The notes below the pieces were generated by a model. The model was not told the DNA's origin. It saw only the letters and a list, made by a program, of their open reading frames with translations, and did no database searches. Of a DNA stretch of 64,000 bases, positions 1-64,000 are shown in pieces; the stretch's first letter is position 1, and the number at the start of each line of letters is the position of its first letter. The translations under genes and the position numbers were made by a program. The DNA comes from Alphaproteobacteria bacterium (GTDB taxonomy: Bacteria > Pseudomonadota > Alphaproteobacteria > GCA-2731375): positions 96,001 to 160,000 of the forward strand of contig CBDDBZ010000038.1 in assembly GCA_965225945.1 (NCBI GenBank). The letters are read 5' to 3'.

Positions 1-357
1 GGGCTCCAATATCGGCGTCGGCGGGGATTCTGGCTCGGGTTGGGGCTCTGGCTCGGGTTGGGGCTCTGGCTCTGCTTCCGGTTCCGGCTCAACCTCGACG
101 GCCTCGACGGCCTCGACGGCCTCGACCGTCTCGGGATCCGTCAGGTCGGTGACCGAGCCATCGTCGTTGACGACGCTGGTGAGTTCCAGGATTTGGGCCT
201 CGTCCTCCTCGACCGGCTCGGGCACGGGCGTGGGCTCCGGTGGGGCCGCCTCGCCCTCCGGTTGCGCCGCTGGCGCGTCTTCGTCGGAGATGATCCGGCG
301 GATCGACGCCAGAATCTCCTCCATGGTCGGTTCGTCGTCGGCTTTCACGTCGCTCAT
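1..357 (-). CDS. popZ: Polar organizing protein PopZ (DUF2497), runs off the window edge
   Basis: Manual translation from ATG 357: MSDVKADDEPTMEEILASIRRIISDED (PopZ N-terminal helix) then a P/E-rich linker; conserved pcm-tolC-popZ order. Confidence 0.9.
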   Translation of the reverse strand, partial: MSDVKADDEPTMEEILASIRRIISDEDAPAAQPEGEAAPPEPTPVPEPVEEDEAQILELTSVVNDDGSVTDLTDPETVEAVEAVEAVEVEPEPEAEPEPQPEPEPQPEPESPPTPILEP

Positions 358-591
358 GCGCGACTCCGGGAATCAAATTTGCTCGACTCGACCTCGGAGG
401 CTACGCGACGATGGTTAAAAAGACCAGAACAGGGATTGATGAAACGCTAAAGAGGATGGCGTGCTTCAGGTTTAAAGCTATACGCCGGGGGAGCGGGCGG
501 CCTCGACCAAGCTTGAAATGCTCTAGCCGCCTCGGCGCGCCGCCGACCATGGGCGCCGGCCCCGACCGCATCGAAGGGGCGTTCGGGGCCT

Positions 592-2019
592 CTACTCCTC
601 GACCTTCCAGCCCCAGTATTTGTTTCTGACCCGGCCGTAGTGGGTGGTGGGATCATAGGGGGTGACGGGGACCTCGAGGCGGGCGACGGAGAGCCGGCCG
701 ACGGCGGCGTGGAGGGTGAAGCCGGCGACGTATTCGTCGCGCTCGGCCTCGACCAGGCCGACCCGGGCGTCCAGCAGCTCCTGCTCGGCGTCGAGCACGT
801 CCAGCGTGGTGCGCGAGCCGACCGCGGCCTCCTGGCGCACGCCCTCCAGCGCGATCTCGTTGGCCCGGACCTCCTGCTGGCGGGCGGCGATGTTGGAGCG
901 CGCGGTGCCCAGGTTCTCCCAAGATTGCGTCACCGTCTCCACCGCCCGGCGCCGCGCCCGCTCGACCTCGATGCGGCGCTGGTTCCTCAGCTCCTTGGCC
1001 TGGCGCACCCGGGCATGCACCGCGCCGGCCTGATAGAGCGGCACCGTGACCCGCGCCAGGATCGAGATCGAGTGGGTGGTGACGTACTCCCGCGTGGTCT
1101 CGTGGCCGCCATCGACGGTGCCGTTCAACGTCGCGTTCGGCAGGATTTCGCCGAAGGCCACCTCGACCGCGTCGCGGGCCGCGTCCTCCTGGTGTCCGGC
1201 ACCCTCCAGGTCCGGGTTCTCGGCCAGCGTGATCGCCATCGCCTCTTCCAGCGAGGCCGGCAACGCGGGCAGCGGCGGGGCTCCCTCCAGATCCCCCGGC
1301 TGGCCGCCGATCACCTGCGCGTAGGTCGCGTCGGAGACCGCCAGGCTGCCCTCGGCGGAGATCCGCTCGGCGATCGTGCGCGCGAGCCGCGCCTCCGCCT
1401 GGGCGACGTCGGTGCGGGTCACCTCGCCGACGTCGAAGCGGTCCTGCGTCGCCTCCAACTGGCGACGCAGGACCCGCTCGTTGTTGAGGTTGAGCTCGAC
1501 CCGGGCGCGGTCGCGCAGCACGTCCATATAGGCGGTGACGGCGGCCAGCAGCACGCTTTGCTCGCGCGACCGTAGCCGGGACCGGCCGGCCAGCACCTGC
1601 TTCTCGGCCTGGGCCGTAGCGGCGATGGTGCGCCCGCCGCGATAGAGCGGCTGCACCACCGAGAGCCGGCCGTTCACCTGGCGCAGGTTCTGCCTCCGGC
1701 TCGCCGAGGTATCGGAGTACACGTAGCCGCCCGCGGCGTCGACCGACACCGTCGGCCGCCAACCGGCCAACGCTTGCGGCACCGTCTCGTCGACGCCGCG
1801 CAGCTCAGCCCGGGCGGCGCCGAGGTCGGGGTTTTCGAGATAGGCCCGGGCCAACGCGTCGCGCATCGTCTCCGCGCCCGCGGCCTGGGTCGTCTCCGCG
1901 CCCGCGGCCTGGGTCGTCTCCGCGCCCGCGGCCTGGGTCCAACTCGCGCCGACGATCGCCACGAGCGCCAACGCGCCTCGAAATCTGCTCATGCTTGCCC
2001 TCGCGAAATTCGCTGGCAC
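592..2019 (-). CDS. TolC family outer membrane protein
   Basis: Signal peptide, OEP repeats (RFDVGEVTRTDVAQAEAR, GSRTTLDVLDAEQEL); exact start uncertain. Confidence 0.92.
   Translation of the reverse strand: MPANFARASMSRFRGALALVAIVGASWTQAAGAETTQAAGAETTQAAGAETMRDALARAYLENPDLGAARAELRGVDETVPQALAGWRPTVSVDAAGGYVYSDTSASRRQNLRQVNGRLSVVQPLYRGGRTIAATAQAEKQVLAGRSRLRSREQSVLLAAVTAYMDVLRDRARVELNLNNERVLRRQLEATQDRFDVGEVTRTDVAQAEARLARTIAERISAEGSLAVSDATYAQVIGGQPGDLEGAPPLPALPASLEEAMAITLAENPDLEGAGHQEDAARDAVEVAFGEILPNATLNGTVDGGHETTREYVTTHSISILARVTVPLYQAGAVHARVRQAKELRNQRRIEVERARRRAVETVTQSWENLGTARSNIAARQQEVRANEIALEGVRQEAAVGSRTTLDVLDAEQELLDARVGLVEAERDEYVAGFTLHAAVGRLSVARLEVPVTPYDPTTHYGRVRNKYWGWKVEE
1866..1937. repeat. 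3 x 24-bp in-frame tandem repeat in the tolC 5' region
   Basis: tcgtctccgcgcccgcggcctggg x3, encoding TQAAGAET repeats. Confidence 0.9.
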
Positions 2020-2101
2020 CCCGGGGGGCGTCGAGCCGACCCTAGTTCAGCCCGACCACGCGGGCAAACCGATACCGATACGAACCCCTCGCCGGTCGTC
2101 C

Positions 2102-2815
2102 TCAGAACCGGAACGTCGCCGACGCCTCCAACCCCGGCAACACCGGGACCTGCGCGTCGAACAGTTCCGTATGGGAAACCACGCCGTCCCGGCGCCGGTA
2201 AAGCATGGCCCGGCCAACCTCGCCTTCGCGCGAAACCAGGACCATGCGGCCGCCCTCACTCAACTGTTCGACCAGCGCTTCGGGCGGGCGCGCGGTGGCG
2301 CCGTTGACGACGATGACGTCGTAGGGACCTTGCTCGGCGCAGCCTTCCTCCAGCGCGCCCTCGACCACGGCGGCGTTGTCGATGCCGACCTCGGCCAGCG
2401 CCCGGTTGGCCCAGCCGGCGAGCTCGCCGTCGCTTTCGAGGGCGACCACGGCGCTCGCCAGGCGAGCCAGCACGGCGGTCGAGTAGCCGCTGGCGCAGCC
2501 GACGTCGAGCACCGCGTCCTCCGGCCCGATCGCCGCCGCCTGCAGCAGCCGCGCCAGCACGACCGGCGCCAACAGACAGCGGCCGGGGGCCACCGGCATG
2601 TCTTCGTCGACATAGGCGACGGCCCGCATCGTCGATGGCACGAAGGGCTCGCGCGGTATCTCCAGGAACGCCTCCGCGATCCGCTCGTCGGTGACGTTGT
2701 TGGGCAGGATTTGCCCCTCGACCATGGCCTTGCGCCGGTTTCCGCTCGCTTCCAAGCGCCTCTCCTCCACCCCTCCGATCGTCGCGACGTTATAGGGCTC
2801 GGGCGGCCCGGACAC
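2102..2815 (-). CDS. pcm: Protein-L-isoaspartate O-methyltransferase
   Basis: RKAMVEGQILPNNVTD, IPREPFVP, VLDVGCASGYSTAVLARLA; start may be downstream. Confidence 0.9.
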   Translation of the reverse strand: MSGPPEPYNVATIGGVEERRLEASGNRRKAMVEGQILPNNVTDERIAEAFLEIPREPFVPSTMRAVAYVDEDMPVAPGRCLLAPVVLARLLQAAAIGPEDAVLDVGCASGYSTAVLARLASAVVALESDGELAGWANRALAEVGIDNAAVVEGALEEGCAEQGPYDVIVVNGATARPPEALVEQLSEGGRMVLVSREGEVGRAMLYRRRDGVVSHTELFDAQVPVLPGLEASATFRF

Positions 2816-2905
2816 AACGTCGGATGAGGCCGGACGGGACGCGTTGACCCGGCGCCCGGCAAGGATTAAGTAAACTCGGTCGCGGCCGCGGCGGGCCTGG
2901 GCACA

Positions 2906-2979
2906 GGCGCGGTGGGAGAGTGGTTATCCAGCGGACTGCAAATCCGTTTACACCGGTTCGAATCCGGTCCGCGCCTCCA
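2906..2979 (+). tRNA. tRNA-Cys(GCA)
   Basis: GGCGCGG acceptor stem, anticodon arm gcgga-ctGCAaa-tccgt, GGTTCGAATCC T arm, CCA end. Confidence 0.97.
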
Positions 2980-4021
2980 AATATTTCAATAACTTAGCGA
3001 AGATTTCGAGACGCCGCCGAGTTCGTGTCAATACCAGGTAACCATAGCTCCTGGATGACCGTTTCCCGGGCCAGGGAGGCGGCTGGACGGCGATGCCGGG
3101 CGTTCGGGTAGGGGTTTCCCGCCCCCGCCACGCTCGCGGCGCGTCCAGCTTTTGCGGGCGCCGTGAACCGCCTACGCTGGCGATGCGCGACGATAAGGGG
3201 ATCGCCATCTACCGTGTCGGCGCGCGGCCCCCGCCGCCGTCGGATTGCGAGGGAGCGGCGGTGGGGGCACCCGCCACGCTCACGGCGCGACGCGACTTCC
3301 GTGGGGTTCAACCGGGGGCTACACTTGACGGGCGCGACGACAATGGGAACGGATTGCCCCCACGTCGCGCGGCCCCCGCCGTAGGCTCCCCCATCCCGGC
3401 GGCGGGGGTTCTCGACGTCACCTCGATTCGCCTTCACCGAACCGCCGCCAGAGCCGCCCCGAGCGGTCCGGCCGGCCGATTGTCTTCGCCACCACCCGTC
3501 GCCGAGGATCGTGGATCGGCGATGTCCGGAATCGCACCATCGACCTCTGGTGTACCCCCAGGACTCCCCGTAATATTAGCAGGTGCTAACAGGAGAATAT
3601 TGACCCGTTCGAGACATTGGACAGGTTGGTATAGCAACTAATTGACGGCCTGCGACCGCCACCTCTACCACCGTGACGGCGGCCCATCGTGTAGCATCCA
3701 GATCGCCCGATAGGACAGGAGTGTGCTGCGCAGGTCGGAGTGCGCCCTCCCAGTGCAAAATGGTCACGGGTCCGAGTTGCTCATCGTCAAATCAGCTCGA
3801 CAAAGAGCGGGCCACGGCCTACCGTGTCAGCTCAGAGTCGGATTCGCGGTCGGATGCCCATCCTGTGATTGGGAGGAGCCATCTGGGGAATCCCGGTTTA
3901 GCGTCGAGAGCGTAGCATAGGGGGAAACTCATGCGGCGCCTGATGGCACATTTATTCATTGTCGGTCTGGTTGGCGGGTGCGTGAAATCCGATGTAGTTC
4001 GGTTGTTATCGTGAGAAAACG

Positions 4022-4498
4022 ATGACACATACTTCTCACGAAATACGGGAAGCGCAACCTAGTGGCGTCGACCACTACGAACTTGCCTCTCAGCTGCTCG
4101 CGCAGCACGAAATTCTATATTCGAAAATTAGCGAAAACTGTAAACTACCGAGGCAGCTTATCCCCTCCGCCCTAACAGAAGTCGTTCGTTTTCTTCATCT
4201 TTGTGGATTTTCACAAGAAATCCTCACTCCTTCTATTTTGGTGGATAACATCTGGCACGAATTCATTCTCTGCACCAAAGCATATGAAAATTTTTGTGAC
4301 CTGAATTTTGGAAGGCTGATTCACCATTACCCAGGCGGTTCACGGCAAGATAATCTACAGCGGTTTGAGAAGACCCTGGAACTTTACCACTTTCATTTTG
4401 GTACCCCAGATCTTCGGTTTTGGGAAATTAGAGCATCTCCTATCTCGCCCAATTCCAGCTGTGGAAGCTGCAGAACACTCAGTGGATGGAGGAATTAA
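4022..4498 (+). CDS. Glycine-rich-domain-protein-like (DUF1399/TIGR04222-like) hypothetical protein, low GC
   Basis: Motif PSILVDNIWHEFILCTKAYENFC..FGRLIHHYP; AT-rich codon usage. Confidence 0.7.
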   Translation: MTHTSHEIREAQPSGVDHYELASQLLAQHEILYSKISENCKLPRQLIPSALTEVVRFLHLCGFSQEILTPSILVDNIWHEFILCTKAYENFCDLNFGRLIHHYPGGSRQDNLQRFEKTLELYHFHFGTPDLRFWEIRASPISPNSSCGSCRTLSGWRN

Positions 4499-4502
4499 TA
4501 TG

Positions 4503-5649
4503 GTAACTGCCCAGGTACATGGTGGCCTTTTAGGCGGCGTGGAGACGCTCGATCAGGGTTTCGGGATTTTCCATGAGCGCCTGGATGATGTTCCAGCCCT
4601 GTTTTCTGGCGGTCGAGATGAAGCCGCGGACGGTGGCAAAGTCTTCGGCGCCTTTCTGGCTGCGGAAGCCGCCGGAGATTTTCTGCTTGACCTTCATCAT
4701 GCGCCCGTCCTGCTCGGCCTGATTGTTGGTGAACGGCACGGCGAAATTGATGAGGAAGCGCAGCGCGTCTTCCTTGTGTGTCTGAAGGCGCCGGAGAAGG
4801 TTGTGCCCGGTGCGGCGCGGCTTGCTTCCCCGGCGCTTGGCCTTGCTCGATCTGGGCGCAAGAGGAGGTTGTGCCTCGTGAAAGGCGATGCCCTCGGCCG
4901 TGATCGCGTCGTAACACCCTCGGAAGCGCTCGACGAGGCCTGGTTTCAGCGCCACGCCCCGCTCCCGGGCGAGATTTACCGCGTGGCAGGCGCGGCGCAA
5001 TAGTCTCTGCATCTTGCGTGCCCAGCCCTCCTTCTCGATCTCGATCAGGGCTTGCAACTCGCGCAGGTGATGGGCGTTGCACAGCGCGTGCCGTACGCCC
5101 TCCATCGTAAAGTACGGCTTCCAGTGGTCATGGACGACGATGCCGCCGACTCCGCCGAGCAGGCTGCCGCGTCGCTCCGAGACCCGATAGAAGGTCAACC
5201 GCGCGGTCGAGGCGACGTGCAACCATTGGGTCCGCCCGGCGATCCGCAAGCCGGTCTCGTCCATGTGCTTGACCGGCGCCGATTTCACCAGTTCGCGGAT
5301 CACATCGACGACGCCTTGGACGGACTCGGCGCTGTTCCCGCCCCTCCGCGCGAGGCTCGCCGGAGACAGTTCCGCCCCGAACAGATCCTTCATCAATTCA
5401 GCCAGGCGGTCCTCGGGCAGGAGTTGGTAGTGCGACAGGTAGACCACCATGGCTCCGATCCGAGCGCCGTATTGAACCGGGCCGGTGATGGCGACGGGAA
5501 AAGAAGCCCGAGTGTACGTGCCGCAATGCCCGCAACGGCAGCGATGCGCCCGATGCTCCGTGACCACCAGGGGCCGGGGCTCGGGTAGATCGAAAACCTG
5601 GCGGGCCCCATGGCCGGTAGCCATATCCGGCGTCAATCCCGAACCACAC
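4503..5649 (-). mobile_element. IS66 family element, transposase 5'-truncated by IS21
   Basis: HMDETGLR, VHDHWKPY, CNAHHLREL, FTNNQAEQDGR, KVKQKISGGFRS; GTAAC terminus at 4503; ORF ends at 4530. Confidence 0.9.
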
Positions 5650-5764
5650 TGTGGAACGGCGTGCAAAGTTGACCCCTGTTGAGGGGTGATCGGCGTCCAA
5701 ATTTGACCCCCTGAGCCTGGCTAGTCCAAGTCACCTCGTTTTTGGGCGGACGAGGTGGTGGGGG

Positions 5765-7276
5765 ATGTTGGTCGTGGAGACGATAGCGCGGATCCGGCGG
5801 GAGTATTTCGTCAAGGGGAAGCCGATCAAGGAGATCGTGCGGGACGTGAAGGTCTCGGGCAACACGGTGCGCAAGGTGATCCGTTCGCAGGCGACGGCGT
5901 TCACCTACGACCGGCGGGTCCAGCCGATGCCGAAGCTGGGGCCGTGGACGGCCGAGCTGGAGCGGATGCTGGAGGCCAACGAGACCAAGTCGAAGCGGGA
6001 GCGGCTGACGCTGCTACGGATCTCCGAAGCCCTCGAGGGTCTGGGCTATGGCGGCGGCTACGACGCGGTGCGGCGCTACGCCAAGGCGTGGCGGTGGCGC
6101 CGTTCGGCATCGACGGCGCAGACCTATGTGCCGTTGGTGTTCTCGCCGGGCGAGGCCTATCAGTTCGACTGGAGCCACGAGTACGTGGTGCTGGCGGGGG
6201 TGACGACCAAGGTCAAGGTCGCGCACGTCCGGCTGTGCCACAGCCGAATGTTCTTCGTCCGCGCTTATCCGCGCGAGAGCCAGGAGATGGTGTTCGACGC
6301 CCACGACCGGGCATTCCGGCTGTTCCAGGGTGCCTGCCGGCGAGGCATCTACGACAACATGAAGACGGCGGTGCAGACCGTCCTCATCGGCAAGGAGCGC
6401 GCGTTCAACCGGCGCTTCGTGCAGATGTGTGGCCACTACCTGGTCGAACCGACAGCATGCACGCCGGGAGCGGGATGGGAGAAGGGGCAGGTCGAGAACC
6501 AGGTCGGGATCATCCGCGGTCGGTTCTTCACCCCGCGGCTGCGCTTCAAGACCTACGACGAGCTCAACGCCTGGCTCTTGGACCAGTGCGTCGCCTACGC
6601 CCGGCGTCATCCCCACCCGGTGTTCAAGGACAGGACTGTCTGGCAGGTGTTCGAGGACGAGCGTCCGTCCCTGGTCGGCTATCGCGGGCCGTTCGACGGC
6701 TTCCACGCGGTCCCGGCGTCGGTGTCGAAGACCTGCCTGGTGCGCTTCGACAGCAACAAGTACAGCGTGGCGGCGCGCGCCGTCGGCCGTCCGGTCGAGG
6801 TCCATGCCTACGCCGATCGCATCGTCATCCGCCAGGACGGCGAGATCGTCGCCGAGCATGCCCGGCGCTTCGGCCGCGACCAGACCGTCTATGACCCGTG
6901 GCACTACGTGCCCGTGCTGGCGAGGAAGCCCGGTGCGCTTCGTAACGGCGCGCCGTTCAAGGACTGGGCGCTGCCCGGCGCCCTGGGTCGCGTGCGCGTC
7001 CGGCTCGCCGGCCACGACGACGGCGACAGGCAGATGGTCGAGATCCTCACCGCCGTGCTGGCGGATGGGCTGGCGGCGGTGGAGGCCGCCTGTGCCGAGG
7101 CGCTCGCTGGCGGCGTGTGCAGCGCCGACGTCGTGCTCAACATCCTCAATCGTCGGCGCCAGCCGTCCGAGACGGCGCCGATCCCGACGCCCGCGAACCT
7201 GCGTCTTCGCTTTGAGCCGGTGGCCGATTGCACCCGCTACGACCGCTTGAGGGGGGTCGGCCATGGAGCGCCATGA
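5765..7276 (+). CDS. istA: IS21 transposase IstA
   Basis: [23 protein letters not shown]. Confidence 0.95.
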
Positions 7277-7991
7277 GGTCCTGGAGATGATGGCCGCACT
7301 CAAGCTCGCCGGCATGCGCGACGCGTTCGACGAGGTGCTCGCCGACGGCCTCAAGCGCCAGCATCCGATGCAGCGAATCATCGGCGAGCTGTTGAAGGCC
7401 GAGATCGCCGACAAGCAGGCGCGATCCATCAAGTACCAGATGAGTGGCGCCAAGCTGCCGCTGGCCAAGGAGCTGGCCGACTTCGACTTCACCGACACCC
7501 CGGTCAACGAGCCGCTGGTCCGCGAGTTGGCGGTCGGCGGCTTCCTGGCCAACCAGCGCAACGCCGTGCTGATCGGCGGCACCGGCACCGGCAAGAGCCA
7601 TCTCGCCGTCGCCATCGCGCGGGCCTGCATCCGCGATGGCGCCCGGGGCCGCTTCTTCAACGTCGTCGACCTGGTCAACCGGCTCGAGGCCGAAGCCCGC
7701 GCCGGCCGCCAGGGCCGGCTCGCCGATCAGCTGGCCCGGCGCGACCTCGTCATCCTCGACGAGCTCGGCTACCTGCCCTTCGCCCAAACCGGAGGCCAGC
7801 TGCTGTTCCACCTCGTCAGCCGGCTCTACGAGCGCACCTCGATCATCGTCACCACCAACCTGACCTTCGGCGAATGGCCGTCCGTCTTCGGCGACGCCAA
7901 GATGACCACCGCGCTCCTCGATCGTCTGACGCACCACTGCGAGATCATCGAGACCGGAAACGACTCCTGGCGCTTCAAGAATCGGTCCTAA
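7263..7991 (+). CDS. istB: IS21 helper ATPase IstB
   Basis: Walker [29 protein letters not shown]. Confidence 0.95.
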
Positions 7992-8872
7992 AGGCAACCG
8001 ATCCACCTGCCGCCCGGTCGCCCAGGTGGGCCCACAGGAACCTCCCACGCGCGGTCCGCCGCCAGCCGCGTGGTGGGCGCGTCGGCCCGCGCGCGGGCCC
8101 CTCCTATGGACTACCTGTACGACCTCCGCCGTGCATCCCCAAAGGGGTCAACATTGCACGCCGATAGGGGGTCAATGTTCAACGCCGATTGACACCCATG
8201 TGACCTTGGCGCAGATCGCCGGCGGTTGGACCACGCCGAGTCTCGCGTAACCGCAGCTGAAACGAGCGTCTCGCCCGGCCGCGCCAGAACGGTCGGGCGG
8301 GCGGCGAGGTTCACGCTAGCGCCCGTCACCGTCTAGTCCAGATGTGCCGCGCGCCATCGCGGCCGAGGCCGGCTTCAGGCTCGCCATCTCGGGCGATCTC
8401 GCCGGCCCGGTCCATGTCACCCAGATGCGGGGCGTGCCGCTGGTCCGCGCGCTCCGCCGCCCCCTCGGCGAGACCTCGATGGTCATGCGCCTCGAGGTGG
8501 CGAGCGAGGACCGGCGCGTGGCCGAGCTGCGCCTACGCCGCTGCCCGGACAATGACCGCGGCGCCTCGCCACCAGGCGCCGAGACGAAGGCGCGGACGAT
8601 GGAGGGGGAAATCGAGAATGACGCCTGAATTAATGCTTGATGACATCGACAAGGCGTGTCGCTCGAATAGGCTGGTGCCGTCGGGAAGCGGGGTTTGGAC
8701 TGCCTCCTGACCCTTCCCGAGCACCTGTCCCGAGCCGGGTGGAGGCAAACTCTCCCCCGGCTCTTTCTTTGTGGGGCCGGTCGGGGTCGACTCCGGCCTC
8801 GGTCTCATGGCGAGCCATTTGCCCGGATCCGGCGTTAGGGACGTCGAGGCCGGGCGTGCGAAGCGCGCCGCC

Positions 8873-10003
8873 TCAAAGCTCGCCGTAGCGCCTGAGGTGG
8901 TGGTCCTGGTTGCCGAGCATGGTGTCGATCATGGTCAGCCGCTTGAAATAGTGGCCGACGTTCAATTCGTCGGTCATCCCCATGCCGCCGTGGAGCTGCA
9001 CCGACTGCTGGCCGACGAAGCGGCCCGACTTGCCGATCTGGACCTTGCCGGCGGCGACCGCGCGGGCCCGCTCGCGGGCATCCTCGTCGTCGACCTTCAT
9101 GGTCGCCATGTAGGCCATGGAGCGGGCTTCCTCCACGAGCATGAACATGTCGACCATGCGATGCTGCAGGACCTGGAACTTGCCGATCGGCTGGCCGAAC
9201 TGGACCCGGGTCTTGAGGTATTCGTTGGTCGTATCCAGCAGCACCTGCATGCAGCCGACCGCCTCCGCCAGGAGTGCGACGATGCCGCGTTCGGCGACCC
9301 GTTGCAGGATCGCCAAGCCGCCGCCGACCTCGCCCAGGACGGCCGCGCCCTCGACCCGGACCGCCTCGAAGGTGAGCTCCGAGGCGCGCTGGCCGTCGAC
9401 CGTCGGATAGTCGCGCCGGACGAGCCCGTCGGCGCCGCCATCGACCAGGAAGAGGGTGATGCCGTCCGCGTCGCGGCTGCCGCCCGAGCTGCGGGCGCTG
9501 ACCACGACCTTGTCCGCGCTCGGCGCGTGGATGACCACGCCCTTGTGGCCATCGATGACCCAGCCGTCGCCGTCGACCTTGGCCGTGGTCTCGACGTTTG
9601 CCAAATCGAAGCGCGACTGCCGCTCGGCATAGGCCAGCGCCAGCTTCAGCTCGCCCGCCGCCAGCTTCGGCAACAGCTCGTGCTTCACCTCCTCGCTCGC
9701 ACCCGCCAGCAGAGCGTTGCCGCCGAGCACCACGGTCGCGAAGAAGGGCTCCAGCACCAGGCCGGCGCCGAAGCCCTCCATGATCACCATGACCTCGATC
9801 GGGCCGCCGCCGATGCCGCCATATTCCTCCGGCAGCGCCACGGCGAGCCAGCCGAGCTCCGCCATCCGGCGCCAGTTGGCCTCGTCGTAGCCCGGCTCGC
9901 CGTCGGCGAGCTTGCGACGGGTCTCGAAGGCATAGGCCTCGCGCACGAAGCGCTCGACGCTGTCCTTCAGGAGCTGCTGTTCCTCGGATAGTGAAAAATC
10001 CAT
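8873..10003 (-). CDS. Acyl-CoA dehydrogenase, PimD-like small subunit
   Basis: MDFSLSEEQQLL, RVQFGQPIGKFQVLQHRMVDM, QLHGGMGMTDE. Confidence 0.9.
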   Translation of the reverse strand: MDFSLSEEQQLLKDSVERFVREAYAFETRRKLADGEPGYDEANWRRMAELGWLAVALPEEYGGIGGGPIEVMVIMEGFGAGLVLEPFFATVVLGGNALLAGASEEVKHELLPKLAAGELKLALAYAERQSRFDLANVETTAKVDGDGWVIDGHKGVVIHAPSADKVVVSARSSGGSRDADGITLFLVDGGADGLVRRDYPTVDGQRASELTFEAVRVEGAAVLGEVGGGLAILQRVAERGIVALLAEAVGCMQVLLDTTNEYLKTRVQFGQPIGKFQVLQHRMVDMFMLVEEARSMAYMATMKVDDEDARERARAVAAGKVQIGKSGRFVGQQSVQLHGGMGMTDELNVGHYFKRLTMIDTMLGNQDHHLRRYGEL

Positions 10004-10032
10004 TCTCTCCCCCCCCCCCCCGACGCCGCCCC

Positions 10033-10074
10033 CGGCGCCGTGGCTCCCTATAGCGGCGCCGTGGCTCCCTATAG
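10033..10074. repeat. 2 x 21-bp tandem repeat between the acyl-CoA dehydrogenase genes
   Basis: cggcgccgtggctccctatag x2. Confidence 0.85.
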
Positions 10075-10114
10075 CATTGTCCCATCCGACCTAGAGCATG
10101 AACGTCGGTCGGGC

Positions 10115-11308
10115 TCAAAGGCCCAGGACCAACTTGGCGACGATGTTGCGTTGAATTTCGTTGGTGCCGCCGTAGATCGTCGCCGCGCGCGAATACAGGA
10201 AGTCCCCCGTCTGTCCCGGCGCCATCTCGCCGCCCGGTGGCGGCAGGTTGCGAGCCGCGTCCCCGGCCACCTCCAGCACCATGGCGTAATGGCCGAGCGC
10301 CTCGAGCGAGAGCTCGGTGATTCGCTGGCGCAGCTCCGAGCCCCGAATCTTCAGAAGAGAGGCCCGCGCGCCGACATCGCCGCCCGCCGTCTCCTCCGCG
10401 AGATAGCGCAGGTTGGTGTATTCGAGCGCCATGAGGTCGACCTCCACCTCGTCGATCCGCCGGCGGAAGCCGTCGTCCTCGATCAAGGCGCCGGTGCCCG
10501 CGCTCTCACCCGCCGCGATCTCCCGCAGGCGGCGCAGGCGCTGCTTCGAGGGCCCGACCTCGGCGATCCCGGTCCGCTCCATGGCCAGCAGGAATTTGGC
10601 GTAGGTCCAGCCCTTGTTCTCCTCGCCGACCCGGTTGGCGATGGGCACGCGGACGTCGGTGAAATAGGTCATGTTGACGTGGTGGCCGCCATCGATGGTT
10701 GGAATCGGCCGCACCTCGATCCCCGGCGTGGTCATGTCGATCAACAGGAAGCTGATGCCTTCCTGCGGCTTGCCGTCGCCGGAGGTGCGCACCAGGCAGA
10801 ACATCCAGTCCGCCCAATGCGCGAGCGAGGTCCAGGTCTTGGTGCCGTTGACGACATAGTGATCACCCTCGGGCACCGCCTTGGTGCTGAGCGAGGCCAG
10901 ATCGGAGCCCGCGCCGGGTTCGGAATAGCCTTGGCACCAGAACGCCTCGCCGCTCAGGATCGCGGGCAGGAATTTCTTCTGCTGGCCTGCGTCGCCGAAG
11001 GTATAGATCACCGGGCCCACCATCTGCAGGCCGAAGGGCTGCGGCTCCGGCGCATCGCCGGCCGCCAGCGCCTCGGCGAAGAGATAGCGCCGGGTGGCAT
11101 CCCAGCCGGCCCCGCCGTGTTCCTCGGGCCAATGCGGCGCCGCCCAGCCCTTCTCGTGCAGGATGCGCTGCCAACGCCGGTGATCGGGCTTGTCGAGCGC
11201 GCGGCCGACGCGCATCGCCTCGCGAATGTCGCGTGGCAGGCGCTCGGCGACGAAGGCCTCGACCTCGGCGCGAAAGGCGATTTCCTCGGGGCTGAAGGCG
11301 AGATCCAT
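10115..11308 (-). CDS. Acyl-CoA dehydrogenase, PimC-like large subunit
   Basis: WCQGYSEPGAGSDLASL, TIYGGTNEIQRNI. Confidence 0.92.
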   Translation of the reverse strand: MDLAFSPEEIAFRAEVEAFVAERLPRDIREAMRVGRALDKPDHRRWQRILHEKGWAAPHWPEEHGGAGWDATRRYLFAEALAAGDAPEPQPFGLQMVGPVIYTFGDAGQQKKFLPAILSGEAFWCQGYSEPGAGSDLASLSTKAVPEGDHYVVNGTKTWTSLAHWADWMFCLVRTSGDGKPQEGISFLLIDMTTPGIEVRPIPTIDGGHHVNMTYFTDVRVPIANRVGEENKGWTYAKFLLAMERTGIAEVGPSKQRLRRLREIAAGESAGTGALIEDDGFRRRIDEVEVDLMALEYTNLRYLAEETAGGDVGARASLLKIRGSELRQRITELSLEALGHYAMVLEVAGDAARNLPPPGGEMAPGQTGDFLYSRAATIYGGTNEIQRNIVAKLVLGL

Positions 11309-11465
11309 GGCAGCATTCCCAACACTTCTGGCGAGCGTTTCAATTTAGGCGCCGGCGGAACCGACGACAAGACGGCACGGACGGCGACGGCCGGACTTAA
11401 TTCAGTCGCGCGCGGGGGCCCGTTATGATTAGGTTTCGCGGCGGCGAACAACAGGGAGGGCGGTC

Positions 11466-11930
11466 ATGAGTGAGAGAGCATCCGTGGCGCGGGCACTGGC
11501 GGTCATCGGGCTGTTGAGCCTTTGGGTGGCCGCGCCGGCGTATGGCGAGAAAAGCGCGATCGGCCGTATCAAGACGCTCGAGGGCGACGTCACCATCGAA
11601 CGCGGCGGACGCGCGTCGGACGCGAAGCTCGGCACCGAGGTTTTCGAGAAGGACATCGTCAAAACCGGAGAGAACGGCAAGACCGGGATCACCTTCCTCG
11701 ACCAGACCCGGCTCGCCATCGGACCGGAATCCGAGATCCAACTGAAGGATTACGAATTCACACCGGCCAAGAAGGAATATTCCTTCATCACCAAGATCAC
11801 CCGCGGCACGATGCTCTTCGTCTCCGGCCTGATCGCCAAGCTCTCGCCGAGTTCCGCCTTGGTGGAGACGCCGGGCGGCACCATCGGCGTGCGCGGCACG
11901 CGCTTCGTCGTCCGCGTCAAGGGGGACTGA
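11466..11930 (+). CDS. Secreted FecR-domain protein
   Basis: Signal peptide; VETPGGTIGVRGTRF motif. Confidence 0.85.
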   Translation: MSERASVARALAVIGLLSLWVAAPAYGEKSAIGRIKTLEGDVTIERGGRASDAKLGTEVFEKDIVKTGENGKTGITFLDQTRLAIGPESEIQLKDYEFTPAKKEYSFITKITRGTMLFVSGLIAKLSPSSALVETPGGTIGVRGTRFVVRVKGD

Positions 11931-11933
11931 GCG

Positions 11934-12554
11934 GTGTCCACATCCGAGCGTGGACTGGTGGTGGCCGCCGCGCTGCTGCTCTCCCTCGCCGCTTGCCAAA
12001 GCGTGCCGGAGAGCGTGCCGGCGAGCGTGGTGATCCTGCTGCCGGGCGAGGACGGCAGCGTCGGCGAGGTCGAGGTCGCCAACGCCCAGGGCTCCCAGGT
12101 CCTGGGCCAGGCGCACCAATCCTCGGCGCTGCGCGGGAAACGCGCGCCGGGCGAGGCCAAGGTGCTGAAACCCGAGGACGTGGAGCGTCATTTCGGCGAG
12201 ACGATCGCTGCGGTGCCGCCGCCGGCGATGACCTTCATCCTTTATTTCGAGCTCGACGGGGCGACGCTGACCGAGGAGTCGGCGGCGCTCCTGCCCAAGA
12301 TCCTGGCGGAGATTTCGCGCCGTCCGGTACCCGATGTCGACGCCGTCGGCCACACCGACCGCGCGGGCGACGAAAAATACAACGCCATCCTCGCCCAATG
12401 GCGGGCCGAGGAGGTCAGGGACAGGGTTGTCGCCATGGGGGTCGAGGCATCGCGGATCCGCGTCTCCAGCCACGGCGAGAACAACCCCCTGGTGGCGACC
12501 GAGGACGGCGTGAAGGAGCCGCGCAACCGGCGCGTCGAGGTGACCGTCCGATAA
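11934..12554 (+). CDS. OmpA-family lipoprotein
   Basis: Lipobox LAAC; VGHTDRAG..YN..L..RA and RNRRVEV. Confidence 0.9.
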   Translation: MSTSERGLVVAAALLLSLAACQSVPESVPASVVILLPGEDGSVGEVEVANAQGSQVLGQAHQSSALRGKRAPGEAKVLKPEDVERHFGETIAAVPPPAMTFILYFELDGATLTEESAALLPKILAEISRRPVPDVDAVGHTDRAGDEKYNAILAQWRAEEVRDRVVAMGVEASRIRVSSHGENNPLVATEDGVKEPRNRRVEVTVR

Positions 12555-12581
12555 TTCGCGCGTCGGGGGCGTCGAGCGCCG

Positions 12582-13202
12582 TCACGTGATCGGCAGCATC
12601 ACGTGGTCCTGGTAGGCGGGGCGCTCGCTCAGCCGCTGGTACCAGGCCCGCAGCCGGGGATAGTCGGGGTGCGCCACGTCGAGGCCGTACCAGCGGTAGG
12701 TTGCCGCGCCGACGGGAATGTCGGCGATGGTGAAGCGACCGCCCACCATATGGTCCCGCCCTTCCAGCCAGGCATCGACCAAGCCGAGGACGCGGGCCGT
12801 CTCTTTGGCGCCCCGCTCGATCGCGGCCATGTCGCGATCCTCGGGCGCGGTGCGGACCAGGCCCATGAAGACGGGGGTCATCGCCGGGATCAGCACCGTC
12901 TGCTGCCAGTCCATCCACTGATCGGCGAGCGCCCGGTCCATCACCGTATCCGGCAAAAGCGTGCCGGTGCCGTGCTTTTCGGCGAGATATCGGACGATCG
13001 CGTTGGATTCCCAGAGCACGAAACCGTCGTCGTCGATCACCGGGACGCGGCCGTTGGGGTTCATCGCCAGGTACCAGTCCTGGTCGTTCTGGCCGAATTC
13101 ACCGCCGGCGAGCGCGTGCTCGTGCTCCAGCCCCAGCTCGGCGATCGTCCACATCGCCTTCTGCACGTTGACCGAATTTGGCCGTCCCCAAATTTTCAAC
13201 AT
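12582..13202 (-). CDS. Glutathione S-transferase (GstB-like)
   Basis: MLKIWGRPNSVNVQK, NPNGRVPVI, LWESNAIVRYLA. Confidence 0.93.
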   Translation of the reverse strand: MLKIWGRPNSVNVQKAMWTIAELGLEHEHALAGGEFGQNDQDWYLAMNPNGRVPVIDDDGFVLWESNAIVRYLAEKHGTGTLLPDTVMDRALADQWMDWQQTVLIPAMTPVFMGLVRTAPEDRDMAAIERGAKETARVLGLVDAWLEGRDHMVGGRFTIADIPVGAATYRWYGLDVAHPDYPRLRAWYQRLSERPAYQDHVMLPIT

Positions 13203-13345
13203 CGACCAGCGTCCCTTCCCAATTCCGCGCGCCCGATTGGCCAGCGCGCCGAGGTGTTCATTTCACCACGTTGCCACTATGACATCCAGGTGCGCCGGGC
13301 GGCAGGCGCGCCGGGCGGGAGACGGCGGCTGGCCGGGATCGAGGG

Positions 13346-14488
13346 GTGATGCGGCTCAGGCTCTCGGCATTCTATGCGGCGATGTTCGCCTTCGTCGGCG
13401 TGCAGCTACCGTTCTGGCCGGTCTGGCTGCAGGGGCGCGGGCTCGATGCAGGCGAGATCGGCCTGGTTCTCGGCACCGTGCTGTGCTGCAAGGTGCTGGT
13501 CAACCCGCTGATCGCCGCCACCGCCGACCGCTTGCGCGCCCGGCGTGGCGCCATGGTGGTGCTGGCGCTCGCGGCACTGGCCGCCCATGGCGCGCTTTAC
13601 CTTTCGGAAGGTTTCTGGAGCCTGCTGGCGCTCGCCGTCTTGGGCGGCGTCGCCTTCGCCGCGATCCTGCCCTTGGGCGAGGCGATCGGCCTCGCCGTGG
13701 TCTACGCCCGGGATCTCGATTATGGTCGCCTCAGGCTCTGGGGCTCGCTCGCCTTCATCGCCGCCGCCGTGGGCCTCGGCCATGTTTTGGCCGAAGGTGG
13801 CGAGAATTTGATCCTGGGGGCGATGGTGGGGCTGCTGGCCCTCGTCGTCGTCGCCGCCCGGGCGATGCCCGAGGGCAGCGGCGCCGAGGGCGCGCCGGCG
13901 GCTCCGGGGGCGATCCGCGCCCTCCTCGCCAAGCCGATCTTCTGGCTCTTCCTCGCCACCGCCGGCCTCAACCATGCGAGCCACGCCGTGCTCTACGGTT
14001 TCGCCACGCTGCATTGGCGCCAGGCGGGAATCGCCGAGGGGACGATCGGCTGGCTCTGGGCCGAGGGAGTGGTGGCCGAGATTCTACTGTTCAGCCTCTC
14101 CAACCGGATCCTCGCCCGGCTCGGCGTCGCCAACCTGCTGCTGCTCGCCGCCGCCGCCTCGGCGGTGCGCTGGGCGGCACTTGCCGTCACCACCGATCTC
14201 GCGGCCCTGGTGGCGATCCAGGCCTTGCACGGCCTCTCCTTCGGCGCGGCGCACCTGGGCGCGATGCACTTCATCGCCCGGGCGATCCCGGCCAACCTGA
14301 CGGCGACGGCGCAGAGCCTGAATACCGCGATCGCCGGCGGCGTGATCATGGCCGGCGGCATCGCCGGCGCGGGCTGGCTCTATGGCGCCTTCGGGGGCCG
14401 CGCCTTCCTCGCCATGACCGGCCTGGCCATGGTCTCGGGCCTGCTGGCGCTCTGGCTCGGCCGGCGCTGGCGCGACCAGCGGATTTAG
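13346..14488 (+). CDS. MFS transporter (HcaT-like)
   Basis: ~12 hydrophobic segments; LPFWPVWL, DYGRLRLWGS, QALHGLSFGAAHLGAM. Confidence 0.88.
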   Translation: MMRLRLSAFYAAMFAFVGVQLPFWPVWLQGRGLDAGEIGLVLGTVLCCKVLVNPLIAATADRLRARRGAMVVLALAALAAHGALYLSEGFWSLLALAVLGGVAFAAILPLGEAIGLAVVYARDLDYGRLRLWGSLAFIAAAVGLGHVLAEGGENLILGAMVGLLALVVVAARAMPEGSGAEGAPAAPGAIRALLAKPIFWLFLATAGLNHASHAVLYGFATLHWRQAGIAEGTIGWLWAEGVVAEILLFSLSNRILARLGVANLLLLAAAASAVRWAALAVTTDLAALVAIQALHGLSFGAAHLGAMHFIARAIPANLTATAQSLNTAIAGGVIMAGGIAGAGWLYGAFGGRAFLAMTGLAMVSGLLALWLGRRWRDQRI

Positions 14489-14616
14489 AGCCCTCTTGGA
14501 GGGAACGCAACGGCGATCGGCCGGAATCAGGGCAATGCCTTGCGAATGGCCCGTGGCGTTGATTGCCCATACAATTAATCTTGGACCCATATCCGCCTGT
14601 TGGAAGGATGGAAGCA

Positions 14617-15459
14617 ATGGTGACGATCGACGCTCAAGTCCACGCCTACGAACGGGATCACCCGGGCCGGCCATGGGCCGGGGTTCTCGCGGGCCCCCCG
14701 GAGGTAACGGGCGACGACATGGTCGCGGCGATGGACGCTGTTGGTGTCGACGGTGCTTTGCTGGTCTCGGCCTTTACCATGTACCGATACGACGCCAGCT
14801 ATGCGGTTAGTGTACGTGCCGCGCATCCTGGCCGCTTCGCATTGATCAAGCCGGTCGACCCGAGCGATCCCCGGGTGGCGGAAACGATCGCGGACTGGGC
14901 GGCGACGAAAGGCGCGGTCGCGATCCGTCTCATGATGACCCGGGGGCTTTCGAGCGATCCCGATGATCCCGGGATCAACCGGGTTCTCGCCACCGCCGCC
15001 CGCCACTCGCTGCCGGTCAATCTCATGTGTTCGGGTCGCCTGGAACAGGCCGCGAAGCTCGCCGCCGGGAACCCCGAGACGATGTTGGTGATCGATCACC
15101 TGGGCCTCCAACAGCCGTTTGAGCCGCCGGCCCCGCCGGAGCCGTTCGCCGACCTCCCCAAGCTCCTCGATTTGGCAACATACGAAAACATCGCGGTGAA
15201 AATTTCCGGCGCCTGCACCCTTTCCCACGAACCGTTCCCTTACGACGACATTTGGGATCCGCTGGGCCGCGTCTTCGAGGAATTCGGCTTCGATCGCTGC
15301 ATGTGGGGCACCGACTGGACCCGGGCGGTCAATCTCTTGACCTATGATCAGGGGGTGGAGCCATTCCGCCGCACCGACCGCCTGTCGGATGGCGAGCGCG
15401 CGGATCTGATGGGCCGGACCCTGCGGCGAATATACGACTGGTCGCCCTCGCAGAGGTGA
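14617..15459 (+). CDS. Amidohydrolase_2 family protein
   Basis: IDAQVH, IDHLG, VKISG, MWGTDW; start chosen at ATG 14617. Confidence 0.85.
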   Translation: MVTIDAQVHAYERDHPGRPWAGVLAGPPEVTGDDMVAAMDAVGVDGALLVSAFTMYRYDASYAVSVRAAHPGRFALIKPVDPSDPRVAETIADWAATKGAVAIRLMMTRGLSSDPDDPGINRVLATAARHSLPVNLMCSGRLEQAAKLAAGNPETMLVIDHLGLQQPFEPPAPPEPFADLPKLLDLATYENIAVKISGACTLSHEPFPYDDIWDPLGRVFEEFGFDRCMWGTDWTRAVNLLTYDQGVEPFRRTDRLSDGERADLMGRTLRRIYDWSPSQR

Positions 15460-16342
15460 TCAGTGAAAAGGATCACCGGTCCCACTGGTTAAATGTCTCT
15501 AATATTACAGAGACCTCTGAAGGCCTTCAGCACGCCGCCAGGGCGATTTGCGACTTTCGGCCCGCGACGGCAAAAGTCGAGGGGAAAGTCCCCGTCGGGC
15601 CGAGGGAGCTGGATTGCGGCGAGGAGAGGCGGTCTATGGCCAAGCCGGGCTCGAGGATTGTTTAATGCATTGACGGATCTCGGCTGGTCGAGGTCGCTAT
15701 TCCCGCCGCCCGCCAGTTTCGCTAGACTTCATGCAAGTCCGAGAAAACAGAACGCAGACTGGCGACGATCGGGGGTCGGGCTGCCGATGTTGGTCGGCTA
15801 TCTAGGCAAGGGCATCAAGAACTCGCTTCGCCGTTGGCACGACGACGTTCGATTGCCCAAGGACATCGCGTGAATTCGGGCTCGTGACGCCACGGTGAAG
15901 GCCGCGGAAATGGCATGAACGACATTGAAGATTACGCCCTGCCTTTCGGACGGCACCTCGCTCGATCACGAACGCCGAGCGCTCCACGGCAGCATGCGAA
16001 CGTGAGGGCACGGAACCTGCGCCATGGAGCTCGTGGCTACTATATCGGCGCGACGATCTTCGAAGCCGATTTCACAGCCTACCCGAGCCCACATGCGCCT
16101 CTGGTCGAACTCAATCGCAGGGAGCGCTGCCTGGATTCACGATCAGGACCTCTGAAGGCCTTCAGCACGCCGCCAGGGCGATCTGCGAGCGCCAGGCTCG
16201 AGGGGAAAGTCCCCTCGGGCCGAGGGAGCTGGATAGGCGGTCTATGGCAAGCCGGGCTCGAGGTCGTTTAATGCATTGACGGTCGCTGGTCGACGCTATT
16301 CCCGCCGCCCGCCAGTTTCGCTAGGTCCCTATCTGGTTAAAG

Positions 16343-17075
16343 CATGGGCTCCGAATGTTCTTGATATGTTCTCCGAGGCTGAATCGGCGCGACTATTCGA
16401 TGCGGGATATTGGGTTCCCGAACGCCATGGATTGGAGGCGCTGGCTCGGCTGCGCTGGCCGCACGGCTACCTGCGCGCGTTGCGGCGAGGCGGAACTACC
16501 GGCGGCCCGGGTCTTCGAATGCGCCGGCTGCGGCCATCAGGAATCTGACCGCGCGGTCTTCCACCGCACCCGCACACCGCGCAAATGGTTCCTGGCGGCG
16601 TGGTGGATGGGGCGCGACAAGCGCGACGTCTCGACGCTGTTTCGTCGCGAGGTTGAGCCTCATGCCCCGCTGACATCCGCTGCGGCATTCTCGGAGCGCC
16701 CGGAGTTGCCGTGAACGCCGGCCGAAGAACTTTCCGCGAGCCGGCTTGCGGCCGAGAATGGAATTGGTGCGGTCAAGGCGAGCTCGGCCCTCGCGGTATC
16801 CGATGCCAGACACTGAGTTGGGCGAGTGCCGGCTGGTCCGTGGCGTTCGAGATCGCTGGAGGCGGGCATCGATGCCGTTGCCCGCGCGGCTCATGCCCGC
16901 CAAACGTGAAGACGTGGCCAACTCCACCGCGATGACAAGATTTCGTACGTCCGGGAGCCGGTGGAACTACCGCCGCAAACGCCCGCCGTGGTTTCGTGTT
17001 GCCACCGGTGACCCGAGTCGGATGCCGCGCGGCAATCGCTTCGGGATCCGCTGCCAGCTAGGAGTCGCTGAGTTT
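16343..17075 (+). pseudogene. Degenerate or noisy IS1595-family transposase
   Basis: Fragments across frames: LRWPHG..CARCG, FECAGCGHQES, FHRTRTP.RKWFLAAWWM..DKR; many indels; boundaries approximate. Confidence 0.6.
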
Positions 17076-17132
17076 TGGGAGGACCGAGAAAACAGGGAGG
17101 CTGTCATGCCGATGAAATCTAGGCAAGTTTAC

Positions 17133-19092
17133 TGAGTCGGACCTTGATTTCCTTATCACCCACAGAATAGTGGCATTTTTAATCGAAGTGTCCAAGCGGA
17201 GGACCGGAACATGACCGGACAATTTTGAGCCTTTTACAAAGTTAGCTGGTTGATGGGCCTGTGACCGTACTTCATTGAAATTTATCTGAAATCGAGGTGA
17301 ACGCGAGCTTGGCTCAGAGCCACGTTTTCGAGTGCCCGGGCCACAAATAGTTTCGACCGGTTTTCAAGTTCGCCAATACGCTAAACGGACTTGAGGCGTT
17401 CAGCGGTGGACGGTGACGCGCAAGCGTGAGGTTGCCCTGCAGGCTTTCGCGTGGACGAGCCGGTCAATCGGAACTTTTGTCAGCAGCGGCAGTCTGGGCG
17501 TGGTTTCTTCGATTTTCCGGCTCGAGCAGTGGCGTGAGAAGGCGATCGCCGGGATCGATGCCTCGCTCAAGGAACGCAAGGGCGATCCGGTTAAAGGCGG
17601 ATGGGCTGGATGTTCTTGCCATCCATAGAGGTGTAAGCGGCTGGAGCTTTTGGAGGACTATCGGGGAGTTGATCATGCAGGTGGAACTGCTGGAGGCGCA
17701 AGACGGAGCGCGTCCGGCCCTCTTGGGGCGGCGGAGGTCGCGGCGATGAGTGCCGCCACGGGTCTTCCCGGCACGGAATCGTTTGGCCTACGGTCTTCCA
17801 CCGCACCGTTGCCAGCGGGTCTGATGCGGCCTGGGGTTTTGCCCGTTCCTCGTTCTACGCCATGCCCAAATCCCGGCAGCAGGCCACGCGCTGAGCGTCC
17901 CACCAGCAAAGGCGCCGGGGACCGAAGCCCTCGATCTCGGACGAGGCTCTGCTGGTGGCCAATCGAGGCCGACCTGTTGGGAGGCATCCCCCTGGGAGGG
18001 CGAGGGACACCGCAAGGTCTGGAGCTCGGCTTCGCCGCCGGCGCCGCGGGCTCTGTCGTGGCATCCGTGTTTCCCGCAAGCGGGTGCTCCGGGTGATGCG
18101 CGAGAACAACCTGCGATACTCGCCCCATCGCTGCCGCCGCCGTGGCGGAAATCCCCATGCAAACGCATCTTCGACCTTGGTCGAGATGCATCACCCATGC
18201 CCCCAACCATCATGTACAGGGGGTCGACGGATCGGCGTTCGGGTGTTCACGGATAGGGACGACATATAGTGGGCTGGGGCTGGATATTCACCGCCATCGA
18301 TCGCAATTCGGGCTCGACGCCGAAGTGCGTCGGCTGGCATGAACGACATTGCAATTTCCTGCCTTTTGGACGGCGACCTCGCTTCGATCACGGCGCCTTC
18401 ACGGCATCTCGCGATGAGGGCATGTGCGCCATGGGCTCGTATGCCTATATCGCCTCGAAAGGCACGCTGCGAGCCCGCATGCGGCTGGCTCTTGACTGGA
18501 TTCACGATCAGGCTCAACGACAGCATGCGAAAATCTGAGCGCCAGGACCCAAGTCCTTCACCGCGCCTCGATCACCAGGTCTGCGACGGCGACGCCGTTT
18601 CGAGGCCATGGCCGATTGACCTAACGCGCCTGCTGGTCCCGACATTGGAGCGCCGGGGCGCGACGGCCCTGGCGGCCGAGCTCCGGCGCCGGTCTCGAGC
18701 GCCGCTCGGAGAACTCGCGCTCGGCTCCGCGATCTCGGCAACACCGACGTCGACGTGCGTCGCGGGAACCTCATGCCCCGCGACATCCGCTGGGCATTCT
18801 CGAATGCCGTGAACGCCTCCGAAGAACTCCGCGACGGCTTGCGGCCGAAATGGAATTGGTGCGGTGGCGAGCTCGCCCTCAAGGAACAGATCATCCATGG
18901 CCGCATCTACCGCAACATCGCGGAGCTGCGGAACGCCGTCCGCGGGTTCGTCGAACAGTACAATGCCCAGTGGATCGTGGAGAAGAACGGCTACCTGAGC
19001 CCCGCTCAAGCTCGTCAGGCGTGGCACACCGCGATGTCACTCAGGCCCGCCGCATGAGACAAACTTGTGTCCAAGGAACCGGGTGCGATACA
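17133..19092 (+). mobile_element. IS3-like element, garbled copy of 48739-50158
   Basis: Left end tgagtcggacc; the last ~210 bp match the intact copy; the middle is full of indels and foreign sequence. Confidence 0.8.
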
Positions 19093-19302
19093 GCTGAAAG
19101 CGTTTACAAAGTGATCGATATCGTAGGCTCCAGCCCGGAGTCCTGGGATAAGGCGGCGGCTGTCGCAATCGAGCGCGCGAGCCGGACTTTGCGTGACTTG
19201 CGGGTTGCGGAAGTCATCAAGCAGGACGTGCATATCGAGGATGGCAAGATCGTCGCCTATCGCGTGCGGCTGAACGTATCGTTCAGATTCGAAGACGAGT
19301 AG
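19093..19302 (+). pseudogene. Dodecin family gene separated from its start by the IS3-like insertion
   Basis: AESVYKVIDIVGSSPESWDKAA...YRVRLNVSFRFE begins right after the IS end; probable RBS+ATG at ~17094-17108. Confidence 0.85.
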
Positions 19303-19512
19303 TGGAGCTGGCGGCGCGGCCGGCATGGCGGCTTTCGGGGGTAGACTCCCCGTCCGGCCGAGTTGGCCGATACGGTGATTCCTAGCCAAAGAACGAAACC
19401 GCTTTCAGCGGTAGTTCGTGGTGCCGGGCGGTGAGGTCGGTGGCGTAACGGATGGGTCGATCCTGTGTTGAGGTTTGGAGTTCCGAAGCTCACGCAACAC
19501 GGGAGCAGACCC

Positions 19513-20412
19513 ATGACCGATAGTGACAAGACCATCAGCCCGCTGCGCCAGCGCATGATCGACGACATGGTGCTTCGCGGCTTCAGTGCCAACACGCAGC
19601 GCGGCTACATCAGTGCGGTGGCCGGCTTTTCCGACTTTCTCGCACGCTCTCCGGATCGGGCGGAGGCGGAGGATCTCAGGCGCTATCAAGTGCATATGCG
19701 CAAAGCAGGCGCATCGGCGACGACGATGAACGCGGCGGTCTCGGCATTGCGGTTCTTCTTCGGCGTCACGCTCGGCCGAGGCGACGCCGAGATCGGCATG
19801 ACGACGGTGGCAATGCCGCGCAAGCTGCCGGTGATCCTGAGCGTCGAGGAAATGGCGCGGCTTCTCGATGCCGCCCCCGGTCCCAAATACAAGGCGGCCT
19901 TTTCGCTGGCCTATGGCGCCGGCCTGCGCGCTTCGGAGGTGGTCCATCTCAAGGTCCCGGACATCGACAGCAACCGCAAGACGCTTCGCATCGAGCAAGG
20001 TAAGGGCCGCCGAGATCGCTACGCCATGCTCTCGGATCGCGCCGTCGAGCAGCTCAGGGTCTGGTGGTTGCTTGGCCGCGCCCGCGGCGTGATGCTGCCC
20101 GGCGGTTGGCTGTTTCCAGGCCAGAACCCGGTCAACCCGTTGACCACCCGCCAGCTCCGTCGCGCCCTCGATGGCGCCAAGGCGGGGGCGGGGATCGAGA
20201 AGCGGATCTCGCTTCACACGCTGCGCCACTGCTTCGCCACCCATCTCCTCGAACAGGGCGTCGACATCCGCGTGATCCAGGTTCTACTGGGGCACAAGAA
20301 GCTGGAGACCACGGCTCACTACACCCAGGTCGCCAGCACCACCTTGCGGCGCGCCAAGAGCCCACTGGACCTGCTCGAGCCGCCGACGCCCAAGACCAAG
20401 CCGCCGAAGTGA
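19513..20412 (+). CDS. Tyrosine recombinase/integrase of the IS91-like element
   Basis: GLRASEV, HTLRHCFATHLLE, LLGH, TTAHY catalytic residues. Confidence 0.93.
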   Translation: MTDSDKTISPLRQRMIDDMVLRGFSANTQRGYISAVAGFSDFLARSPDRAEAEDLRRYQVHMRKAGASATTMNAAVSALRFFFGVTLGRGDAEIGMTTVAMPRKLPVILSVEEMARLLDAAPGPKYKAAFSLAYGAGLRASEVVHLKVPDIDSNRKTLRIEQGKGRRDRYAMLSDRAVEQLRVWWLLGRARGVMLPGGWLFPGQNPVNPLTTRQLRRALDGAKAGAGIEKRISLHTLRHCFATHLLEQGVDIRVIQVLLGHKKLETTAHYTQVASTTLRRAKSPLDLLEPPTPKTKPPK

Positions 20413-20425
20413 GCCGGCGGCCTCG

Positions 20426-21640
20426 GTGCCGCGTCCCGCGCTCGAGGTCCAGGACATCTTCCGCGACCACGGGCCCGGCTTCCGTCGGGCCCGGGCCGGT
20501 CGTCTGAGCCTCGGCCAACTGAAGGTCATGTCGGCGATCGAGTGTTGCCGCACCGCCGCGCTCGGCGGTCATGTCGCGGCCTGCGAGGACTGCGGGCAGA
20601 ACCACATCGCCTACAATTCCTGTCGCAACCGCCATTGTCCCAAATGCCAAGGCCAGGTCGCGCGCGAATGGCTGGCGGCGCGAGAGGCCGAACTGCTCTC
20701 CGTCCCCTACTACCATCTCGTCTTCACCCTGCCAGCGGCGATCGCCGACATCGCCTATCAGAACAAGTCGGTGATCTACGATATCCTGTTCAAGGCGAGC
20801 GCCGAGACCATGCTCACCATCGCCGCCGATCCCAAGCATCTCGGCGCCAAGATCGGCATCACCGCCGTGCTCCACACCTGGGGCTCGGCCATGACCCACC
20901 ATCCCCACATCCACATGATCGTGCCGGGTGGCGGAATCTCACCTGACGGTAGCAGTTGGATCTCTTGCCGGCCCGGCTTCTTCCTGCCCGTCCGCGTGCT
21001 CTCGCGCCTCTTCCGCCGCCTCTTCATCGAGAAGCTCCTCGCCGCCCACGAGGCAGGGCGCCTGAAGTTCTTCACCGACCACACCAGCCTCGCCGAGCCG
21101 GCGGCCTTCCGTGTCTTCCTCGCACCGATGCGCAAACAAGAATGGGTCGTCTACGCCAAGCCGCCCTTCGGCGGACCAGAGGCCGTGCTCGCCTATCTCT
21201 CCCGCTACACCCACCGTGTCGCCATCTCGAACAGCCGCCTGGTCAGCTGCGACAGCCAAGGCGTCATCTTCAAGTACAAGGACTACCGGCGCAAAGGACG
21301 CGAGCGCTACAAGACCTTGCCCCTGGCCGTGCCCGAGTTCATCCGCCGCTTCCTCCTCCATGTCCTGCCCTCGGGCTTTCACCGCATCCGCCATTACGGC
21401 CTCTTCGCCAACGGCGGTCGCACCCGCAACATCTCCCTTGCCCGCGAACTGCTTGCCATGCCGGCACCGGAGAGTGAGGCCGACGATGCCGCGAGTGACG
21501 ATGATACCGAACCGCCGTCCCTCTCAGAGCCCTGCCCGCAGTGCGGCGGCCGTATGATCGTCATCGAGCGCTTCGAGGCCGGCGCCCAACCACGCGCCCC
21601 GCCCCGTGCACGGCCCCTGGCCAGGGCCACGGCAGCATGA
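20426..21640 (+). CDS. IS91-family transposase (Zn-binding + Y2 domain)
   Basis: SCRNRHCPKCQ, HUH motif HPHIH, YLSRYTHR, RIRHYG. Confidence 0.93.
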   Translation: MPRPALEVQDIFRDHGPGFRRARAGRLSLGQLKVMSAIECCRTAALGGHVAACEDCGQNHIAYNSCRNRHCPKCQGQVAREWLAAREAELLSVPYYHLVFTLPAAIADIAYQNKSVIYDILFKASAETMLTIAADPKHLGAKIGITAVLHTWGSAMTHHPHIHMIVPGGGISPDGSSWISCRPGFFLPVRVLSRLFRRLFIEKLLAAHEAGRLKFFTDHTSLAEPAAFRVFLAPMRKQEWVVYAKPPFGGPEAVLAYLSRYTHRVAISNSRLVSCDSQGVIFKYKDYRRKGRERYKTLPLAVPEFIRRFLLHVLPSGFHRIRHYGLFANGGRTRNISLARELLAMPAPESEADDAASDDDTEPPSLSEPCPQCGGRMIVIERFEAGAQPRAPPRARPLARATAA

Positions 21641-22590
21641 CCGACACCGCTTCGAATAACGCTATTGCCGCCGCTCACCCGCGGCCACGATCCCGCTCGC
21701 CGCAACACCATCGAGCGCGCAGGGAACCACCTGCGAGACCCGCCGGCATCGACCCGAAGTCGCCATCAAACCACCCTGCCGGTGTCGTCGCCAATCAGAT
21801 CCGAGCCATCCAGCAGCGCCGGCCACCCGAGAAAGCTGGCCCGCCGCTCGCAAATCCCCATAGACCGAGCGTGCCGCACCGCCGAGCCTAGTCCTGCCCG
21901 CGGTTTCCTCCCTTAAGCGTTGTCCGACACCTGCCGATCCAGTCCGCCGGATGCAACCCCTGCGCCTCGGCAGGTGTCCGACAACGCTTACCCGAGAAAG
22001 CTGGGCGAAGGAGCCGCTCGCAAATCCCCATAGACCGAGCGTGCCGCAAAGCCTAGTCCTTGCCTAGCCGGGTTCCTCCCTTAAGCGTTGGTCCGACACC
22101 TGCGCGATCCCGGTTGCGCCTCGGCAGGTGTCGCGAAAGCTTCACCCGCGGCCCGATCCCGCTCGCCGCAATCCGGTTATCACACACCATCAAACACCCA
22201 GCCGGTCGTCGTGTCGCCAATCAGATCCGAGCCTCCATATCGCAAATAGTGTAGTCCACCCGATTTCGGGGTCCTGAGTGTCCGAAAGCTTCGGTGCAGG
22301 TCGATGCACCCATTTTCCTGAGTAAGCGCCGATCAAGGCCAGAACCCAGTCGAAGACCGCCGCGTGGACTTCATGGGGCAGGCGCGCGCGGGTCTTCGGA
22401 GATATCTCCGGCGATGCCGAGCAGGGACTCGGACGGCATTGTAGCGCCTTTTAGGCGACACTTTAGCGTGGTGGAAATCCTAATCATTGAGTCGGATTTG
22501 GCAAAACGCCACGTTGCATAAAGGACCGTCACTTCATTGAAATTTATCTGAAATCGGAGGTGAACGACACCGATGGAATATTCCAGGAAA

Positions 22591-22899
22591 TCAGAGCTTC
22601 ATTGAATTGTAGGATTCGAGTGCCGGATTATTCACAAATAGCTCTGTGAACTGGTTTTCAAGTTCGCTCAATACGTCATATGAAGTAAACGGATTGAGGA
22701 TCACGTTCTTGCGTGTCGCTTCGTCTTCGCTGCGACTCAAAACGCGCAGGAGACTAACAGGCGCGGACGGGTTCTTCGCAACGATTCGTGCCAGCGCGTC
22801 GCTTTCTTCGACTAGTGCCGTCAATCGCTCAGACGATGTCGTTTCATCAGCAGCTTCCCGTCTGGCCGTGGGTTTCTTCGTTTTTCCCTTGGTCGCCAC
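22591..22899 (-). CDS. Small leucine-rich-repeat-variant (LRV/HEAT-like) protein, copy A
   Basis: VAKNPSAPVSLLRVLS / VILNPFTSYDVLSEL repeats; RBS GGGGA. Confidence 0.65.
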   Translation of the reverse strand: MATKGKTKKPTARREAADETTSSERLTALVEESDALARIVAKNPSAPVSLLRVLSRSEDEATRKNVILNPFTSYDVLSELENQFTELFVNNPALESYNSMKL

Positions 22900-23163
22900 C
22901 GTTCCGTCCCCCGATGTTAAGTACGTGACGTGAATTAAACTCCGGTTCGGTTTTCAGAACAATCAAGAATTAGCCGGATCGCCTCCTCAATGCGCCTGCG
23001 CCGGCCCTTGCCTGCAGTCCAAGGAGACACACTACATATAGTGGGTGTGGGTGATAACCGGATAGGCAAGGACTGATCAACGGCGTTCCGAATTTCCACA
23101 CATCAGGTTGCTCAATCGGTGATCGACAGCATTAGGTGACAGTGCACTTAATGTCAGATTGCA

Positions 23164-23470
23164 CAGTACACGACTCGTTCATGCTGGCTTTGGCCTGGGC
23201 ACCTGGACTGGTGGTTTTCCGGGGACGAGGAAACGAATCAGCTCAATGGCTTGACGCCTGTCGATAGGATTGACGAGCTGTCGCCTTATCCACTCGAAAC
23301 CGTATCGGAAGATGGATTTTGCCATCCTTTTGTGGGTTTTGAGGCGGATCGGCTCGGCCTCGTGGAGCCAATCGCCGACTTTGTGCGCCCAGCAGAAGGT
23401 GATGGAAAGGACGGCGGTGAGCTTGGAGATGCGCTCCGGGTCGGTCATGTGGGTGTCTTCGAGGTTGAAG
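23164..23470 (-). pseudogene. 3' fragment of an IS4-family (IS10/ISAba1-like) transposase with its right end
   Basis: FNLEDTHMTDPERISKL...FCWAHKVGDW...KSIFRYG; cagtacacgac end motif. Confidence 0.8.
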
Positions 23471-23471
23471 C

Positions 23472-24226
23472 CTTGCCTATCCGGTTATCACCCACACCCA
23501 CTATATGTAGTGTGTCTCCTTGGACTGCAGGCGAGGGCCGGCGCAGGCGCATTGAGGAGGCGATCCGGCTAATTCTTGATTGTTCTGAAAACCGAACCGG
23601 AGTTTAATTCACGTCACGTACTTAACATCGGGGGACGGAACGGTGGCGACCAAGGGAAAAACGAAGAAACCCACGGCCAGACGGGAAGCTGCTGATGAAA
23701 CGACATCGTCTGAGCGATTGACGGCACTAGTCGAAGAAAGCGACGCGCTGGCACGAATCGTTGCGAAGAACCCGTCCGCGCCTGTTAGTCTCCTGCGCGT
23801 TTTGAGTCGCAGCGAAGACGAAGCGACACGCAAGAACGTGATCCTCAATCCGTTTACTTCATATGACGTATTGAGCGAACTTGAAAACCAGTTCACAGAG
23901 CTATTTGTGAATAATCCGGCACTCGAATCCTACAATTCAATGAAGCTCTGATTTCCTGGAATATTCCATCGGTGTCGTTCACCTCCGATTTCAGATAAAT
24001 TTCAATGAAGTGACGGTCCTTTATGCAACGTGGCGTTTTGCCAAATCCGACTCAATGATTAGGATTTCCACCACGCTAAAGTGTCGCCTAAAAGGCGCTA
24101 CAATGCCGTCCGAGTCCCTGCTCGGCATCGCCGGAGATATCTCCGCTTCGACCTGCACCGAGCTTTACTCAGGAAAATGGGTGCACACTACATATAGTGG
24201 GTGTGGGTGATAACCGGATAGGCAAG
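23472..24226 (+). mobile_element. Putative non-autonomous cassette with 43-bp terminal inverted repeats
   Basis: 23472-23514 is the exact reverse complement of 24184-24226; third copy of the repeat at 23028-23070. Confidence 0.65.
23643..23951 (+). CDS. Small LRV/HEAT-like protein, copy B
   Basis: Identical translation to 22591-22899. Confidence 0.65.
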   Translation: MATKGKTKKPTARREAADETTSSERLTALVEESDALARIVAKNPSAPVSLLRVLSRSEDEATRKNVILNPFTSYDVLSELENQFTELFVNNPALESYNSMKL

Positions 24227-24240
24227 CAAAAAAGCAGAAG

Positions 24241-27200
24241 TCAGGCCAGTTCGTCAAGTAGCGCCTTCGCGTCCTTGAGGTCCGGCGTGTCAAAGCCTTC
24301 GGTGAACCAGTTGTAAATCGGCGCGAGGAGTTCTCGGGCTTGGTCGGATTTGCCCTGACTGAGCCTGAGCCGCGCCAGGTCGCACGCGGCCCTGAGTTGG
24401 AATAGGCGCGAGGTCTGCTGCTTGGCCACTGCCATTGCCTGGCAGAAGTCTACTTCGGCCTCAGAACTAGCCTCCTCTTGGGCCATCGACAGTCGCACCA
24501 GTGCCCGAACTCGATAGAGTTCCGGTTCGTACCACCTGATTCCTGTCACCTCGACGCTGTGCAGAGCTTCTGAAAGGCTCTCCAACGCCTCTGTGGCTCT
24601 TCCGAGGCCTAAGAGCGCCTGCGCACGCAAGACTAAATAGGCGGGGCGATTAAAAAGCGTTCGCCTCGCCTCCATGCTGCGTTCGCCCTCATCCAAGAAC
24701 CGAAGGGCCTCATTATCCTCACCCCCGCTTTGAACCAGTATGGCCCCAAGATGGAAACGCCCGAAGGCCGAATAGAGAGACACCTGGTGCTCGTCGGCAT
24801 ATGAGATCAAATGCTCGGAGGCCCGGCGTCCTCCCTCGATCGTTCGTTGGAGCGTATGCATCCATGACAGCCACATATAGGCGTAACAAGTCGTCGTCAG
24901 ATGGCCGATCTCGTCGCTCAGGGTGATCGCCTGGTGGGCGTTCGTCTGCGCGCGGTCGGCGTAACCTAAGAAGCAGTTCGCAATTGCTTGATGGCAAGGT
25001 GCCGCCACCCCCGCATCATGCCCGTACCGAAGAGCGGAGTCGCGATGCGCCTCCTGATCGTAATACGCCTCCGACTTCGACCCATGCTCAAGCGCCTCAC
25101 CAAAACCCGCCATAAAGTTCAAGATCGCTGCAATGGCTCGATGCGCGATGCACAGGGCTTCCGGATCACCGTATCCTTTAGCCCACTCGAGAAGTTCTTC
25201 GGCGTATGCGAGCGCTCGCACCGCCTCTCCCTTGTTAGCGCTGTCGAGAAAAAGACCGTGTAACACCGAGGCGTGCCGACTGTCGATCGGCAGCAACGGC
25301 AACAGGTCCCGCGCCTTCAAATACGCCTGCTCGGTCACGTCGGCCGCGTAGCCTTCGGCAGCTATGTACGCGCTCGCCTTGGCGATCTGCAGATCGAGTT
25401 CCAGGCTGCTACCTTGCGTTCCGGCGACCATGGCCTCCACCACCTCAAGTCCTCGATTGAAGTGTGCAATGGCCTCGCGGCTGGCCGCGCGGGCGATGGC
25501 TAGGAGTCCGGCTGCAAGCCAGGACCGGGCAGCGGGTTCATGCTCATCCGCCTCAGTGTAGTGGTGGGCCACCAGCTCCGGCTGGGCCTGGACGGTCTCC
25601 GGGAACCGCGCCTCGATGAGCTCGGCGACCTGGCGGTGATAGTACTGCCGCGTGCGCTTCAGGAGCGACTGATAGGCGGCGTCCTGGACCAGGGCGTGCT
25701 TGAAGATGTACTTGGCCCGCGGCGGCCGCCCCCGCTGATAGAGGAGCTCGGCGTCGACCAGCTGGGCCAAGCCCTCTTGCAAGGTCGTCTCCTCGATCGA
25801 AACGATGGCTTGCACCATCTCGTAGGCGAACTCCCGTCCCAGCACGGCGCCGAGCTGGGCCACCTCGCGTATCGCCGGCAGCCGGTCCAGCCGCGCCATC
25901 AGCGAGTCCTGCAAGGTGGCCGGGATGGTGACCTCCGACAGTTGGCGGGCGAGCTCCCAGCTGCCGTTCCGTTCGCGCAGGAAGTCCGCCTCCAGGATCG
26001 TCTTGGTCAGCTCCTCGACGAAGAGCGGCACCCCATCGGTCTTGCCGACGATGTGCTCGACGACCTCCTCGGGCAGCGCTTTGCCGCCGGCCTGCAGCGT
26101 GATCAGCGCCTCCACCTCGGGCCGCTCCAGGCGGTTCAGCGTCAGCGTCGTCATGTGCGAGCGCTGCGGCCAGGGTGGCTGGAACTCGGGGCGAAAGGTG
26201 AGCACGTTGAGGATCGGCGCGGTCGGCGCCTGCTCAATCTCCAGCGCCAGAAGCTCCAGCGTCGAAGGGTCGGCCCAGTGCAAGTCCTCCCACACTTGCA
26301 GCACCGGTTGGCGCTCGGCCTCCTCCAGCAACCAAGCCACGGTCGCGTCGAGGGTCTGCTGCTTTTGCTGCTGCGGGGTCACTTTTAAAGGCGGATATCG
26401 ATCGTCCGGCAGCGGCAGAGACAGCAGCGCGGTAAACAGCGGGATCACCTCGTCCAGCGGCAGGCTGAAGTCTCGGAGAGCCTCTTCCAACTTGGCTAGC
26501 TTGACGTCGGCACTATCTTCGCGCTGCCACCGTAGAACGCGCTCCAAGTGAACGATCAGGGGAAAGAGCGCGCTGTTGGTATGATATGGCGAGCAGCCGA
26601 GCGTGATCTGGGTATAGCCCTGATGGCTGAGCTCTGCGTTCAATGCGTCCACCAGCCGCGATTTGCCGATGCCGGGCTCGCCGCTGATCAGGACGACTTG
26701 CCCGAGTCCTGATTTGCTCTGTTGCCAGGCGCGCCGGAGCAGGCCAAGCTCGTGCTCACGCCCGACAAATTGGGTAAGCACGCCCGGGTGTGCCGCCTCG
26801 AACCGGGTCTCCGCGGTGCTCTCGCCGATCACGCGCCAGGCCGCAACCGGGTCGGCAAACCCCTTGAGTTGATGGGTCCCGATGTCCTCGAGGTCGAGGG
26901 CTTCGCCGATCAGGAGCCGAGTGGTGGAGCCGATCACCACCTGCCCTGGCGACGCCACTGCCTGCAGACGGGCCGCCAGATTCGGCGTCTCCCCGGTGAT
27001 CGCATCCTCTTCGGTCGCGGCCTCGCCAACAATGTCCCCGATCACCACCTGTCCGGTGGCGATGCCGACCCGCGCCTCAAGCGTCTGGTCGTCCTCGGTC
27101 TTCAGGTCGGCTACCGCCGCAACGGCGGCCAGGCCTGACCGCACGGCCCGCTCCGCTTGGTCCTCATAGGCTTGCGGCCAGCCGAAGAAGGCGAGCACCC

Positions 27201-27612
27201 CGTCGCCGAGAAACTTGGCGACATGACCCTCGAAACGCGCCACTACCCCGGCCACGGCGTCCTGGTAGCGGCTCATCACCTCGCGCAGGTCCTCCGGGTC
27301 GAGCCGGCGCGACAGGGCAGTGGAACCGACGAGGTCGCAGAACATCACCGTCAGCTGCCGGCGCTCGGCCTCTGGCGCTGCCCGGGCCGGTGGGGCGGCC
27401 TCCGTCGCCTCAGATTGCTCCTCAACTTCGGCCGACAGCGCAGCAATTGCTTTCAGTAATTTCTTGCGCGGTCCCAACGGGATGCCGATCTTTTCAAGAT
27501 CGGGTTCCGCAAGCTCCGGCAAGACTTCGAAATCGACCTCGTGCTCGTTGAACGCGTCCGCGTACTTGCCGAGGCCCAAATCATCCAACCATGTGGCGAT
27601 GTCGCTCGTCAT
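24241..27612 (-). CDS. SAM domain + class III adenylate/guanylate cyclase + STAND AAA ATPase + TPR protein
   Basis: WLDDLGLGKY..LGPRKKLL (SAM), RRQLTVMFCDLVGST/FLGDGV (cyclase), GEPGIGKSRL (P-loop), WFTEGFDTPDL terminus. Confidence 0.93.
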   Translation of the reverse strand: MTSDIATWLDDLGLGKYADAFNEHEVDFEVLPELAEPDLEKIGIPLGPRKKLLKAIAALSAEVEEQSEATEAAPPARAAPEAERRQLTVMFCDLVGSTALSRRLDPEDLREVMSRYQDAVAGVVARFEGHVAKFLGDGVLAFFGWPQAYEDQAERAVRSGLAAVAAVADLKTEDDQTLEARVGIATGQVVIGDIVGEAATEEDAITGETPNLAARLQAVASPGQVVIGSTTRLLIGEALDLEDIGTHQLKGFADPVAAWRVIGESTAETRFEAAHPGVLTQFVGREHELGLLRRAWQQSKSGLGQVVLISGEPGIGKSRLVDALNAELSHQGYTQITLGCSPYHTNSALFPLIVHLERVLRWQREDSADVKLAKLEEALRDFSLPLDEVIPLFTALLSLPLPDDRYPPLKVTPQQQKQQTLDATVAWLLEEAERQPVLQVWEDLHWADPSTLELLALEIEQAPTAPILNVLTFRPEFQPPWPQRSHMTTLTLNRLERPEVEALITLQAGGKALPEEVVEHIVGKTDGVPLFVEELTKTILEADFLRERNGSWELARQLSEVTIPATLQDSLMARLDRLPAIREVAQLGAVLGREFAYEMVQAIVSIEETTLQEGLAQLVDAELLYQRGRPPRAKYIFKHALVQDAAYQSLLKRTRQYYHRQVAELIEARFPETVQAQPELVAHHYTEADEHEPAARSWLAAGLLAIARAASREAIAHFNRGLEVVEAMVAGTQGSSLELDLQIAKASAYIAAEGYAADVTEQAYLKARDLLPLLPIDSRHASVLHGLFLDSANKGEAVRALAYAEELLEWAKGYGDPEALCIAHRAIAAILNFMAGFGEALEHGSKSEAYYDQEAHRDSALRYGHDAGVAAPCHQAIANCFLGYADRAQTNAHQAITLSDEIGHLTTTCYAYMWLSWMHTLQRTIEGGRRASEHLISYADEHQVSLYSAFGRFHLGAILVQSGGEDNEALRFLDEGERSMEARRTLFNRPAYLVLRAQALLGLGRATEALESLSEALHSVEVTGIRWYEPELYRVRALVRLSMAQEEASSEAEVDFCQAMAVAKQQTSRLFQLRAACDLARLRLSQGKSDQARELLAPIYNWFTEGFDTPDLKDAKALLDELA

Positions 27613-27846
27613 CCCCGCCTCGATCAAACCGGTGACGATGGTAACCTTAGGCGCTTTCGCCCACACGATCTATTGGTATGGGCCGAGATCCCCAGCTAAG
27701 GGCCGACTTCCGCAGTGGGTCAAAGAACGAAACCGCTTTCAGCGGTAGTTCGTGGTGCCGGGCGGTGAGGTCGGTGGCGTAACGGATGGGTCGATCCTGT
27801 GTTGAGGTTTGGAGTTCCGAAGCTCACGCAACACGGGAGCAGACCC

Positions 27847-28746
27847 ATGACCGATAGTGACAAGACCATCAGCCCGCTGCGCCAGCGCATGATCGACGAC
27901 ATGGTGCTTCGCGGCTTCAGTGCCAACACGCAGCGCGGCTACATCAGTGCGGTGGCCGGCTTTTCCGACTTTCTCGCACGCTCTCCGGATCGGGCGGAGG
28001 CGGAGGATCTCAGGCGCTATCAAGTGCATATGCGCAAAGCAGGCGCATCGGCGACGACGATGAACGCGGCGGTCTCGGCATTGCGGTTCTTCTTCGGCGT
28101 CACGCTCGGCCGAGGCGACGCCGAGATCGGCATGACGACGGTGGCAATGCCGCGCAAGCTGCCGGTGATCCTGAGCGTCGAGGAAATGGCGCGGCTTCTC
28201 GATGCCGCCCCCGGTCCCAAATACAAGGCGGCCTTTTCGCTGGCCTATGGCGCCGGCCTGCGCGCTTCGGAGGTGGTCCATCTCAAGGTCCCGGACATCG
28301 ACAGCAACCGCAAGACGCTTCGCATCGAGCAAGGTAAGGGCCGCCGAGATCGCTACGCCATGCTCTCGGATCGCGCCGTCGAGCAGCTCAGGGTCTGGTG
28401 GTTGCTTGGCCGCGCCCGCGGCGTGATGCTGCCCGGCGGTTGGCTGTTTCCAGGCCAGAACCCGGTCAACCCGTTGACCACCCGCCAGCTCCGTCGCGCC
28501 CTCGATGGCGCCAAGGCGGGGGCGGGGATCGAGAAGCGGATCTCGCTTCACACGCTGCGCCACTGCTTCGCCACCCATCTCCTCGAACAGGGCGTCGACA
28601 TCCGCGTGATCCAGGTTCTACTGGGGCACAAGAAGCTGGAGACCACGGCTCACTACACCCAGGTCGCCAGCACCACCTTGCGGCGCGCCAAGAGCCCACT
28701 GGACCTGCTCGAGCCGCCGACGCCCAAGACCAAGCCGCCGAAGTGA
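27847..28746 (+). CDS. Tyrosine recombinase of the IS91-like element, copy 2
   Basis: Identical translation to 19513-20412. Confidence 0.93.
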   Translation: MTDSDKTISPLRQRMIDDMVLRGFSANTQRGYISAVAGFSDFLARSPDRAEAEDLRRYQVHMRKAGASATTMNAAVSALRFFFGVTLGRGDAEIGMTTVAMPRKLPVILSVEEMARLLDAAPGPKYKAAFSLAYGAGLRASEVVHLKVPDIDSNRKTLRIEQGKGRRDRYAMLSDRAVEQLRVWWLLGRARGVMLPGGWLFPGQNPVNPLTTRQLRRALDGAKAGAGIEKRISLHTLRHCFATHLLEQGVDIRVIQVLLGHKKLETTAHYTQVASTTLRRAKSPLDLLEPPTPKTKPPK

Positions 28747-28759
28747 GCCGGCGGCCTCG

Positions 28760-31012
28760 GTGCCGCGTCCCGCGCTCGAGGTCCAGGACATCTTCCGCGA
28801 CCACGGGCCCGGCTTCCGTCGGGCCCGGGCCGGTCGTCTGAGCCTCGGCCAACTGAAGGTCATGTCGGCGATCGAGTGTTGCCGCACCGCCGCGCTCGGC
28901 GGTCATGTCGCGGCCTGCGAGGACTGCGGGCAGAACCACATCGCCTACAATTCCTGTCGCAACCGCCATTGTCCCAAATGCCAAGGCCAGGTCGCGCGCG
29001 AATGGCTGGCGGCGCGAGAGGCCGAACTGCTCTCCGTCCCCTACTACCATCTCGTCTTCACCCTGCCAGCGGCGATCGCCGACATCGCCTATCAGAACAA
29101 GTCGGTGATCTACGATATCCTGTTCAAGGCGAGCGCCGAGACCATGCTCACCATCGCCGCCGATCCCAAGCATCTCGGCGCCAAGATCGGCATCACCGCC
29201 GTGCTCCACACCTGGGGCTCGGCCATGACCCACCATCCCCACATCCACATGATCGTGCCGGGTGGCGGAATCTCACCTGACGGTAGCAGTTGGATCTCTT
29301 GCCGGCCCGGCTTCTTCCTGCCCGTCCGCGTGCTCTCGCGCCTCTTCCGCCGCCTCTTCATCGAGAAGCTCCTCGCCGCCCACGAGGCAGGGCGCCTGAA
29401 GTTCTTCACCGACCACACCAGCCTCGCCGAGCCGGCGGCCTTCCGTGTCTTCCTCGCACCGATGCGCAAACAAGAACCTGATTACGCACTAACCTCAGCC
29501 AACTTCAGGAGCCGATATGGCATGGGCGGCGTGCGCAGGGCATCGCGGCCGAGGGCTTCGATCATGTCGGCGAGCCGGTAGCGGCGGTTGTATCGGTACT
29601 GGAACGCCGCCAGTTAGCGCGGCACATGCTTGGGTCGGATCGCATGGTAGGTACCGCGCAGGGTGTTTTTGAGGTTGCCGAGGGTGGTGTTGACCCATTT
29701 GAAGGCGGGCACGGCGACGGCCCCGGGTCCGGAGCCAGTGGGTATCGGATGGTGCGCACAGCCTTGCGCGGTGACCGCGGTGAAGCAGCCGAGCCCATCG
29801 CTGACAACCGTCGCCAGCGGGCTCAGGTCGCGCTTGGCCATCTTGGCGATCTCGCTCTTGCGGAAGCCCTTGACGCGGCGGAGCTTGATGCGCACGGGCT
29901 GGCCCTCCGCCGTGGTCTGGACGGCGGCGACGAACGGTGTCTTGCCCGGCGCGCCTCGGCCGCGCTTGGCCCCGGAACGCCGGCCGCCGAGGTAGGCATC
30001 GTCCATCTCCACCCGCCCGGTGAGCGGCAATTTGGCATCGCGCTCGAGCATGGACTGCATCAGTTTCTGCTTGATCTTCCAGGCCGTGGTCTGGGTGACG
30101 CCGAGCCGCCGGCCGAGTTCGAGGGAGGAGATCCCTTTCTTCGATTGGGTCATGTGATAGATCGCCGAGAACCACAGGGTCAGCGCCAGCTTGGTCGCGT
30201 GGAAGAGCGTGCCGGCGGTCAGCGAGACTTGATGACGGCAGGCGGCGCATTGGTAGAGTTTTCGCCCGGCGATCTCGCAATGGCGCGTGGCGCCACATCG
30301 GGGGCAGGCGAACCCCTCCGGCCAGCGCCAGCGGAAAAGGGCCTCGCGACACTGCTCCTCGGTACCGTACAACTCACGAAAACGCGGCTCGCTGAGCCCC
30401 TTCTGGAACTGAACCTTGTTGCGTGGCATTGTGAACCTCCAGAAAAACCGCCATTTGTTCACGGTTTGTACCACATCAATCCGGCTGAGTAAAGTGCGTA
30501 ATCAGGAACAAGAATGGGTCGTCTACGCCAAGCCGCCCTTCGGCGGACCAGAGGCCGTGCTCGCCTATCTCTCCCGCTACACCCACCGTGTCGCCATCTC
30601 GAACAGCCGCCTGGTCAGCTGCGACAGCCAAGGCGTCATCTTCAAGTACAAGGACTACCGGCGCAAAGGACGCGAGCGCTACAAGACCTTGCCCCTGGCC
30701 GTGCCCGAGTTCATCCGCCGCTTCCTCCTCCATGTCCTGCCCTCGGGCTTTCACCGCATCCGCCATTACGGCCTCTTCGCCAACGGCGGTCGCACCCGCA
30801 ACATCTCCCTTGCCCGCGAACTGCTTGCCATGCCGGCACCGGAGAGTGAGGCCGACGATGCCGCGAGTGACGATGATACCGAACCGCCGTCCCTCTCAGA
30901 GCCCTGCCCGCAGTGCGGCGGCCGTATGATCGTCATCGAGCGCTTCGAGGCCGGCGCCCAACCACGCGCCCCGCCCCGTGCACGGCCCCTGGCCAGGGCC
31001 ACGGCAGCATGA
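28760..31012 (+). pseudogene. IS91-family transposase split by IS1595
   Basis: N-part ends MRKQE at 29476 and resumes QEWVVYAK at ~30507. Confidence 0.92.
29477..30506 (-). mobile_element. IS1595 family element (1030 bp); transposase 30429-29482 has an in-frame TAA at 29614-29616
   Basis: IRs CCTGATTACGCACT..CTCAGCC; 8-bp target duplication AACAAGAA (29469-29476, 30507-30514); EMDDAYLGG motif. Confidence 0.95.
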
Positions 31013-31524
31013 CCGACACCGCTTCGAATAACGCTATTGCCGCCGCTCACCCGCGGCCACGATCCCGCTCGCCGCAACACCATCGAGCGCGCAGGGAACC
31101 ACCTGCGAGACCCGCCGGCATCGACCCGAAGTCGCCATCAAACCACCCTGCCGGTGTCGTCGCCAATCAGATCCGAGCCATCCAGCAGCGCCGGCCACCC
31201 GAGAAAGCTGGCCCGCCGCTCGCAAATCCCCATAGACCGAGCGTGCCGCACCGCCGAGCCTAGTCCTGCCCGCGGTTTCCTCCCTTGAGCGTTGTCCGAC
31301 ACCTGCCGATCCAGTCCGCCGGATGCAACCCCTGCGCCTCGGCAGGTGTCCGACAACGCTTAACAACAATTTCCTGTCAGCATTTGCTAATATCATGGAG
31401 AGTCTCAGGGCTACGACAGACATCGCGAGGCCACATCGGACATCGGGCACCAGGCCTCGGCCGGCCACGCGCCCACGCTCGCTCGCGCCGACATCGGGCG
31501 TGGCGGGCGACCTCGAAAGCTTGC

Positions 31525-33081
31525 TCAGGGCCGGAAGCCGAAGCGCGGTTTGCCCGGTTTCCTGAGCGGCGCCGCCAGATTGGCGAACTCGCACAAGAGC
31601 GGGCGGGTTTCGCGAGGATCGATGATCTCCTCGATCAAGAAACTCTCGGCGGTGCGGAACGGCGAGCGGTAACGGTCCAGCCGTTGCTCGATCTCGGCGA
31701 GCTTGGCGGCCGGATCGTCGGCCTCCGCCAACTCCGACTTGTAGGCCGCCTCCAGCCCGCCGGCGATCGGCAGCGAGCCCCAGTCACCCGAGGGCCAAGC
31801 GTAGCGCAGATTGAAGCGCGAGCTGTTCATGTGGGCCGCGCCGGCGACGCCGTAGACCTTGCGGACCAGCACCGCGCACCAGGGCACGGTGCATTGGAAG
31901 ATGGCCGCCATCGCCCTGACGCCGCGGCGGATTGTCGCCGCCTGCTCGGCCTCCCGTCCGATCAAAAAGCCCGGAATGTCCGCCAGATGCGCGATCGGCA
32001 GCTGGAAGGTCTCGGCCAAATCGACGAAACGCATCACCTTTTCGGAGGCGTCCGCCGTCCAGGCGCCGCCGTAGACGTAGGGATCGCTCGCCAGCACCGC
32101 CACCGGCCAGCCGTCGAGCCGGGCGAGCCGGGCGAGCCCGGTGATCACCGAGCGGCCCCAGCGCCGCCCGATCTCCAGGAAACTCCCCCGGTCGACCACG
32201 GCCTCGATGATGGGGCGCATCTTGTAGACCCGGCGGGGATCGCGCGGGATGGCGTCGATCAGCCAGTCCTCGCGGCGCTCGGGATCGTCCTCTACGAGAG
32301 CGCGCGGGGCCAACTCGTGGACCGAGGACGGCAGGTAGGAGAGAAAGCGCCGCGCCGCCTCGAAGGCGGCGTCCTCGCTCTCGACCTCGTCGTCGACGGC
32401 GCCGTTGCGGGTATGGATGTCGCTGCCGCCGAGATCGTTTTTCGAGATCTCCTCCGCGACCCGGGCGACCACGGGCGGGCCGGCGACGAACATCTGCGAG
32501 GTCTCCTTGACCATCACCGAATAGTGGCTGGCCGCGACCCGCGCGGCACCCAGCCCGGCGACCGAGCCCAGCGCCAAGGCCACCACCGGCACCGTCGAGA
32601 GGTTGTCCATCACCACGTCCCAGCCGCGCACCGCCGGCACGTAGGTCCGCCCCTCCATCTCGATGGTCTTGACCGAGCCGCCGCCACCGGTGCCGTCGAC
32701 CAGGCGCACCAACGGCAGGCGCAGCTCGTTCGCCATCCGCTCGACATGGATCAGCTTCTCCCGGATGCCGGCGTCGTTGGCCCCGCCGCGCACGGTGAAA
32801 TCATCGCCGGCGACGACGACCGGCCGGCCGTCCAGCCGGCCGCGCCCGGTCACCAGGTTGGCCGGGAGAAATTCGCTGAGCTCGCCCGATTCGTCATAGG
32901 AAGCCTTGCCGGCGAGCGCGCCCACCTCGTGAAAGCTTTCCCGATCGAGCAGCCGGTCGATCCGTTCACGGAAATCGAGCTTGCCGAGGTTATGGTGCCG
33001 GGCGAGCTTTTCCGTGCCCCCCATCTCGCGGGCCAGTGCCTCGCGGCGGCGCATCTCCTCGATTTCCGGTTGCCAGCTCAT
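31525..33081 (-). CDS. Acyl-CoA carboxylase carboxyltransferase subunit
   Basis: DDFTVRGG, MFVAGPPVV, DIPGFLIG, IIDPRETR. Confidence 0.92.
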   Translation of the reverse strand: MSWQPEIEEMRRREALAREMGGTEKLARHHNLGKLDFRERIDRLLDRESFHEVGALAGKASYDESGELSEFLPANLVTGRGRLDGRPVVVAGDDFTVRGGANDAGIREKLIHVERMANELRLPLVRLVDGTGGGGSVKTIEMEGRTYVPAVRGWDVVMDNLSTVPVVALALGSVAGLGAARVAASHYSVMVKETSQMFVAGPPVVARVAEEISKNDLGGSDIHTRNGAVDDEVESEDAAFEAARRFLSYLPSSVHELAPRALVEDDPERREDWLIDAIPRDPRRVYKMRPIIEAVVDRGSFLEIGRRWGRSVITGLARLARLDGWPVAVLASDPYVYGGAWTADASEKVMRFVDLAETFQLPIAHLADIPGFLIGREAEQAATIRRGVRAMAAIFQCTVPWCAVLVRKVYGVAGAAHMNSSRFNLRYAWPSGDWGSLPIAGGLEAAYKSELAEADDPAAKLAEIEQRLDRYRSPFRTAESFLIEEIIDPRETRPLLCEFANLAAPLRKPGKPRFGFRP

Positions 33082-33109
33082 TGCCGTCTCCTTCACCTGG
33101 CGCCGGGCC

Positions 33110-33970
33110 TCAGAGCCCGTAGCGGGCCCAGAGTGCGCGTGCCTCCAGCGTCGACAACAGGCCTTCCAGCGCCGGCGCCAGGTCGGGCGCGGCCGCCGCC
33201 ATGCCGAAGCGCCGTTGCAGGAAACCCTTGCGGTCCTCGATCACCTTCAGCCGGACCTTATCGCCATAGAGCGCGCGCATCCGGCTCCGCATGTCGGCGA
33301 GCCCGTCCACCAGACCCAACTCCAGCGCCTTGGCGCCGGTCCAGAACTCACCGCTAAAGAGCGCCTCGTCCTCGCCCTTCAGGCGTTTCCCCCGGCGCGC
33401 GCGGACATGGCGCTCGAAGGATCGGTGCAAGGATTGCTGCAGCACCGTGAGCCGGGCCAGATCCTCCTCCCGCTCCGCCAGGAAGGGGTCGAGAAAGCTC
33501 TTGGCCTCGCCCGAGGTATGGAGGCGGCGTTCGACGCCGAGCTTGTCGAGCGCCCGCTCGAAGCCGAAGCCTTGAGTGATGACGCCGATGGAGCCGACGA
33601 TCGATCCGGCGTTGGCGTGGATGTCGTCGCCGGCGCAGGCGATCCAGTAGCCGCCGGATGCCGCGACGTCCTCGATGAAGACGTGGAGCGGTGTCTTCTT
33701 CTCCTCGGCGAGCGCCCTGAGCCGGTCGTGGATCAGCGCCGATTGCACCGGCGTGCCGCCCGGCGAGTTGACGGAGAGCGCCACGGCGACCAGGCGACGG
33801 GTCGCGAAGGCCGCCTCGATTCGCTGGGCGAGATCGGCGATGTTCAAGGTGGCGCGAAGCGGTCCCGAACGGGGACCGATCACGCCGTGGAGACGCAGCA
33901 CGGCGACCACCGGCGCGGGCTCGCGCAGGCGCTTGATGGGAATGTAGCGGCGCCATCGGGCGAGTTTCAT
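33110..33970 (-). CDS. S49 family peptidase (SppA-like)
   Basis: VNSPGG, EDVAASGGYWIA, IVGSIGVI. Confidence 0.92.
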   Translation of the reverse strand: MKLARWRRYIPIKRLREPAPVVAVLRLHGVIGPRSGPLRATLNIADLAQRIEAAFATRRLVAVALSVNSPGGTPVQSALIHDRLRALAEEKKTPLHVFIEDVAASGGYWIACAGDDIHANAGSIVGSIGVITQGFGFERALDKLGVERRLHTSGEAKSFLDPFLAEREEDLARLTVLQQSLHRSFERHVRARRGKRLKGEDEALFSGEFWTGAKALELGLVDGLADMRSRMRALYGDKVRLKVIEDRKGFLQRRFGMAAAAPDLAPALEGLLSTLEARALWARYGL

Positions 33971-34002
33971 GGCCCCACTCATAGCCGCCGGCGACGGCGG
34001 GC

Positions 34003-34758
34003 TCAAGCGCCGCCGGCCTCCAAGTCGAGCCCGGCGCCGGCCCGCAGCACCGCCTCGGCGGCGGCGGTGTAGCCGCGAGCGGGCCCGTGCAAGACCAGGC
34101 CCTCGGCGAGGCGGAGTGGCGCCTTGGCGCCCTTGCTCGCTCTCAGGATCAGCCGCTTGGCATCACGACCGGCGCGGGGGCGTAACGGAAAGACGATCAC
34201 CCCGCCGGCGTCCCCGGCGAGCGCGGCCAGCGCGGTATCCAACCGCGCCGCCGGCAGCACGAGACCGAGCGTGCCGCCGCTCCGAAGGCGCGCCAGGCAG
34301 GCCGAAATCCAGGCCTCGAGCGAGGCGCCATGGCGGGCGCGGGCGCGGCTCGGGTCGGGAGCCGGAGGCGCCGTCAGGAGATCGTGGAATGGCGGGTTGG
34401 AGATCACGTGATCGAAGTTTTCGCCACCCTCGGCCAATAGGTCGCCGGCGGCGAAGTCGACGCGGGCTGCGAGCCCGTTGCGCCGCGCGTTCTCTCCGGC
34501 GAGGGCGACCAGGCGGGAATCGATTTCGATGCCGGTGAAGCCGACCTCGGAAAGACGGCGCGCGGCGGCGAGCGCGACGATGCCGGCGCCAGAGCCGGCA
34601 TCGAGCACCCGCTCCCCCGGCCGGGCGGAGAGCGAGGCCGCCAGCAGCACCGCGTCGGAGGTGGCCCGGTGGCCGCGTTTCGGCTGCAACACGGAGAGCG
34701 CGCCGTCGAGGAAGCCGTCGTCGGTAAATTCGCCGTCGCCGGCGCTCGGTTCAGTCAT
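34003..34758 (-). CDS. SAM methyltransferase, tRNA1(Val) A37 N6-methyltransferase-like
   Basis: DAVLLAA, VLDAGSGAG, ISNPPF. Confidence 0.85.
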   Translation of the reverse strand: MTEPSAGDGEFTDDGFLDGALSVLQPKRGHRATSDAVLLAASLSARPGERVLDAGSGAGIVALAAARRLSEVGFTGIEIDSRLVALAGENARRNGLAARVDFAAGDLLAEGGENFDHVISNPPFHDLLTAPPAPDPSRARARHGASLEAWISACLARLRSGGTLGLVLPAARLDTALAALAGDAGGVIVFPLRPRAGRDAKRLILRASKGAKAPLRLAEGLVLHGPARGYTAAAEAVLRAGAGLDLEAGGA

Positions 34759-34969
34759 CTGGGAGCGCTATGCCGGCCTCGTCCAGGATCCGCCGGGCGC
34801 GAGGCGCGTCGTCGTCGGCGACCATCAGGCGCCTCGGCAAGGCGCCGATGGAGCCTTCCAGCACGCTCATATGGGCATCGAGCAGGATCGGCAGAATCGC
34901 CGCGTCGCGCAGCAGCGCCGACGACCAGCTTATCAGCACCGGATTGTTGGTTCTGAGCAGCTCGACCAT
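34751..34969 (-). CDS. DUF2007 domain protein
   Basis: MVELLRTNNPVLISW..ALL...LDAHMSVLEGSIGALPRRLMV. Confidence 0.85.
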   Translation of the reverse strand: MVELLRTNNPVLISWSSALLRDAAILPILLDAHMSVLEGSIGALPRRLMVADDDAPRARRILDEAGIALPDD

Positions 34970-34994
34970 GCTCCCTCCCGACGCGCGCCCGACC

Positions 34995-35765
34995 TCAGCG
35001 GGAGATGAAACCGCCGTCGACCGGCAGCGGCACGCCGGTGATGTAGGAGGCCTCGTCGGAAGCGAGGAACAACCCGGCATAGGCGACCTCCTCGGGCCGG
35101 CCGGGGCGGCCGAGCGGGATCAGGGTCTTCATCCGCGCCAAATTCTCCTCCGGATCGCTCTGCTGGTCGGGCCGGCCCATGAAGATCTTCAGCATCGGCG
35201 TGTCGATCGGCCCGGGGCAGACCGCGTTGACCCGGATGTTGTCGACCGCGAGACGGCCCGCGAGCGATTGCATCAGGCCGACGACGCCGAACTTGGCGGC
35301 CGAATAGATCGGCGAGAAAGCCGAGCCCGCAAGCCCCGCCACCGAGGCGGTGAAGAGGATACTGCCACCACCCCTGGCCCGCATCGCCGGCACCGCATCG
35401 CCCGTGGTGACGACGACGGAACGAATGTTGAGGTCCATGGCGATCTCGTAGTCGCCCATCTCCACGCCCTCGACGCGGGCCGGACCGGGATGGCCGACAT
35501 GGTTCCAAAGGATGTCGAGCCCGCCGAAGGCCGCCACCACGTCGGAGACGATCCGCTTGGCGTCCTCGTCGCGTGAGAGGTCGGCCTGGATCGCCACCGC
35601 GCGACCACCCGCGCCGGTGATCTCCTCGGCAACGGCGGCGGCACCGTCCCCGTTCAGGTCGGCGACACCGACCTCGGCACCCTCGGCCGCGAAGAGCCGG
35701 GCCGCCGCCCGCCCCATGCCGGACGCCGCCGCCGTGATCAAGGCGATCTTGCCATCGAGCCGCAT
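34995..35765 (-). CDS. Short-chain dehydrogenase/reductase
   Basis: ITAAASGMG, YSAAK, NAVCPGPIDT, VDGG. Confidence 0.93.
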   Translation of the reverse strand: MRLDGKIALITAAASGMGRAAARLFAAEGAEVGVADLNGDGAAAVAEEITGAGGRAVAIQADLSRDEDAKRIVSDVVAAFGGLDILWNHVGHPGPARVEGVEMGDYEIAMDLNIRSVVVTTGDAVPAMRARGGGSILFTASVAGLAGSAFSPIYSAAKFGVVGLMQSLAGRLAVDNIRVNAVCPGPIDTPMLKIFMGRPDQQSDPEENLARMKTLIPLGRPGRPEEVAYAGLFLASDEASYITGVPLPVDGGFISR

Positions 35766-35854
35766 GGTCGTTCCCTCCCCCGTATCGCGGCGGCGAATCC
35801 GCCCCTCGACAACGATACGAACTGGTGGTGCGGCTTGGCAAACGCCGCCATTTC

Positions 35855-35869
35855 TTAACGCGATGTTAA
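35855..35869. promoter_or_regulatory. CtrA-box-like site TTAA-N7-TTAA
   Basis: ttaa-cgcgatg-ttaa in the intergenic region 90 bp upstream of the SDR gene. Confidence 0.55.
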
Positions 35870-36168
35870 GGCGCCCCGAGCTATGCGTTTATCGCGGGGC
35901 TGCCATGTGTCCGTCCCCCTGGCAGTGGCGAAAAAATTTCGTAAGTTGAGCAACAAGTTTTTGCGGTGCACCCAACCTCCCTCGCGCCGCGATCCACGAT
36001 CGGAATTGGGATAAGGCTCGTCAGATGGTCAAGTTCGCGTTCGGTACGGTGGTTTGGATCGTGTTCATGACCTGGTTCCTCGACAATTACACCAATATTC
36101 TGGCCTAATGAGCCCTTCCGGGCGTCGCGCCCGGCTGCTCTCGAGTGATGGCGAGACGCAACCCGCCC

Positions 36169-38265
36169 TCAGAGATCGAGCGCCGCGACGTATTTGGAGA
36201 GCTTCTCCCGAGCGGCCTCATGGCCTGCACGGGCGTCCTCCCCCAGCAGTTGCAGCCGCTCGATCTCGTCCTCCTGAACGCCGAGCTTCCTCAGATAGCG
36301 ATTGTGGAGGCCGCTGCCGCGCGGCACGCGGGCGAGATTGTCGCGGATCCGCTTCTGGTTCTTGTCGATCGAGGCCAGGTGAGCCTTGATCCGCCCGACC
36401 TCGTGGGCGGCCGCGTCGACCGCCTTTTTCAGTGCCAGCATGCGCCGGAAGGCCTCGCGGATCGGCTCCGTCAGCTCCCGCGCGCCGATGAAGGCGCCGA
36501 CCCGCCCTTCGGTAATGTCGAGCAAGCGGATCCGCTCGGCGACCGGCCGCTCGGCCACCACCTCCACCTTGGCGCTTTCGCCCGCTTCGAAGACGCGGGT
36601 GAGGCGATAGTGGCCGGACGTGCGGTCGAGCTTCGAGGCCTCGGGCGTCACCAGCCGCCAGCCGCGCCGGATCGGATGCTCGATCATCACCTTGCGGGCC
36701 TCGCGCGCCGGGGCCTTGACCCGGTAGGTGGTGGTTCGCCGCTCGACGCGGGTGAAATGGAAGAGGCCACGATTGATCTTGCCCTTGGTGATCCAGCTCT
36801 TGGCGCCGGTCTTGACGTCGACCTTGGTCTTGTTGTCGACGGCGAAGCTCAACAGCCGATGCTCGCCCGCCGGCAGCGGCCCCATGCGCGCATCGCCCAC
36901 ATAGTTCACCGGGCCGCCGTGGCGCCGCTCGTAGAGCGTCAACACGCCCGGCGGCAGGCCGCTCTCGCCCTCGTTCACGAGCCTGACCGAGGAGAGCGGA
37001 TTGACGCCGCTCGCCGAGCCCGGGCGATGCAGCGCCAGCCGCTCCGCCGTGACCGAGCGGTCGACGATGGGGATCGCCAAGCTGTTGCCCGATTCGACGT
37101 CGATCGGCAGTCCGATGGTAAAGACCACCTGGGTCGTCGCCTCGCCCGCCCGTACGGCCATGGCGCCGCCCGCGGCACCAGGGATCGCCAGATCCTCCGA
37201 GACGGCAGCCGGTGCCGCCGCGTCCGTCGCCATCGGCGGGGGCTTGGCCACCGACATCGCCATGGTGGGCCGCGCGCGCTTGCGGCTTTCCAGCGCCGCC
37301 TTCTGCTGGTCGCCGAAGCGCTGCTTCATCGGTGCCGCCCGTTCCGCCTCGCCGGCCGCGACCAGGCCGGAATCGAGCTTCGGCAGGACCCGGCCCAGGA
37401 CCTCGACCGGCACCTCGGGGCGATCGACGAAATAGGCCTGATAGAGCGCCTGGCGGAAGGTCACGGGATTACCCGAGGCGAGGGTCAGCTCGACGCCCTC
37501 CCAGTGCTGGCCGCTCAAGTTCTCGACCACGGCCCAGCCCTGCAGCAAGCCCTCCTTGCCGGTCGGATCGGCGTCGAGCGTCAGCCGATAGGACGCCTTC
37601 CAGAGCGGCGCGCCGACGACATAGCCGACCCTGACCCGCCGCCTGCCCTCACCGCGCGACTGGATGGTCAGCGTGCGGCGGTCGCGGGCCCGGTGCGCAG
37701 CGACCTGGCGCAAGGCCTCCTCGACGGCCTCGCGCAGTCCCGGGTCGCGGAAGCCGACCGCATCCACGTCCTCCAGGATGAACTGGCGAATGCCACTCGG
37801 CGTCAGCAGGCTCACGCGATGGCGGGTGATCACGCCCTGCTCGCCGAGCGAAGTCTGCTCGGCGAGCACGCGAATGATCCGCCCCCTGAGCGGCCGAGCG
37901 CCGCCGACCACGATCTCCGCCCCCTGCAGCGCGTTCAGCAGCGCCACCGGAGAATCGAGCGCCCGCCGAGCGAAGGGGAGGTCGCGGAACACCTGCCCGA
38001 GCGGCTGGCGCCCCGGCAGCTCGATAGTGCCGACACCACCCTTGTCGTCGAACACGACGATGCTCTTCAACACGTCGTCGACTTGGTCCAGCCTGACGTC
38101 GAGCGCGAGGATCGCGTCGCCCTCGACCTCCGCCTGGTATTCGAAATAGCCGACGCCACCGGTCGACAGCAGAACCCGCGAGAGCTTCAATTCGTCTTGC
38201 GCCCAGCCCGGGGCGACAAGCAGCGCGAGAGCAAGAACGGCCGGCGCGAGCAGTTTCGAGGACAT
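36169..38265 (-). CDS. Secreted DUF4139-domain protein
   Basis: Signal peptide; RVLLSTGGVGYFE, DDVLKSIVV, PLWKASYRL, LQGWAVVEN. Confidence 0.8.
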   Translation of the reverse strand: MSSKLLAPAVLALALLVAPGWAQDELKLSRVLLSTGGVGYFEYQAEVEGDAILALDVRLDQVDDVLKSIVVFDDKGGVGTIELPGRQPLGQVFRDLPFARRALDSPVALLNALQGAEIVVGGARPLRGRIIRVLAEQTSLGEQGVITRHRVSLLTPSGIRQFILEDVDAVGFRDPGLREAVEEALRQVAAHRARDRRTLTIQSRGEGRRRVRVGYVVGAPLWKASYRLTLDADPTGKEGLLQGWAVVENLSGQHWEGVELTLASGNPVTFRQALYQAYFVDRPEVPVEVLGRVLPKLDSGLVAAGEAERAAPMKQRFGDQQKAALESRKRARPTMAMSVAKPPPMATDAAAPAAVSEDLAIPGAAGGAMAVRAGEATTQVVFTIGLPIDVESGNSLAIPIVDRSVTAERLALHRPGSASGVNPLSSVRLVNEGESGLPPGVLTLYERRHGGPVNYVGDARMGPLPAGEHRLLSFAVDNKTKVDVKTGAKSWITKGKINRGLFHFTRVERRTTTYRVKAPAREARKVMIEHPIRRGWRLVTPEASKLDRTSGHYRLTRVFEAGESAKVEVVAERPVAERIRLLDITEGRVGAFIGARELTEPIREAFRRMLALKKAVDAAAHEVGRIKAHLASIDKNQKRIRDNLARVPRGSGLHNRYLRKLGVQEDEIERLQLLGEDARAGHEAAREKLSKYVAALDL

Positions 38266-38394
38266 GGCTCCATTTCCCTTGAAGCGTTATGTGGAAGTCT
38301 CAGCCTGACGGTCGATTATGGCCCGAATGCGGCCTCAACGTGACCGCCCGGTGGTTTCCCCGCGCCATCCCCGGCTTCGGCGGGGCCGTCTCGC

Positions 38395-39342
38395 TCACCC
38401 GACGATGCGTCCGAATCGAACCGCAGTCTGTCCCCGACGCAACCGCTTCGACGGCATGATCAGCACGCATTCGTCGTAGGGCGTGGTCACCGGCTCGGCC
38501 CCGTCATGGCCGATCACCGTGCCCGCCTCGGGGATGATTTCCAGGCCCTGGTAATCCTCGACGAAGGCGAATTCTTCGCTCTCGATGGTGACGGGGCCGC
38601 TGACCTCGATCACCCGTTGTGGCGGCGGCGGCCGGCCGAGGTGCGGCGCCGCGTCCGCCTGGTCGATGGCGCCGGTGGCGAGGAGAAAACGGAACGTGAC
38701 CTCGATCGCCACCGCCACCGTGCTTTCGAGCCAATGCTGGCCGCATTCCACCAGCAAGGCCGTGCGTTTGCCCTCGGCCGCGCCAAATTCGCCGTGGTCC
38801 CGCATCCGGGCGCCGGCCCGGTGCCCCGCGTCGGCGACGATGTCGACCGGTACGCCCACCTCCCCGGCCAGCGCCTTGCCCCTGGGCGCGGTGCCACACA
38901 GCATGACCGGCTGGCTCGCGCCCTGCATCGAGTGGATATCGAGCAGAAAGTCGCTCTCGAGGACGAAGGGAAGATACTCGCGGGCGCGCCTGAGCTCGTG
39001 ACTGTCGCGGGGGCCGTCCAGCACCTCGGGCGACCAGAGCCGATTGAAATCCTCATCCACGAAGCGCGAGGCGCCGGGATTGTCGGGATCGAAGCGTTCG
39101 TAGGCGGCGACGTTGGCGAAGCTCAAGATCAACGTCCCGCGCCGGGGCCGGATGTCGTGCTCGAAGAGCCGCATCAGCGCATAGGCGCCGCAGAGCTCGT
39201 TGCCGTGGGTGAGCGCGTTCACCATCACCACCGGGCCGGCTGCGCCTGCCTCGAAGCGATGCACGTAATCGACGCCGGTGTTGCCGCGCGCGAAGGCCGC
39301 GATGTCGCTCGCCAGGACCTCGATTACGGGCTCGCTCACCAC
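38395..39342 (-). CDS. Succinylglutamate desuccinylase/aspartoacylase (M14) family protein
   Basis: HGNE, DFNR, LDIHS, VECGQH. Confidence 0.88.
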   Translation of the reverse strand: MVSEPVIEVLASDIAAFARGNTGVDYVHRFEAGAAGPVVMVNALTHGNELCGAYALMRLFEHDIRPRRGTLILSFANVAAYERFDPDNPGASRFVDEDFNRLWSPEVLDGPRDSHELRRAREYLPFVLESDFLLDIHSMQGASQPVMLCGTAPRGKALAGEVGVPVDIVADAGHRAGARMRDHGEFGAAEGKRTALLVECGQHWLESTVAVAIEVTFRFLLATGAIDQADAAPHLGRPPPPQRVIEVSGPVTIESEEFAFVEDYQGLEIIPEAGTVIGHDGAEPVTTPYDECVLIMPSKRLRRGQTAVRFGRIVG

Positions 39343-39371
39343 TCCGCCTCGCTTCGCTTCATCGTCGACGC

Positions 39372-40598
39372 TCAGAGGCGGGAATAGTCGATCGGACGGG
39401 TGTGGTCCAGGGCAATACCCGCCACCGGCATCGGATATTTGAGGCCCGTGGCGCAGTTGAAGAGGACGACACGGGCGCCCACCTCGATCCGCCCCTCGGT
39501 CACGGCGCGCCGGTACGCCGCATAGGTCGCGGCGGCTTCCGGGCAGAGCAGAATGCCGCTGGCGAGCGCCGCCTCCCGCCTGGCCTCCATGATCACCTCG
39601 TCGTCGACCGCAAGGGCGAAGCCGCCGCTGTCGCGGACCGCGCGGAGGATCAGAAAATCACCGATCGCCACCGGCACCCGGATGCCGGCGGCGATGGTGT
39701 GCGCATCGGGCCAGAGCTCGGCGTGCTCGCGCCCCTCCTCCCAGGCGCGCACGATGGGCGCGCAGCCGCTCGCCTGCACGACGATCATCTTGGGCCGCTC
39801 GGGGCCGATCCAGCCCATCGCCTCCAGCTCCTCGAAAGCCTTCCACATGCCGATGATGCCGGTGCCGCCGCCGGTCGGGTAAAACACGGCATCCGGGAGC
39901 GTCCAGCCGAACTGCTCCGCCAGCTCCAGCCCCATGGTCTTCTTGCCCTCGATCCGGTAGGGCTCCTTCAAGGTCGTGGTGTCGAACCAGCCCATCGGCT
40001 CCTTGCCGTCGCCGACGATTTTGCCGCAGTCGTTGATCAGGCCGTTCACGCGGTAGACCTTGGCGCCGTGCAGCGCGATTTCGCGAAGATTGATCTCCGG
40101 CGTGTCCTCGGGGCAGAAGACGTCGGCCGCGATTCCAGCGGCACGGCAATAAGCGGCGAGCGCGGCGCCGGCATTGCCGTTGCTCGGCATCGCCATTCGC
40201 TCGACGCCCAGTTCCTTGGCCATGGAGACCGCGACGCTGAGCCCGCGTGCCTTGAAGGACCCGGTGGGGAGCCGCCCCTCCTCCTTGACGTAGACCTCGG
40301 GCCCCAGCGCGGGGGCATGGACGAGAGGCGTCATGGTCTCGCCGAGCGAGATCACGTTCTCGGCCCGCCGCACCGGCAACAGCTCGCGGTAGCGCCAGAA
40401 ATCCGGCGCCCGGGCGGCGAGCGTCGCCTTGTCGAGCGCGAGCGCAACGCCCTCCAGGTCGTAGCGCACCAGGATCGGCTTGCCTTCGGGTGAGAGGTTG
40501 TGCAACTCGCCGGCCGGCAGATGCTCGCCGGTGGCGCTGCATTCCAGATGACTTACGAAGTTGGGCCGTTTCGCCCGGACGTTGTCGAGATGGTGCAT
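39372..40598 (-). CDS. Threonine synthase-like PLP enzyme
   Basis: PTGSFKARG, PTGGGTG, FNCATGLKY. Confidence 0.9.
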   Translation of the reverse strand: MHHLDNVRAKRPNFVSHLECSATGEHLPAGELHNLSPEGKPILVRYDLEGVALALDKATLAARAPDFWRYRELLPVRRAENVISLGETMTPLVHAPALGPEVYVKEEGRLPTGSFKARGLSVAVSMAKELGVERMAMPSNGNAGAALAAYCRAAGIAADVFCPEDTPEINLREIALHGAKVYRVNGLINDCGKIVGDGKEPMGWFDTTTLKEPYRIEGKKTMGLELAEQFGWTLPDAVFYPTGGGTGIIGMWKAFEELEAMGWIGPERPKMIVVQASGCAPIVRAWEEGREHAELWPDAHTIAAGIRVPVAIGDFLILRAVRDSGGFALAVDDEVIMEARREAALASGILLCPEAAATYAAYRRAVTEGRIEVGARVVLFNCATGLKYPMPVAGIALDHTRPIDYSRL

Positions 40599-40704
40599 GC
40601 GCCGATATCGCACGCGCCATGGCCGGCGACAAGTCGCGTCGAAACCAAGTATCCTCGGTGCCTCGGCCGCGGGCTTGACGGTTTCCAAACGGCGGTCCGG
40701 CGAA

Positions 40705-41712
40705 TTAGAGCAGCCGGGGCAGCACCTTCTCGGTGAAGGTGATGAAGGAGGCGTGGCTGAGCGGCGCGCACAGCAGATAGTCGAGGTGGATCTCCTCCTG
40801 GAGGCGCTGGAGCTGGTCGATCACGCGCTCGGGCGAGCCCCAGATGGTGACGCTGTGGAGATAACGCTCCACCGGATCCAACTCTCGGCTCTCGCCGTCG
40901 ACTTCGACCACCAGGGTCGGGTTGGCCATGCCCTTGGCTTCGTTCTTGTAGCTCTCGATGATCCAGGCGGCGCCGCGGCGCGCGACCTGCTCGGCCTCCG
41001 CGTCGGTGTCGGCCATGGCGATGAAGCGGGTCATCGGAATCTCCCGGCCATCCATCGCATGCCCGCTCGATTGCAGGCCGGCGGCGAAGATCCCGCGATA
41101 TTCCAGCAGCACGTCGAAGGTCGCATGCGGCCCCAACATCGCCGTGTAGCCGCGCTCGCCGGCCCATTTCAGCGCCGGCGGCGAGCCCGCCGCGACCCAG
41201 ACCGGCGGGTGCGGCGACTGCGCCGGCTTCGGCAGCACCTCGACATCCTCGAAGCACCAGTTCTCGCTCGCCCAAGTCAACCGCTCGTTGGTCCAGGCCG
41301 CGAGCACGATGTCCACCGCCTCCTGGAAGCGGGCGCGCGAGTGCTCCAACGGCACGTCGAAGGCGGCGAACTCCCTCGGATCGAAGCCCCGGCCGGCGCC
41401 CCAGTTGACCCGGCCACCGGTCAGCACGTCGAGCATCGCCACCTCTTCGGCCAGCCGCAACGGGTGGTAGAAGGCGGCCAGCGACACGGCCGTGCCGATT
41501 CTCAGATTCTCGGTCCGATCGGCGACGTGCATGCCCATCAGGTGGACCGACGGACAGATCGAATAGTCGGTGAAGTGGTGCTCGGCCAGCCAGACGCAGT
41601 CGTAGCCCGTCCGGTCCATCAGATCGATGCGCTGCAGCGCCCGCTCATAGACCTGTTCCAGCGCGTAGCGTCGACCCGGCCAGGAGAAGAACTGCAACAC
41701 ACCGAACTTCAT
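40705..41712 (-). CDS. LLM-class flavin-dependent oxidoreductase
   Basis: MKFGVLQFF, WLAEHHF, HPLRLAEE..MLD.LTGGR. Confidence 0.92.
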   Translation of the reverse strand: MKFGVLQFFSWPGRRYALEQVYERALQRIDLMDRTGYDCVWLAEHHFTDYSICPSVHLMGMHVADRTENLRIGTAVSLAAFYHPLRLAEEVAMLDVLTGGRVNWGAGRGFDPREFAAFDVPLEHSRARFQEAVDIVLAAWTNERLTWASENWCFEDVEVLPKPAQSPHPPVWVAAGSPPALKWAGERGYTAMLGPHATFDVLLEYRGIFAAGLQSSGHAMDGREIPMTRFIAMADTDAEAEQVARRGAAWIIESYKNEAKGMANPTLVVEVDGESRELDPVERYLHSVTIWGSPERVIDQLQRLQEEIHLDYLLCAPLSHASFITFTEKVLPRLL

Positions 41713-41890
41713 GCGAACCATCCGCCCCCGTGCCCGACCCTCAAGCGCCGAGCCCCGGAAATACCTAGCCCATGGGCCGCTGCTGTCAAGCCGCGCAAAG
41801 GGTTTGCCATCAGCCGTCGGACGCCACATGATCAAGCCGTGATTCCGCCGCGACGCTTCCGTCGCGGCCATGGAGGGGAGAACTGATGCG

Positions 41891-42387
41891 ATGATCGGAA
41901 AGAGTTTGTTCAGTGGCCTGGCCCTGTGCGCGACGCTTCTCGTCGCCACCGCGCCTGCGCCCGAAGCCAAAGCGTAATCGGACCAGGAGGGCGTGAAGGT
42001 CGGCCTGCTCACCTGCAATGTCGGCAGCGGCTGGGGCTTCATCTTCGGCTCCTCCAAGGAGCTGAAATGCGTCTTCGCGCCCGCAGGCGACAAACCCTCG
42101 GAGCGTTATGCGGCACGATCGACAAGTTCGGCGTCGACATCGGCTACACCGCGGCCGGCGTCATCCTCTGGGGCGTTCTGGCGCCGACCAGCGACGTCGG
42201 GCCGGGTGCGCTGGCGGGCACCTATGGCGGCGCCACGGCGCAGGTGACGGCCGGTGTCGGCGTCGGCGCCAACGTGCTGGTGGGCGGTGGCAACTCGATC
42301 TCGCTGCAGCCGGTCAGCATCTCCGGTCAGAAGGGGTTGAACGTCGCCGGCGGCATCGCGGCGGTCACGCTCAGGGCGGCCCGCTAG
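41891..42387 (+). pseudogene. DUF992 family secreted protein with an in-frame stop (41975) and a frameshift (~42108)
   Basis: GLLTCNV.SGWGFIFGSS..LKC, then in another frame IDKFGVDIG...GANVLVGG..SISLQPVS. Confidence 0.8.
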
Positions 42388-42390
42388 GCT

Positions 42391-44487
42391 CTACTCGGGC
42401 GCCGTCAAGATCTGGACCCGGGCCTCGCTGCGCCGGCCGAGCGCGTCGATCAACACGAGCTCGGAAAATCCCGGACCGTCGACCCGCCACGCCGCCCGGC
42501 GAGCCCAGCGCGCGCTCGAGATCGGCCGGCCGTCCACCAGCCAGGTGAGCGGCCGCCGGCCGCCCTCGGCCTCGAGCGCGATTGCACCGTCGTCGCGGGG
42601 TCGAGGCAACACCGCCCGGTCGCGCGGATGGACGATCCGGGGCGGCGGGCCGGCGTGGACCCGGGCCGATCCGCGGCCACCGAGGCGGCGGAGCGCCGGG
42701 GGCAGGCCAGCGGCGGCCATGGCGCTGGCGCCCGGCGGGGGAATTGCCGCCGGCGCCGTGCTCGCCGGCAGTTGATCGAACACCCGGTACAGCAACGGCG
42801 CCGCGGTATTGACGCCGAAGTGGCCCGGCAACGGCGCGCCGTCGGGTCGGCCGACCCACACGCCGACCGTGTGATCGGCGGTGAAGCCGATCGCCCAGGC
42901 GTCACGGAACCCGTAGGAAGTGCCGGTCTTGTGGGCGATGCGTCGTCCCGCCGCGCGTCTTCCGCCGACGGCGTTCATGCTCCGGAGGATGCGGACGACC
43001 TGCCAGCGGGCGAGCGGGCGAAGTAGCGGCTCCCTCGCCGCCACGTTTCCCGGCGCGTCGGCGAGATGGCGCAGCGGGCGGACCCGCCCGTCGCTCGCCA
43101 GCGCGGCATAGAGCCGGACCAAATCCTCCAGCGTGATCCCGACCCCGCCGAGCGCCACCGCCAGACCCGGCCGCGCGTCGGGGGCGCCGAGGGCCAGGGC
43201 GATGCCTTCGCGCCGCAGCCGTTCGACGAAGGCGACCGGGCCCAACCTGTCGAGCAGCGCCACCGCCGGCACGTTCAGCGACAGGCGCAGGGCCTCCGCC
43301 AGGCTGATCTCGCCATAATGCCGGTCCATGAAGTTGGCCGGCGCGTAGTCGCCGAACTGGGTTGGCGCGTCCTCGACGATCGTCGCGGGGTGGGCGAGGC
43401 CGCGATCGAAGGCGAGGCCATAGATGATCGGCTTCAGGGTGGAACCCGGGGAGCGGACGGCGCGGGCGAAATCGACCCGGCCGTGACGCGTCGCATCGTG
43501 GAAGTCGGCGCTTCCGACGTGGGCCCGAACCGCGCGGCCAGCGTTGGCGACGACCAGAATCGCCACGTTGCCCGCCTGACCCACCTCGCGTGCCCAATCG
43601 CGGTCCATGGTTTGCAAGCGGCGCTGCAACACCGCGTCGAGGGTGGCGCGCACGACCGTGCCGTCGGGCGTGCCGGCACGCAGGCGATCGGCGAGATGGG
43701 GTGCCAGGAAGGCGGTCCGGCGGCGCGAGCGGCCCACCGGCTCGCGACGGGCCAAGGCGATCTCCGCCTTGGCGTAGCCCGCCCGCTCAGCCACCCGTGC
43801 CAACACCAGGTCCCGAACCGTTCGCGCCGCCGCCGGCGCGCGGTCGGGGCGGAGCCGGCCGGGCGCCCTCGGCAGGGCCACCAGCAAGGCCGCCTCGCCG
43901 GCCGTCAGCGCCTTCGGCTCGCGCCCGAAGTAGGCGCGCGAGGCCGCGCGCACGCCTTCCAGATTGCCGCCGAAGGGGGCGAGCGTCAGATACATGTCGA
44001 GGATCTCGTCCTTGGTGTGCCGCCGCTCGAGCTGGAGGGCGCGGAACATCTCGACCAGCTTGGCAGCCAGGCCGCGCGGACGCGGTCCCAGCAAGCGCGC
44101 CGTCTGCATGGTAAGGGTGGAGGCGCCGGAGACGATCCGGCCCGCCACCACGGCCTGTCCCGCCGCCCGCGCCAAAGCCAGCGGATCGACGCCCGGGTGA
44201 TCCCGGAAGCGCTTGTCCTCGAAGGCGATCAGCATCCGGATGTAGCGCGGATCGACCTCGCCGGCCCGGGTCGGCAGGCGAGCCATCCCGTCCGCGCTCA
44301 GATAGGACCGCAGCAGCCGGCCCTCCCGGTCGACGACCTCGGTCGAGAGGCGTTCGAGGCGGGAGAGGTCGGGCAGATAAACCGAATCGAGCAGCCGAAA
44401 GCCACCGAGCGCCAGGAGGCCGATCGCCGCCACCGCCAGGCCCGAGGCCGAGAGCCGGCCTCGGGAACTTTTGAGTCCGACTCTCAA
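42391..44487 (-). CDS. pbpC: Penicillin-binding protein 1C
   Basis: FEDKRF, SGASTLTMQ, SPGSTLKP, KTGTSYGFRDAW; TTG start overlaps the A2M stop. Confidence 0.93.
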   Translation of the reverse strand: MRVGLKSSRGRLSASGLAVAAIGLLALGGFRLLDSVYLPDLSRLERLSTEVVDREGRLLRSYLSADGMARLPTRAGEVDPRYIRMLIAFEDKRFRDHPGVDPLALARAAGQAVVAGRIVSGASTLTMQTARLLGPRPRGLAAKLVEMFRALQLERRHTKDEILDMYLTLAPFGGNLEGVRAASRAYFGREPKALTAGEAALLVALPRAPGRLRPDRAPAAARTVRDLVLARVAERAGYAKAEIALARREPVGRSRRRTAFLAPHLADRLRAGTPDGTVVRATLDAVLQRRLQTMDRDWAREVGQAGNVAILVVANAGRAVRAHVGSADFHDATRHGRVDFARAVRSPGSTLKPIIYGLAFDRGLAHPATIVEDAPTQFGDYAPANFMDRHYGEISLAEALRLSLNVPAVALLDRLGPVAFVERLRREGIALALGAPDARPGLAVALGGVGITLEDLVRLYAALASDGRVRPLRHLADAPGNVAAREPLLRPLARWQVVRILRSMNAVGGRRAAGRRIAHKTGTSYGFRDAWAIGFTADHTVGVWVGRPDGAPLPGHFGVNTAAPLLYRVFDQLPASTAPAAIPPPGASAMAAAGLPPALRRLGGRGSARVHAGPPPRIVHPRDRAVLPRPRDDGAIALEAEGGRRPLTWLVDGRPISSARWARRAAWRVDGPGFSELVLIDALGRRSEARVQILTAPE

Positions 44488-45848
44488 CGCGTGATCTCCA
44501 GCCACCCCGTCGGCCCGCGCGCGTGATAGCGCGGCTTGTACATGTCCTCGACGAAACTGCCGGGGTTGACGAAGCGGCCCGGCGTCACCGCGCGGGCGAC
44601 ATAGGCGACGGCGAAGCGGCGGCGATTGCCCCGGATGTCGAGCGCCGCGACATAGCGGTCGTCCCGCGCCGCCTCGAAGGCGGTGCGGCTCAACGGCGGC
44701 AGGAAGGTGAAGCCTCGTTTTTGGGTGCCGCCGAGGGCCGCGTTCTCGATCTCGAGCCCCGCCGGCAATAGGTCGACGACCAGCACCTCCCGCTCGCCGG
44801 ATGCCTTCGCCTCGCCCTCGACCAGCACCACCAGCCGATCGTTCCGCCGGATGCTCGCCGGGTCGACCTCGCCGCCGTCGAGGCTGAAATAGCGCCGCAG
44901 AATTGTGAAGCCGTTCTCGACCGCCTCGGGCGGCGTCGAGGGCACGCCGCGCCGGCTCTCGATGACCCGCACCGGATGGTCGCTCCGGTTCCGGATCGCC
45001 ACGCCTTCGGCGTCGTCGACCGCGAGGCGCACGCGGATCGGCTTGCCGGGGGAGCTCCGGGGCGTGCCGTCGATGGCGACGTCGAGCGCGCCGACGGCGT
45101 CGGTGAAGGCGTTCGTCGCCAACAGCAGCCAAGCCTGCTCCTGGGTGGAGAACCAGCGGCGCTGGTCGAATTGGCTCTCGATCAGCTCGGCCACCCGTTG
45201 ACGCCGCGCCGGCGTCGTCGAGAGCTCGGCCAGCAACGTCGCCAGCGCCGCGCCGTCGCGAAGGTCGGAGCCATAGTCTCGGATCGCCAACCCCTTCGGC
45301 CTTCGCTGGCGGAGTGCCGCGGCGAACAACGGCTCGGCCCGCGCCGCCTCGCCCAGGATGGTGAGCGCGCCCGCCACATGACCTAGCGCCAACCGTGTCT
45401 GCAGCCGCGCCGTGTAGTTGTCGGCGAAGTAGCGCGCCTCGCTCGCCTTCACCGCGCCGACGCGGGCGAGCGTGTAGAGGGCGTAGGCCCGGGCATGGAG
45501 CCCGCTGTTTGAGCGCCGCGCGTTGTAGCGGACCAGCCAGTTCTTGGCATGGTCGTAAGCCGCCGCCGGCACCGTGTGGCCGCGCTCTCGCGCCCGGGTC
45601 AGAAAGTCGAAGGCATAGGCGGTGAGCCAGGCATGGGAAACGCCGAAGGATTGCCAGACGGCGAAGGCACCGTCGGCGCGCTGGCGATCGAGCACGCGGG
45701 TGATGGCGCGGTCGATCCGGCGCTGCTGCGCCAAGCGGCCGGGCGCCACGCCCCAACTCGTCTGCAGGCCCGCCGCCACCAGGGTCGGGAGCGCGCGGGA
45801 AATCGTCTGTTCCGTGCAGCCGTAGGGATAGTCCCGCAGGCTCGCCAA
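44484..45848 (-). pseudogene. C-terminal part of bacterial alpha-2-macroglobulin (3' exon of the group II intron; 5' part absent from the window)
   Basis: Thioester motif YPYGCTEQ, STQEQAW, VDLLPAGLEIEN, VEDMYKP; directly upstream of pbpC. Confidence 0.9.
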
Positions 45849-46076
45849 GTTACGGTAGGAATGCGCATTGCTGCGCACCCCCCGCGGTTACGGTAGGAAT
45901 GCGCATTGCTGCGCACCCCCCGCGGTTACGGTAGGAATGCGCATTGCTGCGCACCCCCCGCAGTTACGGTAGGAATGCGCATTGCTGCGCACCCCCCGCG
46001 GTTACGGTAGGAATGCGCATTGCTGCGCACCCCCCGCGGTTACGGTAGGAATGCGCATTGCTGCGCACCCCCCGCG
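45849..46076 (-). repeat. 6 x 38-bp tandem array of group II intron domain VI + 3' splice site
   Basis: Minus-strand unit CGCGGGGGGTGCGCAGCAATGCGCATTCCTACCGTAAC; units start at 45849, 45887, 45925, 45963, 46001, 46039; one SNP at 45962; no spacers. Confidence 0.95.
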
Positions 46077-47957
46077 CAGATCCGGACGTGGTCGTTGAAC
46101 CATCCGGCTCCTACCTCGGGTGCTTGACGGCAAACCGCTGGTCCGGCCATGGGTGGCGGATGGAGGCGCGTGGCCACAGGATTTCGGTCATGCGCTCCAG
46201 TCGCTTCCAACTAAATCGGGCTCGCTGGGACCGGCGGCGTAGCGCCCGCATCCACCGGCGTTGCAGCCTGCGGAGGAACGCACGGATGAACCGGCCTGAC
46301 CCTGGGACGGCAAAGTAGTTGAGCCAGCCATTGCAGACTCGCCCCAGCCACCTACCAACTTCCCAGATGTCGTGGTGCCAGCGCTTGCGGAGCACCTCGT
46401 CGATGCGCGCCAGGGTCCTGTTGACCCGTTTGGCGACCGGTTTGCGACCAAGCCGAAAGCGTCCTCTCAGGGTCGTCGTGCAATAGTGCGTGAGGCCCAG
46501 AAAGTCGAAAGTCTCCGGCTTGCCCACCCCGCGCTGGCGCCGGTTCAAATCCGCGAACCGGCCAAACTCCACGAGGCGGGTCTTGTCCTGGTGGAGGCTG
46601 AGACCGAACCGGGCCAGCCTCTCCCGAACGTCGCGGAGGTACCGCTCCGCATCCCGCTTGTGTTGGAACCCGACAACGATATCGTCAGCGTAACGGACGA
46701 TGATCGCTTCGCCATCCGGGACGTTCGGGCGCCATTTCTTGTGGAACCACAAGTCGAGCACGTAATGCAGGAACACGTTCGCCAAGACGGGGGAGACTAT
46801 TGCCCCCTGCGGCGTGCCCATACCCGTATCTGCCCATGACCCACTCTCTATGACGCCGGCGTTCAGCCATTTCCAGATCAGACGGATGACCCGCCTGTCT
46901 CCGATGCGGTGCTCTAGGAACCTGATCAACCAATCCCGCGGGATCGTGTCGAAGTACGCCCGGAGGTCTGCATCGACTATCCAGCTGACCTTGCGCCGTT
47001 TTATCCCGAAGGCCAGGGCATCGAGCGCATCGTGCGCCCCCCGCCCCGGTCGGAACCCGTAGCTGAAGCCAAGAAACACCACCTCGTAGATCGGTGTCAG
47101 GATCACATCCACAACCGCCTTCTGGACGACCTTGTCCTCCAGCGCCGCGATCCCGAGCGGTCGTGTCCCCCCGTCCGGCTTGGGTATCTCTACCCGCCGA
47201 ACCGGCGGCGCCCGGTACGCTCCCCCTCTGTGCAGGCGCCGGTGCAGGTCGAGCAGGCGCTCATCCAGACCCTCGCCGTACATGTCCCACGTAACGCCGT
47301 CGACACCGGCTGCTGCGTCCTTCTTCAATGCGAAGTAGGCCGCACCGAGCGCGTCCGGCGTAATGTGGTGGAAGAGCGCAGTGAGACCTTCCTTCGGGTT
47401 TCTCTCTGCAGCTTTCCGTATCCGGGCCGCCGCCTGTGGCACGCTTACCCGACACTGGGTTCGGCGCGTGCTTTGGCAATCCGGATTCCCCTTGGTTGAG
47501 GCCCTTTCCTCCGGCGACTCCGCAGAAGCTCGCGCTCCCTTGTTCGCCGCCCTCACAGGTCGTATGGCCTCATCCGACTTCTTCAAACCGTTCATCATAG
47601 GCTTCGGTTTTCTCCATTCCCTACGCGGCCCCTTTACGACAACCGGGGCAGTTTGAAGACCTCCCAGGGTCCCAACAGAAGGCGTGCGAACGTGCATGGG
47701 TTCTCTGACACCGCGGGGCTCGCCGACATCTCACCAAAACGACGCCTGCGATATTGCCTTCGACCGATCTGAAAGCCTCGGCACCCCGGACCATCGCTTT
47801 TACGGTGCTCAATAGCCCTGCCCATCCATGCCGCTACCGACGCTTCGCCTGCCCCCTCACGGGAGCCAACGCACGGCTCGCGGAGAAACGTGGTTCGGTT
47901 ACTCCTTCGTTCCGGGGGACTTGCACCCCCTACCTTCTGCCAGTTCGCCTGGCGCAC
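46039..47957 (-). mobile_element. Complete group II intron (inner copy, 1919 nt; IIB-like, no endonuclease domain)
   Basis: 5' end GTGCGCCAGG at 47957; DV GAGCCGGATG..GTCCGGATC at 46110-46079; DVI with bulged A and AAC end. Confidence 0.95.
46111..47598 (-). CDS. ltrA: Group II intron reverse transcriptase/maturase
   Basis: AAGVDG, IPKPDG.TRPLGI, GTPQGAIVSPVLAN, RYADD, FDFLG, X domain; no HNH. Confidence 0.96.
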   Translation of the reverse strand: MMNGLKKSDEAIRPVRAANKGARASAESPEERASTKGNPDCQSTRRTQCRVSVPQAAARIRKAAERNPKEGLTALFHHITPDALGAAYFALKKDAAAGVDGVTWDMYGEGLDERLLDLHRRLHRGGAYRAPPVRRVEIPKPDGGTRPLGIAALEDKVVQKAVVDVILTPIYEVVFLGFSYGFRPGRGAHDALDALAFGIKRRKVSWIVDADLRAYFDTIPRDWLIRFLEHRIGDRRVIRLIWKWLNAGVIESGSWADTGMGTPQGAIVSPVLANVFLHYVLDLWFHKKWRPNVPDGEAIIVRYADDIVVGFQHKRDAERYLRDVRERLARFGLSLHQDKTRLVEFGRFADLNRRQRGVGKPETFDFLGLTHYCTTTLRGRFRLGRKPVAKRVNRTLARIDEVLRKRWHHDIWEVGRWLGRVCNGWLNYFAVPGSGRFIRAFLRRLQRRWMRALRRRSQRARFSWKRLERMTEILWPRASIRHPWPDQRFAVKHPR

Positions 47958-48783
47958 CAGATCCGGACGTGGTCGTTGAACCATCCGGCTCCTACCTCGG
48001 GTGCTTGACGGCAAACCGCTGGTCCGGCCATGGGTGGCGGATGGAGGCGCGTGGCCACAGGATTTCGGTCATGCGCTCCAGTCGCTTCCAACTAAATCGG
48101 GCTCGCTGGGACCGGCGGCGTAGCGCCCGCATCCACCGGCGTTGCAGCCTGCGGAGGAACGCACGGATGAACCGGCCTGACCCTGGGACGGCAAAGTAGT
48201 TGAGCCAGCCATTGCAGACTCGCCCCAGCCACCTACCAACTTCCCAGATGTCGTGGTGCCAGCGCTTGCGGAGCACCTCGTCGATGCGCGCCAGGGTCCT
48301 GTTGACCCGTTTGGCGACCGGTTTGCGACCAAGCCGAAAGCGTCCTCTCAGGGTCGTCGTGCAATAGTGCGTGAGGCCCAGAAAGTCGAAAGTCTCCGGC
48401 TTGCCCACCCCGCGCTGGCGCCGGTTCAAATCCGCGAACCGGCCAAACTCCACGAGGCGGGTCTTGTCCTGGTGGAGGCTGAGACCGAACCGGGCCAGCC
48501 TCTCCCGAACGTCGCGGAGGTACCGCTCCGCATCCCGCTTGTGTTGGAACCCGACAACGATATCGTCAGCGTAACGGACGATGATCGCTTCGCCATCCGG
48601 GACGTTCGGGCGCCATTTCTTGTGGAACCACAAGTCGAGCACGTAATGCAGGAACACGTTCGCCAAGACGGGGGAGACTATTGCCCCCTGCGGCGTGCCC
48701 ATACCCGTATCTGCCCATGACCCACTCTCTATGACGCCTGAGTCGGACCCGATTTCCTTGGACACAGAATTGGTTTAATCGAA

Positions 48784-49215
48784 GTGTCCAAGGAGGACCG
48801 GAACATGACCGACAATTTTGAGAACAAAGTTGCTGTTGATGGGCCTGTGGTAAACGAGGGCGAGCTTGGCTCGTCCACGTTTTCCCCGGGCCAGGTTTCG
48901 CCGGCAGGCCCGCTGGGACTTGGCCAGCGGTGGACGGTGACGCGCAAGCGTGAGGTTGCCCTGCGGCTTTTGCGTGGCGAGCCGGTGGAACTTTTGTCGC
49001 GGCAGTTGGGCGTGGAGATTTTCCGGCTCGAGCAGTGGCGTGAGAAGGCGATCGCCGGGATCGATGCCTCGCTCAAGGAACGCAAGGGCGATCCGGTAAA
49101 GGCGGAACTGGACATCGCCATGAAGCGGATCGGGGAGTTGATCATGCAGGTGGAACTGCTGGAGGCCAAGACGGAGACGTCCGGCCCTTTGGGGCGGCGG
49201 AGGTCGCGGCGATGA
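48784..49215 (+). CDS. IS OrfA (HTH)
   Basis: RWTVTRKREVALRLLRGE...SRQLGV; ATGA overlap with OrfB; start uncertain. Confidence 0.8.
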   Translation: MSKEDRNMTDNFENKVAVDGPVVNEGELGSSTFSPGQVSPAGPLGLGQRWTVTRKREVALRLLRGEPVELLSRQLGVEIFRLEQWREKAIAGIDASLKERKGDPVKAELDIAMKRIGELIMQVELLEAKTETSGPLGRRRSRR

Positions 49216-50123
49216 GTGCCGCCACCTCTCCCGGCACGGGTTTGGCCTACGGCCTCCAGCGGGTCTGTGCGGCCTGGGGTTTTGCCCGTTCCTCGTTCTA
49301 CGCCATGAAATCCCGGCAGCAGGCCACCGCTGAGCGCCCACCAGCAAAGCGCCGGGGACCGAAGCCCTCGATCTCGGACGAGGCTCTGCTGGTGGCCATC
49401 GAGGCCGACCTGGAGGCATCCCCCTGGGAGGGCGAGGGACACCGCAAGGTCTGGGCTCGGCTTCGGGTCTGTCGTGGCATCCGTGTTTCCCGCAAGCGGG
49501 TGCTCCGGGTGATGCGCGAGAACAACCTGCTCTCGCCCCATCGCTGCCGCCGCCGTGGCGGAAATCCCCATGTCGGTGAGATCATCACCCATGCCCCCAA
49601 CCTCATGTGGGGCACGGACGGCGTTCGGGTGTTCACGGTGGACGACGGCTGGGGCTGGATATTCACCGCCATCGAGCATTGGAACGCCGAGTGCGTCGGC
49701 TGGCATGTGTGCAAGCGAGGCGACCGCTTCGCCGCCCTTCAGCCAATCTCCATGGGGCTTGCGAGGCTGTATGCCTCGACCTCCGCCGGTGCGGCGCGGG
49801 GGCTGGCCTTGCGGATGGATCACGGCTCCCAGTATCTGTCGGACCACTTCACCAACCAGATCAAGTTCTGGGGCATCCAGCCGTCCTACGCCTTCGTCGA
49901 ACAGCCCCAGACCAACGGCGTCGCCGAGAGGTTCAATCGCACGCTCAAGGAACAGATCATCCATGGCCGCATCTACCGCAACATCGCGGAGCTGCGGAAC
50001 GCCGTCCGCGGGTTCGTCGAACAGTACAATGCCCAGTGGATCGTGGAGAAGAACGGCTACCTGAGCCCCGCTCAAGCTCGTCAGGCGTGGCACACCGCGA
50101 TGTCACTCAGGCCCGCCGCATGA
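49212..50123 (+). CDS. IS OrfB DDE integrase-core transposase
   Basis: WGTD, RMDHGSQY, NGVAERFNRTLKE. Confidence 0.92.
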   Translation: MSAATSPGTGLAYGLQRVCAAWGFARSSFYAMKSRQQATAERPPAKRRGPKPSISDEALLVAIEADLEASPWEGEGHRKVWARLRVCRGIRVSRKRVLRVMRENNLLSPHRCRRRGGNPHVGEIITHAPNLMWGTDGVRVFTVDDGWGWIFTAIEHWNAECVGWHVCKRGDRFAALQPISMGLARLYASTSAGAARGLALRMDHGSQYLSDHFTNQIKFWGIQPSYAFVEQPQTNGVAERFNRTLKEQIIHGRIYRNIAELRNAVRGFVEQYNAQWIVEKNGYLSPAQARQAWHTAMSLRPAA

Positions 50124-50452
50124 GACAAACTTGTGTCCAAGGAACCGGGTGCGATACACTCTCTATGACGCCGGCGTTCAGCCATTTCCAGATCAGACGG
50201 ATGACCCGCCTGTCTCCGATGCGGTGCTCTAGGAACGTGATCAACCAATCCCGCGGGATCGTGTCGAAGTACGCCCGGAGGTCTGCATCGACTATCCAGC
50301 TGACCTTGCGCCGTTCTATCCCGAAGGCCAGGGCATCGAGCGCATCGTGCGCCCCCCGCCCCGGTCGGAACCCGTAGCTGAAGCCAAGAAACACCACCTC
50401 GTAGATCGGTGTCAGGATCACATCCACAACCGCCTTCTGGACGACCTTGTCC

Positions 50453-51499
50453 GATTGAGCAACCTGATGTGTGGAAATTCGGAACGCCGTTGATCAGTCA
50501 TCCTCTGCTTTCCAAGTGATGTAGGGTTTTTCGGTGGTTTCCCATTTCTCGTCGATTTCGACGAGGATGGCGGTGACCAGACGTTCGAGCGAGGCCTCGT
50601 TGGGAAAGACCCTGACCTTTACGGTGCGGCGCTTGATCTCCTGCTGGATGGATCGCTCCATGGGGTTCGAGGTTCGCATGCGCTTTTGGTGGCGCTCGGG
50701 CAGGGCGAAGACGGCGAGGCCCTCGGGGATCGCCGTCTCCAGCCAATCGGCGAGCTTGGGGGCGCTGTCGCGGTAGGCCGCCACCAGATGGCCCAGCTCG
50801 GCCTCGGCGGCCTTGCCGTCGGCGGCGTTCCAGACCCGGCGCAGCTCCTTGCCGATGGCCTTTCGGATGGCGAGGTTGGGGGCGTGATGGATGGCGTTTT
50901 GAGCCAGATGGTACTGACAGCGCTGCCAGACGGCGCCGCCGAGGACGGCCTTGCGCGCGGCGCCGAGGCCTGGATGATCATCGGAAACGATATAGGCGAC
51001 ACCGCGCATGCCACCGGCAACCAGGGTCTCCAGGAAGGCGCGCCAGTGCACTTCGGCCTCGGAGAGCGCACAGGAAACACCGAGCACCCGGCGGCGCTGG
51101 TCGGGGCCGATGCCGATCACCGAGAGCACGGCGGCGTCGCGCACCACGCCACCCTCTCGGACTTTCTCATAGCGCGCGTCGAGGAGCAGGTAGCGGATCT
51201 CGCCCAGCGGCCGGTTGCGCCAGGCATCCAGCTCCCCATCCAAGAGCTTGGCGGCGCGGCTGACCTGGCTCGACGACAGGCTCTCCAGGCCGAACTCGCG
51301 CATCACCGCCTCGGCGTCACGGGTGGAGACGCCTTTGATATACATCTCCGCCACGGCCAGCATGACAGCGCGGCAGGAGCGCCGTCCGCGCTCCAGGGCT
51401 TGGGGGTAAAAAGGCGCCTCATGACCGGCGGTCTTGGGAACCTCGAGCCTCACCGTACCGGCCGGGGTGTCGATCTTCTTGGGTCTGGTGCCGTTGGCG
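50453..51499 (-). mobile_element. IS256 family element, 5'-truncated by IS21
   Basis: EMYIKGVSTRD, LDARYEKVR, SDDHPGL, WQRCQYH, RTSNPMER; ORF ends at 50494. Confidence 0.92.
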
Positions 51500-51702
51500 T
51501 GTCAATCGGCGTTGAACATTGACCCCCTATCGGCGTGCAATGTTGACCCCTTTGGGGATGCACGGCGGAGGTCGTACAGGTAGTCCATAGGAGGGGCCCG
51601 CGCGCGGGCCGACGCGCCCACCACGCGGCTGGCGGCGGACCGCGCGTGGGAGGTTCCTGTGGGCCCACCTGGGCGACCGGGCGGCAGGTGGATCGGTTGC
51701 CT

Positions 51703-52431
51703 TTAGGACCGATTCTTGAAGCGCCAGGAGTCGTTTCCGGTCTCGATGATCTCGCAGTGGTGCGTCAGACGATCGAGGAGCGCGGTGGTCATCTTGGCGT
51801 CGCCGAAGACGGACGGCCATTCGCCGAAGGTCAGGTTGGTGGTGACGATGATCGAGGTGCGCTCGTAGAGCCGGCTGACGAGGTGGAACAGCAGCTGGCC
51901 TCCGGTTTGGGCGAAGGGCAGGTAGCCGAGCTCGTCGAGGATGACGAGGTCGCGCCGGGCCAGCTGATCGGCGAGCCGGCCCTGGCGGCCGGCGCGGGCT
52001 TCGGCCTCGAGCCGGTTGACCAGGTCGACGACGTTGAAGAAGCGGCCCCGGGCGCCATCGCGGATGCAGGCCCGCGCGATGGCGACGGCGAGATGGCTCT
52101 TGCCGGTGCCGGTGCCGCCGATCAGCACGGCGTTGCGCTGGTTGGCCAGGAAGCCGCCGACCGCCAACTCGCGGACCAGCGGCTCGTTGACCGGGGTGTC
52201 GGTGAAGTCGAAGTCGGCCAGCTCCTTGGCCAGCGGCAGCTTGGCGCCACTCATCTGGTACTTGATGGATCGCGCCTGCTTGTCGGCGATCTCGGCCTTC
52301 AACAGCTCGCCGATGATTCGCTGCATCGGATGCTGGCGCTTGAGGCCGTCGGCGAGCACCTCGTCGAACGCGTCGCGCATGCCGGCGAGCTTGAGTGCGG
52401 CCATCATCTCCAGGACCTCATGGCGCTCCAT
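51703..52431 (-). CDS. istB: IS21 helper ATPase IstB
   Basis: Identical translation to 7263-7991. Confidence 0.95.
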
Positions 52432-53929
52432 GGCCGACCCCCCTCAAGCGGTCGTAGCGGGTGCAATCGGCCACCGGCTCAAAGCGAAGACGCAGGTTCG
52501 CGGGCGTCGGGATCGGCGCCGTCTCGGACGGCTGGCGCCGACGATTGAGGATGTTGAGCACGACGTCGGCGCTGCACACGCCGCCAGCGAGCGCCTCGGC
52601 ACAGGCGGCCTCCACCGCCGCCAGCCCATCCGCCAGCACGGCGGTGAGGATCTCGACCATCTGCCTGTCGCCGTCGTCGTGGCCGGCGAGCCGGACGCGC
52701 ACGCGACCCAGGGCGCCGGGCAGCGCCCAGTCCTTGAACGGCGCGCCGTTACGAAGCGCACCGGGCTTCCTCGCCAGCACGGGCACGTAGTGCCACGGGT
52801 CATAGACGGTCTGGTCGCGGCCGAAGCGCCGGGCATGCTCGGCGACGATCTCGCCGTCCTGGCGGATGACGATGCGATCGGCGTAGGCATGGACCTCGAC
52901 CGGACGGCCGACGGCGCGCGCCGCCACGCTGTACTTGTTGCTGTCGAAGCGCACCAGGCAGGTCTTCGACACCGACGCCGGGACCGCGTGGAAGCCGTCG
53001 AACGGCCCGCGATAGCCGACCAGGGACGGACGCTCGTCCTCGAACACCTGCCAGACAGTCCTGTCCTTGAACACCGGGTGGGGATGACGCCGGGCGTAGG
53101 CGACGCACTGGTCCAAGAGCCAGGCGTTGAGCTCGTCGTAGGTCTTGAAGCGCAGCCGCGGGGTGAAGAACCGACCGCGGATGATCCCGACCTGGTTCTC
53201 GACCTGCCCCTTCTCCCATCCCGCTCCCGGCGTGCATGCTGTCGGTTCGACCAGGTAGTGGCCACACATCTGCACGAAGCGCCGGTTGAACGCGCGCTCC
53301 TTGCCGATGAGGACGGTCTGCACCGCCGTCTTCATGTTGTCGTAGATGCCTCGCCGGCAGGCACCCTGGAACAGCCGGAATGCCCGGTCGTGGGCGTCGA
53401 ACACCATCTCCTGGCTCTCGCGCGGATAAGCGCGGACGAAGAACATTCGGCTGTGGCACAGCCGGACGTGCGCGACCTTGACCTTGGTCGTCACCCCCGC
53501 CAGCACCACGTACTCGTGGCTCCAGTCGAACTGATAGGCCTCGCCCGGCGAGAACACCAACGGCACATAGGTCTGCGCCGTCGATGCCGAACGGCGCCAC
53601 CGCCACGCCTTGGCGTAGCGCCGCACCGCGTCGTAGCCGCCGCCATAGCCCAGACCCTCGAGGGCTTCGGAGATCCGTAGCAGCGTCAGCCGCTCCCGCT
53701 TCGACTTGGTCTCGTTGGCCTCCAGCATCCGCTCCAGCTCGGCCGTCCACGGCCCCAGCTTCGGCATCGGCTGGACCCGCCGGTCGTAGGTGAACGCCGT
53801 CGCCTGCGAACGGATCACCTTGCGCACCGTGTTGCCCGAGACCTTCACGTCCCGCACGATCTCCTTGATCGGCTTCCCCTTGACAAAATACTCCCGCCGG
53901 ATCCGCGCTATCGTCTCCACGACCAACAT
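52418..53929 (-). CDS. istA: IS21 transposase IstA
   Basis: Identical translation to 5765-7276. Confidence 0.95.
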
Positions 53930-54044
53930 CCCCCACCACCTCGTCCGCCCAAAAACGAGGTGACTTGGACTAGCCAGGCTCAGGGGGTCAAATTTGGACG
54001 CCGATCACCCCTCAACAGGGGTCAACTTTGCACGCCGTTCCACA

Positions 54045-54580
54045 CCCCGGAACGCCGGCCGCCGAGGTAGGCATCGTCCATCTCCACCCGCCCGGTGAGC
54101 GGCAATTTGGCATCGCGCTCGAGCATGGACTGCATCAGTTTCTGCTTGATCTTCCAGGCCGTGGTCTGGGTGACGCCGAGCCGGCGGCCGAGTTCGAGGG
54201 AGGAGATCCCTTTCTTCGATTGGGTCATGTGATAGATCGCCGAGAACCACAGGGTCAGCGCCAGCTTGGTCGCGTGGAAGAGCGTGCCGGCGGTCAGCGA
54301 GACTTGATGACGGCAGGCGGCGCATTGGTAGAGTTTTCGCCCGGCGATCTCGCAATGGCGCGTGGCGCCACATCGGGGCAGGCGAACCCCTCCGGCCAGC
54401 GCCAGCGGAAAAGGGCCTCGCGACACTGCTCCTCGGTACCGTACAACTCACGAAAACGCGGCTCGCTGAGCCCCTTCTGGAACTGAACCTTGTTGCGTGG
54501 CATTGTGAACCTCCAGAAAAACCGCCATTTGTTCACGATTTGTACCACATCAACCCGGCTGAGTAAAGTGCGTAATCAGG
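54045..54580 (-). mobile_element. IS1595 element, 5' half only (same element as 29477-30506)
   Basis: IR ending ...GTAATCAGG at 54580; truncated after DDAYLGGRRSG by IS21. Confidence 0.9.
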
Positions 54581-54673
54581 CAACCATTTGGCGCGGAGCG
54601 TGGCAAGCGATCCATCGGCTCGATTCGTGATAGGATCGGATCGGGCCGGTACACGATGACAGGGGGACATGAA

Positions 54674-55456
54674 ATGGCGATCGACGAGGCACCGGTGGTC
54701 GACGACGTCGCGTTGCGCGAGGAGGTGCGCAAGAAGTATCGCGAGGTGGCGCTCGAACCGAATGGCGAATTCCACTTCCATACCGGGCGGCCGCTGGCCC
54801 GGCGGCTCGGCTACGACGACGCGGTGGTCGACGCGCTGCCGGACGCGGCGGTCGAGTCCTTCGCCGGCGTCGGCAATCCCTTCGCGCACCGCCGCCTCGA
54901 GGCGGGCGAGCGGGTGCTCGACATCGGCTCGGGCGGCGGCTTCGACTGCTTCATCGCCGCCGGCCAGGTCGGCGCCCGGGGCCAGGTCGTCGGCATCGAC
55001 ATGACCGAGGAGATGCTGGCCAAGTCGCGCGCCACGGCCCGCGCGATGGGGCTCGACAGCATCGAATTTCGCGAGGGCCTGATCGAGGAGATGCCGCTCG
55101 AGGACGGCTGGGCGGAGGTGGTGATCTCGAACGGCGTGATCAACCTCTGTCCCGACAAGGCCCGAGTCTTCGCCGAGATCCGCCGGGTGCTCAAGCCGGG
55201 CGGGCATCTGCAATTCGCCGACATCGCCAACGGCCAGCCGGTGCCGGAGGCGGCGATGCAGAACATAGACCTCTGGACCGGCTGAATCGCCGGTGGCCTG
55301 CCGTGCGCGGGCTGGCGGAAGATGCTGGTGGAAAGCGGCTTCGTCGACGTGCTGATCGGCGCGCCGCACGACACCTTCGGTGGTGCCGGCGGCGAGCCCA
55401 ACGCGCGCCGCTTCGAGGTCTACGGCTACGACTTCATCGCCCGGAAGGCAGCCTGA
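54674..55456 (+). CDS. ArsM/AS3MT-like SAM methyltransferase, probable selenoprotein (UGA 55283-55285)
   Basis: ESFAGVGNP, VLDIGSGGGFD, ISNGVINL.PDK, then LWTG-UGA-IAG with 56 further in-frame codons. Confidence 0.85.
55287..55318 (+). promoter_or_regulatory. Bacterial SECIS-like hairpin
   Basis: Stem GGCCTGC/GCGGGCT with loop CGTGC beginning ~16 nt after the UGA; lower stem CGCC/GGCG. Confidence 0.65.
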
Positions 55457-55512
55457 TCGGCGCGGCGCGGGGGCGACGTCGCTGACGACCCGTTCACTTG
55501 AGACGCTTGATC

Positions 55513-56591
55513 ATGCCCCCGACCAACCCCGCCCTCGCCCGCGCCGAGGCCTTTTGCGCCAGCCACGAGATCAGCGCGCCCATTTTGATGGCGCCGATGG
55601 CCGGCGCCTGTCCGGCCTCGCTCGCCATCGCCGTCGCCAACGCGGGCGGCCTCGGCGGCTGCGGCGCGCTGCTGATGACGCCGGAAGCCATCGGCGCCTG
55701 GGTCCGCGAGATGCGCGCCGGCAGCAACGGCGGCTTCCAGCTCAACCTTTGGATCCCCGATCCCGAGCCGGCGCGCGACGCGGCGGCGGAGGGGGCGGTG
55801 CGCGGCTTTCTCGGGCAATGGGGACCGGAGGTCGAGCCGGCGGCCGGCGACGCGAGACCGTACGACTTCACAGGCCAATGCGAGGTGATGCTGGAAGCCG
55901 GCCCCCCGATCATCTCCTCGATCATGGGGCTCTATCCGCCGCCCTTCGTCGAGGAGATGAAGGCGCGGGGCATCAAATGGTTCGCCAACGTGACCACCCT
56001 CGCGGAGGCGCTGGCGGCCGAGGCGGCTGGGGCCGAGGCCGTCGTCGCCCAGGGCATGGAGGCGGGCGGCCATCGCGGCGCCTTCGATGCGGCGGGCGCG
56101 GAGGCGCGCATGGTCGGCCTCTTCTCGCTGCTGCCGCAGGTCGTGGACGCGGTGGACGTGCCGGTGATCGCGACCGGCGGCATCGCCGATGCGCGCGGCG
56201 TCGCGGCGGCCCTGCTGCTGGGCGCATCCGCCGCCCAGGTCGGCACCGGCCTACTGCGCGCCCCCGAGGCCGAGCTCGCACCCGCCTGGGCCGCGGCGCT
56301 TCGCACCGCGCGGCCGGAGGAGACCCTGGTGACACGGCCTTTTCCGGCCGGCCGGGGCGTAGCCTCGCCACCGCCTACGCCCGCGCGGCGGCGACGCCCG
56401 AGGCGCCCGCGCCCGCGCCCTACCCAGTGCAGCGCGGCCTGACGAAAGCGATGCGGGACGCCGCGGCCGAGTCCGGCGACATCGAGCGCATGCAGGCCTG
56501 GGCCGGCCAGTCCGCCGGCCTGGCGCCCGCGCGCCCCGCCGGCGAGATCGTCCGCGACCTCTGGGAAGGTGCCCGCGCCCTGCTGGCCTGA
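55513..56591 (+). CDS. Nitronate monooxygenase family protein, frameshifted near 56337 (pseudogene or sequencing indel)
   Basis: PILMAPMAG, QGMEAGGHRG, IATGGIAD; C-terminus AFSGRPGRS..PYPVQRGLT..WAGQS in another frame. Confidence 0.85.
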
Positions 56592-56699
56592 GCGGGTGGT
56601 TCCGTCAGGTCGGAGGGTCCAGGCGGAATTGACACCGGGATAATCAGCGATCGAGGGACCAGACGCGATCAGGGGTTGGAATTGTCGTCGTCCGAGTCG

Positions 56700-57473
56700 T
56701 CAATCCGACGGCGCGGCGCTCTCCTCGGCTTCGGCCAGTTCGGCCGGCTTCGAGCCCAGGATGGCGTTCACCGCGTCGACGACCTCATCGTCGACGACCG
56801 CGTCGTGGACCTCCTTGTTGGTGATCTGGCCCAGTATTGCCGCCAAGGTGGCCCGTTCGTCAACGGTGAGCGCCGGGTCTTCCGTGAGGTCATTGACGGT
56901 GAGGTCGTTCAGGGCCCGCGCGTAATCCGCGATCAAGCCGACCATGGAGGTCGGCGCGGCGTTCTGCATCGCCGTCACCGAGGCATGCGCCGCGTTCAAA
57001 TTGCCGAGCTGGCTGGCGATGGCGCCATGGTTGTCGTGCGCTTCCTCGGAATGTGCGTGCCCGTTGCCGTGCCCGTGGCCGTGCCCGTGGCCGTGCCCGT
57101 TGCCGTGACCGTTGCCGTGACCGTTGCCGTGACCGTGCTCCTGTCCATGACCCTGCCCGTTGCCGTGGCCGCTACTGGCCGTGTCCGGACCCTGGCCGAC
57201 GCCATTGGCACCTGCATTGCCGCGCCCACCGCCGTGGCCATTGCCATGGCCACCGCCCTGGCCGCCAGCGTTTTCGCTACCGCCACCGTTGCCGTGGCCG
57301 CCGGCGTTTTCGCTACCGCCGCCGCCGCCTCCACCGCCCCTGGCTTCGGCCGTGGCGATGTCGAGGGTGAGGCCGGAAGGCGCCGCATGCACCAGGTATG
57401 CCCCGCCGGCGATGGCCAGCGCGCAGGTCGCGCGAAGCAGCAGCGAACGAAACTCTCGGAGCCGGGTAGACAT
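56700..57473 (-). CDS. Secreted Gly/His/Asn-rich protein with an acidic C-terminal domain
   Basis: Signal-like N-terminus, (GHGN)n/(GH)n tract, LGNLNAAHAS motif. Confidence 0.75.
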   Translation of the reverse strand: MSTRLREFRSLLLRATCALAIAGGAYLVHAAPSGLTLDIATAEARGGGGGGGGSENAGGHGNGGGSENAGGQGGGHGNGHGGGRGNAGANGVGQGPDTASSGHGNGQGHGQEHGHGNGHGNGHGNGHGHGHGHGHGNGHAHSEEAHDNHGAIASQLGNLNAAHASVTAMQNAAPTSMVGLIADYARALNDLTVNDLTEDPALTVDERATLAAILGQITNKEVHDAVVDDEVVDAVNAILGSKPAELAEAEESAAPSD

Positions 57474-57502
57474 GGCGAATTCACCTTTCCAAGCAAATCC
57501 TA

Positions 57503-57536
57503 AAGGTCAATATGACCTCAAGGTCAATATGACCTC
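57503..57536. promoter_or_regulatory. Two tandem copies of the palindrome AGGTCA-ATA-TGACCT
   Basis: aaggtcaatatgacctc x2, 30 bp upstream of the His-rich gene. Confidence 0.5.
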
Positions 57537-57547
57537 CGCGCGCGAAT

Positions 57548-57962
57548 AAATCATCCCCCAAACGGGTGAATCGGCGGCGACCGCTTCGATCGCGCCGAAA
57601 CATGATCTAGGGTCGATTGGGGCGCAAGGCCGGCGCCGACAGTGACGGCCGTCACCGCCGCCGCGCGCCCGCATCTGCATGTGCAGACGGTGAACAGCCG
57701 CCACAGCCGGTTGAAGGACTTCCTGCGTCCCCGCCGCGGCATCGCCACCCGCTATCTGGACAACTACCTGAGCTGGTTCCACCTCGTCGGCCTCGCCCCC
57801 GGCGCCAATGACCGAGCCTGCCTCGCCGCCGCCGTAACAAGGTGACGCATACAATTCACGCATTGAGCCTAAATCATCCCCCAAACGGGTGAATCGGCGG
57901 CGACCGCTTCGATCGCGCCGAAACATGTCCCGGCGCCGACAGTGACGGCCGTCACCGCCGCC
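57548..57962. repeat. Direct repeats flanking an IS1595-family 3' remnant (~57670-57869)
   Basis: taaatcatccccc..gccgaaacatg at 57548 and 57870; HVQTVNSRHSRLKDFL...GIATRYLDNYLSWF between them. Confidence 0.75.
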
Positions 57963-58040
57963 CGCCCGCGCGGCGCGCAGCTCCGCCCGATCCCGACCCT
58001 CGCCCCCCACGTTGCCGCCGGAAATCGACTCCGCCAGGCC

Positions 58041-58799
58041 TCACGTCTTGCGGAAGACGGCGCTCGCCAGCCAGCCGGAGAGCAGCGCGATCACGATCGC
58101 CAACACGCCGTAGGCCGCCGCCTGACGGTGGGCGAAGTCGTAGACCTTGGCGCCGATGCCGATCCTGGAGACGACCAGGGGGATGGTCTGGGCGTTGACG
58201 ACGTTGCCCGCCCGCAACAGATAGACCGTCACCGTGTAAGTCCCCGTCGGCACGTTCGAGGGGAAAGTGACCCGGGTCCGGAATAGGTTTTCGCCCAGGA
58301 AGGTGACCGCGCCGGCCTCGGCGCCGAAGACGCCGAGACGGGCCTTGTTGCGCAGCAGCGCCCGGTGGAATTCCTCCGACGAGACGCCGGTGCCGGCGGC
58401 GGCGGCACGGAAACGTAGATTGGCGAGCCCGATCTGGTGGCTGGCAAGTGCGTCGTCGGCCTTCAGATCGGCGAGCGGCCGGCTGCTCGCGACCTTGTAG
58501 AAGCTCGGCACGCCCTCGAAGGTGAAGGCATCGCTATTGACCCAAATCCCGACGGCTGAGCGCACCTTGCGACGGATCGTCGCCGGCCCGTCGGGCCCCC
58601 GGACGACGACGATCACATCGCCTTCGTCCCGTGTCGCGCCGAACAGGAGCAGCTCCGTCCCCGAAAACCCGGTCGAGACCTTGACCAGGTGGCTGGAGAG
58701 GTCGGCGACCAGCACCTGAGCGACGGCGACGCCGGCCGAGCTGGCCGAGAGCAGTGCCGCGACCCCGAGGCGGAGGGCGATCCGGCGGAGCCGTCTCAT
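58041..58799 (-). CDS. TIGR02186 family membrane protein
   Basis: LVADLS..V.VSTGFSGTELLLFGA, GIWVN, LFRT...FPSNVPTG; coupled to the TauE gene. Confidence 0.88.
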   Translation of the reverse strand: MRRLRRIALRLGVAALLSASSAGVAVAQVLVADLSSHLVKVSTGFSGTELLLFGATRDEGDVIVVVRGPDGPATIRRKVRSAVGIWVNSDAFTFEGVPSFYKVASSRPLADLKADDALASHQIGLANLRFRAAAAGTGVSSEEFHRALLRNKARLGVFGAEAGAVTFLGENLFRTRVTFPSNVPTGTYTVTVYLLRAGNVVNAQTIPLVVSRIGIGAKVYDFAHRQAAAYGVLAIVIALLSGWLASAVFRKT

Positions 58800-59716
58800 G
58801 GCGCCACCAGAGAGACCAGGGTGAAGGCGTCGGCCGGGGTCGCGAACAGGCGATAGCCGAGGATCGTGCAAACCGCCAGCACCAGCACGGCCAGCAGGCT
58901 GCGCAACTGTTCGCCTTGCAGCGCCACGCTCGCCCGCGTGCCGACCTGGGCCCCGACCACGCCGCCGACGAGAAGCACCAGCGCCAGCAGGATGTCCACG
59001 GTTTGGTTCTGCCAGGCCTGCAGGAAGGTGACGTTGGCGGTGACGAAGACGATCTGGAACAGCGAGGTGCCGATCACGACCGAGGTCGGCATGCCGAGCA
59101 GGTAGATCATCGCCGGCACCATGACGAAGCCACCGCCGACGCCCATGATCGCCGCGAGGACGCCGACGAAGACGCCGATGCCGAGCGGCAGAAGCGCGCT
59201 GATATAAAGCTTCGAGCGGCGGAACCGCATCTTGAACGGCAGGCCGTGCAGCCAATTGTGCTGGTGCAGCTTGCGCCGAGGGCCACCCGGATGCTTGCGC
59301 CGACGCATCGCGCGCAGGCTCTCGACCAACATCAAGCCGCCGATGGAGCCGAGGAAGACCACGTAGGCGAGCGAAATCACCAAGTCGATCTGTCCGAGAT
59401 CGCGCAGGAACTTGAAGAGCTGAACACCCAGGGTCGAGCCGATCAGGCCGCCGACCAGCAGGACGCTGCCCATCTTGATGTCGACGTTGTTGCGCCGCCA
59501 ATGGGCGATGGCGCCGGAGACCGAGGAGGCGACGATGTGATTGGCCTCGGTGCCGACGGCGATCGCCGGCGAGACGCCGTTCAGGATCAACAGCGGTGTC
59601 ATCAGGAATCCGCCGCCGACACCGAACAGACCCGAGAGGAAGCCGACACCGCCGCCCATGGCGAGCAGCAGGAACACATTCAGAGAAAGCTCGGCGATCG
59701 GCAGGTAGATCTGCAT
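58796..59716 (-). CDS. TauE/SafE family sulfite exporter
   Basis: MQIYLPIAE, GLFGVGGGFLMTP, IMGVGGGF, GTSLFQI. Confidence 0.92.
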   Translation of the reverse strand: MQIYLPIAELSLNVFLLLAMGGGVGFLSGLFGVGGGFLMTPLLILNGVSPAIAVGTEANHIVASSVSGAIAHWRRNNVDIKMGSVLLVGGLIGSTLGVQLFKFLRDLGQIDLVISLAYVVFLGSIGGLMLVESLRAMRRRKHPGGPRRKLHQHNWLHGLPFKMRFRRSKLYISALLPLGIGVFVGVLAAIMGVGGGFVMVPAMIYLLGMPTSVVIGTSLFQIVFVTANVTFLQAWQNQTVDILLALVLLVGGVVGAQVGTRASVALQGEQLRSLLAVLVLAVCTILGYRLFATPADAFTLVSLVAP

Positions 59717-59993
59717 CGAAGCACAGCCCGATGTTCGAACCAGGGACGCCGTCCGATTCCGGCGTGGACATCGGCACACATCATGGCGAGGACGCGCGAG
59801 GGACCGAAGGCGACGAGGAGGGCATCAATATCACTTGTCGGGCGCCGGTCAATAGGACCCTCGGCAACGAAGCGGAACTCATGCCAACCGCCCCGGGTGG
59901 CGGCTCCCCGTGCCGCCCTGCTTCCCCGATCGTCTCGCCGGGCCAAACCACCCAGGTAAGGCACCCTCGCGGGTGGCTGGGAGGGGCAGGGGT

Positions 59994-60293
59994 TCAGTCC
60001 GGGAACAACTCCTGCAAGGTCGCCATCATCGTCGGCACCTTATCGCTGACCAAGTGATAGTAAATGTTCTGCGCCTTTCGCCGCGTGCCGACGATGTTGT
60101 CGCGCCGCAGACGCGCAAGGTGCTGCGAAAGCGCGGACTGGCTGATCCCGATCATGTCCTCCAGTTGGCCGACGGATTTCTCCCCGCCGATCAGGTGACA
60201 AAGGATCAACAGTCGGCGCTCGTTGCTCATCGCCTTCAGGATGACGGTCGCCGCCCGTGAGTTGCGATGAATCTTTGCAATGTCGATATTCAC
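59994..60293 (-). CDS. ArsR/SmtB regulator (BigR/SqrR-like)
   Basis: LKAMSNERRLLILCHL, SQSALSQHLARLR, TRRKAQNIYY. Confidence 0.88.
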   Translation of the reverse strand: MNIDIAKIHRNSRAATVILKAMSNERRLLILCHLIGGEKSVGQLEDMIGISQSALSQHLARLRRDNIVGTRRKAQNIYYHLVSDKVPTMMATLQELFPD

Positions 60294-60425
60294 GTCTCGT
60301 TATCTCCTGGTTCGGAAGCCCCTGGGCCGGTCGCCTCGCTTTCGGATTATCTAATACACCATTCGCCGATGTCTATCGCGACAAGACGTCTCGCTCGACC
60401 GATCGAGAGGAGAATTGCCTTCCGC

Positions 60426-61172
60426 TCAACCGATTTCGGCCAGAATGGGGAAACTCTCGATCAAATAGAAACCAATGATCTCGAAATAATTGAATACGAA
60501 CAACAGGCCGGTCAGAACGAGAAGCCCGCCGATCGACATTTCGACTTTCCGCAGGTGGCGGCGGAAACGCCGCATCCATCCGAGGAAGGGGCCCGCCGCG
60601 ACCGCCGCGATCAGGAACGGAACGCCGATGCCGGCGGCGTAGACGAAGAGCAGCGAGGTCCCGTAGGCCAGCGAATCGCTTTGCGCCGCCACCGTCAGGA
60701 TCGTCGCCAGCACCGGCCCGATGCAGGGTGTCCAGCCGAAGGCGAAGGCGAGGCCGATGACGAAGGCGCCGAGCAGGCCGGCGGGCTTTCGCTCCAGATG
60801 TACCCGGGCCTCCCGGTTGAAGAGGCTGACGCGAAGCAAGCCCATGAAATGCAGGCCGAACAATATGATCAGGACGCCGGCGATTCGCCCGAGGATGTCC
60901 TTGTGCTCGAGGATCAGACCGCTGAGCGCCGAGGCGGAGGCGCCGAAGGCGACGAAGACGAGCGAAAAACCGACCACGAAGGCGAGCGCGGCCATGGTGA
61001 CGCGCCACGAGCGCACGGCCCGCCCGTCTTCCGTCCGCGCCGTCAACTCCTCCAGCGACACGCCACCGAGGAAGCAAAGATAGGCCGGCACCAACGGCAG
61101 CACGCAGGGCGAGAGGAAGCTGAGCAACCCGGCCCCGGCCGCGCCGGCGTAGGAGATGTCGATCACGGCCAT
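60426..61172 (-). CDS. Cytochrome c biogenesis CcdA / SoxV-like protein
   Basis: SFLSPCVLPLVPAY, FGWTPCIGPVL. Confidence 0.92.
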   Translation of the reverse strand: MAVIDISYAGAAGAGLLSFLSPCVLPLVPAYLCFLGGVSLEELTARTEDGRAVRSWRVTMAALAFVVGFSLVFVAFGASASALSGLILEHKDILGRIAGVLIILFGLHFMGLLRVSLFNREARVHLERKPAGLLGAFVIGLAFAFGWTPCIGPVLATILTVAAQSDSLAYGTSLLFVYAAGIGVPFLIAAVAAGPFLGWMRRFRRHLRKVEMSIGGLLVLTGLLFVFNYFEIIGFYLIESFPILAEIG

Positions 61173-61322
61173 CGTGGCCCGCCCACCTTTCTTCCAGCCA
61201 CCTTTCTTCTAGACTGACCTGAGTATGGGGTCGCCGCGGCCTCGTCGCCACCCCTCAAAGGGCATGGAGGGCGGTGTTCACGGCCATTTGACGCGCCGTT
61301 GATGGCGCGACGCGAGGTCGCC

Positions 61323-61580
61323 ATGGTGGATCGAACGCTCAACGCCGAAGGCCTGCTTTGCCCGCTACCGGTGCTGCGCGCGCGTAAGGCGTTGGCCGAG
61401 ATGGAGGCCGGCGCCGTGCTGGAGGTGCGCGCCACCGATCCCGGCGCGCGTAAGGATTTCGAGGCCTTCGCCGAGGCGGCGGGACATGACCTGTTGCGGA
61501 GCGACGAGGCCGACGGGGTGCTGATCTTCCATCTGCGGAAGGCGTCCCCGCCGTCGTCGGCTCCGCGTATTTCCCCGTGA
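61323..61580 (+). CDS. TusA family sulfur carrier
   Basis: GLLCPLPVLRARKAL, ATDPGA..DF. Confidence 0.9.
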   Translation: MVDRTLNAEGLLCPLPVLRARKALAEMEAGAVLEVRATDPGARKDFEAFAEAAGHDLLRSDEADGVLIFHLRKASPPSSAPRISP

Positions 61581-61659
61581 CCCGGCCACCGGCTTGGCGC
61601 TATATCTCGCGGCTCACCAAGCGTGCCCGCTCCCGGGCGGCGCTGCAGCAGACCTCTCC

Positions 61660-61942
61660 AGTGGATAGAATCCAACATATGGTACCCCTACGATCCCATA
61701 TCCTGGTTTCTCGCCAGGAGGGCGCCCGCCGGCGATGCCGGGGCATCGTCAAGGGTGCCCGACGCCCCGAGAAGCCAGGATTTGGGAGAAGCCAGGATAT
61801 GGTACCCGAAGGGCGGCTTCCCGAGCCCGCCGGACGCGTTGCCCGGCGCTTGTGATGCGCCCGCATCACGGCGCACCGGGCGCCTTTCCGGACGAGCTCG
61901 GGAAACCGTCGTAGGGGTACCATATGTTGGATTCTATCCACT
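61660..61942. mobile_element. 283-bp MITE-like element with 34-bp perfect terminal inverted repeats
   Basis: agtggatagaatccaacatatggtacccctacga (61660-61693) inverted at 61909-61942. Confidence 0.7.
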
Positions 61943-61965
61943 AGCCCTCGCGGAGGGATACGATC

Positions 61966-62187
61966 GTGGCCGAAACGCGCGTCAAGTCGGAGATCGCGGG
62001 CAAGGTTTGGCAGATCGAGGCCTCGCCCGGCGACCGCCTCGAGGAAGAGGATCCCATCATCATTCTCGAATCGATGAAGATGGAGATACCCGTGGCCGCG
62101 CCGATCGAGGGCACCTTGCGACAGATTCTCGTCAGCGAAGGCGATTCCGTCCAGGAAGGCCAAGACGTCGCGATCATGGACACTTGA
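61966..62187 (+). CDS. Stand-alone biotin carboxyl carrier domain protein
   Basis: ILESMKMEIPV biotinylation motif. Confidence 0.9.
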   Translation: MAETRVKSEIAGKVWQIEASPGDRLEEEDPIIILESMKMEIPVAAPIEGTLRQILVSEGDSVQEGQDVAIMDT

Positions 62188-62206
62188 TGGCCGAAGGGAT
62201 CGAAGT

Positions 62207-62575
62207 TCACTCGCCGATGAAACGACGCACGGTCTCCAAGAAGGTCTTGACCGAGATCGGCTTGGCGAGATAGGCCTCGCATCCCCCCTCGCGAATTTGT
62301 TCCTCGTCGCCCTTCATCGCGAAGGCGGTGATCGCCACGACGGGCGTCGACTTCAATTCGTCGTCCTCCTTCAGCCACTTGGTGACCTCCAGACCGGAGA
62401 TCTGCGGCAACTGGATATCCATCAGGATCAGGTCCGGGCGATACCGCCTGGCCATCGAAAGCGCCTCCAGGCCGTCCCCGGTCTGCAGCGTCTCGTAGCC
62501 ATGCGCCTCCAGAAGGTCGTTGAACAGCTTCATGTTGAGGGCGTTGTCCTCGACGATAAGCACGACCTTGGCCAT
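62207..62575 (-). CDS. divK: Single-domain response regulator DivK
   Basis: [60 protein letters not shown]. Confidence 0.93.
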
Positions 62576-62798
62576 GGGCCTCGAGGCTCCCCAAGCTAGT
62601 GGATAGAATCCGCTAGGTCTTCCCGCGTCGATTCCGGCGCCGATACAGCCGGTCCCGATCGAACGCGCCCGACAGACTAGCCAAACTTAGTAAAATTTGA
62701 CTAAGAGTCCGAGGCGATATGTCACATGAATAGTGCTCACCGAATGCCCGCCTCGTTCGATCTCGTCGATCGGCGGGCAAACCGAGCGGCCCGGAGAC

Positions 62799-63488
62799 AT
62801 GAACACGACGGCCAGCCCTCTCGACGAAGCGGTGCGACGCCAGATCGATCGGATCAAAATCGATTCGGCGCGCCCGCTCCTGATCACCGATGCCGACGAG
62901 GTGCTGTTGCAGTTCGTCCGCGCGCTGGAAACCCACCTCCTCGGCATCGATCTCTATCTCGACCTGAGTTCATTCGCGCTCACCGGTAACATCAAGCAGC
63001 GGGCCGACGACCGCGCCCTGGAGGCGAGCGAGGTAAAGCGGGTGCTCGCCGATTTCTTCGAGGCGAGGACCGAAACCGTGGCGCCGGTGATGGGCGCGGC
63101 GGAGGCGCTGGCCGAACTCTCCCGCCGGGCGCAAATCGTGGTGCTTTCGAACATGCCCACACACCTCGCCGAGGCGCGGCGCCGGGGCCTGGCACGCCAT
63201 GGCATGGACTATCCAGTGATCGCCAACAGCGGTAAAAAGGGCCCGCCCGTGCGCTACCTGGCGGCGGCGGCGGCGCCGGCCCCGAGCTTCTTCATGGACG
63301 ATATTCCGGGCAATCACGACTCCGTCGCGGCCGAGGCGGGCGAGGTCATTCGGCTGCATTTCGTCGCCGATCCGAGGCTCGCGCGCCTGGTGAAGACCGC
63401 CGAGAGCGCCCATGTCAGAATCGACGATTGGCCGGCCGCGCGCAACTATATCGAACGGCACCTCGACGGGGCCGGCCAGGAGGCGTGA
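62799..63488 (+). CDS. HAD-like hypothetical protein
   Basis: PLLITDADEVLL, VVLSN, FMDD motifs; RBS GGAG. Confidence 0.8.
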   Translation: MNTTASPLDEAVRRQIDRIKIDSARPLLITDADEVLLQFVRALETHLLGIDLYLDLSSFALTGNIKQRADDRALEASEVKRVLADFFEARTETVAPVMGAAEALAELSRRAQIVVLSNMPTHLAEARRRGLARHGMDYPVIANSGKKGPPVRYLAAAAAPAPSFFMDDIPGNHDSVAAEAGEVIRLHFVADPRLARLVKTAESAHVRIDDWPAARNYIERHLDGAGQEA

Positions 63489-63492
63489 GGAA

Positions 63493-64000
63493 ATGCGCAT
63501 CGGTGTCGACCTCGGCGGCACGAAGATCGAGGCGATCGCGCTCGGCCCCGACGGCGAGATCCGGGTCCGCGAACGGGTGGCGACGCCGAAGGGCGATTAC
63601 GCCGCCACCATCGCCGCCGTCGCCGCGCTGGTGGAGCGCGTCGCCTCGGCCGGCGGCGCGGGCGCCCTGACCCCCGTGGGCGTGGCGATACCGGGCGCGA
63701 TTTCGCCCGCGACCGGTCTGGTGAAGAACGCCAATTCGATCTGCCTGATCGGCCACGCCTTCGATTCGGACCTGGCGGAAGCGCTCGCCCGCCCGGTGCG
63801 GATGGCCAACGACGCCAACTGCTTCGCCCTCTCCGAGGCGGCGGACGGCGCCGGGCGGGGCGCGTCTTGCGTCTTCGGCGTCATCCTCGGCACCGGTGTC
63901 GGCGGCGGCTTGGTGGTCGACGGGCGGCTGGTCGACGGCGCCAACAGAATCGCCGGGGAATGGGGCCATAATCCGCTGCCCTGGGCCGACGCGGCGGAAT
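63493..64000 (+). CDS. ROK family sugar kinase (Mak/fructokinase-like), runs off the window edge
   Basis: Manual translation MRIGVDLGGTKIE..., ANDANCFALSEA, GVILGTGVGGG, AGEWGHNPLP. Confidence 0.92.
   Translation, partial: MRIGVDLGGTKIEAIALGPDGEIRVRERVATPKGDYAATIAAVAALVERVASAGGAGALTPVGVAIPGAISPATGLVKNANSICLIGHAFDSDLAEALARPVRMANDANCFALSEAADGAGRGASCVFGVILGTGVGGGLVVDGRLVDGANRIAGEWGHNPLPWADAAE

What the first reader, a model, noticed from the sequence alone, without database searches (positions are those of the whole stretch)
45849..50452. Self-homing group II intron: inserted into the DV/DVI junction of its own copy, with matching EBS1/EBS2
Seen: on the minus strand the outer intron runs to the end of domain V (..CACGTCCGGATCTG, 47958) and is followed at once by the 5' end GTGCG of a complete inner copy (47957). 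The DVI that should follow the outer DV is displaced to beyond the inner 3' end. The inner domain I has a loop GGCT-TTCAGATC-GGTC whose CAGAUC (47771-47766) is the exact complement of the 6 nt before the insertion (GAUCUG). GGAUG (47827-47823), at the expected EBS2 position, pairs with CGUCC at -12..-8 (one G-U). The copies differ by substitutions and only the outer one carries an IS, so this is not a collapsed repeat. Established: retrohoming is set by EBS-IBS pairing and twintrons are known. Inference: the preferred target is the intron's own catalytic core, so each insertion brings a fresh target, a self-renewing homing site. I do not know of this being described.
Basis: partly seen in the sequence, partly recalled or inferred. 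Interest (0 to 1): 0.92.

Follow-up and report, generated by a model that had tools for sequence, protein, structure and literature searches.

The report
Group II intron nested inside itself
A mobile group II intron in a sponge-associated bacterium inserts between catalytic domain V and domain VI of other group II introns, its own copies included, which builds nested intron arrays; it is a new variant of the known intron-within-intron habit.

Summary
On the minus strand a complete intron body (47957-46077) starts right after domain V plus UG of an outer copy (ends 47958). Six tandem 38-nt domain VI units follow it (46076-45849).

EBS1 (CAGAUC, 47771-47766) lies in the EBS1 hairpin loop and covaries with the 5' exon in 10 or more related lineages. 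EBS3 (A47706) was found by covariation.

The same genome has 18 copies of this intron's DV/DVI junction. Eight are occupied by another copy, in arrays of up to 3 full bodies plus a partial one. All 3 matching junctions of other introns are occupied, against at most 7 of about 8,700 other G[AG]TCTG sites.

Close relatives sit at the DV/DVI junction of other group II introns in 8 genomes (5 more by 3' flank), across Alpha- and Gammaproteobacteria and Thermodesulfobacteriota. The real homing site is therefore the conserved GAUCUG at the DV end of group II introns in general.

The self site mismatches EBS3, and self-nesting was seen only in this genome. Nested homing into introns as a "perpetual homing site" is already described for Methanosarcina acetivorans, and self-insertion for plant mitochondria. 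Verdict: new variant of a known kind.

The parts
45849..46076 (-). Six tandem 38-nt domain VI units (CGCGGGGGG..CCUACCGUAAC). Each ends in the intron 3' end ..AAC. The 4th unit starts with U.
   Evidence: TRF period 38, 6.0 copies. Units listed. The fold gives a DVI helix with a bulged UA whose A lies 8 nt from the 3' end.
46077..47957 (-). Inner, complete intron body: 5' GUGCG through domains I-V plus the UG linker (1,881 nt).
   Evidence: RF02005 163.7 bits at 47923-47699.
46111..47595 (-). Intron-encoded reverse transcriptase/maturase, 494 aa, with no endonuclease domain detected.
   Evidence: Pfam RVT_1 3.2e-37 and GIIM (21.6 bits, just under its 23-bit cut-off). NCBIfam TIGR04416 345.2 bits against a cut-off of 300.
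46079..46110 (-). Inner domain V, followed by UG and DVI. This is the one intact, unoccupied target in this array.
   Evidence: Sequence. Hairpin with a 2-nt bulge in the fold.
47766..47771 (-). EBS1, CAGAUC, in the hairpin loop GGCU-UUCAGAUC-GGUC.
   Evidence: Rfam structure line. The loop covaries with the last 6 exon bases in 10 or more lineages.
47823..47827 (-). Candidate EBS2, GGAUG.
   Evidence: Pairs with CGUCC at 47969-47965. In-register compensatory pairing in L102. No general covariation. Inconclusive.
47706..47706 (-). EBS3, an A (body position 252).
   Evidence: The alignment column is complementary to exon +1 in 10 of 11 lineages. +1 is T at 19 of 26 sites read off.
47958..48738 (-). 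Outer copy, body positions 1101-1881. It includes the outer DV (47991-47960), IBS1 GAUCUG (47963-47958) and the IBS2 candidate CGUCC (47969-47965).
   Evidence: BLAST 100% over 781 nt. Sequence.
48739..50158 (+). IS3/IS481-like insertion sequence inside the outer copy's RT gene. Ends are TG..CA, with a 14-bp target duplication GGCGTCATAGAGAG.
   Evidence: Pfam rve/HTH_21. NCBIfam IS3 156 bits against a cut-off of 160. Ends compared with a second copy.
50159..50452 (-). Outer copy, body positions 821 to about 1114. Its 5' 820 nt are missing.
   Evidence: BLAST 99.3% over 296 nt.
50453..51453 (-). End and transposase ORF of an IS256-family element that truncates the outer copy.
   Evidence: Pfam Transposase_mut 1.1e-74. 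NCBIfam IS256 265.9 bits. The same IS end abuts another copy at body position 845 on contig C33.
44484..45848 (-). 3' exon: the C-terminal part of an alpha-2-macroglobulin gene (..LASLRDYPYGCTEQ..). No matching 5' part lies nearby.
   Evidence: Pfam TED_complement and bMG10. Translation. The next ORFs upstream are IS21-like.

Best explanation
The element ('intron A') is an active, endonuclease-less bacterial group II intron of the Rfam D1D4-6 type.

How it targets. Its ribonucleoprotein reverse-splices into DNA where three conditions are met. EBS1 (CAGAUC) pairs with 5'-G(A/G)UCUG-3'. EBS3 (A) pairs with a T at +1. GGAUG possibly helps by pairing with CGUCC upstream. The sequence GAUCUG is the last four bases of the domain V helix plus the UG linker to domain VI. 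It is conserved across this intron class, because domain V is the catalytic core.

What follows. The intron therefore homes into the DV/DVI junction of other group II introns and, in this genome, of its own copies. Each self-insertion puts a new body between the host's DV and DVI. Bodies stack head to head (spacing 1,881 nt) and DVI units stack behind them (spacing 38 nt). Only the innermost copy keeps an intact junction, so the array always offers one fresh target.

Why the counts differ. Later homologous or unequal recombination between the 1.9-kb bodies, slippage of the 38-nt units, or 5'-truncated insertions resolved by homology uncouple the two counts. Here there is 1 full body plus a partial one against 6 DVI units.

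This particular array is a wreck. The outer copy is cut by two insertion sequences and the host gene has lost its 5' part.

Shown: the boundaries, EBS1 and EBS3, the census of sites, and recurrence in other genomes.
Inferred: reverse splicing into DNA (rather than RNA), use of replication forks, inner-first sequential splicing, and the cause of the surplus DVI units.
For: 1. Anatomy: exact GUGCG..AAC boundaries, with the insertion point 2 nt after DV.

2. EBS1 loop covaries with the exon: UACGAU/AUCGUA, CCAAUG/CAUUGG, UGUCAU/AUGACA, UGAAUU/AAUUCA, AUCAGC/GCUGGU, ACCAGC/GUUGGU, CGAGUU/AACUUG, AUGUAC/GUAUAU, GGUAUC/GGUACC, and CAGACC/GGUCUG in L102.

3. EBS3 column is complementary to +1 in 10 of 11 lineages.

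4. Own genome: 18 A-type DVs, of which 8 are followed by another A 5' end and 10 by DVI. All 3 non-A intron DVs that end in G[AG]UCUG are occupied by A. There are 8,685 G[AG]TCTG sites in the genome. Only 3 identified non-intron sites are occupied, plus up to 4 arrays whose 5' exon is lost.

5. Arrays in this genome, as bodies / DVI units:
- C38:556143-562657: 3 full bodies plus a partial one at the contig end / 4.
- C31: 2 full plus a partial one at the contig end / not seen.
- C37: 2 / 1.
- C33: 1 full plus a partial one / 5.
- C34: 1 / 3, plus the host's own DVI.
- C39: 1 (5'-truncated) / 3.

6. Of 42 distinct 5' flanks of A-type copies in 7 genomes, 9 are DV ends of group II introns. With L102 this makes 8 genomes. 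Five more loci in five further genomes have a host-DVI-like 3' flank, judged by eye.

7. C-type host junctions with a matching IBS1 in G000, G001, G002 and G004: 4 occupied, 1 empty.

8. GGAUCUG followed by NGCGGGGGG is present at the DV/DVI junction of 10 of the 11 lineage representatives whose 3' end was found; the exception, L064, has GGAACUG.

9. An independent contig bridges the junction (X16).

10. That endonuclease-less introns use replication-fork primers is established knowledge (review PMC4424553, passage read).
Against: - Self-nesting was found only in this genome. The self-junction pattern (up to 1 mismatch) gave 0 matches in G001 (29 full copies), G002, G004 and G007 (same genus, 12 matches). 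The single match in G003 is a different host intron.
- The self target has C at +1, which mismatches EBS3 = A.
- 33 of 42 sites are ordinary non-intron sites that share little beyond the 6-nt IBS1. The intron is promiscuous, and the enrichment at introns could partly reflect survival of harmless insertions.
- Body and DVI counts do not match a pure nesting model. C37 has 2 bodies and 1 DVI, and the window has 6 DVI units for fewer than 2 bodies. Other processes must act.
- No read-level or splicing evidence was obtained. All runs were available only as contigs, and 3 of 4 did not bridge the junction.
- The host introns in this genome are fragments.
Confidence: 0.8

Rival explanations
1. One or a few self-insertions, then tandem-repeat dynamics. 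A rare self-insertion made a two-body, two-DVI unit. The arrays then grew, shrank and spread by three routes: unequal crossing-over between 1.9-kb bodies, slippage of 38-nt DVI units, and movement or ectopic recombination of whole composite arrays. Repeated preferential self-homing would not be needed.
For: Body and DVI counts are uncoupled: 2/1 in C37, 1/3 in C34 and C39, and 1 plus a partial body against 6 in the window. The three full copies of the C38:556143 array share the same 4 variants. The inner copies of the window and of C33 differ by 1 base, and both arrays have the same IS256-family end upstream. Self-nesting is absent from the 5 other A-bearing genomes searched. C33 shows a scrambled mosaic of DVI pieces.
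Against: Eight self junctions lie at 5 loci with different outer flanks where these are known. Copies within the C31 array differ from each other. The C38 array fits pure nesting, with 4 bodies (the outermost cut by the contig end) and 4 DVI units. The first event still needs reverse splicing at exactly this site.
Confidence: 0.35
2. Survivorship rather than targeting. The intron inserts at any G(A/G)UCUG. Insertions inside other introns or dead intron fragments are simply harmless and persist, while insertions in genes are purged.
For: 33 of 42 sites are non-intron sites with only IBS1 in common. In G001 only 1 intron-hosted flank (L131) was seen among the flanks read from its 29 full copies. 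Several host introns are dead fragments.
Against: Occupancy is 11 of 21 intron junctions against at most 7 of about 8,700 other sites in one genome. That gap is far larger than the share of neutral DNA could explain. The junction is hit in 8 genomes of three phyla or classes. An EBS1/EBS2 variant carries changes that match the C-type DV. 8 of 9 intron hosts have 4 or more of 5 pairs with GGAUG, against 838 of 8,685 background sites; the hosts are homologous, however, so they are not independent.
Confidence: 0.2
3. Assembly artefact: the head-to-head bodies and the DVI repeats are mis-joins of a high-copy repeat.
For: Three arrays run into contig ends (C31, C38, C35). Contigs of 3 of 4 public runs break at the junction.
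Against: Copies inside arrays carry their own substitutions. An independent 864-nt contig from another library bridges the junction without a difference. The same kind of junction, A after another intron's DV with that intron's DVI behind A, is present in several other assemblies, some of them chromosome-level.
Confidence: 0.03

Closest known systems
Nested group II introns of Methanosarcina acetivorans (Dai and Zimmerly 2003, known to me here only through the review PMC4424553, passage read, and Mohr et al. 2010, PMC2882425, passage read)
   Same: Site-specific homing of group II introns into other group II introns. Nesting up to five deep. Copies lost by homologous recombination. The arrangement gives a 'perpetual homing site'.
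   Different: By the paper's title, those homing sites lie in related introns' ORFs. Here the site is the ribozyme core, 2 nt after domain V. The intron also enters its own copies, and the displaced domain VI units pile up as a 38-nt tandem array. The original paper was not held, so finer comparison is not possible.
Thermosynechococcus elongatus twintrons (TeI3 in TeI4; Mohr et al. 2010, PMC2882425, passages read)
   Same: [quoted passage not shown]
   Different: There the site is in domain IV, between the first two ATGs of the ORF. The inner intron is ORF-less and of a different family, and no self arrays are reported in the passages read.
Lycophyte mitochondrial cox1i1149g2 'jumping into itself' (Zumkeller et al. 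2020, PMC7049729, abstract and passages read)
   Same: A group II intron inserted into a copy of itself.
   Different: That is a single event at intron position 652, in an organelle. The inner copy does not splice ('zombie' twintron), the EBS-IBS pairing is weaker, and there are no arrays.
Head-to-tail tandem integration of the E. coli groEL intron (Mob DNA 2025, PMC12584367, passages read)
   Same: A second copy integrates next to a resident copy because the pairing rules happen to allow it.
   Different: There the second copy lands at the 5' exon/intron boundary (EBS3 U pairing with G1) and gives whole-intron tandems. Here it lands inside the intron and gives nested bodies with separate DVI repeats. 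A relative in locus L046 shows that head-to-tail form.
Clostridium tetani C.te.I1 with four DV/VI repeats (as summarised in review PMC4424553, passage read)
   Same: Repeated 3' intron domains behind one intron body, each offering a 3' splice site.
   Different: Those repeats include domain V, are separated by ORFs, and serve alternative splicing. Here only DVI is repeated, back to back, with no sign of function.
Euglena chloroplast twintrons (review PMC4424553; that inner introns there can interrupt domain V is my recollection, not from a call)
   Same: The inner intron must be removed before the outer ribozyme can fold.
   Different: Those are degenerate organellar introns without evidence of a dedicated, recurrent DV/DVI homing site.

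Membership tests
Bacterial mobile group II intron | 5' GUGYG and 3' AY termini | tested here: met
   GUGCG at 47957 and ..GUAAC at the end of each DVI unit. The same termini occur at single-copy insertions.
Bacterial mobile group II intron | Domains I-IV fit a group II covariance model | tested here: met
   RF02005 163.7 bits against a gathering score of 49, full model 1-225.
Bacterial mobile group II intron | Domain V hairpin with a 2-nt bulge, and domain VI with a bulged A near the 3' end | tested here: met
   Fold of 46114-46039: -38.2 kcal/mol, z = -4.58. DV has a CG bulge. DVI has a bulged UA whose A lies 8 nt from the end. Rfam's DV/DVI model (RF00029) did not reach its gathering score in the window. 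The G of the AGC triad faces an A, not a U, read off the sequence.
Bacterial mobile group II intron | RT plus maturase (X) ORF in domain IV | tested here: met
   RVT_1 128.7 bits. GIIM 21.6 bits, just under its 23-bit cut-off. TIGR04416 345.2 bits against a cut-off of 300. No endonuclease domain hit.
Bacterial mobile group II intron | EBS1-IBS1 and EBS3-IBS3 pairing with the flanking exons | tested here: met
   Covariation in 10 or more lineages for EBS1 and in 10 of 11 for EBS3.
Bacterial mobile group II intron | EBS2-IBS2 pairing | tested here: inconclusive
   5/5 pairs at the self site, and in-register compensatory pairing in L102. But 8 of 33 ectopic sites have 4 or more pairs, and the columns are constant across relatives.
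Bacterial mobile group II intron | Splicing and retromobility activity | not testable with these tools
   Only indirect evidence: near-identical copies at 40 or more sites, and presence in RNA libraries as contigs.
Twintron / nested group II introns | A complete intron lies inside another intron's sequence, and removing it restores the host | tested here: met
   Host DV | A | host DVI for self, B-type and C-type hosts.
Twintron / nested group II introns | Site-specific, recurrent insertion point (homing, not accident) | tested here: met
   The same point, 2 nt after DV, in 9 distinct host flanks across 7 genomes, plus L102.
Twintron / nested group II introns | Sequential splicing, inner first | not testable with these tools
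   Inferred: the inner intron's IBS1/IBS2 are the 3' strand of the outer DV.
Class C (IIC) hairpin-targeting introns (considered because DV is a hairpin) | Insertion just after a terminator-like stem-loop, with only a short IBS1 and no EBS2 | not tested
   The Rfam type is D1D4-6. IBS1 is 6 nt and lies partly inside the hairpin's 3' strand. Hairpins upstream of the 33 non-intron sites were not examined. The defining features are recalled and partly taken from the review passage.

The most novel reading that the evidence does not exclude
The A-like introns are specialised hyperparasites of group II introns. Their ancestral home is the DV-J5/6 segment, which the host intron cannot change without losing catalysis. 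Hosts and the parasite's own lineage escape only by small changes next to the core. Candidates are C instead of U at +1 in A's own DVI, and GAACUG/GAAUUG instead of GAUCUG in the DV ends of L042, L064 and L102. Where this self-immunity is weak, as in this genome, the element runs away into nested arrays. The displaced DVI units form a ready-made set of alternative 3' splice sites.
Probability: 0.3. Interest if true: 0.8.

Novelty: new variant of a known kind. Interest (0 to 1): 0.6.

Why it matters
It shows a retroelement that uses the most conserved piece of its own kind, the end of catalytic domain V, as its landing site. That is a safe haven which is spliced out with the host, is present wherever group II introns are, and cannot easily mutate away.

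It gives a natural system for several questions:
- how twintrons arise and are resolved;
- how far 6-11 nt of RNA-DNA pairing sets target choice (the same element sits at 33 ordinary sites);
- how intron copy number is limited, with self-insertion set against recombination;
- how repeated 3' domains of the kind used for alternative splicing in C. tetani can originate.

The near-identical element in Alpha- and Gammaproteobacteria, and a relative with 74% RT identity in Thermodesulfobacteriota, all from runs and records labelled as sponge or marine metagenome bins, also points to recent horizontal spread within one habitat.

For annotation, such arrays are missed by pipelines that discard loci with more than one intron copy (PMC4028801 and PMC8919778, passages read).

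Tried and rejected
EBS2 by covariation: aligned columns were compared with exon -8..-14 in 11 lineages. No general pattern emerged, so EBS2 is left open. The 33 ectopic sites prefer C at -10 (23/33) and G at -11 (21/33). GGAUG pairing does not explain the C. I did not compute base frequencies at these positions for background sites.

Differences that could explain why only G000 self-nests: within domain I, G000 and G001 copies differ at positions 18, 208 and (in one copy) 242. None of these is EBS1, the EBS2 candidate or EBS3, so no explanation was found.

JGI metagenome contigs: the self-junction pattern and a general A 5'-junction pattern both gave 0 hits. This adds nothing about spread.

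Runs: all four laid runs were available only as contigs. X1, X2 and X15 gave no bridging contig among the pieces shown, which says nothing either way. Depth figures were not used.

One search used a mis-specified pattern (CGG-R-ATCTG). It cannot match A's own CCGGATCTG junction. It tells only that B1-like CGGGATCTG|NGCGGGG sites are rare (1 hit, in G004), and I did not repeat it.

Intron class (A-F etc.) was not assigned. NCBIfam and the plasmid tblastn give only 'group II intron RT/maturase', with the best cultured relatives at 55-57% identity.

The 5' part of the alpha-2-macroglobulin gene was looked for just upstream and not found; an IS21-like element lies there instead. I did not search the whole genome for it.

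Literature: seven searches (of which one search failed) and passages of eight papers. I found no description of a bacterial intron homing to the DV/DVI junction or of DVI tandem arrays. The library lacks most subscription papers. Such a description may therefore exist unseen, for example in the Zimmerly intron database notes.

Structure prediction, complex prediction and the large protein searches were not needed.

Full report
WHAT IS THERE

Read on the minus strand, the region holds the following, in order:
- the end of an IS256-family element (transposase ORF 50494-51453);
- a group II intron copy that begins only at its body position 821 (50452);
- an IS3/IS481-like element at 48739-50158, with TG..CA ends and a 14-bp target duplication;
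- the rest of that outer copy (48738-47958), which ends with domain V (47991-47960) and the linker UG;
- at 47957, the GUGCG of a complete second copy, whose body runs to 46077;
- six tandem 38-nt domain VI units (46076-45849);
- the C-terminal part of an alpha-2-macroglobulin gene (..YPYGCTEQ..).

The body and the DVI unit share no terminal bases. The boundaries are therefore unambiguous: body = GUGCG..GGAUCUG, unit = CGCGGGG..GUAAC.

The inner copy matches Rfam RF02005 (group-II-D1D4-6) over the full model at 163.7 bits. It encodes a 494-aa RT/maturase without an endonuclease domain. It folds into a DV hairpin with a 2-nt bulge and a DVI helix with a bulged A 8 nt from the end.

There are six DVI units, not one displaced unit. 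The outer copy is only a 3' part. The two copies differ by just 2 substitutions in the 1,077 nt they share.

IS IT REAL?

The window's own genome (39 contigs) holds the same head-to-head arrangement repeatedly. There are 18 A-type domain V copies. Eight are followed directly by another A 5' end, and ten are followed by DVI.

Arrays, as bodies / DVI units:
- C38:556143-562657: 3 full bodies plus a partial one at the contig end / 4.
- C31:260176-265560: 2 full plus a partial one at the contig end / not seen.
- C37: 2 / 1.
- C33: 1 full plus a partial one / 5, plus fragments.
- C34:400136: 1 / 3, followed by the host intron's own DVI.
- C39: 1, 5'-truncated / 3.
- C35: contig end / 2.
- Three single insertions: 1 / 1 each.

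Copies carry their own substitutions.

Twenty of 24 listed public runs from 8 studies hold at least half of the sampled words of the stretch. Four of them (X2, X4, X15, X18) are labelled sponge metagenome; the other holders carry coded organism names. Four runs were laid, all as contigs. One of them (X16, an RNA library) has an 864-nt contig across 47746-48400 without a difference. The other three break at 47958-47965, with loose ends that are either DVI or other 5' exons. An assembly artefact is therefore unlikely.

THE PAIRINGS

EBS1. CAGAUC (47771-47766) lies in the loop of a hairpin of the Rfam model. In relatives fetched with the RT protein (78 loci), the same loop changes together with the last six exon bases in at least ten lineages. 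These include a variant with CAGACC sitting after GGUCUG (L102). EBS1 is confirmed.

EBS3. One alignment column (A at body position 252, window 47706) is complementary to the first 3'-exon base in 10 of 11 lineages. The eleventh is an A-type copy at an atypical site. Among 26 A-type 3' flanks read off, +1 is T in 19.

EBS2. L102 has a different sequence at the same columns that pairs in register with its own target. However:
- among 33 non-intron sites, only 8 have 4 or more of 5 pairs, against 838 of 8,685 background sites;
- the strongest upstream preference (C at -10, 23/33) would mismatch GGAUG;
- the columns are nearly constant in relatives with unrelated exons.
EBS2 stays inconclusive.

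WHERE THE INTRON GOES

Across seven genomes I collected 42 distinct 5' flanks of A-type copies.
- 33 are ordinary sites that share G(32/33) A/G(25/7) U(32/33) C(30/33) U(33/33) G(33/33) at -6..-1. One is an IS3 orfA site occupied in two genomes.
- 9 are the 3' end of domain V of a group II intron. These are its own DV, four variants of a related 'B-type' DV, and four of a 'C-type' DV (..CGCUCGGGUCUG). Where it could be read, the host's own DVI follows A's DVI.

With L102 this makes eight genomes. By record title they are Alphaproteobacteria, a Gammaproteobacterium and Thermodesulfobacteriota. Five more loci in five further genomes have a DVI-like 3' flank, judged by eye.

In the window's genome, 11 of 21 matching intron junctions are occupied, against at most 7 of about 8,700 other G[AG]TCTG sites. 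For C-type junctions with matching IBS1 in four genomes, 4 are occupied and 1 is empty.

The motif GGAUCUG + NGCGGGGGG is shared by 10 of the 11 lineage representatives whose 3' end was found. The intron therefore aims at a class-wide, functionally constrained sequence.

HOW FAR 'SELF-HOMING' GOES

The self site has perfect IBS1 and the best GGAUG pairing, but C at +1 mismatches EBS3. The self-junction pattern was absent from G001 (29 full copies), G002, G004 and G007 (same genus). Its one match, in G003, is a different host. No DVI arrays of 2 or more units were seen outside this genome in the loci held.

Self-insertion is thus a by-product of aiming at the DV end of group II introns. It has run further in this one genome, for reasons not found: no difference at EBS1, the EBS2 candidate or EBS3 between G000 and G001 copies.

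Each insertion destroys the host junction and brings one new junction. The array always keeps exactly one target.

The mismatch between body and DVI numbers needs extra processes. Candidates are deletion or unequal exchange between 1.9-kb direct repeats, slippage of 38-nt units, or truncated cDNAs resolved on the identical upstream copy. These are inferences. The first is what the review reports for M. acetivorans.

COMPARISON WITH WHAT IS KNOWN

- Homing of group II introns into other group II introns, nesting up to five deep, loss by recombination and a 'perpetual homing site' are described for M. acetivorans (review passage; Mohr et al.).
- Insertion at a conserved site of another intron as a proliferation strategy is described for T. 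elongatus (domain IV).
- An intron inside itself is described for lycophyte mitochondria (position 652, inner copy inactive).
- Head-to-tail tandems through an EBS3-G1 wobble are described for an E. coli intron. A relative here, L046, shows that form.
- Repeated DV/VI modules occur in C. tetani.

In the searches made and the passages read, I did not find three things. One is a bacterial lineage whose recurrent homing site is the DV/DVI junction of the ribozyme core. The second is self-nesting arrays of an active bacterial intron. The third is tandem DVI arrays. The key 2003 paper and all supplements could not be seen.

VERDICT

The finding is a new variant of a known kind, with interest about 0.6. 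It is a clean, testable natural case of a retroelement that parasitises the catalytic core of its own kind. The underlying principle is already in the literature, and the instance in this window is a decayed relic.

Noticed in passing
G000 contig C24, locus L018 about 7000-6300 (minus strand): A second, ORF-less intron ('B2', RF02005 168.9 bits) sits 6 nt further into the same host intron's domain VI (..UGCGGG|GUGCGCC..). Its EBS1-like loop CCCGU can pair with GCGGG. So another lineage also targets the 3' domains of group II introns.
   Followed up: partly
Locus L046 (OZ253557.1), around 1900-3820: A related intron (RT 70% identical) stands head to tail with a second copy (..CCGUAAC|GAAUGUCAGG..). 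This is the tandem form explained in PMC12584367 by the EBS3-G1 wobble. The same lineage mostly sits in the start of an IS6-like transposase gene.
   Followed up: partly
window 50452/50453 and G000 C33:307775: The same IS256-family end abuts two different A copies at body positions 821 and 845, in the same orientation. In both cases the 5' part of the intron is missing. The two inner copies differ by one base. This suggests IS- or array-mediated rearrangement or duplication.
   Followed up: partly
window 48725-48738 and 50159-50172; locus L020 8832-10229: The IS3/IS481-like element in the outer copy is flanked by a 14-bp direct duplication at both of the two insertions compared. To my recollection that is long for the IS3 family.
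   Followed up: partly
G000 C33:304300-304670 (minus strand): Behind five DVI units lies a scrambled mosaic of partial DVI pieces and pieces of the B2 intron's 5' end.
   Followed up: no
Loci L042, L064, L102 (3' ends): These relatives' own DV ends read GAACUG or GAAUUG instead of the class-wide GAUCUG. L042 and L102 carry EBS1 CAGAUC and CAGACC, so the change would protect them from self-insertion. L064 has a different EBS1.
   Followed up: no
window 42391-45878 (minus strand): The alpha-2-macroglobulin fragment is followed by a PBP1C-type gene (Transgly, Transpeptidase, BiPBP_C). To my recollection this is the usual bacterial macroglobulin-PbpC pair. The macroglobulin is cut 12 codons before its CTEQ thioester motif and lacks its N-terminal part nearby.
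   Followed up: partly
G000 C20:121843 and locus L033 (CBDHDN010000078.1): Intron A occupies the identical site in an IS3-family orfA (..GCCGAGGGUCUG|UAUUAC..) in two different genomes. The intron may travel with that IS.
   Followed up: no
window 51703-53929 (minus strand) and 2906-2976 (+): An IS21-like pair lies just beyond the IS256-family element (Mu-transposase C plus rve, with an adjacent ORF). A tRNA gene lies near the window start (65.2 bits).
   Followed up: no

Follow-up and report, generated by a model that had tools for sequence, protein, structure and literature searches.

Six tandem copies of domain VI (DVI) of a group II intron occupy positions 45849-46076, on the minus strand, of the window, that is, of the whole 64,000-nt stretch of DNA analysed here, which corresponds to positions 96001-160000 of contig C38 in the genome of a sponge-associated bacterium (G000; 6.27 Mb, 39 contigs). 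The array is real within the assembly, and it is probably, at a moderate level of confidence, the 3' scar of an endonuclease-less, RT-encoding group II intron that nests into itself, left behind by retrohoming and recombinational decay. Behind this reading stand direct observations, namely the anatomy of the locus, its junctions, the consensus of the target sites, the covariation of EBS1 and the recurrence of the arrangement at several loci. The array itself is probably without function.

At 45849-46076, TRF delimits one tandem array with a period of 38, 6.0 copies, 98% matches and no indels. The units, which start on the minus strand at 46076, 46038, 46000, 45962, 45924 and 45886, are arranged head to tail and abut with no exon in between; each consists of DVI only (38 nt) and reads CGCGGGGGGTGCGCAGCAATGCGCATTCCTACCGTAAC on that strand. 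Folded alone, a single unit gives a 14-bp hairpin whose 3' side contains a 2-nt UA bulge, and AAC is left as a 3-nt tail; the fold has -21.4 kcal/mol (z = -4.16), which none of 200 shuffles equalled. The bulged A of this fold lies 7 nt before the unit end, where the branch point of a group II intron is expected, which places the putative branch A of the six units at 46046, 46008, 45970, 45932, 45894 and 45856 (minus strand). Over its full length, the DV+DVI model RF00029 aligns with 46112-46039 (minus strand) at 35.4 bits and E = 5e-4, below its gathering score of 40; at gathering thresholds Rfam reports only RF02005 and a tRNA, and DV+DVI was recovered only through the E-value search. Unit 1 begins at 46076, right after ...CCGGATCTG, which ends at 46077 and also precedes the intron 5' end, at 47958. 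Unit 4 has T instead of C as its first base (45962, minus-strand reading) and is the only substituted unit of the 26 found genome-wide in a search allowing up to five substitutions. The sequence-only reading had equated the 38-bp unit with DVI, counted six of them, regarded their borders as defined by splicing and pointed to a C>T change at the first base of one unit, and on all these points the analysis agrees with it. The array is not a product of chance, since all six period-38 TRF arrays of the 6.27-Mb genome are made of this same unit.

The intron to which these units belong has the features of a mobile group II element. Its domain I is conserved (RF02005, 163.7 bits on 47923-47699, minus strand, against a gathering score of 49), its 5' end GTGCGCC fits GUGYG, and its domain V (DV) hairpin is followed by a DVI with a UA bulge 7 nt from the end in the predicted fold. 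An RT/maturase ORF lies at 46111-47697 on the minus strand, with a longest reading of 528 aa, and matches RVT_1 (3.2e-37) and GIIM in Pfam and TIGR04416 in NCBIfam (344.9 bits, cut-off 300); Pfam finds no endonuclease domain in it. A later start of this ORF was considered because the 260 nt ahead of the first ATG looked short for domains I-III. The RVT_1 match begins only at residue 171 and that of TIGR04416 at residue 117 of the longest reading, a pair of in-frame ATGs is located at intron nt 360/363 (47598/47595), and the segment 47697-47400 (intron nt 261-560) is as conserved as the ribozyme part between copies of 94% identity. The annotated start is therefore probably too early, the longest reading over-extending by some 100 codons upstream, and the protein may begin at the ATG pair. 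Copies of 1919 nt, with exact ends, 94-99% identity and different flanks, occur in a congener (G002), in a further related genome (G029) and in three Alphaproteobacteria MAGs; judged by these copies, the normal element is 1919 nt long and comprises a body and one DVI.

In the window, this element is found inside a copy of itself. The inner intron body is intact, contains domains I-V (1881 nt; 46077-47957, minus strand, by BLAST and RF02005) and runs from GTGCGCC at 47957 to DV and UG at 46077. Its DV hairpin occupies 46079-46110 (minus strand, from the RF00029 alignment and the fold), and the 3' strand of this hairpin together with the 2-nt linker (CCGGAUC-UG) resembles an IBS1 target. Upstream of the inner body, as sequence comparison reveals, lies an outer copy (47958-48738, minus strand) that comprises body nt 1101-1881, is 100% identical to the inner one and ends in DV and UG abutting the inner 5' end. 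At this boundary ...CCGGATCTG at 47958 is followed by the intron 5' end GTGCGCC at 47957, so that the inner intron is inserted exactly between the DV and UG of the outer copy and the position of the outer DVI. The complete ends of one intron thus lie within another, as in twintrons, at a site that obeys the target rule of the inner intron. A second piece of the outer copy, at 50157-50452 (minus strand), covers body nt 821-1116 with 2 mismatches to the inner body in 296 nt and ends abruptly at nt 821, where a Mutator-family transposase gene adjoins the truncation point (50494-51453, minus strand; PF00872, 1.1e-74). The two pieces are separated by an IS3-like insertion of about 1.4 kb (48739-50156, by Pfam and sequence comparison) with an integrase-core ORF at 49212-50123 on the plus strand. 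The sequence-only reading had placed the inner insertion at the base where the DVI unit starts, which is exact; of the two intron bodies that it described, one is complete (47957-46077), and the outer one survives only as nt 1101-1881 and nt 821-1116.

Several features of the surrounding mobile elements were also recorded. A 16-nt stretch of the intron (body nt 1101-1116) is duplicated on both sides of the IS3-like element (48723-48738 and 50157-50172); target duplications of the IS3 family measure 3-4 bp, far less than 16 nt. The element is a deleted relative of one found at 17132-19092 of the window. Furthermore, an inverted repeat of 1.5 kb with 99.9% identity connects 51495-53000 with 6694-8198 and overlaps a transposase gene (52418-53929, minus strand) with rve and Mu-transposase C-terminal domains; these are probably two copies of one IS.

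Downstream of the array, the 3' exon (44484-45848, minus strand) is the C-terminal part of a bacterial alpha-2-macroglobulin (A2M) gene, with TED and MG10 domains in Pfam, followed by pbpC. Read on the sequence, the array would present branch sites and 3' splice sites in six identical copies, and the A2M frame would be restored only by use of the last. An intact A2M orthologue is present in G002, with ...CCGGGTCTG|CTCTCG at the homologous site. In the source genome, the A2M 5' exon is found on another contig, as the 5' flank (C31:260086-260175) of an array of at least 2.9 bodies that starts at C31:260176, where the first intron base is T rather than the otherwise invariant G. By this arrangement, the A2M gene is split between contigs C31 and C38 and already broken. 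Contigs from other sequencing runs carry the A2M exon and run on past 45848 (two records), which fits an uninterrupted gene in other samples.

The insertion sites define a clear target rule. G000 and four other genomes provide 16 distinct non-self 5' flanks, every one of which ends in G(A/G)TCTG (GATCTG in 10 and GGTCTG in 6), and the A2M orthologue site in G002 has GGGTCTG. The candidate EBS1 is the sequence CAGAUC in a hairpin loop of domain I (intron nt 187-192; 47766-47771, minus strand), which is complementary to the GAUCUG or GGUCUG that each insertion site has at -6 to -1. The assignment is supported by covariation of loop and exon in two sister families: the homologous loop is CCCGU in intron family 2, whose 5' exon ends in GCGGG, and GGGUC in the three copies of intron family 3, whose 5' exon ends in GACCC. 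The 3' strand of the intron's own DV, together with the linker, reads GGAUCUG (GGATCTG in DNA) and pairs with CAGAUC, so that each copy contains a target, one base ahead of its DVI; the complementarity that the sequence-only reading had proposed between EBS1 and the intron's own DV end is hence sustained. Introns of other kinds are entered at the equivalent position: at least four non-self sites (C24/C37, C34:398142 or C34b, L014/L019 and L026) fall at the DV|DVI junction of an intron from another family, three of them followed immediately by the host DVI, and L020 is probably another such insertion. The base at +1 speaks less clearly for self-insertion: 18 distinct non-DVI 3' flanks have T there 13 times, C and G twice each and A once, whereas the self site offers C, not the preferred T, a point against nesting.

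Nests that involve further intron families occur at some of these sites. ORF-less family-2 introns of about 690 nt (L006, C24:80300-80986; L002, C33:303980-304625) are inserted in the DVI of a host intron, at a depth of six nt, and the window's intron sits at the DV|DVI junction of the same host, which results in a three-intron nest at C24 and C33. In the family-2 intron of C33, the 5' region is mosaic and includes DVI halves from the window's intron. A second apparent type of tandem DVI, with a period of 32 and two TRF copies (C24:80302-80364 and C33:303979-304041), was set aside, as it consists of the family-2 DVI plus the rest of the host DVI; from its sequence, it is another nesting and not a self array.

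Under the favoured explanation, the 1919-nt intron would enter group II introns, its own resident copies included, by site-specific retrohoming at their DV|DVI junction, through pairing of its EBS1 loop CAGAUC with G(A/G)UCUG, the site being supplied within its own copies by the DV end and linker, GGAUCUG. Each nesting would convert body-DVI into body-[body-DVI]-DVI, and repeated events would yield a block of bodies followed by a block of DVIs, never alternating units. The bodies, being 1.9-kb repeats, would later be lost or moved between loci by homologous recombination, or be broken by IS elements. At the window locus, the outer copy would in this manner have been truncated and split, while the 38-nt DVIs would have stayed attached to the 3' exon.

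The genome-wide census, for which the contigs of G000 were searched with the body by BLAST and with the unit by fuzzy matching, corresponds to this order of parts. About 11 loci of the 1919-nt intron were found, among which five loci hold eight identical body|body junctions, all of the form ...CCGGATCTG|GTGCGCC. In addition, 18 DVI|DVI junctions were counted, and the DVI arrays, six in number, have between 2 and about 6 units; at no locus of the genome is a DVI found between bodies. C20, C24 and C34:328597 have one body and one DVI each, and C37 has two bodies and one DVI. C39 holds one body without its first 30 nt and three DVIs, and C34b one body and three DVIs followed by the diverged DVI of the host intron. 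C33 has one body plus a copy cut at nt 845, and five whole DVIs (6.4 copies by TRF), one unit of the array being 2 nt short (36 nt), with rearranged pieces after it. The window locus has one body plus fragments and six DVIs, and C38:555991-562657 has three bodies and a part that reaches the contig end (at least 3.5 in all) with exactly four DVIs, a locus counted in favour of nesting. Finally, C31 holds two bodies and a part to the contig end, and at C35 the contig ends within the body, with two DVIs. The copy at C34:328597-330605 is probably dead: 56 nt are inserted after its body nt 511, and 39 nt are duplicated internally near nt 1042-1081. Nesting predicts equal numbers of bodies and DVIs, and recombinational loss of bodies would leave at least as many DVIs as bodies, which fits the counts at most loci.

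These junctions also distinguish the arrangement from other tandem forms. Head-to-tail integration of the EcKTE56.groEL type was rejected, as no DVI lies between bodies anywhere and the intron 3' end|5' end junction is absent at all eight body|body junctions of the genome. Circularly permuted group II introns, the subject of PMC8637638, have the order DV-DVI, exon, DI-DIV; here the order is DI-DV and then DVI, with a body|body junction that contains neither DVI nor exon, and this class was rejected as well. Neither is the array an alternative-splicing intron of the C.te.I1 type, given that its units are DVI only, 38 nt long, with no exon in between. Read-through of a lariat by the RT would produce a unit that includes DVI up to the branch A, and it was discarded because the repeated body ends before DVI. 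For the integration of DVI-less intron circles, which had been raised as an alternative in the sequence-only reading, nothing was found in favour, and no mechanism is known.

Evidence from sequence variants bears on how often nesting took place. The two bodies B1 and B2 differ at 7 sites in C31 and at several sites plus a 12-nt indel in C37, and together with the differences in the window these distinct SNP haplotypes within arrays fit separate donors. Exchange between loci is likewise evident from three facts: C24 and C37 share a 90-nt 5' flank and differ downstream, the A2M 5' exon lies on C31, and contig ends overlap. Such ends fall inside intron bodies at C31:265560, C35:410923 and C38:562657, and the C31 end overlaps that of C38 over 614 nt and that of C35 over 118 nt, with no mismatch in either case; nested intron arrays are the breakpoints of this assembly. 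As a result of recombination between loci, the number of DVIs would remain tied to the 3' flank, and that of bodies would be reshuffled. Self-nesting by retrohoming is well supported by the junctions, the recurrent arrays, the target sites and the EBS1 loop, and it is probable that retrohoming, rather than recombination of DNA, made the body|body junctions and that most of the six units each go back to a nesting of their own, not to slippage or to donors with several DVIs.

A less likely course of events is that one or two self-nestings occurred and that the DVI block then grew in the manner of a minisatellite, by replication slippage or unequal crossing-over, in which case the number six would be uninformative on insertions. 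The units are indeed perfect direct repeats, and their number can change, as illustrated by C37, with its two bodies and single DVI, and by C33, with its 2-nt deletion and rearranged end; in addition, the C38:556143 array has three full bodies that agree at every variable site, which shows that duplication or homogenisation acts on arrays. However, the two variant units (T at 45962 and the 36-nt unit of C33) are singletons that were not copied to their neighbours, which argues weakly against recent slippage, arrays at six separate loci would still need at least six independent starts, and bodies in three arrays carry different haplotypes.

Several of these facts also weigh against nesting itself, or at least against a literal count. 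Tandem duplication, too, would produce the identical bodies at C38:556143. DVIs are not conserved in number (C37, C33), and, if the C31 and C38 ends join, the resulting array would have at least six bodies but four DVIs. Array sizes come in pairs (3 and 3; 6 and about 6), which fits copying or summing of arrays as well as one-by-one growth. The recurrence of self-insertion, as anticipated in the sequence-only reading, is supported by the eight identical body|body junctions at five loci and the six DVI arrays, and its combination with recombinational loss of bodies gains from the junctions, from the haplotypes and from DVIs being mostly as many as or more than the bodies. The use of the unit count as a tally, with six units standing for up to five rounds, is not supported, in view of C37, the C33 deletion, the flank exchange and the paired sizes.

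The paired sizes are also at the centre of another possibility, considered rather improbable, according to which introns with several DVIs move as a whole, the distal DVI providing the branch point and the 3' splice site and the inner ones being carried along, so that insertion of a body with three DVIs into another such copy would give two bodies and six DVIs. Exactly one body with three DVIs is present at two unrelated sites, C39 and C34b (the latter between the DV and DVI of the host), both loci of about six DVIs have exactly two bodies, and the T variant is unit 4, which would be the first DVI of the resident and would carry at +1 the base preferred in 13 of 18 sites. Against this, the other genomes searched yielded no copy with several DVIs, the SNP haplotype of the inner body in the window differs from those of both three-DVI copies, C is the first base of unit 4 in the C33 array, and a DVI 76 nt away from DV would be required, while the length of the DV-DVI linker is critical in group II introns. 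Equally doubtful is the corollary that the ribozyme would branch at and splice after a DVI 38-190 nt from DV, the window array being a sum of 3 and 3 and the T at 45962 an optimised homing site. Were multi-DVI introns mobile, the genome would be a natural experiment on the distance of DVI from the catalytic core.

Apart from these biological alternatives, the arrays could be assembly artefacts or a minority haplotype of the MAG, the real locus having one intron with one DVI. In favour of an artefact, the assembly has 39 contigs with an estimated contamination of 5.6%, and three contig ends fall inside intron bodies; run X1, the best DNA source, provides no contig on the array interior, and no such junction appears in the other public assemblies searched. 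The silence of X1, like the lack of joints and of any contig spanning the stretch in X1, X3, X4 and X6, is nevertheless uninformative, because contigs built with k = 31 cannot resolve a 38-nt repeat. Moreover, the six arrays differ in unit number, have unique flanks and keep an exact 38-nt phase; along with the eight identical junctions within contigs, this is unlike what collapse or mis-joining yields, and the G6 run is unbroken, with no indels in 26 of 27 units, all of which makes an artefact very unlikely. In the interval 45500-46400 of the window, intron words are 28 to about 400 times deeper than A2M-exon words in the metagenome-type runs X1, X3, X4 and X6. The intron may be more abundant by far than the assembly shows, or many organisms of the samples may have it; for the unit number these depth ratios carry no weight.

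Comparison with related genomes indicates that the arrays are a derived state. The intron is present in 3 of 41 related genomes, G000 included. In G002, which belongs to the same genus and is assembled in five contigs, seven matches were obtained (five of nt 1-1919, one of nt 1-1927 and one of nt 1-847), among which no second DVI or nesting was found, the flanks of three having been inspected. G029 has two full copies of 94% identity, each a body with one DVI. A scan for the 5' junction in 185,579 species genomes retrieved eight loci in four MAGs (three Alphaproteobacteria and one Binatia fragment), and the five complete copies among them again have one DVI each. As relatives always show a body with a single DVI, the arrays of G000 would have arisen later. 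The EBS1 loop and the DV end are identical among the copies of G000, G002 and CBDHDN, yet only G000 shows self-nesting, and the seven matches of G002 in particular count against nesting.

The wider searches were concordant. The DVI|DVI junction has no match in genome_contigs or in metagenome_contigs, and the self DV|5' end (body|body) junction none in metagenome_contigs, scans that may exclude G000; this absence from other public genomes and metagenome contigs also speaks against nesting. A generic pattern for two-DVI tails matched in 4 of 401 genomes of the class, with 19 matches in G000 and a reversed control matching in one genome. The matches in G191, G226 and G269 were discarded: they are repeats with a period of 30 or 18, or one isolated match, and by eye they are not DVI hairpins, so that this pattern yields no convincing tandem DVI case in the 400 other genomes of the class. 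By these sequence searches, the DVI arrays are peculiar to G000. It had been suggested that such arrays be looked for next to related RTs: six are found in G000, and none in any other genome or metagenome contig searched.

Introns that home repeatedly into introns are not new. In Methanosarcina acetivorans, up to five introns are nested, and repeated homing into introns is balanced by recombinational deletion, as summarised in the relevant section of PMC4424553. That case, reported by Dai and Zimmerly in 2003 and described through the same source, resembles the present one in the site-specific homing of an intron into an intron, which makes of the intron a perpetual homing site. It differs in that homing is there, by the title of the 2003 paper, into related intron ORFs, and here into the DV|DVI junction; furthermore, identical copies of the element itself are invaded here, which leaves blocks of bodies and blocks of identical tandem DVIs, and the relevant section of PMC4424553 mentions no DVI array. 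Bacterial twintrons have been described as Tr.e.I7 of Trichodesmium (PMC4649490) and in Thermosynechococcus and Wolbachia (PMC8919778), and the lycophyte mitochondrial intron cox1i1149g2 is inserted into itself, the inner copy at position 652 of the outer (PMC7049729). All of them place one group II intron inside another, and cox1i1149g2 is likewise a self-invasion, although, as presented in the relevant parts of these sources, they are single nestings at other positions, without tandem DVIs or three or more bodies.

Two further systems share single aspects of the arrangement. The IIB1 intron EcKTE56.groEL undergoes head-to-tail tandem integration, as shown by junction sequencing in the pertinent part of PMC12584367, and, as here, a second copy joins the resident one because the latter still presents a usable target. 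In that system the second copy is placed upstream, with a 3' end|5' end junction, whereas here the junction is DV end|5' end and DVIs accumulate on the 3' side. C.te.I1 of Clostridium tetani, in the pertinent parts of PMC4424553 and PMC3919590, has four DV/DVI repeats that serve as alternative 3' splice sites, and it is similar in presenting several 3' motifs in a row within one intron. Its repeats comprise both DV and DVI, each with an exon ORF, and lead to distinct proteins, unlike the identical DVIs alone, without exons, of the present array. A full-text search of the literature, covering main texts, found no description of tandem DVI arrays. Cycles of intron-in-intron homing with recombinational deletion are thus already known, and self-nesting at the DV|DVI junction with DVI arrays is a new form of them.

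Regarding its meaning, the system is that of a bacterial group II intron with a target rule that fits the conserved domain V end, by which introns, itself included, would become safe landing sites. Its genomic signature, runs of bodies followed by runs of identical domain VI hairpins, is unusual and easily recognised, and it is absent from the other public genomes searched. For annotation, it implies that 38-nt minisatellites beside RT genes can be intron scars and that contig breaks can fall in nested intron arrays. The arrays would record past self-invasions roughly rather than as an exact count, and, with 1 to 6 identical branch sites, they may serve as natural constructs for the choice of branch point and 3' splice site.
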